Source: Octopus sinensis (taxonomy: Eukaryota). From it: 24,396 nt of DNA. Shown one piece after another: positions 1 through 24,396 of this stretch; positions within the stretch are counted from its first letter, which is position 1, and every line of letters begins with the position of its first letter. The notes below the pieces were generated by a model that saw nothing but the letters and a program-made list of their open reading frames with translations, did no database searches and was not told where the DNA came from. The position numbers and the translations under genes were made by a program. The stretch covers positions 1 through 24,396 of the forward strand of contig NW_021836393.1 of NCBI RefSeq assembly GCF_006345805.1. Reading direction: 5' to 3'.

Positions 1-397
1 CCATTCCTGGGGAACTATCCCATATGTTTTCTTCTTTGGCAAGAAACATCATTTCATGGTGCTATAGACCACTCAACAGACAATAAATATCAGTCCAGTA
101 CTGGTCAAGAGTGGAGTGGTTGAAAGAGTATCTATACCTACTCACCTCAGGATAGGCGCCTGGTGGCTTGTGTCACGCCACCTGGTCTTGCTCGCATGCG
201 AATGTCAGATTATCATACGTAAACACGGTCCCAGAGGCGTCATCGTACGTAGAGCCAACCATATATATGTAATTTCGCAAAATTACCGAATCTGGAATTT
301 AACTATGTTCTGTCTATAGCACTTATTCCTCATTACCTGACACCTTTGGGTCTCAATGACACCATTATCTCTTGTAACCTCAACTTCTCGCTATTAT

Positions 398-398
398 G

Positions 399-456
<58 letters not shown>

Positions 457-493
457 TCTATATATATAAATATATATACATATATATATTTAT
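398..493. repeat. (TA)n microsatellite
   Basis: Read directly from the sequence. Confidence 0.95.
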
Positions 494-540
494 ATACTTT
501 GATACTTTGATACTTTGATAGGTTTCGGCCATTATTGGCC
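494..540 (-). repeat. LINE 3' terminus: hairpin GGCCA-ATAA-TGGCC followed by (CAAAGTAT)x3
   Basis: Plus strand shows atactttg three times (494-517) and ggcca-ttat-tggcc at 527-540. A 3' stem-loop plus an octamer tandem tail is typical of CR1-type elements. Confidence 0.85.
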
Positions 541-588
541 CAGGCCATGTCTAACTTAATAGCACCACACCTGGTGAAGTCTTTCAAG

Positions 589-3094
589 TCAGAATTTGGG
601 CACTATGGCCCACTCAAGTAGAGAGTTATTGTTTACAGAGACATATCCGGTGTAGGGGGTTTATCCGGGATTTCTTGAAGGAATCTGTCCAAAGACTTCT
701 TGAACCCTATAGGGTCAGTTTCTGTTTTAATGCGTTTTGTGTGTGATGTTAAAGAGAGCGGGGCCAATTGAGGTGAATAATTGTGCCGTATTGTTGTTAT
801 GAGATGAGAGTGCGATTTTTGTTTTGGGCGGATGGCACGGGGCCCAAGCCTTGGATGTACCTTAAGGTGATGCCAACATCATTTGGGCAATGCTGATGGA
901 ATATTTTCCCACATCATGCAGATGATGTAGCGCTCACGACGACGTTGGAGAGAATAGAGTTTTGCTTTTCTAGTCGACCCCAATAGTCGAGGCCTGTCAT
1001 GCCATCTATCTTTTTTGTGATTGCCCTTTGAGGTGCTTCGACTTTTATGATACCTTGTATTGTGTGGGGAGACCACAGTGGACAACAGTATTCAAGGTGG
1101 GGTCGGGCAAAGGTGGAGAAGAGAAGGATAATGGTGTGGATATCTCTCGACTGGGAAGTTCTGAGAATCCAGGAACACATTCTGCGGGCCATGTCAACTT
1201 GGTGTTTATATGAGTGGCCCAGCTTACGTTGTTGTCCACAATTACTCCCAAGTCTCTGATGTTGTTGGACGCCGTGAGAGTTTCACCTGAAGGAAGGGAG
1301 TATGGGATTTTCAGGGCATCCTCTTTTCCAAAGTGGATTAGCTCAAATTTATCCTCGTTCAGCAGCATATTGTTTTTTTCTGCCCATTGGATAACAGCCA
1401 GTAGATCTGACTGAAGGCAATGTCCGGTCACTCGCCTCATTTATGACCTTCTGTAGCTTGGAGTCATCTGCAAAGATTTTTATGTTGCTGTGCTTGATGA
1501 TGTCATTAATGTCATTAATGTAAATGATGAAAAGAAGTGGGCCCCAGCACAGTGCCTTGCGGAACGCCACTACTGACTTTGGCTGGGCTTGATTTTACCC
1601 CTTCAACTACAACATGTTGAGATCTGTCTGTCAGGAAACACTTAATCCATTTCAGTAACTTTCCTGAGACACCAATGTTGGATAGTTTTTTCAATAGGAT
1701 CTTGTGATCGACCCTGTCGAAGGCCTTACTGAAATCAAGGTAGATGACATCGGTGTTGGAGCCCTCTCCCAAAGCTCTCAAAATGTCCTCAAAGTGATGC
1801 AGAGCTGCGTTAGGCAGTCCCTTCCATTACGGAACCCATGTTGGTTGGAGATCAGCCGTCTGTTGCTTTCCAGAAATTGGGTTATTTGAGATCTCACCAC
1901 CCTCTCAAATACCTTGATGATATGAGAGGTGAGTGAGATCGGACGGTAATTCACTGCAAGGGACTTGTTTCCCTTTTTGAAAAACTGGGACAACAGACTG
2001 GGACAGAGGTTTTTTGGAATATAGCCAGCATCCAGTGAGTTTCTCCACAGATTAGCAAGGGGAGATGCAAGTTGGTGTCGACACACCTTCAGGACACAAG
2101 CAGGGAACCTATCGGGGCCTACTGCTGAATTGTGTTTTATTTCGTTTATCGCCGCTAAGACATCAGGGGCACTAAACGTTATGTCCGATATAGTGTGTTG
2201 GGGGTTGACATCACTGATACAGCCCAGATCGGCCATATCAGGATTGCTGAAAACAGAGCAGTATTGTTTCTGCAGTATCTCGGCCATGGATTTGGCATTA
2301 TCTTGGAGAGTGCCAGTTTCGTCAATTAGAGGGCCTACAGGGAGACAGTGACCCTGCGTTTCCTCGCAAATGAAAAGAACACTTTGGGGTTGAGTTTGAT
2401 TTTTTCAATGGCCCACTTCTCCTCAGCTGATCTTTGGTTATTGATGAGGGACTTCATGCATTGTTGGAGGTTATATTTTTTGGATTCAAGCAGTGCGATA
2501 GCTGTCGAATGTGTGTGTTGCTGTTGGCAGTACTTTAGTTTGTTAATTTTTTGTGTTGTTCTTTTTATTTTTCTGATAATGGTTTTTCTGTTTTGGGGGA
2601 TTCTGCACTTTTTGTTCACAGGTCTTGGTGGGGAGTGTTTTGCACATATGTCTGTGACGGTGTCTACAAAGATCTGCCAAGTTTTTAGGTTTGGTGGAGA
2701 TGTGTGTATGTGTAAAGGACCAGTCAACATTTGATAGCTCGTTCCTGATTGCATCCCAGTTGGCTTTATGGAGATCCATTTTGTCAAATGGGTGGCTGGA
2801 GGAAGGTCACTAGGATTAGCTTTCGGCTGGTGGAATTTCATGTTACAGAGAACCATGTCATGGTCTGAAAGAAGGGTTTTTTCCACTGTAACGTTATGTA
2901 TAGTGTTAGTGTGGTTACTAAACACTAGGTCCAAAATGTTCTGATGTCTTGTTGGTGCAAGGACAAGTTGGGACAGAAAAACTCATTCGTAAAGTCGAAA
3001 AGTGACTCTGCTGCTTCTTTGTCAGCGGTTGAGGCGGGAGTGCTTGGTTTCAAACAGTTTGTAGTCCAGTCAACACAGGGTAGATTGAAGTCTC
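589..3094 (-). pseudogene. Disrupted ORF2 (partial apurinic-like endonuclease + reverse transcriptase) of the CR1-type LINE
   Basis: Track ORFs 2335..2934, 2543..2779, 1778..2287, 1515..1781, 1349..1570, 1045..1440, 914..1192 and 879..1085 are consecutive pieces of one protein in shifting frames; the catalytic FADD motif is intact. Confidence 0.92.
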
Positions 3095-3124
3095 CTCATG
3101 AGTATTATATTCTCATGATATATA

Positions 3125-3367
<243 letters not shown>

Positions 3368-3368
3368 C

Positions 3369-3600
3369 CAGTCCTGGTCAAAAGTTAGGAACACGTTTTT
3401 AAAAACCAAACTTGTTATGTCCGAGTCCAATTCGATTCAAATATAAAGAACAGGCATTTAATTTGGGCATTCTAATTTTCAAACATGTGTTCCAAAAATT
3501 TGGCCAAGTAATGATATATTGCAAATTAAATATAACTTTAAGCATTTAATATAAAAATATTAATTTTTCAGACCTGAGTTCCAAACTTTTGGCTACGACA
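3369..3600. mobile_element. Tc1-like non-autonomous relic with imperfect TIRs
   Basis: cagtcctggtcaaaagttaggaacac (3369-3394) is an imperfect inverted match to gtgttccaaaaatttggccaagtaatg (3487-3513) and gagttccaaacttttggctacgaca (3576-3600). A CAGT..GG.CAAAAGT start resembles Tc1-family TIRs, and the flanks are TA-rich. Confidence 0.6.
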
Positions 3601-3810
3601 TATATAAATAAATGGTAGCCACTCGAGTCCAAGAAAACGGCCCTGCAATTTTTTACTGAACAATATGTACTGATGATTTGCACAGATGATTTGTTTATAG
3701 TGATCAAATGTATGTGCAGTATAATACCTTATCCTCTTATCAAATTAGCAGTGCTTGCACGGATGATCGGTGGTGTGCGACACGTCAGATATTGAATAAT
3801 CGCAGAGCTT

Positions 3811-3907
3811 CACGGAATGAGGTATTTTGCCCAAGGAAACAACGCAACCCACCCAGCCAGAAATTGGACCCACGATCACGCGATTGTGAGTGCAATACCC
3901 TAACTAC

Positions 3908-3908
<1 letters not shown>
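3811..3908 (-). mobile_element. Degenerate tRNA-derived SINE head + CORE-like segment
   Basis: Reverse complement reads agtagttagggt...gatcgtgggtccaatttc...gcgttgtttccttgggcaaaatacctcattcc, alignable by eye to the SINE at 22736. Confidence 0.7.
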
Positions 3909-3954
<46 letters not shown>

Positions 3955-4449
3955 ATAAATGCCAAAACGAATTTCTGTGTGTGTCAGTGTATCACACTTT
4001 GACCCCCCTCTCTACTATTCAAGACACTATTCTATCACAGAGAATTCGCCAACTCGAAAATGCGATCAATGATGCTCAAATCACCGGTTGCGTGTACTGG
4101 TGTTTACACATACACACAGACTTGTGCGTGCGCATGCGTGTGCGTGAAAATTCAAAATGAAACATGGAAAGGATAAGCGGAAACAGATTGGAAGGTAAAG
4201 AAACATGGAAATCCACTAATCAGACATAGAGATTAGACCACAAGCACACTTTTAAGTCCGAAAACTTTAAATTCAATGACAGAATTTTTTTCTTCTTTTA
4301 TTTAATAGTGATATAGCGAATATCAATCAATCAATGGGGTGATGGACAAACATGGACAAAGCATGAAGGACAGTATGGAAACAATACAGAAGCAGAATAA
4401 ATACTCATAGATATGTATACAAAACACGCATACACACACATACTCATAT

Positions 4450-4835
4450 GGAATGGAAGCACTCCGTCGGTTACGACGATGAGGGTTCCGGTTGATCCGA
4501 ATCAACGGAACAGCCTGCTCGTGAAATTAACGTGTAAGTGGCTGAACACTCCACAGACACGTGTACCCTTAACGTAGTTCTCGGGGATATTCAGCGTGAC
4601 ACAGAGAGTGACAAGGCCGGCCCTTTGAAATACAGTACAACAGAAACAGGAAGTAAGAGTGAGAGAAAGTTGTGTGGAAAGAGTACAGCAGGGATCACCA
4701 TCCATCCTGCCGGAGCCTCGTGGAGCTTTTAGGTGTCTTCGCTCAATAAACACTCACAACGCCCGGTCTGGGAATCGAAACCGCGATCCTATGACCGCGA
4801 GTCCGCTGCCCTAACCACTGGGCCATTGCGCCTCC
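4450..4835 (-). mobile_element. Full-length tRNA-derived SINE (resembles octopus OR1-type) with 12-bp target-site duplication
   Basis: Minus strand starts GGAGGCGCAATGGCCCAGTGG (A box) and includes GTTTCGATTCC (B box). TSD acatactcatat at 4438-4449 and 4836-4847; short TTCCA-like tail. Family name is from recall. Confidence 0.9.
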
Positions 4836-4924
4836 ACATACTCATATATATAAATACATAAATAACTACACAAATGTGTGCATGTATGTACACACACACA
4901 TATGGAGAGAAAGAGGGAGAGATG

Positions 4925-5095
4925 CGAGAGAGTACTGAAAAGTTTCTGGCTTTGTGTAAAAGAAAATACTGGAGGATCAGTTAATTATTAGTTTATTCAA
5001 CATATTCCCGACTCAGATTTATATGCATTTTGCAGCGGTCCTTCAGTTTTTGTAGGCCCTATAAAAGAACTTGGAAGGTTGGACCACCGACTAGA
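4925..5095 (-). mobile_element. Mariner-derived fragment (transposase C-terminus + TIR)
   Basis: Minus strand translates GLQKLKDRCKMHINLSREYVE* (stop at 4993-4995), matching the mariner GI.KL..RW.KCI...G.YVE C-terminus. TIR-like cgagagagtactgaaaagtttctggc at 4925. Confidence 0.75.
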
Positions 5096-5479
5096 TATTT
5101 CGAAACACCCTTAATGCCATCTATCCATCGAAACACCCTTAAAGCTATCTATCCATCTACACCCCTTCGTAGATGGATAGATAAATATGAATATACAATT
5201 ATATATATACATATATTTATCTCTCCCCCTCCCACTCTCTTTCCCCCTCTCGCGCTCTCTCCCCCCTCTCTCTCTCTCTGTATATATACAGAGACATCAC
5301 TATATGAATATAAATATGTGTGTGCATGTGTGTATTGTGTATCATGTGTTTGTGTTGATCTTGGCTCAGTTTCAGTCTAAGTGCAGCTGTACTAGACTTT
5401 TGCTCAATGGTGCATCCTTTGCAATACTTACTTATATATGCAGCATATATATATATATATACAATATATATATATATAT

Positions 5480-5544
<65 letters not shown>

Positions 5545-6126
5545 CGTGCGTGTGTGCGTATGTGTGTACATACATACATACATACATGTATGTGTGGATG
5601 TATGGAATGCCATGGGGAGTAGTTTTCAATGAAACAAATTGGGGAGATAAGGTATTTTCGTAACGGAAAACACACATAACAGCCTACACCAACAACTTGT
5701 TTGCCGAGATAATCACATTACATCTGTGATTTTCATAAACTTATAGATATCTCTTTATCCATAACTTATAACAGATATCAAGTAGTGATATGATGGATTA
5801 ATTTCTTTCGCTTAATTTATTCATATCTTTATGTTTTTTTTTATTTCTTTATGAATATATTTATATATGTATTTATTTATTTACTTCTATACTCATGAAT
5901 GAAACTTCTTAGCTTCATCGTCTCTATTTTAATTTCTTAAAAAATTCATACGATAACGATATACATGCAAATGTAAGTGTGCATGCATTAAACACGCATA
6001 GATGCATATTCATATATACTTTTATACACACACATATGTGTATACATATTTTAACTACGTTTCTTTCTCTCTTTCCCCCCCTCTCTCTCTTTTCACCAAT
6101 CTATCTATATATATATGTATGTGTGT

Positions 6127-6169
<43 letters not shown>

Positions 6170-6424
6170 GTATGCGTGTGTATGTATTTATATAAGGTAT
6201 ATAATATACAATATATATATATATGTACTAGTTGCAGAAATAGTAGTTATAATTAAAAATCTTCATCATCAAATATCAATTCGTTTCATTAAAAAGCGGA
6301 AGCTTTAAATACATACGTACATACACCCGAATACACAGACATTTCTAAATATATACGTAAATATGCGTATCCAAACATGAATATATAGATAGGTACAAGC
6401 ATGAGAAAATTTTCGTAGATGTTT

Positions 6425-6804
6425 CGCAGGAGTGGTAAGTAGCTTGCTAACCAACCACATGGTTCCGGGTTCAGTCCCACTGCGTGGCATCTTGGGCAAG
6501 TGTCTGCTGCTATAGCCCCGGGCCGACGAATGCCTTGTTGAGTGGTTTGGTAGACGAAATGAAAGAAGCCTGTCGTATATATGTATATATATATATGTAT
6601 GTGTGTGTATGTGTTTGTGTGTCTGTGTTTTGTCCCCTAGCATTGCTTGACAGCCGATGCTGGTGTGTTTACGGTCCCCGTCACTTAGCGGTTCGGCAAA
6701 AATAGACCGATAGAATAAGTACTGGGCTTACAAAGCGACTAAAGCGGTGCTCCAGCATGGCCGCAGTCAAATGACTGAACAAGTTAAAGAGTAAAAGAGT
6801 AAAG
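6425..6804 (+). mobile_element. tRNA-derived SINE with CORE-like segment, internal TA/TG microsatellite and CR1-like 3' tail
   Basis: B-box-like ggttcagtccc, CORE-like ggcatcttgggcaagtgtct, internal (TA)/(TG) tract, 3' gcggtgctccagcatggccgcagtcaaatgactgaac and a (TAAAAGAG)-type tail. Confidence 0.85.
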
Positions 6805-7048
6805 TAATAATATATATATAAATATATATATATATAGAGAGAGAGAGAAGAGAGAAGTGAGAGAAGATACGTGTATATATATACTATATATATTATATAT
6901 ATATATATAATATATATATATATATATGTATATATTATACACACACATACATATACACACAGACACACACACATATATATGCATACATGCATACATATTA
7001 TAGAAATATAGAATTATCTTGGCATATACAAATGTATAAATATAAATT

Positions 7049-7120
<72 letters not shown>
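7049..7120. repeat. (GATA)n microsatellite
   Basis: Read directly from the sequence. Confidence 0.95.
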
Positions 7121-7561
7121 TACATATATGTACATGCATATGTACGCATTCATATATGCATTTTTCTACTCACAAACACGAGTGTATATACACATGCCCA
7201 CTTAGACTTTTTAGCGCTATGATTTTTAAGGAAACGAATTGTGATATATGATAATTAATTTTTGTTAATTATAGCTATCATTGCTACAAATATTTTATCT
7301 TACTTTTTTTGATTTACATTTATATATAAAAAAAACCTGTTAATCCTTTTAAAAGTATTTCCTTCAATCTTCTTACATCTATTTAATTACATCTTATATA
7401 GATTTGTTTCTCACGCACCCACGCAGCAATTTTAATCTCCCATATGAACATATGTACCTACATATATATATATGTAGATTATATATATATATATATGTGT
7501 GTAGATTATATATATACATGCTCAGAGAGATACATTCACATATATTTCTATATATACATAT

Positions 7562-7806
7562 ATCCTTAAATCCTTTAAAATGTTTTAGCCCGAAGGCCGC
7601 GGCCATGCTGAATGAGCTACACTAATATGTGAATCCACCTCTGATAAGTGTTGGCACTTGATCAACAAGGGAGTTCGATGCTGCTGCCCGCATCTGCGTC
7701 TCCTGTCGTGAGGTAGGTTCATCTGGGACTCCCGACAAGAAGAGATCCAGTTTAGTTTTAAAGAAACCCACATCCACACCACGTAAGTCTCTTAGGCATT
7801 TAGGGG
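7562..7806 (-). mobile_element. 3' terminal fragment of a second CR1-type LINE family
   Basis: Manual minus-strand translation [60 protein letters not shown] (stop at 7622-7624) is homologous to the first LINE's FKKSLDRFLQEIPDKP..NNSLLEW. It is followed by CATGGCC, a gcc-TTCG-ggc hairpin and a (TTTAAGGA)-like tail. Confidence 0.85.
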
Positions 7807-7807
7807 T

Positions 7808-7832
7808 ATATTATATATATCTATATATAATA

Positions 7833-7869
<37 letters not shown>

Positions 7870-7877
7870 TCTTTACT

Positions 7878-7913
<36 letters not shown>

Positions 7914-8030
7914 AAGATACATACATACATACATACATACATACATACATACATACATACATACATACATACATACATACATACATACATAGGTAAGTAG
8001 ATATATAGATAGATGTACATATAGATATAT
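7808..8030. repeat. Compound (TA)/(GA)/(TACA)n microsatellite
   Basis: Read directly from the sequence. Confidence 0.95.
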
Positions 8031-8192
8031 ATTATGCGTTCACCATTTGGCACATTTTGAAACTGTAAATGAAATGATAAGCATAAATTAGTATTTATAT
8101 ACTCAAACGGTATTTTTGCATTCATAGACACACATACACACACACACACACATATATATATACAGAAATATACATACGAATCTTTACACACA

Positions 8193-8237
<45 letters not shown>

Positions 8238-8450
8238 GCTGATATGTATACAAGTATACACTTGCTTATTATATTCATTTGCTTAGTGCAGACGCACTGG
8301 ATGCAGTTATGTACCTCCTTGAAGTTATAGGGACACTCACATACACAAGCCACACGTGCACACCTCTTGTATATATACGTATGTATACATACCACATACA
8401 CCCACACACACATATATACACATGTATATACATATATATAAATATATATA

Positions 8451-8496
<46 letters not shown>

Positions 8497-9231
8497 CACG
8501 CAGATATTTATGTATATAGATATACATACACACACACCCACACACACATATATATGTACATATTCATAAATATATACACATATATATATATATATACACA
8601 CATATATGTATATACGTATGTATGTCTATTCGGAGGCATATTTTTGCTTGTGTACATATACACACTCATTTCTTACATATATGCTTATGCGTTCGTCTAT
8701 TTGTGTATGTTTATCATCAATGTTTGTGTTTAGGTACCCACATTTTCGTATATACCAAATAGCGTGATATACATGTGGCTTTTGAGATTGTGTTGTTGTT
8801 TGATCTGCTACGAAAGGCGACGTAACCAGAGCCTAATTAGCGCAATCATTTTATCCATATTAAGCATTTATTTATTTTGTTCTGATGTTATCATTTTTTG
8901 CCTCGTGCGAAGTACTTCATTCTCAATAGATAAGAATCTAATGTTAGCAACTAACTCATGTGTATATGATTTGTCTTAATATTTTCCTTTAATATTCAGA
9001 TAAGAACAATACGCCTTTCTGGACATGTTCTTGTATTGCTGTGGCCACATCAGCGAGGCACAAGTTGCAAAGATCATGACGAATGTCCGATGAAAGCATA
9101 TTTATGTGCGTATATGTGTATATGAATGTACGTATGTAATAACTGTCTGACTGTCTCTCTGTCTCTCTCTTTCTGTATATTATATATATATATATAATAT
9201 ATAATATATAATATATATATTTCTCAAACAA

Positions 9232-9416
9232 ATATTTTCTCCTCTGTCTTCCCTCCTTGGGATCTTTCTTCTCCTTGTTTCCGACGAAGCTCCCGCTCGA
9301 AACGTTAAACCCTCCTTCCCTTCTTTCCTGAGCGTCAATAATACTTTAATTGTTCCACGTCCTGCGTTGCTGGTGTTTTTTTTCTCTTTTTTTCTGTGTT
9401 TCTTGTTTTGATTAAC

Positions 9417-9417
<1 letters not shown>
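9232..9417 (+). mobile_element. Non-coding repeat with minimal hammerhead motif, probably Penelope-like element-derived
   Basis: Contains gttt-CCGACGA-agctcccgctc-GAAACGTT-aaac. A diverged second copy lies inverted at about 19846-20035. Confidence 0.7.
9277..9310 (+). ncRNA. Minimal type I hammerhead ribozyme motif (variant core)
   Basis: Stem I gttt/aaac; core CCGACGA (CUGANGA with U4->C); stem II agc/gct; GAAA; palindromic stem III ACGU; cleavage triplet GUU. Activity is unproven. Confidence 0.6.
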
Positions 9418-9453
<36 letters not shown>

Positions 9454-9629
9454 TGTGTTTGTTGTGTGTGTGTGTGTGTGTGGTGTGTGTGTGTGAGTGT
9501 GTGTAAAGGAAAAATCCAAAGATCCAGGTGTAGGAATTTAGTAAGCTTCGAGCAGTCCGTAAAAGGTATGAAAAAACAACATTCATTTGTTCGATAAGCT
9601 GAAAAAAGTTATTTTATAATTCACAGTTA

Positions 9630-9949
9630 GCTTCTAGGTTTGCTCTCAAACCCTCTTTCATGGGGCCAAAGAGATGATAGTCTGAAGGCGCTAAATTATT
9701 CCAGTGATGAAGAAGTGAAAACTGTAGTGAAGAAATGACTCAAAACAACAGTCAACAGAATTTTACGGAGCAGGGATACATGCTGTTATTAAAAGGTGGA
9801 ACATTGCTATTGAGAGAAACGGTTAATATGTTGAGAAGTAGGGATGTGATCCACAGAGGACCAGCTTCATTTTGATGCATGATACATGTTCCTGTGTTGG
9901 TAATTATACCTGTCCTAAACAAATGGTAATTCTTTTTGACTCACCCTCG
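9630..9949 (+). mobile_element. Mariner element 3' part (degenerate transposase C-terminus + right TIR, TA flank)
   Basis: Translates YSSDEEVKTVVKK*LK..QSTEFYGAGIHAVIKRWNIAIERNG*YVEK* (TAG at 9839-9841) and ends ctttttgactcaccctcg followed by TA. Confidence 0.85.
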
Positions 9950-9950
9950 T

Positions 9951-10212
<262 letters not shown>

Positions 10213-10442
10213 AGGACAAAGTGAGATAAGGGTTATGAGTGTAACCCACTATGGGATATCATTTATCCAATATACTGCCAGTAAAGTACCCAGAAGGCTA
10301 ATACATAACTGCTAAGAATTGCAATGCAATTAATTCATTTATTGTATTATATGGGCGAAGGTAAAATGTTTTATCTCAAATTCACAAATAATAAAAATAA
10401 AAAAATTTTATTTCATATCTCAATTCATTTTATAATCACAAA

Positions 10443-11360
10443 TCCAGATAATAGAGGAAATACCAATTCAACTGCAATAATATTCATAATTAACTATTAT
10501 TTAGATAAATAGGAACATCTAAATCCAACCGAATAAGACAGAATAAAACAATATACATCATAAGTAAGATAATACCATAAGATAATACATATATAAAATG
10601 TATCTTACAGCTGTTTCAGCCTGTAGATAAGAGTATCTCATTATGCCCATATTAGTTAGATGTATTGAGGTAATATGCAGTTAAAAATGAGTTACTTTGG
10701 TACCTGTGTGTATATATATGTATGTAGATTTAGATTTTCGCTGTATGATATATGAACGTAATGACATTGTATATTGTGACATTGTATATTGTTTTGCATT
10801 ATTTTATTTTATTGAATTAATTTACTGACATCTCCCTTATGCATCTGTCTATATATTATGTTACACTATATTATATGTTGTATATTTAATATGTAATATG
10901 ATATATATTTTATTATGTTGTGTTACACTGTATTGCATTGTATTATATTATACTATATTTTATGTGGTATTTTCCATCTACTAAGTATTGTGAATAGCAG
11001 AAAGCACATATTCCTTTATTGGTATTATTAATAATAATAATAATGTTAATAGTTTTTAGTAATGTAATACAATGAACTTTGGACTTTGTATGTGTACACT
11101 TTGATGTGGATATATATATATATATATGTATATTCCAGTATATAGATCTGATTAACTGTAACCTTATGTGTATATATATTAGTATGTATATACTTATATA
11201 TATATATGTATATGTAGGTGGATATACGCTTATATATATATGTATATATGTATATATACATATTCTTGTATATGTGTACCTTGTTTAATATTCATATTTG
11301 CATTTTATATCTTCATTTTATATCTTTATAATTGTACTTATAATCTTTGACGAGGCCTTG

Positions 11361-11424
<64 letters not shown>

Positions 11425-11656
11425 TTCATTTTAACTGCATATTTACCTCAATACATCTGACTAATATGGGCATAATGCGATACTCTTATCTACAGGCTGA
11501 AACAGCCGTAAGATCCTTTTTATATGTATTATTCTTATGGCATTATCTTACTTATTGATGTATATTGTTTTATTCTGTCTTATTCTGTTGGATTTGGATA
11601 TTCCTATTTAATCTAAATAATTAGTTAATAAATTATATGAATTGGTATTATCTGGA
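10443..11656. repeat. Long inverted repeat (arms ~10443-10692 and ~11423-11656) of a hammerhead-bearing, probably Penelope-like repeat
   Basis: Left arm atcttacagctgtttcagcctgtagataagagtatctcattatgcccatattagttagatgtattgaggtaa is the near-exact reverse complement of right arm ttacctcaatacatctgactaatatgggcataatgcgatactcttatctacaggctgaaacagccgtaagat. Similarity extends over about 230-250 bp. Confidence 0.92.
11343..11514 (+). ncRNA. Split type I hammerhead ribozyme motif with ~135-nt insertion in stem-loop II
   Basis: Stem I atct(11343-46)/agat(11511-14); core TTGACGA(11347-53); stem II GGCCT(11354-58)/AGGCT(11494-98); GAAA(11499-502); CAGCCG-TA. The inverted copy has the perfect palindrome GAAACAGCTGTA. 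Confidence 0.65.
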
Positions 11657-11698
11657 AGTTGATGATTGAATGACATCTATTCCTCCATTTTCTTATTT

Positions 11699-11734
<36 letters not shown>

Positions 11735-11761
11735 TACATACACATTTAAGTATTATGTATA

Positions 11762-12400
11762 CTTTTTTTCTTTGAGTTTAATTCAAGTTCTTGAGAGAGA
11801 TCAAGCCGGTCGCTAATAAAGCAACAAGACTTTTTGAGCTAAGATAGTTCCTGATGTTTGTAAATATGTGGTTGAGTTGGTGTGTTGGTTGAACTGTCAA
11901 TGCATACGCCCGAATGTGTGCATCTATTTACATAAGAATCTCACATGGAGAATTCTTGCAATATATTACAACTCTTCACTGTGCCACTAATTGATTGGTT
12001 TTGAAGAATCCGCATCAGTTTTTTTTGCTTCTTCACCTTGAAACTGAGTTTTTCTAGGTTTTTGTACAAATTTGCTGGTACATTACCTAATGTACCTATG
12101 AATATAGGTACAATTGAGTATTCATTGTCTAGGTACAAGAGCTGTAAGTTCTGCATTAATTCTCCTTAAATCTTATAGATTAATGATAATACATTTACAT
12201 CCGCTGAGCAGCTGATCTCTACAACAGTGCATGACTTTTGTTCCGTGTCTCACAGAGCAATATCAGGTCTGTTATGTTTGCACCAAATTGCTCTTTTTAT
12301 TGGAGTGTTCCACCAGTATTACTTTGTTTTTAAAGGTGTGAATACCAGCTAGTTCAGACATATGTTTGATGTATATGTCAAGGTAGTATTTCATGCGGAT
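11762..12400 (-). mobile_element. R4/Dong-like non-LTR retrotransposon 3' fragment (restriction-like endonuclease domain + 3' UTR), degenerate
   Basis: Minus strand YWWNTPIKRAIWCKHNRPDIAL*DTEQKSCTVVEISCSADVN...MQNLQLLYLDNEYSIVPIFIGTLGNVP, showing the RPD..(D/E) and P..IG.LG motifs of RLE-type LINEs. Confidence 0.8.
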
Positions 12401-12408
12401 ACATACAT

Positions 12409-12690
12409 ATGTGCATAGTGATTTGCGATAGAGAAGAGAAACTGTGTACAGTTGTGGAAATCAGTTGCCCAACGGGTGTTAACAAAGGTAAAGATCAGCG
12501 AAACAAAAATACCTATGCTGAACTATTGAGAAATCTACAGTTACTCTACCCAGGTTACAAGTTCGGATTTATACCTATAACTATTGGGATACTGGGATAT
12601 GTCACACATTGTCTAAGTACCAATCTTGAGAAATTGGGCTTCTCAAAACCAGAAAGGAGAAAGCTAATTCGGAGACTACAGATCCAAGCC
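12409..12690 (+). mobile_element. Second R4/Dong-like RLE fragment, opposite orientation
   Basis: IVICDREEKLCTVVEISCPTGVN...TYAELLRNLQLLYPGYKFGFIPITIGILGYVTHCLSTNLEKLGF, homologous to the adjacent minus-strand copy and cut off by a TA microsatellite. Confidence 0.82.
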
Positions 12691-12725
12691 ATATATATAG
12701 CTATCTCTCTCTATATATATATCAT

Positions 12726-12762
<37 letters not shown>

Positions 12763-12853
12763 TATATATATATAATATAATTCATATATGCATATATATG
12801 TTGTGGTATGTACCTCTCTCTCTCTCTCTCTCTCACACCACACACACATGTTA

Positions 12854-12898
<45 letters not shown>

Positions 12899-13334
12899 AA
12901 CGTGAAAAGATCATTTCTACAGATTTTCTATAGATATTTATATCCAGCAATGATTCTGTTACGACGTTTCGTATTCGAGACGTCAGATGTAAACAACCAA
13001 TGAGATCGAAGATGAAAAAGTGTGTAATAGGTGTATATGCCATTTCGGGAGATTTTGCTTCTTGATCAGCTCTCATCAAACCCATTAATCATCCACGAAC
13101 TCATTGCTTAGATAGCCACAACATATAGCCTGTAACGTTATTGGATCTACCAATTTACGTATTAAACATACCTGGAAGATGAGACGTAAACATTTAATGA
13201 CTTGTAGGCACGCGTAATAAATATTTTTTTATAGAACATACATGCACTTCATCAAAATTGCCCAATTATTACATAACAGTTGTAAAAAAACATTACGCAA
13301 TCTTGCACTTTGCCTCATCAGTGTTCCGCATATA

Positions 13335-13460
13335 TATACTCAAGGGCGGACTATACTCGAGGATTTACGGTATTTATAAATGCACATACATACGCACATA
13401 CACACATACCTACGCATATACACGAATACATGCATACACACACGCACACACATACATATA
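13335..13460 (+). repeat. Direct duplicate of the MITE right end plus its flank (copy of ~14906-15010)
   Basis: tatactcaagggcggactatactcgaggatt(t/a)acggta(t/c)ttataaatgc(a/t)catac(a/c)tacgcacatacac occurs at both sites. Confidence 0.85.
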
Positions 13461-13824
13461 TATATAAGTTCAGCAAAAATTTTGATTCAGATGAATATGG
13501 TACTTAAGTTAAAGGCAGCAGAATTTGGTATGGTATTATCCATATAAATCAAATGGGGTGATTATAATCAAAATAAGTATAAAAATGAGTATAAAAAATG
13601 AACATTGTCAATTTAATTAAGAAAAACAAATTCCATATGTGGCTGAAGAGTGCTCTACATTTTAAGACTGATGTAATATTTACATTGTTTAATTAAATGA
13701 AGTAGCATGAAACGATTGTACTACACTACCTTTGGATATCTTTGTTGCTTATTTTGATTATATATATATATATATTATATATATATATATATATATATCA
13801 GTGTGTGTGTGAGTGTGTGTGTGT

Positions 13825-13867
<43 letters not shown>

Positions 13868-14084
13868 TGTATGTGTGTGTATCGTTGTCTGTATGTGTGC
13901 AGAATTATGTGTACACTCACGAGAACAATCTAAAATGTAAAACCTGAAATTAACATAAAAAAATTTCGGCCCCAGAATGCATCAAACGGTGTTCAACTCT
14001 ACATGAAATCACGCACACACTCACACACACATATACACGCACACACACACATACACATTAATAAATACTCCATTTTTTACATCA

Positions 14085-14370
14085 ACAGAATGACCTACAC
14101 ATGACCAGTCAACGGATGAGTAGTTCACAGACATTTGTACCCTTAATATAGTTTTTGAGGCGGCAGAATCAACGAGATACATGTGTTAAAGATGGAAGTT
14201 TGAATTACAGTTTGAGTGGATCTGAAGTACGTCAATACAGTTCCCTTTAATAAAATTTTCCTCAAAAGGCCTGGACCGAATCGTATCTACGGTTGAAGAT
14301 ACTTGCCCAAGAATGACATCCAGAAACTTATGACCGTAACTGAAGTTCTTGACCACGCGGTCATGCGCAA
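14085..14370 (-). mobile_element. Old degenerate SINE
   Basis: cacagacatttgtacccttaatatagttttt matches the body of the 4450-4835 SINE (cacagacacgtgtacccttaacgtagttct). gaagatacttgcccaaga is the reverse complement of the CORE-like segment. Boundaries are approximate. Confidence 0.6.
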
Positions 14371-14421
14371 ATACACATGCAGATAGTCGATGCCCACACT
14401 CATAACTCATACAAATATGTA

Positions 14422-14941
14422 CCGCAAATCCTCGAGTATAATCCGCATTTTTTCCCAAAATTTAAAGGTCAAAATCCCTAGTGCGTACTATATATGAGGT
14501 TAAAAATGAAAATTATTTTGTAGCAATGTCCGAGTCTCTATTTGCTGTCCTGCAATGTTTATTCAGACGCATTTTGTGATATCGGGCGCGAAAATAACTT
14601 AAGCTAAGCCTAAAAGCAATGAAGTCATAAAAGAATCATCCTTAACTTGCAGTAAGCAACATTTATTAAACGTTATTACTGTTATTACTGTTATTTCTTT
14701 ATTTTCTGCTAAGAAAATGCACAAAAAAGCTACACGTTTGCATTATGCTATATGTACAATAAAAATAAAGGACGTTACCGTATACATTTTTACAAACCAA
14801 GGACGTTATATAGACCTCCTTGACTCAAGTTAGAGAAGGGGAGCGCATTATACACAAGGCTTATGTTTTTTCAGAGGTACAGCCCCCCAAAATTCCCCTG
14901 CGTATTATACTCAAGGGCGGACTATACTCGAGGATTAACGG
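14422..14941. mobile_element. Complete non-autonomous Tc1/mariner-superfamily MITE (Tc2/pogo-like), 520 bp, TA target-site duplication
   Basis: Left TA-ccgcaaatcctcgagtataatccgc and right gcggactatactcgaggattaacgg-TA form ~25-bp TIRs with 3 mismatches. Internal repeats of a GCG...TATAC.C.AGG-like motif near 14481, 14841 and 14899. Confidence 0.9.
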
Positions 14942-15048
14942 TACTTATAAATGCTCATACCTACGCACATACACAAATACATGCATACACACACGCACAC
15001 ACATACATACGCACATACATACATGCACTCACACACACTCACACATGC

Positions 15049-15137
15049 ACATACATACATACATACATACATACATACATACATACATACATACATACAT
15101 ACATACATACATACATACATACATACATACATACATA
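15049..15137. repeat. (TACA)n microsatellite
   Basis: Read directly from the sequence. Confidence 0.95.
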
Positions 15138-15579
15138 CGTACGTACATAGAATGCCTGTCAGTTTAGATAACCTAAAGTTTTCAGAAAAAAGAAATCAGC
15201 CAGCATGATTCGCACATTACAAATACAATATGCAAACAGAACCATAAAACTATACAAGACTTTTCTCAGGTTTAAAATGTGACATTGTTTTCGTTTTCCA
15301 CATTCCAACGATGAAGCTTTGTATCTTTGTTAGAAACCAGATCATTCCCGAAAGGAAGAATTTAAATAATCAAAAACAGAGAAGATGCGTAGACATATAC
15401 TTATAGACATTAATTTTGGTTTTCTTGGACCCTTTGAATCATAAAGCTGAACATCCGGTTTCCATGGAATATAAGAGACCGAGATCACAACACTATTCCT
15501 GAAATGGACACTGACCTGTTGCAGTACCCAAGACCGGTACCTTTTGAGGAGAGGGGGCAAATCGAATGAAAACCAAATA

Positions 15580-15668
15580 TGACCTCGGCGGGATATGAGC
15601 CCCAAAACAATTAACGCATTAAAAAATGTCGCTAATCATTTGCCCGACAAGCTAACGGTTCTGCCAGC
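15580..15668 (-). mobile_element. Degenerate SINE head, same family as 15673-15903
   Basis: gacctcggcgggatatgagc...gctaatcatttgcccgacaagctaacggttctgccagc aligns to gacctcggcggaatttgaac...gctaaaaatttcgcctggcgtgctaaagtttctgccagc. Confidence 0.7.
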
Positions 15669-15672
15669 AAAT

Positions 15673-15903
15673 CTATTTCTTTATTACCCACAAGGGGCTA
15701 AACACAGAGGGGACAAACAAGGACAGACATAGGTATTAAGTCGATTACATCGACCCCAGTGCGTAACTGGTACTTAATTTATCGACCCCGAAAGGATGAA
15801 AGGCAAAGTCGACCTCGGCGGAATTTGAACTCACAACGTAACGCAGACGAAATACCGCTAAAAATTTCGCCTGGCGTGCTAAAGTTTCTGCCAGCTCGCC
15901 GCC
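15673..15903 (-). mobile_element. tRNA-derived SINE with Nin/Deu-type central domain
   Basis: Minus strand GGCGGCGAGCTGGCAGAA, B box GAGTTCAAATTCC, then GTCGACTTTGCCTTTCATCCTTTCGGGGTCGATAAATTAAGTACC (Nin/Deu domain signature, from recall). Confidence 0.88.
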
Positions 15904-15944
<41 letters not shown>

Positions 15945-16254
15945 ACACACACACAAACAAACAAACACACACTCATACATATATGCACGTGCGCTCGCGC
16001 TTCTTCAGTATAGCAGCCATTGTCCGAAAAAAAGAAAGCGCTTTCAGTCACTTTTTGCTAGTGTTCGTGTTTTCTATTCTGGTAGAATAAATAAATGGAT
16101 AAAGAAAAGTGTGGTTTCGTCTAAGAGCAGTTCAAGATAAATATTAAACACTTAAGTTGTCGCTCAGGTTAGCAACAATAAATAAATTGCAAAATACAAA
16201 ATATATTTGAAGAAAAAAATGATAAATTTTTGTACATACAGATACACACAATCG

Positions 16255-16529
16255 TATGTGTATATACGTATGTATATGTGTATGTATGTATGTATGTATG
16301 TATGTATGTATGTATGTATGCATGTATGTATGTATGTATGTATGTATGTATGCATGTATGTATGTATGTATAAAAATAGACACAAACACACGCATATAGG
16401 TACATAAATACATGTGTACATGGGTTGTATAGATTCATAGATACGTATAGAATGTATACATATATGTATGTATGTATGTATATGCATGTGTACATGTATA
16501 TACTATATATATCTATAATATATATTTAT

Positions 16530-16573
<44 letters not shown>

Positions 16574-17112
16574 TATGGCATATATATATGTATGTATTTC
16601 TATTAAAATTTATACATATATATATTATATCTATATATCTATCTCTCTCTCTCTCTCTCTCTATATATATAATATATAATATAATATATATATATATATA
16701 TATACACACACATGCAAGCACACACAGACGTTTATAATAAAGTCCATCATAAAATCTGATCCATTACGCAGGGTTTTACGCCCGGCTTATGCGTAAGTAT
16801 TTACGTATGCCTGTATATATAAATATATATACATATATATGTGTGTATCTGTGTGTGCACGCGCACACGTGAGTATGACATATATATATGCACACAAATA
16901 TACATACATATATATATGTGTGTGTGTCTGTGTGTGTATGTATTTTATGTATACATGCACACTCATGTACCTTATATATTTATAAACACGTGCATGTATA
17001 TGTATATACATACACATATACAAAGATGTAAGCAATATGCAATATATATATATAATATATATATATAGATATATATATATATATATATAATATATATATA
17101 TACCGTATACAT

Positions 17113-17154
<42 letters not shown>

Positions 17155-18665
17155 TGTATGTATATATATATATATATATATATGTATATACACTCTCACA
17201 CACACAAGCGCATGTAAATATATAGATAGATAGATATAGATATATATACACATATATATGCATATATAAACATATACGTATATATTTATACACACATATA
17301 TATAATATATATACATACATATATATTGTATATATATGTATATATTATATATATATATATAATATATATATATATATAATATATATATATTATATATATA
17401 CATATCTTATTGTTATATAGACATATAGTTATACCCAACCATTCATGTAATTGTTCAGCAAATAAATAAAGTTTAAAAATATTTAAATCCATTGCCCGCC
17501 AGAAAATTAGCGTGGAGTAGCTACCATCTGGTGCGTTAAGTTTTGGTTTGAAAAATAAGAAAGAATGAAAAGAATATTCATATATATATATATATACATA
17601 TATATATAATAGTGTGTGTATGTATCAATATATGCATATATGTATGTATGTATGTTGTATGTGTATATATTATACATATATATATATATATATTATATAT
17701 ATATATATATATCTATATATATAGTATGTATAATTATATATATAATATATGCATAATTATATATATAGAGAGAGAAAGGGAGTGAGATAATTGGGGAGAG
17801 AGACGTTTATATATACATATGCGATATGTACATATATATACAGACATAGATAGATTTAAATACATATATATATTATGAAACATATATGCATAAATATATG
17901 CGCATATATATACATACATACATACACACACACACACACCACCATAATTATATATATATATATAGTGTGTGTGTGTGTGTGTGTGTGGTGTATGTGTGTG
18001 TGTGTATGTAATGTAAATATATATGTATGTATGTGCATGGAAACATCATAAATATATATAAACATATATATGTGTTTGTGTGTCTTATATACGTATATAT
18101 ATATATATATATACATACATACGCATTCACATATATGTGCATATATATACATATATATACATATATAAATATATACATATATAAATATATACATATATTT
18201 ATATATATAGAGAGAGAGAAGCAACTGCATATAACCTTATACGTATATATTTTTTGAGAGGTTATAAGTATTCTTTTGTAAGTATAATTTTATTCAGTCA
18301 CTTATTAAATTGATTTGTTTACATAGGTTATTAAAATTATTTATTCACAAAAGTAAAGAATGTTTAGATAGATCCTTAAAGATTTTTCTCTTTTTGTTTT
18401 GCTTGCAATGCAGTTATATGTATGTGAATCTGTGCGTGTACGTTTTTTTCATTTTTGAACATGCGTGTGCATGTGTGTGTGTGTGTGTGTCTATGTCTGT
18501 GTATATGAATATTTATATGAATATATAAGTATATATATATTTGTATATCTGTGTGTGTGTATATATATATATATGTATAAATATACATATTTTATAATGT
18601 ATATTATATATTATACATATATATTATACATATATATTATATATACATATATATATAATAATAAT

Positions 18666-18700
<35 letters not shown>

Positions 18701-18716
18701 TACATACACATACATA
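16255..18716. repeat. Extended field of compound TA/TG/TATG microsatellites with short unique islands
   Basis: Read directly; source of the many IYIY/CVCV/HTYI ORFs. Confidence 0.9.
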
Positions 18717-18738
18717 CTTTCTTTTGTGTTTTTTTAAA

Positions 18739-18774
18739 GTTTCAGCTCAGAGCTGCGGCTGCTGATGCACCGCC

Positions 18775-18775
<1 letters not shown>
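18739..18775 (-). mobile_element. Isolated CR1-type LINE/SINE 3' tail
   Basis: Minus strand ggcggtgcatcagcagccgcagctctgagctgaaac resembles the SINE tail gcggtgctccagcatggccgcagtcaaatgactgaac, with a cagctc/gagctg hairpin. Confidence 0.6.
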
Positions 18776-18822
<47 letters not shown>

Positions 18823-19626
18823 TTTCAAATGGAAGAAAATGCAAAAGAGGGCAGTAAAGCGTTCGGGTAGATAGACAAGAGAAACAACAATTAGAAGGAC
18901 AAGCCAAAAAAAAGACGAGTGATTCTTGGCTTTGTTTCATCAGTCAAGTACCAGAAGTCACGACCATTTCGGTCAGTTACACTTGAAAATACTTATATAT
19001 ATATATTTATACATTAACTTGAATATACCTGTATATACTTACACATTAACTTCATTTTTCATATGTATATGTATGTATTTATATATACAAACATATGTAT
19101 GCATATAAATATATATACATATATGTATGGATGTATACACACACACACATATATGTGTGTGTGTATGTGTGTGTGTGTGTGTGTGTGTGAGTGTGAGTGT
19201 ATGTGTAGATATACACATATTTGTTTATTTATACCTGCATATATATAAATATATACTTATAGGTATTGATGAGGTCACAGAATGTATGACGAAAGAATTT
19301 TCACAGACGTGTAAACAAAAAATAATTGGAACAAAAGCTAAAGTGAATATTAAATAAATAATGTGTGTGTTTAAATGGCGAAAATGGCCATCCCCAAGTG
19401 TAGCAGTAAGTTACTATACATATATGTGTGTGTGTACATATATGCATTTATATATATATATAATTTATTATGTGAAATAGAAAGATGAATAATCTTGTAG
19501 TAGATTAATCAAAAGTTTAACCGATACCTTAGTAGCAAAAAATCACACAGCAGTAAACAGCACGGTTGGGGTACAACCATCTGGCTGTTGCAACCGTGCG
19601 TTGGTGCGGATAATTGAAATTAAAAC

Positions 19627-19762
19627 ATTATTGGTGAATTGAAGAAATGGAGCTGAACGCAGATTGAACAGAAATCGTTTTATTTCATTCTACACGTGTT
19701 TCGAAATAAAACGATTTCTGTTCAATCTGCGTTCAGCTCCATTTCTTCAATTCACCAATAAT
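19627..19762. repeat. Perfect 60-bp inverted repeat with 16-nt spacer
   Basis: Arm 19627-19686 is the exact reverse complement of 19703-19762; spacer is attctacacgtgtttc. Confidence 0.97.
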
Positions 19763-19788
19763 ATATATATATAATATTATATATATAT

Positions 19789-19825
<37 letters not shown>

Positions 19826-19845
19826 TATACATATACATACATATA

Positions 19846-20035
19846 GCGAATCTAAACAATGAAGAACAAACAAGGAAAGACAACAACGAGAGGACGTGGT
19901 AGAAGTACTGCGTTATCAGACGCTTCAGTAAAGGAAGAAAGAGGATTTTATGTTCCGAGCAAATCTCTTTTCCAGAAATAGAGGAAATCCAAAAGAAGGG
20001 AAGACGGAGGAAGAAAATCGCCAACGATACACACG
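19846..20035 (-). mobile_element. Diverged copy of the 9232-9417 hammerhead-type repeat
   Basis: Reverse complement attttcttcctccgtcttcccttcttttggat...tttCTGGAAAAgagatttgctcGGAACATaaaa...gcgtctgataa...ccacgtcctctcgttgttg aligns to 9232-9380. The core motif is decayed. Confidence 0.75.
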
Positions 20036-20221
20036 TGGTTACACGTATGTATATATATATTGTATCTATGATAACGAAAATATGAAACATATAGGAGTCA
20101 TCCATCTAGACATGAACGAAAGCTGTGTTCGCAAAAAATACACCAAAATTGTGAACGTACGTTTTCACTACCATTCATAGGAAAGGATGGGCGATTAGAC
20201 AGATAGCTAACTGGCTGGAAA

Positions 20222-20368
<147 letters not shown>

Positions 20369-20594
20369 ATTGGTGAAAATCAAAGTATGTGACTGTATTT
20401 TTAAAATGTATTTCTTTGTTTTACTTTTATTGTTTGTTACCAATAGTAGCTGTTTTGTTTTTTGTCTGCTTTTACTAAAATCCTACTTGAAATCTGTGGA
20501 AGAAATTTTACGATTTCTTTTGTTCAGTTTCCATGTAAGCCGCCACTAAAGCCAACTTCTGGCGAAAATTTTCCAAATGCGATTACTGAGTTGC

Positions 20595-20648
20595 AGACTT
20601 ATCCCATTTCCCGAAATTGCTGGCCTTGCGCCAGAATTTGAAACCATT
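20595..20648 (+). mobile_element. SINE 3' end fragment leading into an (ATT)n tail
   Basis: gacttatcccatttcccgaaattgctggccttgcgccagaatttgaaacc-att resembles the 3' end of the 21542 SINE (gactaatattctcccaccaaatttcaggccttatgc...gaaagg-att). Confidence 0.55.
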
Positions 20649-20667
20649 GTTATTGTTGTTGTTGTTG

Positions 20668-20746
<79 letters not shown>

Positions 20747-20807
20747 CATCATTATTATTATTATTATTATTATATTATTATTATTATTATTACACATTAT
20801 TATTATA
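20646..20807. repeat. (TTG)n(TTA)n trinucleotide microsatellite
   Basis: Read directly; source of the poly-I/poly-L ORFs. Confidence 0.95.
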
Positions 20808-21420
20808 GCATGTTCTACCCTCATGTCAAACCCAATATCTCAAAAAACGTTCTCAACCTTGGTTGCTAATGCTCCCAATGTCCCTGTAACTACTGGGATA
20901 GCCACAGTCATGCAATCTCATCTTTTAGAGGCTTGTACGTCTCAGTCTTTTTCTACTCTTTGTCAGACACTCGTACATCCCCAAGTATGGAAACATCTAT
21001 GATCTTGGTTTCTTTCATCGTTCAGTCACTAAAATAAAGTCTGGTCTCCCAGCATCGATCACTGAATCACGCTGCTTGTAAAATCTTATACTCATTATTC
21101 TCAGTGACACCTTGTAGCTTATACTCTTGTCATTTCAATGTCCTTTCAAGACCAAACTTCTGACACAATCTCCATTGAGCATACCTAGGCACGTTATCAT
21201 GCTCTTTTTCTTTTTTTTCTTTTGAGCTATATTGCTCCGCTCGCTCACGATATGTGAGACTGTTTCGTTTTTCATGCCACACACTCTTTTGGGTGTTACA
21301 TTTTCACTAAGTATCGTGTTGCTATTTCTAACCGCAACAACCAAAAGTTCATTCTACCATCCTAGACCGTTTTCCTCTTTGACAACAAAGCTCTTGCATT
21401 CTATGAACCCGCTTCTTTCT
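20808..21420 (-). mobile_element. Degenerate R4/Dong-like non-LTR fragment (CCHC zinc knuckle + RLE domain)
   Basis: Minus strand RVCGMKNETVSHIVSERSNIAQK..HDNVPRYAQWRLCQKFGL...GVTENNEYKIL...GRPDFILV...ETKIIDVSI...TVAIPVVTGTLGAL. The 5' boundary is uncertain. Confidence 0.82.
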
Positions 21421-21541
21421 TTGTTTCTAGACGATGCAATCTATTAACATCGATTTTCGCTTCACTTTCCTGCGCTTTCTATCCATTTCTCAAAGTTCCT
21501 TCTTTGTCCATCTATCAACACCTGTGCCATATCGCATTTAG

Positions 21542-21795
21542 TAGAATTGTTAACACACTGGACGAAATGCTTAGCGGTATTTCACCTGTCGCTAAGTTCT
21601 GAGTTTAAATTCCACCGAGGTCGACTTTGCTTTTCATCCTTTCGGGGTCGATAAATTAAATACCAGTGAATAACTGGGGTCAATGTAATTGACTAATATT
21701 CTCCCACCAAATTTCAGGCCTTATGCATATAGTGGAAAGGATTATTATTATTATCATTATTATTATTATTATCATTGTTGTTGTTGTTGTTGTTG
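21542..21795 (+). mobile_element. Nin/Deu-domain SINE with (ATT)n tail
   Basis: gagtttaaattccaccgaggtcgactttgcttttcatcctttcggggtcgataaattaaatacc; same head and core as 15673-15903 but a different 3' end. Confidence 0.85.
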
Positions 21796-22294
21796 CTATT
21801 TTTACGTTGGAAATCTTTATTATTATCATATGTTTTATTTTGCTTTTGTTAAAATAAGTACTAATGAATTATTGGAATTGATTTAATCGGTTATACACTC
21901 CTAAAATGTATTTCCTTCTACCTAAGTAAAGAATCAGGAGAAAAGTGATATGTTTGAAAATTATGTAACGCGTGTATTAAAAATGCATTTAAACTAGGGT
22001 ACCAGAAGGGATTTTCACCTCATTAAAATTCTAAATGTTGAAGGCATTTTTCCGTTTTCAATGCTGGGTAGCCTCCATGTGTTTATATTATATTATTGCT
22101 ATTATTGCTAATTAATAATAAATTTTAAAAAAAAAACAACAACACTATTTATAAACACGCAGTGGTGTATTCTTTAAACGTGTGTGCGGACGTGTTTTTA
22201 TTTGAAGGTTTTCCATTTCAATGTAAGTTCAATATTGCATGGGTTTTTAGTGTACGCACAAGATCGCTGGCACTCTCTAGTGCTTGCATCATAC

Positions 22295-22382
22295 TATTGG
22301 GCATCTTGGGCAAGTATCGTTTATCATAAACCTTGGTTTCGTACCAAGCCTTGTCAGTAAAATTGTGTGGAAGACCATCGAA
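22295..22382 (+). mobile_element. Degenerate SINE CORE-like fragment
   Basis: ggcatcttgggcaagtatc...ccaagccttgtcagt resembles 6486-6545. Confidence 0.5.
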
Positions 22383-22735
22383 TAAATTCGCGGGGTACTG
22401 CAGACTTCAATGGTCTCGTGTTGCCTCGCTCTTCGATCTAAGGGCTGCATATGTTAAATAGTTTTCCGTATGCGTTAATTTAACGAGTATGCCATTTTGG
22501 TTTGTCTGGTTATAGAGTTTAGTTCTTTTGGTGGTGTGTTTTGTCGTTTTGGACAAGCTTTGGGAAACAAATCCTGTCTCTTCTTTATAAAAAAACCAAT
22601 CGAGCATCAGCTTAGAAACCTGGGTTTAGTATATCATGCTTTTCTGCAGGATAGAAAGACTGCATGCAGAAATAATGTTTTGCAGAACCAATAACTGAGC
22701 ATTCAATACATGTTAATTAATAGAAGTATATAAGT

Positions 22736-22997
22736 GGAGGCGCGTGGCTTAGTGGTTAGGGTGTCAGCATCATGATCGTAAGATAGTGGTTTCGATTCCT
22801 GGACCGGGCGACGCGTTGTGTTCTTGAGCAAAATACTTCATTTCACGTTGCTCCAATCCACTCAGCTGGCAAAAATGAGTATCGCTGCGCTGGACTGGCG
22901 TCCCGTCCAGCTGGGGAACACATACGCCATAGAAACCGGGAAACTGGGCCCATGAGCCTGGCTAGGCTTTTAAAAATGGCGCATTTATTTTTATTTT
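22736..22997 (+). mobile_element. tRNA-derived CORE-type SINE (resembles octopus OR2-type)
   Basis: GGAGGCGCGTGGCTTAGTGG (A box), GTTTCGATTCC (B box), CORE-like ttgtgttcttgagcaaaatacttcatttc, and an (ATTT)n tail. Confidence 0.88.
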
Positions 22998-23499
22998 GAT
23001 ATATGTATATACACTTGTGTACGTCTATATATGAACTTATATGTGTACATGTATGTATACATGTATGCACATCTGAATACATGTATGCATATATGGACAA
23101 TACAATTCGAAAATAGTTAACATAAGAATACGTACGGTGTACTGAATGAAAATATATGTTTCATAGTCATCTGTTAAATATCAGATGTCTACTCGAGATT
23201 ATTTATATTTTTAGAGTTTAAACATTGTGGTTTGAGAGCTTTCTTTTATTTTTACGTAGATTTTGCGACTGGCAGCAGCAAATAAAATAAAGGAAACGAG
23301 GAAGGGAGGCAGGAACAAAGCAAGGATTTGATAACAAACAAAGACCACAAATAGCTCAGTATGTAGTGTACTGTTCTTTATTATCAGTTAAGGCGAGACA
23401 TGGTGACTATCTGAATATAGTTCCGTGTTGGACATTGATGAATAGTTTACCAGAACTGCGAATAAGAATTTTGCATCAGCTCTTCATATGGTTAAAATA

Positions 23500-23689
23500 T
23501 TCTCCTTCTCACTCTCTCTCTCTCTCCCTTCTCTCTCTCTCTCTCTCTCTCTATTTTCACTCTCCGAGCTTCTTCTATAACTTCTCTTCCTCACCACAAC
23601 ACATATACAGCCTATCTCTCCTATACCTTGTCTCACACATATACCTTGACATCTCTCACACATACAAGCTACCTTCACGCTCTTTGCTT

Positions 23690-23735
<46 letters not shown>

Positions 23736-24252
23736 TACTCTCTCTCTCTCTCCTCTCTCTCTCCTCTCTCTCTCTCGTCTCTCTCTCTCTCTCTCTCTCT
23801 CTGTGTACAAAGCAGTTTCTGGTAGTCTCTTCTCTTTCTCTGTTTCCCAGTCATATTTTCCCTCTCACTATCTCACATTACAACACTACTGTCTATTCGC
23901 TATATCTTTCTCCCTCAAATACCTTTTCTTCTTTCTCTTTCTCCGTCTCTTTTCTCTTTCTTTCCCTTGTTACAATTCATTATCTCTCAAACACCAGCAC
24001 TCTCTCCTTCCTTCCTCTTCTTTCTTCCTCTCACTTTCTATGTTTCATTCTCACCGTTTCTCCTACTTCTCTCTTTGGACAACAGTCTGTATAATTTCAT
24101 CTATTCGTCTTTTCTTCCCAATTTCCCAACACGCCTCTATCTCACGCGCACGTACACTCAGACACTCACACACACAACACACACACACACACACATACAC
24201 CACACCACACACACACACACACACAACACCACACACACACACCCACACACAC
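23500..24252. repeat. Polypyrimidine/(CT)n-rich tract followed by imperfect (CA)n
   Basis: Read directly; explains the SLSL/ERER/HTHT ORFs. Confidence 0.9.
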
Positions 24253-24396
24253 CAACTATATCTCCTGAATAGTTAGTGGCTCCGAATATTCTGTTCCTCT
24301 CTGAAAAGAGTAATCCTATGATCCAAATCATTCCCTATATGGCCATCCACATCTTTTTCATTGAACATAAAAATTCAAAACTATATAATCCATGTG

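Follow-up and report, generated by a model that had tools for sequence, protein, structure and literature searches.

A probably inactive type I hammerhead motif with a predicted rod-like helix II in the terminal repeat of a Hydra-clade Penelope-like element from an octopus genome

The window, which is the whole stretch of DNA analysed here (24,396 nt), comes from contig C12864 of the Octopus sinensis genome (G000; 2.7 Gb, microsatellite-rich), and a general repeat search of it was dominated by microsatellites. When both strands were scanned for type I hammerheads with long loops allowed, positions 11343-11514 were the sole candidate. The first-pass annotation had described a split hammerhead there, and every element that it named was found in place, with 135 nt between the arms of stem II. 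The motif lies in one of two 5'-truncated terminal repeat (pLTR) pieces that form an inverted pair inside (TA)n. The window holds nothing more of the element, and a tblastn search of the window gave no match to the element's ORF. The parts are listed below.

9950-10213, no strand: (TA)n target microsatellite, left flank.
10200-10697, minus strand: inverted second pLTR piece of the same insertion, with the 3' half of a hammerhead only (10602-10622), then the far 3' end of the element and (TA)n.
10696-11703, plus strand: 5'-truncated 3'-UTR/pLTR piece of a Hydra-clade Penelope-like element (family A) with (TA)n at its end, 82-85% identical to L101 and L025 by blastn.
11343-11346, plus strand: stem I, 5' strand ATCT, pairing with 11511-11514.
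11347-11353, plus strand: first core box TTGACGA, the C3-to-U form of CUGANGA; family copies have CTGACGA.
11354-11498, plus strand: long helix II region, 145 nt; typical family A copies have about 99 nt.
11354-11358 and 11494-11498, plus strand: basal 5-bp arms of helix II, GGCCT and AGGCT, with the 135 nt between them.
11361-11423, plus strand: copy-specific (TA)n expansion of a 5-6-unit TA bulge on the 5' side of helix II, with about 45 extra nt in the alignment to L020.
11499-11510, plus strand: second core box GAAA, stem III palindrome and GUA triplet; predicted cut 3' of 11510.
11499-11502, plus strand: GAAA.
11502-11509, plus strand: stem III palindrome ACAGCCGT, one change from ACAGCTGT.
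11510, plus strand: A, position N17.
11511-11514, plus strand: stem I, 3' strand AGAT.
11701-11731, no strand: (TA)n target microsatellite, right flank.

Besides the C3-to-U change and the enlarged TA bulge, the window copy differed from an intact family A copy by an altered pair in the middle helix and by one change in the palindrome. The energy of the palindrome duplex was -1.7 kcal/mol, compared with -11.1 kcal/mol for the intact sequence. Basal pairs of helix II exist but are predicted to be unformed (probability 0.00), and the hammerhead fold lay 7.3 kcal above the minimum, with GAAA covered by a competing hairpin. A U3-G8 wobble makes for weaker catalysis. Among reported variants, neither C3G nor G8C mutants of a PLE hammerhead cleave (PMC11167929), and U3 is found naturally together with A8 (PMC4209133). 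Because of U3, the broken palindrome and the predicted failure of basal helix II, the window copy is probably an inactive fossil, as the first-pass annotation had suspected. The same annotation had taken the (TA)n tract for cargo tolerated by the loop. Large TA expansions were seen in a few single copies only and are therefore to be read as decay after insertion, not as cargo; in the window copy, slippage of the short TA bulge accounts for the length of 145 nt. It had also pointed to the perfect palindrome of the inverted copy; this copy (minus strand, 10602-10622) does keep ACAGCTGT, but it is truncated at 10697 and lacks the CUGANGA half, so that it is an incomplete hammerhead and cannot be an intact partner.

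Elsewhere in the window, CTGATGAGGC occurs exactly at 13312-13321 on the minus strand, the GAAAC-palindrome half being absent from the next 200 nt, and is probably a chance or decayed motif. Positions 19629-19845 hold a fold-back fragment of a 55-nt hammerhead family (family D), 94-99% identical to L118, with the 3' half GAAACACGTGTA only (minus strand, 19691-19702) and an inversion junction just upstream of GAAA. On the minus strand, 914-2982 holds disrupted ORFs that were assigned by eye to a LINE-type element, with pieces of both its endonuclease and its reverse transcriptase (RT).

Copies of the motif were then counted in G000. The 3' half had 278 exact copies and the 5' half 535, versus 0 and 2 in the respective controls (reversed for the 3' half). 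The first-pass reading had been staked on other copies also having the upstream half. Among 30 loci picked on the 5' half alone, the downstream 3' core was exact in 25, near-exact in 4 and absent in 1; among 20 loci picked on the 3' half, the 5' half was exact in 9, variant in 3 and lost by truncation in 8. For a census of spacer lengths, the pattern CTGANGAG-N-GAAACANNTGTM was used with exact cores and reversed-pattern controls, and it gave 278 matches at N = 8-38 (control 13), 13,772 at N = 39-74 (control 25), 2,181 at N = 75-105 (control 12) and 313 at N = 106-150 (control 28), where a few starts may fall in two bins. Spacers longer than 38 nt thus made up 16,266 of the 16,544 exact-core matches (about 98%), a denominator that comprises one stem III type with exact cores, other short hammerhead types lying outside it. 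A family of repeats that carry type I hammerheads with an extended region II had been proposed from the window, and counts far above the controls bear this out. The main region II sizes were about 55, 85 and 100 nt, spread over many families. The arms of families A (that of the window, about 99 nt), B (100 nt), C (95-107 nt) and E (82-86 nt) were related to one another, and arms of 46-65, 76-77 and 88 nt had no evident similarity to them.

An older family has a region II of 128-133 nt (L322, L331, L337, L338 and L340, on G000 contigs C1 and C2) and may be the longest native form; its basal helix is predicted to pair purines with pyrimidines, its folding z is near 0 and its stem I is weak. At another locus (L423, G000 C1:22011359-22013211), three hammerheads with 51-nt arms and a 7-bp stem I stand in tandem at a spacing of about 533 nt, together with one inverted. 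This arrangement resembles that of retrozymes, and dimer cleavage would come easily there.

The motif belongs to the type I minimal hammerheads and sits in the 3' repeat (pLTR) of a retroelement of the Hydra clade of Penelope-like elements. Starting from ORFs near family copies, we found at least 150 RT-like matches in G000. In both L115 and L116, a 960-aa ORF lies between two hammerheads, one per pLTR, at distances of about 0.5 kb on its upstream side and about 2.2 kb on its downstream side, with (TA)n at the element end, and the two hammerheads of L116 are 5.6 kb apart; the linkage to Penelope-like ORFs anticipated by the first-pass annotation was thus found. A same-strand downstream hammerhead was present at 15 of 20 ORF-picked loci chosen among the RT-like matches (one of them, L101, with a core change), and the spans were 54-103 nt, none being short. 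The L116 ORF contains RIRWR, SDKT, ITMGS..AEV.DLVG, YRDD, CNCRNKNKC and VY..YIG, and by eye it agrees motif by motif with Hydra-1_Obim and Hydra-1/2_Amil. It shows the features given for the Hydra clade by Craig et al. 2021 (PMC8557442), namely a single ORF, an RT with RWK and DKT, a C-terminal endonuclease and a CxCX5C linker. Pfam gave no RT match for the element protein, and its nearest named protein relatives were from an octopod. The ORFs of L116 and L119 are 900-960 aa long with long asparagine-rich insertions between RT and endonuclease, and their database relatives are about 700 aa long. In an RT tree built solely from G000 ORFs and database homologues, the 54-55-nt families formed one clade (100/100) apart from the 85-103-nt families, with RT core identity of about 51% between the two groups. 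pLTRs in partial tandem, inverted 5'-truncated copies and insertion into (TA)n were all observed (L115, L116 and L110, and the inverted pair of the window).

Family A is joined to an ORF at a single locus, L101, its other copies being truncated. There, an ORF at 2023-4737 is followed by the 3' UTR, a family A hammerhead at 8125 and the element end; the locus is collinear with L110, which belongs to family B, and shares 82-85% identity with the two pieces in the window. Two further ORFs near family A copies (L011 and L025) were considered and rejected as the ORF of family A; their lineage is more distant, at 55% and 42% to L116, and they are probably neighbours. For families other than A, B, C, D and E, with regions of 46-94 nt, a same-strand upstream Hydra-like piece was found at only three of 40 loci (L313, L426 and L427).

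At many family A and B loci, including the window (11703 and 10200-10216), there are two copy ends about 190 nt apart. Among 46 copies scored at the first end, 21 stopped in a microsatellite, 19 ran on and 6 were other. This double end resembles the PLE 'tail' but is much longer than the 30-40 bp described for it (PMC8557442). At L261, L231 and L011, inversion junctions lie at or beside GAAA and the palindrome, 13-16 nt upstream of the cut, as if the hammerhead fold promoted template switching in these few cases.

The core of the family reads CUGANGA...GAAA...UH in order in the 16,544 exact matches, the window copy having the one change at U3. Helix II closes beside the core with compensatory pairs kept, and helix I is open-ended and flanks the cut site. 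Stem I has 4 bp in families A and B, 2-3 bp in family E, and 5-8 bp with differing paired sequences in several unrelated families. Stem III of the A15.1-U16.1 type had A-U and C-G in all 53 aligned rows, which had been selected by pattern. Where the centre of ACA-NN-TGT was left free, it was self-complementary in 23 of 30 long loci, and the centres GC, CG, TA and AT were all found across families, in accord with the palindromic stem III that the annotation had described. Covariation in stems I and II had been suggested as a check; compensatory changes were found in helix II, but stem I, like stem III, hardly covaried within families A, B, C and E. The loop 1-loop 2 tertiary contact of canonical fast hammerheads is described as absent from minimal PLE motifs (PMC6155905). 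In Rfam, no hammerhead was among the 150 listed of 170 matches to the window at E <= 1, apart from which there was microsatellite-driven miRNA noise only, and none was obtained for seven family E loci at E <= 10. This miss is expected because the insert is so long, and a published descriptor limits loop 2 to 3-10 nt, so that length-capped searches do miss the long form, as had been surmised.

The annotation had treated the space between the arms as a loop that tolerates cargo. Our results instead indicate that the insert is a long helix II, predicted to form a rod that is maintained by compensatory changes. For the first 30 loci of the 75-105-nt class, the folding z was below -2 in 24 of 30 inserts and in 2 of 30 downstream flank controls of equal length, with medians of -4.6 and +0.4, respectively. 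The alignment of 53 rows from the four related families gave no long helix in RNAalifold, only a local hairpin of 4 bp, because family C misaligns. With 42 rows of families A, B and E (the 53 rows minus nine family C rows and two family A rows with longer TA bulges), RNAalifold recovered the long helix II unprompted, with a covariation term of -2.45 and two-sided change in 7 of 23 pairs. Neither alignment included the copies with large TA expansions or short deletions (the window, L041, L004, L069 and one copy in L014). When the structure was specified on the 53 rows, 89.5% of the cells were paired, compared with 30-42% in slid controls, and 92 cells were two-sided, a level reached in 0 of 500 shuffles; each cell is scored per sequence in a set of relatives and does not stand for a separate event. 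Covarying pairs numbered 10 (equalled in 27 of 500 shuffles), and the level of further pair types was reached by 192 of 500 shuffles. Since the structure was derived from these very rows, which are related, the covariation is good evidence, not a formal proof. Between families, A-U was exchanged for G-C, U-A for C-G and G-C for A-U in the second and third helices, and the core boxes stayed constant while the helix II sequence differed fully across families whose RT cores are about 51% identical. At the stem I 5' strand and first core box, each of these four families can also fold into a short competing hairpin (UCUC with GAGG) that would hide CUGANGA until the far arm has been transcribed; it could be a folding delay or chance.

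We consider it likely that the window holds a decayed type I minimal hammerhead from a Hydra-clade PLE terminal repeat, its helix II being predicted to form a long and conserved rod, and that intact members self-cleave after GUA or GUC as dimers through the 8-nt stem III palindrome, probably with help from the element protein. The rod would fold during transcription and place CUGANGA beside GAAA, thereby taking the place of the short helix II found in other Hydra elements. Pairing via ACAGCUGU would bring together two motifs, whether those of one element (5.6 kb apart in L116) or those of separate RNAs, and cleavage would free a unit-length RNA. The arm itself would most likely serve as a stabilising or protein-docking surface, held by selection on master elements. 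The element protein may be required for cleavage, as for the Anolis motif (PMC11167929).

The arm could also be neutral in an otherwise active hammerhead, helix II having grown by small duplications and doing nothing beyond closing the junction, a reading to which we give about one chance in three. Its length and sequence vary freely among families (46-107 nt, with one older family near 130 nt), other Hydra-clade elements manage with short arms, and selection merely against misfolding would also yield compensatory changes. Against this, long forms make up about 98% of the G000 matches with an exact core, across many families, and the middle helix, 20-30 nt from the core, preserves its pairing by two-sided changes.

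That intact members cut RNA is likely, judging from the core boxes and their order, the copy number, the pLTR positions, the helix II length classes and the compensatory changes, all of which were observed directly. The genomic copies bear on which RNA was copied. There was no pile-up of 5' ends at the cut site: of 86 copies in family E, 1 began within 5 nt of it and 74 more than 5 nt upstream, and of 29 in family A the corresponding numbers were 2 and 19. Most copies run through the cut site, and the templates were therefore mostly uncut or rejoined RNA, which speaks against a central part for cleavage in producing new copies. For each of the 10 family copies tested, the hammerhead fold of the monomer was 4-12 kcal/mol less stable than the minimum, and five of them, both family A copies among these, had a predicted probability below 0.2 for basal helix II. 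These predicted folds fit a need for dimerisation or a chaperone, and they fit a weak ribozyme as well. Contigs from seven runs that were only guessed to be RNA contained family sequence, some of it across the cut site, by which neither expression nor cleavage is shown. In published work, dimer cleavage of minimal PLE hammerheads has been proposed and weakly observed (PMC4209133), and protein-assisted cleavage has been reported for the Anolis Poseidon hammerhead (PMC11167929).

Since most copies run through the cut site, the fold might instead be a recognition signal on the RNA for the element's RT/endonuclease protein, with cleavage lost or rare, which we regard as unlikely. It accords with the report that Anolis hammerhead mutants left insertion in vitro unaffected and that no RNA-seq reads ended at the cut (PMC11167929), and with the weak in vitro cleavage of minimal PLE hammerheads (PMC4209133). 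However, the catalytic letters, the GUH triplet and the perfect palindrome persist across diverged families, whereas N7 and the palindrome centre vary, as a hammerhead predicts. We also considered that the insert might be a spliceosomal intron, with a short hammerhead re-formed once it is spliced out. Intron-like signals are present in families A and C, namely GT, a CTGAC/CTAAT resembling a branch point and, right before GCT-GAAA, a YAG rich in pyrimidines, and Penelope pLTRs can contain introns (PMC4209133), but the final AG is absent from families B and E, the arm pairs with covariation and splicing there would yield a poor helix II; on these grounds the reading was rejected as very improbable, and the contigs of the seven runs, a weak test as contigs only, contained no splice joints. 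A chance juxtaposition of two short motifs around a microsatellite has practically no standing, for although the 5' half with one mismatch occurs five times in the window versus 1.4 expected, thousands of genomic copies at fixed spacing, against tens in reversed-pattern controls, refute it.

Censuses of hammerheads depend on descriptors in which region II may not exceed about 24 nt. In G000, this cap hides about 98% of the exact-core motifs of one stem III type, and the hidden motifs exceed the largest per-genome PLE count of the 2014 survey (PMC4209133). We tentatively suggest, with less than even confidence, that long-armed hammerheads are a hidden majority class in which, in this lineage, helix II has become a functional domain of 50-130 nt that docks protein or times cleavage, that animal ribozyme counts are several-fold too low, and that some PLEs listed without a hammerhead or as 'half core' have a long arm. 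Young intact elements, graded arms (55, 85 and 100 nt) and natural compensatory changes make the role of the arm directly testable, and a folding aid, binding of the element protein and neutrality are thus distinguishable. There are also grounds for re-screening PLE clades reported without hammerheads.

Hammerheads in PLE pLTRs, Hydra included, are already known, and the long-rod helix II class is the new part. In the part of the literature covered, including PMC6765202, PMC3088659, PMC10085705, PMC7229834, PMC6155905 and bioRxiv 10.64898/2026.07.22.740005, we met no account of hammerheads with a long-rod helix II forming the dominant class of a genome, and long region II variants may be described elsewhere. 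Among the closest systems are the Hydra-clade hammerheads of Craig et al. 2021 (PMC8557442), which are likewise of type I, on the sense strand, in the 3' pLTR and associated with (TA)n insertion, several of them with an ACA..TGT-type stem III, and whose protein likewise has RW(K/R), DKT, a C-terminal GIY-YIG-like part and a CxCX5C linker. In contrast, helix II plus loop is at most about 25 nt in the 26 Hydra rows of its File S2 (7 bp + 8 nt in Hydra-1_oBim), compared with 54-107 nt here, and the Hydra elements described in that paper are under 3 kb, whereas ours have an ORF of 900-960 aa and a unit of 5.6 kb (L116). The core searches of that study used a 7-17-nt spacer, and its authors noted eight 'half core' cases at 35-50 nt. 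Among 78 Hydra-like metagenome loci, we found a short hammerhead (shortest span <=25 nt) in 52, a long one only in 0 and none in 26, and a stricter scan gave 26 short ones of up to 29 nt; as far as tested, the long arm therefore appears to be lineage-specific.

The min-HHRs of metazoan PLEs (Cervera and de la Pena 2014, PMC4209133) share with the octopus motifs the short stem I, the palindromic 15.2-16.2 positions, the dimer logic, the many families per genome, the mostly lone truncated copies and the opposite-strand pairs. Their helix II has at most 7-8 bp (descriptor: stem II 3-7 bp, loop 2 3-10 nt), and the survey maximum was about 9,000 motifs per genome, compared with about 16,000 long ones here. 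Unlike them, most long families here have no extra base between positions 9 and 10.1. The nearest length precedent for the 54-55-nt families is PLE-X1 of spike mosses, where region II reaches about 50 nt (PLE-X1_sMoe has 9 bp and a 35-nt loop; PMC8557442 File S2). These are two single rows, flagged as deviating, from plant Chlamys-type elements, and neither a long rod nor 85-105-nt forms are described there. The discontinuous Clec2 hammerhead of mammals (PMC6155905) is likewise a natural motif whose halves lie far apart in sequence. It is, as described there, a type III motif with an insertion of 150-1500 nt in helix I at a single domesticated 3' UTR locus, whereas the octopus motif is of type I, has its insertion in helix II and occurs in thousands of mobile copies.

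What the first reader, a model, noticed from the sequence alone, without database searches (positions are those of the whole stretch)
19627..19762. Perfect 60-bp palindrome whose loop is a hammerhead 3' half, with inversion starting next to the predicted cleavage site
Seen: mismatch-free 60-bp arms. On the minus strand the spacer reads GAAA-CACGTG-TA-gaat, i.e. GAAA, palindromic stem III (ACACGTGT) and a GUA triplet, the same architecture as the 10602-10622/11499-11514 motif but a different sequence family. The duplicated arm begins 4 nt downstream of the predicted cleavage site. Known: inverted partial pseudo-LTRs are a hallmark of Penelope-like insertions. Inference: a recent footprint of reverse transcription reaching a ribozyme-defined RNA end and switching template. 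If transcribed, it also forms a perfect 60-bp dsRNA hairpin (a Dicer/ADAR substrate).
Basis: partly seen in the sequence, partly recalled or inferred. Interest (0 to 1): 0.72.

Follow-up and report, generated by a model that had tools for sequence, protein, structure and literature searches.

The report
Two-armed Penelope-like retrotransposon insertion
The perfect 60-base palindrome is a short, dead insertion of a Penelope-like jumping gene, made of two back-to-back partial copies inside a TA microsatellite (a known hallmark of these elements), and it was likely formed by copying the element's RNA from both cut DNA strands, not by stopping at the ribozyme's cut site.

Summary
Arms 19627-19686 and 19703-19762 are 60/60 complementary around a 16-nt spacer.

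The spacer, read on the minus strand, is the 3' half of a hammerhead-like motif. Longer copies of the same repeat carry the missing CUGAAGA box and an 11-bp helix II just upstream. Fourteen diverged subfamily copies keep the core and show compensatory changes in helix II. Rfam's hammerhead models do not detect it.

The repeat is the untranslated end of an abundant retroelement. Its 923-aa ORF folds like telomerase reverse transcriptase.

The palindrome is not a singular event. In two samples chosen without regard to palindromes, 35 further resolved pairs have head-to-head arms in (TA)n. Thirty-four end at fixed site A (about +62 after the cut site) on one side and fixed site B (about +215) on the other. 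None is A/A or B/B.

Inner joints do not fall on the predicted cut site: 0 of 82 ends lie within 2 nt. The window's long arm runs 12-16 nt past it.

This matches published Penelope-like element architecture (PMC8557442, PMC11167929). The scan noted the same pattern in other families of this genome. It is ordinary: a new member of a known kind.

The parts
19467..19706 (-). Long arm ('B arm'). This is a fragment of the retroelement's pseudo-LTR, RNA-sense on the minus strand. It runs from 12-16 nt upstream of the predicted hammerhead cut site (19706) through +1 to fixed end B ('...TTTCACATAAT', about +215), next to TA-rich repeat.
   Evidence: It is 97.8% identical over 232 nt to a natural reference copy (L028) from rel -211 to +16. 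The same B end next to (TA)n is seen in 28 of 29 sampled loci. In L021 the same stretch runs on into the ATG of the ORF.
19687..19702 (-). Spacer: the 3' half of the hammerhead-like motif (G12-A13-A14, palindromic helix III ACACGTGT, triplet GUA, then +1 to +4 GAAT). The predicted scissile bond lies between 19691 and 19690. The 5' half (CUGAAGA and the 5' strand of helix II) is absent from this copy, so this copy cannot fold the motif.
   Evidence: Sequence. The complete motif is seen in longer copies. Conservation and covariation.
19703..19706 (.). Joint: 4-nt microhomology GAAA/TTTC shared by the two arms.
   Evidence: Junction print (WIN: overlap GAAA). The same 31-nt joint occurs at a second, mirrored locus, C12167.
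19703..19762 (+). Short arm ('A arm'). The same element with RNA-sense on the plus strand, +5 to +64 after the cut site. It ends at fixed site A ('CACCAATAAT'), which is the ordinary 3' end of the element.
   Evidence: rel -4 to -63, 100%. L064, a plain 5'-truncated copy with the 923-aa ORF, ends at the same place next to (TA)n. A-ended copies also occur in the diverged subfamilies.
19763..19840 (.). (TA)n microsatellite flanking the A end. Together with the TA/TG-rich stretch 19415-19466 on the other side, it is the likely target site.
   Evidence: Sequence. Both outer ends of nearly all sampled copies abut (TA)n.

Best explanation
The palindrome is a two-armed, heavily 5'-truncated insertion of a hammerhead-bearing Penelope-like retroelement in a (TA)n microsatellite. 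It was likely made when both nicked target strands primed reverse transcription at two different fixed sites of the element's RNA: site A, about 62 nt after the predicted ribozyme cut, and site B, about 215 nt after it. The two cDNA ends were then presumably joined through the 4-nt GAAA/TTTC microhomology.

Shown:
- The arms are copies of the element's pseudo-LTR in opposite orientation.
- One arm ends at A and the other at B.
- The spacer is the 3' half of the element's hammerhead-like motif.
- The long arm includes sequence from upstream of the cut site.
- This architecture is the rule in the family.

Inferred:
- Each arm is a separate cDNA primed from one target strand, possibly on one RNA with the A-primed enzyme ahead of the B-primed one.
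- Both cDNAs stopped early, near the base of the stable helix II.
- The two 3' ends annealed at a short complementary motif and served as templates for each other's second strand.

The ribozyme cut itself played no part in this copy, and the copy is non-functional: it has no ORF and no 5' half of the ribozyme.
For: (1) Repeat family. The stretch has at least 88 matches in the own genome.

(2) Element identity.
- Longer copies run on into the 3' UTR and the C-terminal part of a 923-aa ORF.
- The RT piece has 9889 first-look candidates; 150 were scored, many with open frames of 800-923 aa.
- The AlphaFold model (pLDDT 76.8, pTM 0.74) hits telomerase RTs first (6zdq E 8.8e-9, 3du5), then other RTs.
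- In an alignment of P0001 with 38 homologs, motifs that are near-invariant where at least 30 sequences have a residue are DKT, KDHK, FD..FYPSI, MGS, YRDD, SNH and a C-terminal Y...Y.G...R...H, C.LC..E.
- Tandem/pLTR arrangement is seen in L021 and L104/L103.

(3) Two fixed ends.
- L064 ends at A next to (TA)n.
- In the sample drawn with the B-specific 155 nt (29 loci), 20 loci have an abutting inverted arm. Three more have one further in.
- That gives 23 resolved pairs, 22 with the partner ending at rel -58 to -69 (A) and one at -43.
- In the sample drawn with the region upstream of the ribozyme (30 loci), 13 pairs are resolved and all are A/B. One duplicates a locus of the first sample.
- Total: 35 pairs besides the window, of which 34 are A/B, 1 is atypical, 0 are A/A and 0 are B/B.

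(4) Two cDNAs rather than one.
- In 12 of 30 pairs the A arm reaches more than 5 nt further upstream than the B arm.
- At L109 the very same joint occurs in mirror image, with the spacer-bearing arm ending at A.
- Neither can arise by a cDNA copying itself.

(5) Joints show 1-8 nt microhomology or 1-20 nt fillers, some of which duplicate adjacent sequence.

(6) Literature.
- A purified Penelope-like protein cuts and extends both DNA strands. It starts RT at two internal RNA sites that define the 'tail', prefers AT-rich targets and uses mostly ribozyme-unprocessed RNA (PMC11167929, main text read).
- An inverted 5'-truncated copy, a tail often at one end only, and (TA)n targets are described for these elements (PMC8557442, passages).
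Against: - The window copy on its own (long arm 16, short arm -4) is equally compatible with a single cDNA snapping back on itself.
- Pfam finds no RT or GIY-YIG domain in the ORF, even at E <= 1. PDB sequence searches find nothing.
- Only 2 of 39 aligned homologs hit PF01541.
- The published in-vitro work saw no difference in start site between the two strands. That sits uneasily with a strict A/B asymmetry.
- The published 'tail' is 30-40 bp; here A and B lie about 150 nt apart.
- Priming, pausing and joining steps are all inferred from end products.
- Post-insertion deletion at palindrome centres could have reshaped some joints.
Confidence: 0.68

Rival explanations
1. Snap-back of a single cDNA. 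The B-primed cDNA stopped 16 nt past the cut site. Its 3' GAAA folded back on TTTC (19683-19686), and the enzyme copied the cDNA itself to make the short arm.
For: The window's geometry fits exactly: 4-nt microhomology and a 16-nt loop. Eighteen of 30 pairs have the A arm no longer than the B arm.
Against: It gives no reason why the copied arm should stop at site A, the ordinary 3' end, in 34 of 35 pairs. It cannot make the 12 of 30 pairs whose A arm reaches further upstream than the B arm, nor the mirrored twin L109.
Confidence: 0.12
2. One reading: reverse transcription ran to an RNA 5' end created by hammerhead self-cleavage and switched template there.
For: The joint lies within 16 nt of the predicted site. 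Two loci of the biased sample (L002: 2 and -1; L013: -1 and -1) have both ends at the site. In the first unbiased sample 20 of 40 ends lie within 45 nt of the site; I counted these by hand from the input table.
Against: The window's long arm contains 12-16 nt from upstream of the site, so that template was uncut. Zero of 82 ends in the unbiased samples lie within 2 nt of the site. Nine of the nearby ends lie upstream of it. The strongest hot spot is 161-172 nt upstream. The published enzyme uses unprocessed RNA.
Confidence: 0.07
3. Post-insertion decay. A longer two-armed insertion, such as the 0.8-2.5 kb palindromes seen elsewhere, lost its centre by deletion, as long palindromes tend to do.
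For: Long-armed versions exist (L021 2 kb, L054 2.5 kb, L055/L056 824 nt). Microhomology at the joint is also typical of deletions.
Against: Inner ends cluster at the same position in both arms (161-172, perfect palindromes L033-L035, L080, L081). Some fillers duplicate adjacent sequence. These features point to events during synthesis. The identical joint in a mirrored second locus is unlikely by random deletion.
Confidence: 0.08
4. Assembly or fold-back sequencing artefact on a small unplaced contig.
For: The window is a whole 24.4-kb unplaced contig.
Against: The same architecture is seen at dozens of loci on chromosome-scale contigs, with different joints. The arms are bounded by the element's two natural ends, not by read-length-scale folds. 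The structure is what the literature describes for these elements.
Confidence: 0.03

Closest known systems
Penelope-like element insertions with an adjacent inverted 5'-truncated copy and a one-sided 'tail' (Craig et al. 2021, PMC8557442; passages seen)
   Same: Head-to-head partial copies, an extension present at one end only, a preference for (TA)n microsatellites, pseudo-LTRs from partial tandems, and a hammerhead in the pLTR of canonical clades.
   Different: Both arms are extremely short here (about 240 and 60 nt), so the result looks like a bare palindrome. The distance between the two ends is about 150 nt, not 30-40 bp.
Poseidon element of the green anole studied in vitro (Frangieh et al. 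2024, PMC11167929; main text read)
   Same: Both target strands are cut and extended. RT starts at two internal RNA sites. Targets are AT-rich. Ribozyme cleavage is not needed and unprocessed RNA is the main template.
   Different: There the start sites lie 111-118 nt inside the ORF and no strand difference was seen. Here they lie in the 5' UTR part of the pLTR, and genomic pairs are strictly A on one side and B on the other.
Minimal or dimeric type I hammerheads of metazoan Penelope-like elements (Cervera and de la Pena 2014, PMC4209133; passages seen)
   Same: Location in the pLTR, a long helix II, a weak helix I, a 2-bp helix III with a palindromic loop (ACACGUGU), and G10.1-C11.1 in the window's family.
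   Different: Helix II carries a loop of about 33 nt. Rfam's hammerhead models give no hit even at E <= 10. Cleavage is untested.
Twin priming of human L1 (recalled: Ostertag and Kazazian 2001; not read here)
   Same: The second nicked strand primes on the RNA internally and gives an inverted segment joined by microhomology.
   Different: L1 twin priming inverts a different part of the element and makes no palindrome. Here both cDNAs cover the same sequence, and both start sites are fixed.

Membership tests
Penelope-like elements (canonical, C-terminal endonuclease) | Reverse transcriptase related to telomerase RT | tested here: met
   The AF2 model of the 923-aa ORF (pLDDT 76.8) gives as best Foldseek PDB hits telomerase RTs (6zdq, 6zdu, 3du5, 6zd1; E 9e-9 to 4e-8), followed by DRT, retron, group II and L1 RTs. 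A YRDD motif is conserved. Pfam RVT_1 does not hit.
Penelope-like elements (canonical, C-terminal endonuclease) | GIY-YIG endonuclease fused to the RT | tested here: inconclusive
   There is a C-terminal pattern Y..(12)..Y.G..R...H, C.LC..E, N, which is near-invariant where at least 30 of the 39 aligned sequences have a residue. I read it as GIY-YIG from memory. PF01541 hits 0 times on P0001 and in 2 of 39 aligned homologs. It is precomputed on the best homolog P0002. ESM Atlas neighbour clusters carry PF01541 in 26-50% of members.
Penelope-like elements (canonical, C-terminal endonuclease) | Pseudo-LTRs from partial tandems | tested here: met
   In L021 the 3' UTR with the ribozyme runs on through about 235 nt into the ATG of a next ORF. 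L104/L103 form one element with the same region at both ends.
Penelope-like elements (canonical, C-terminal endonuclease) | Inverted 5'-truncated copy next to the insertion; 'tail' at one end only | tested here: met
   35 resolved pairs: 34 A/B, 1 atypical, 0 A/A, 0 B/B. The tail is about 150 nt here, against 30-40 bp in print.
Penelope-like elements (canonical, C-terminal endonuclease) | AT-rich or (TA)n target | tested here: met
   Both outer ends abut (TA)n in the window and in nearly all printed junctions.
Hammerhead ribozyme, type I (Penelope-like variant) | Core boxes CUGANGA and GAAA, A15.1-U16.1, cleavage triplet NUH | tested here: met
   Present in full copies. Invariant in 15 of 15 aligned sequences, except N7 (A to C in L078). 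The window copy itself holds only the 3' half.
Hammerhead ribozyme, type I (Penelope-like variant) | Helices I-III supported by covariation | tested here: met
   89.7% of cells are paired, against 32-52% when the partner is slid. Two helix II pairs change on both sides (CG/UA/UG and GC/AU/GU). 0 of 500 shuffles reach the covariation score. Caveats: the sequences are related, and I drew the structure from these same sequences.
Hammerhead ribozyme, type I (Penelope-like variant) | Match to the Rfam hammerhead covariance models | tested here: not met
   No hit at gathering score on 8 loci. No hit at E <= 10 on L009:1330-1600 or L077:880-1080.
Hammerhead ribozyme, type I (Penelope-like variant) | Self-cleavage | not testable with these tools
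   This needs an in-vitro transcription and cleavage assay. Published Penelope-like hammerheads cleave poorly or need the protein.

The most novel reading that the evidence does not exclude
Penelope-like enzymes insert by a strictly asymmetric double priming: one target strand always starts cDNA at site A and the other at site B of the same RNA. The two same-sense cDNAs then complete each other by annealing at short self-complementary motifs. The palindromes of the hammerhead region (TTTCGAAA, ACACGUGU) and others (CCATGG, ACCGGT) thus act as preferred joints. The bare 60-bp palindrome would be the minimal product of that reaction.
Probability: 0.3. Interest if true: 0.55.

Novelty: new member of a known kind. 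Interest (0 to 1): 0.25.

Why it matters
By itself the palindrome is a dead fragment of a retroelement and an example of a published insertion architecture.

Its value is as a clean, minimal specimen. The family gives a large natural set of two-armed insertions whose outer ends are fixed (A on one side, B on the other) and whose inner joints record where cDNA synthesis stopped. Such sets can test the in-vitro model that Penelope-like proteins extend both DNA strands from internal RNA sites. They also show that ribozyme-cut RNA is rarely, if ever, the template.

For annotation, it warns that perfect hairpins of this kind in (TA)n are transposon footprints. They are not hairpin-RNA genes or assembly errors.

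Tried and rejected
- Raw-read check. on 19480-19770 laid only short Logan contigs (about 60-90 nt) from 4 runs, and no listed piece bridges the joint with 31 nt on both sides. This locus therefore remains unconfirmed by reads. No RNA holder was listed, so expression, small RNAs and editing could not be addressed.
- Rfam scan of the whole window. It gave only sub-threshold microRNA-model hits on microsatellites. I rejected these as low-complexity noise.
- Pfam on short decayed ORFs and on the 923-aa ORF: nothing useful.
- PDB sequence search with the protein and with a 39-sequence profile: nothing relevant.
- MFE folding of the hammerhead region: z = -0.79. Helix II is kept but the full three-way fold is not the minimum.
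- My first reading was that the short arm's outer end was an internal priming site special to inverted arms, and that B-ended arms were about 1% of copies. L064 and the second sample showed this was wrong: A is the ordinary 3' end and B ends are common.
- MITE, foldback DNA transposon or hairpin-RNA gene: rejected because both arms are colinear with the retroelement's pLTR.
- Earlier-notes look-ups by place and by sequence for this window returned nothing.

Full report
**1. The observation**

The sequence and the repeat finder confirm two 60-nt arms, 19627-19686 and 19703-19762. They are 100% complementary and separated by the 16 nt ATTCTACACGTGTTTC. On the minus strand the spacer reads GAAACACGTGTAGAAT. 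As RNA the stretch folds into a single hairpin of -101.2 kcal/mol (z = -19.4). This is far beyond chance.

**2. It is a copy of a repeat**

A search of the own genome (2.72 Gb, 13,516 contigs; the window is the whole contig C12864) with 19470-19770 gave 88 matches. They fall into two classes:
- Copies that stop matching at 19706 and then continue with other sequence.
- Copies that also carry a palindrome, but with different inner joints.

Read on the window's minus strand, the continuation is the missing half of a hammerhead-like motif...CUUC CUGAAGA G-AAAGACACAA...(loop)...UUGUGCCUUU-C GAAA CACGUG UA|GAAU....

**3. The hammerhead-like motif**

I fetched 14 copies of diverged subfamilies. Their RT piece is 86-94% identical and their ribozyme region 70-83% identical. 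I aligned 13 of them (L068, which reads the same as L065 over this region, was left out) with two copies of the window's family (A1, 15 sequences).
- The boxes CUGANGA and GAAA, the A15.1-U16.1 pair and the GUA triplet are invariant. The one exception is N7 in a single sequence, which is the one free position of the box.
- For the structure I drew (helix I proximal and distal, helix II of 11 bp, helix III of 2 bp), 89.7% of cells pair, against 32-52% when the partner is slid by 1-3 columns.
- Two helix II pairs change on both sides (CG 5, UA 5, UG 5; GC 8, AU 5, GU 2).
- 0 of 500 shuffles reach the covariation score.

Caveats: the sequences are related, and I derived the structure from them.

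Helix III (ACACGUGU, or ACAUGUGU in the other subfamilies) is short and self-complementary. Helix II is long and helix I is weak in the window's family. These are the traits that Cervera and de la Pena describe for hammerheads of Penelope-like elements, which they think act as dimers and which cleave poorly in vitro (PMC4209133, passages).

Evidence against:
- Rfam's hammerhead models give no hit at gathering score on 8 loci, nor at E <= 10 on two short stretches.
- The minimum-energy fold is unremarkable (z = -0.79).

Cleavage is untested. The window copy holds only the 3' half, so it cannot form the motif.

**4. The element**

Longer copies run from the ribozyme region back through about 650 nt of 3' UTR into an ORF.
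- The RT piece has 9889 first-look candidates in the genome. Of these, 150 were scored, many with open frames of 800-923 aa.
- One copy (L064) has a 923-aa open frame.
- Pfam finds nothing in it, even at E <= 1. PDB sequence searches find nothing.
- A search of the large protein collection gave 512 relatives at E <= 1e-5. The best are 41-43% identical, and they carry PF26215, PF28514 and sometimes PF01541.
- An AlphaFold model built on 39 aligned sequences is confident (pLDDT 76.8, pTM 0.74).
- Its best Foldseek matches in the PDB are telomerase reverse transcriptases, followed by other RTs.
- Conserved motifs include DKT, KDHK, FD..FYPSI, MGS, YRDD and SNH, plus a C-terminal pattern that I read, from memory, as GIY-YIG.

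In L021 the ribozyme region is followed after about 235 nt by the ATG of a further ORF. That is the partial-tandem 'pseudo-LTR' arrangement. I therefore file the element as a Penelope-like element with a C-terminal endonuclease. The endonuclease domain is supported only weakly.

**5. Two fixed ends**

L064 is a plain, slightly 5'-truncated copy. It ends at '...CATTTCTTCAATTCAC' next to (TA)n, 58-62 nt after the predicted cut site. That is exactly where the window's short arm ends.

The short arm's outer end (site A, rel -58 to -69) is therefore the element's ordinary 3' end. The long arm runs about 150 nt further, to '...TTTCACATAAT' (site B), also next to (TA)n.

*First sample.* I drew this with the 155 nt that only B-ended arms have (108 candidates, 40 scored, 29 loci kept).
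- 20 loci have an abutting inverted arm: 19 by BLAST and L053 by eye.
- Three more have one further in (L054-L056, arms 824 nt to 2.5 kb).
- The outer end of L042's arm lies beyond the locus.
- That gives 23 resolved pairs (L039 holds two). The partner ends at A in 22 and at -43 in one, L040.
- The rest are L026 (complex), L029 (a near-full-length copy starting at +25), L032 (two short tandem units), L038 (single arm), and L036 with L052 (the two arms of one 2-kb palindrome, one of which runs on into an ORF).

*Second sample.* I drew this with the 156 nt upstream of the cut site (721 candidates, 40 scored, 30 loci).
- 13 pairs have both outer ends in view, and all are A on one side and B on the other.
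- One of them is the same locus as L028 of the first sample.

*Total.* Besides the window there are 35 resolved pairs: 34 A/B, 1 atypical, no A/A and no B/B. The 9 extra palindromic loci of the first, biased search are A/B as well.

**6. Inner joints**

I measured joints against a natural reference copy, with rel 0 as the base opposite RNA +1. The window's long arm ends at rel 12-16 and its short arm at -4 to -8. They share GAAA/TTTC.

Arm ends within 2 nt of the cut site:

| Sample | Ends within 2 nt |
|---|---|
| First unbiased sample, paired arms | 0 of 40 |
| First unbiased sample, single arms | 0 of 4 |
| Second unbiased sample | 0 of 38 |
| Biased sample | 4 of 18 (both ends of L002 and of L013) |

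The strongest hot spot is 161-172 nt upstream, with 11 of 40 and 4 of 38 ends. Several perfect palindromes are centred there (L033-L035, L080, L081), one of them with two extra G. I take this, by inference, as the 5' end of pLTR transcripts.

In the first sample, half of the ends (20 of 40) lie within 45 nt of the cut site. Nine of them lie upstream of it, so uncut RNA was the template there too.

Positions 12-22, at the 3' foot of helix II, recur: 4 of 40 ends in the first unbiased sample and 6 of 18 in the biased sample.

Joints show 1-8 nt of microhomology or 1-20 nt of filler, and some fillers duplicate adjacent sequence. Centres of perfect palindromes sit on short self-complementary motifs (TTTCGAAA, CCATGG, ACCGGT).

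**7. One cDNA or two**

A cDNA that folds back and copies itself would explain the window copy. It cannot explain three things:
- Why the copied arm stops at A.
- The 12 of 30 pairs whose A arm reaches more than 5 nt further upstream than the B arm.
- Locus L109 (C12167), where the same 31-nt joint occurs in mirror image, with the spacer-bearing arm ending at A and the other running to B, in unrelated flanks.

Two separately primed cDNAs fit all cases. This agrees with the in-vitro study of a Penelope-like protein (PMC11167929, main text read):
- The protein cuts and extends both strands.
- It initiates at two internal RNA sites that define the genomic 'tail'.
- It prefers AT-rich DNA.
- It uses mainly ribozyme-unprocessed RNA.
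- Reads starting at the cut site were not found.

It also agrees with the described architecture: an inverted 5'-truncated copy, a tail often at one end only, and (TA)n targets (PMC8557442, passages).

Two points differ. The tail here is about 150 nt rather than 30-40 bp. The in-vitro work saw no strand difference in start site, whereas the genomic pairs are strictly A/B.

**8. What could not be done**

The other laid only short contigs that do not bridge the joint. Expression, small RNAs and editing of the hairpin could not be examined.

Papers:
- Of the bioRxiv preprint 10.64898/2026.07.22.740005 I saw only the outline and abstract.
- Of PMC13282606 I saw only passages.
- L1 twin priming is recalled, not read.

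**9. Verdict**

The palindrome is real in the assembly. It is explained as a minimal two-armed insertion of a hammerhead-bearing Penelope-like element. The link to the ribozyme's cut site is coincidental for this copy. Earlier notes of this scan describe the same two-armed, two-fixed-ends pattern in other repeat families of this genome. My counts agree with them for this family. Novelty is low: a new member of a known kind.

Noticed in passing
window 10506-10673 and 11443-11610: A second inverted pair of another repeat family (83-nt and 55-nt blocks, 94-95% complementary, about 770-995 nt apart, TA repeats between). It may be another two-armed insertion.
   Followed up: partly
L033, L034, L035, L038, L045, L048; L080, L081: Arm ends pile up 161-172 nt upstream of the cut site at 'A/GTTTCGCCATGGGC'. 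L033 has two extra G at the centre. This likely marks the transcription start in the pLTR, and shows that whole uncut leader RNAs were copied.
   Followed up: partly
L109 = G000:C12167:18807-21837: The window's exact 31-nt joint recurs at an unrelated locus in mirror image, with the A and B ends swapped. Both arms there share the same diagnostic substitutions.
   Followed up: yes
L021 (C8:65542800-65549300), L054 (C5:78049000-78056000), L055, L056: Giant head-to-head palindromes of the same element: arms of 2 kb (95.7% alike), 2.5 kb (98.0%) and 824 nt (99.3% and 96.4%), with spacers of 0.4-1.6 kb. L055 and L056 share the same inner end of the A arm.
   Followed up: partly
P0001 = L064:2588-5356:-: The 923-aa ORF of a very abundant element gets no Pfam hit at all in the local library. 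Its relatives carry the recent families PF26215 and PF28514. Two long disordered inserts (516-587, 660-782) separate the folded domains.
   Followed up: partly
L032 / L014 (C3:158056...): Two short B-ended units (rel -211 to +45) lie in direct tandem, separated by TA repeat, with no inverted arm.
   Followed up: no
window, many places: 170 sub-threshold Rfam hits to microRNA models (mir-297, mir-3149, mir-466 and others) all fall on TA/TG microsatellites. They are low-complexity false positives.
   Followed up: no
L029 (C10:10967260-10970412), L092: Near-full-length copies start at +25 and +15 after the predicted cut site. That is close to the site but not at it.
   Followed up: no
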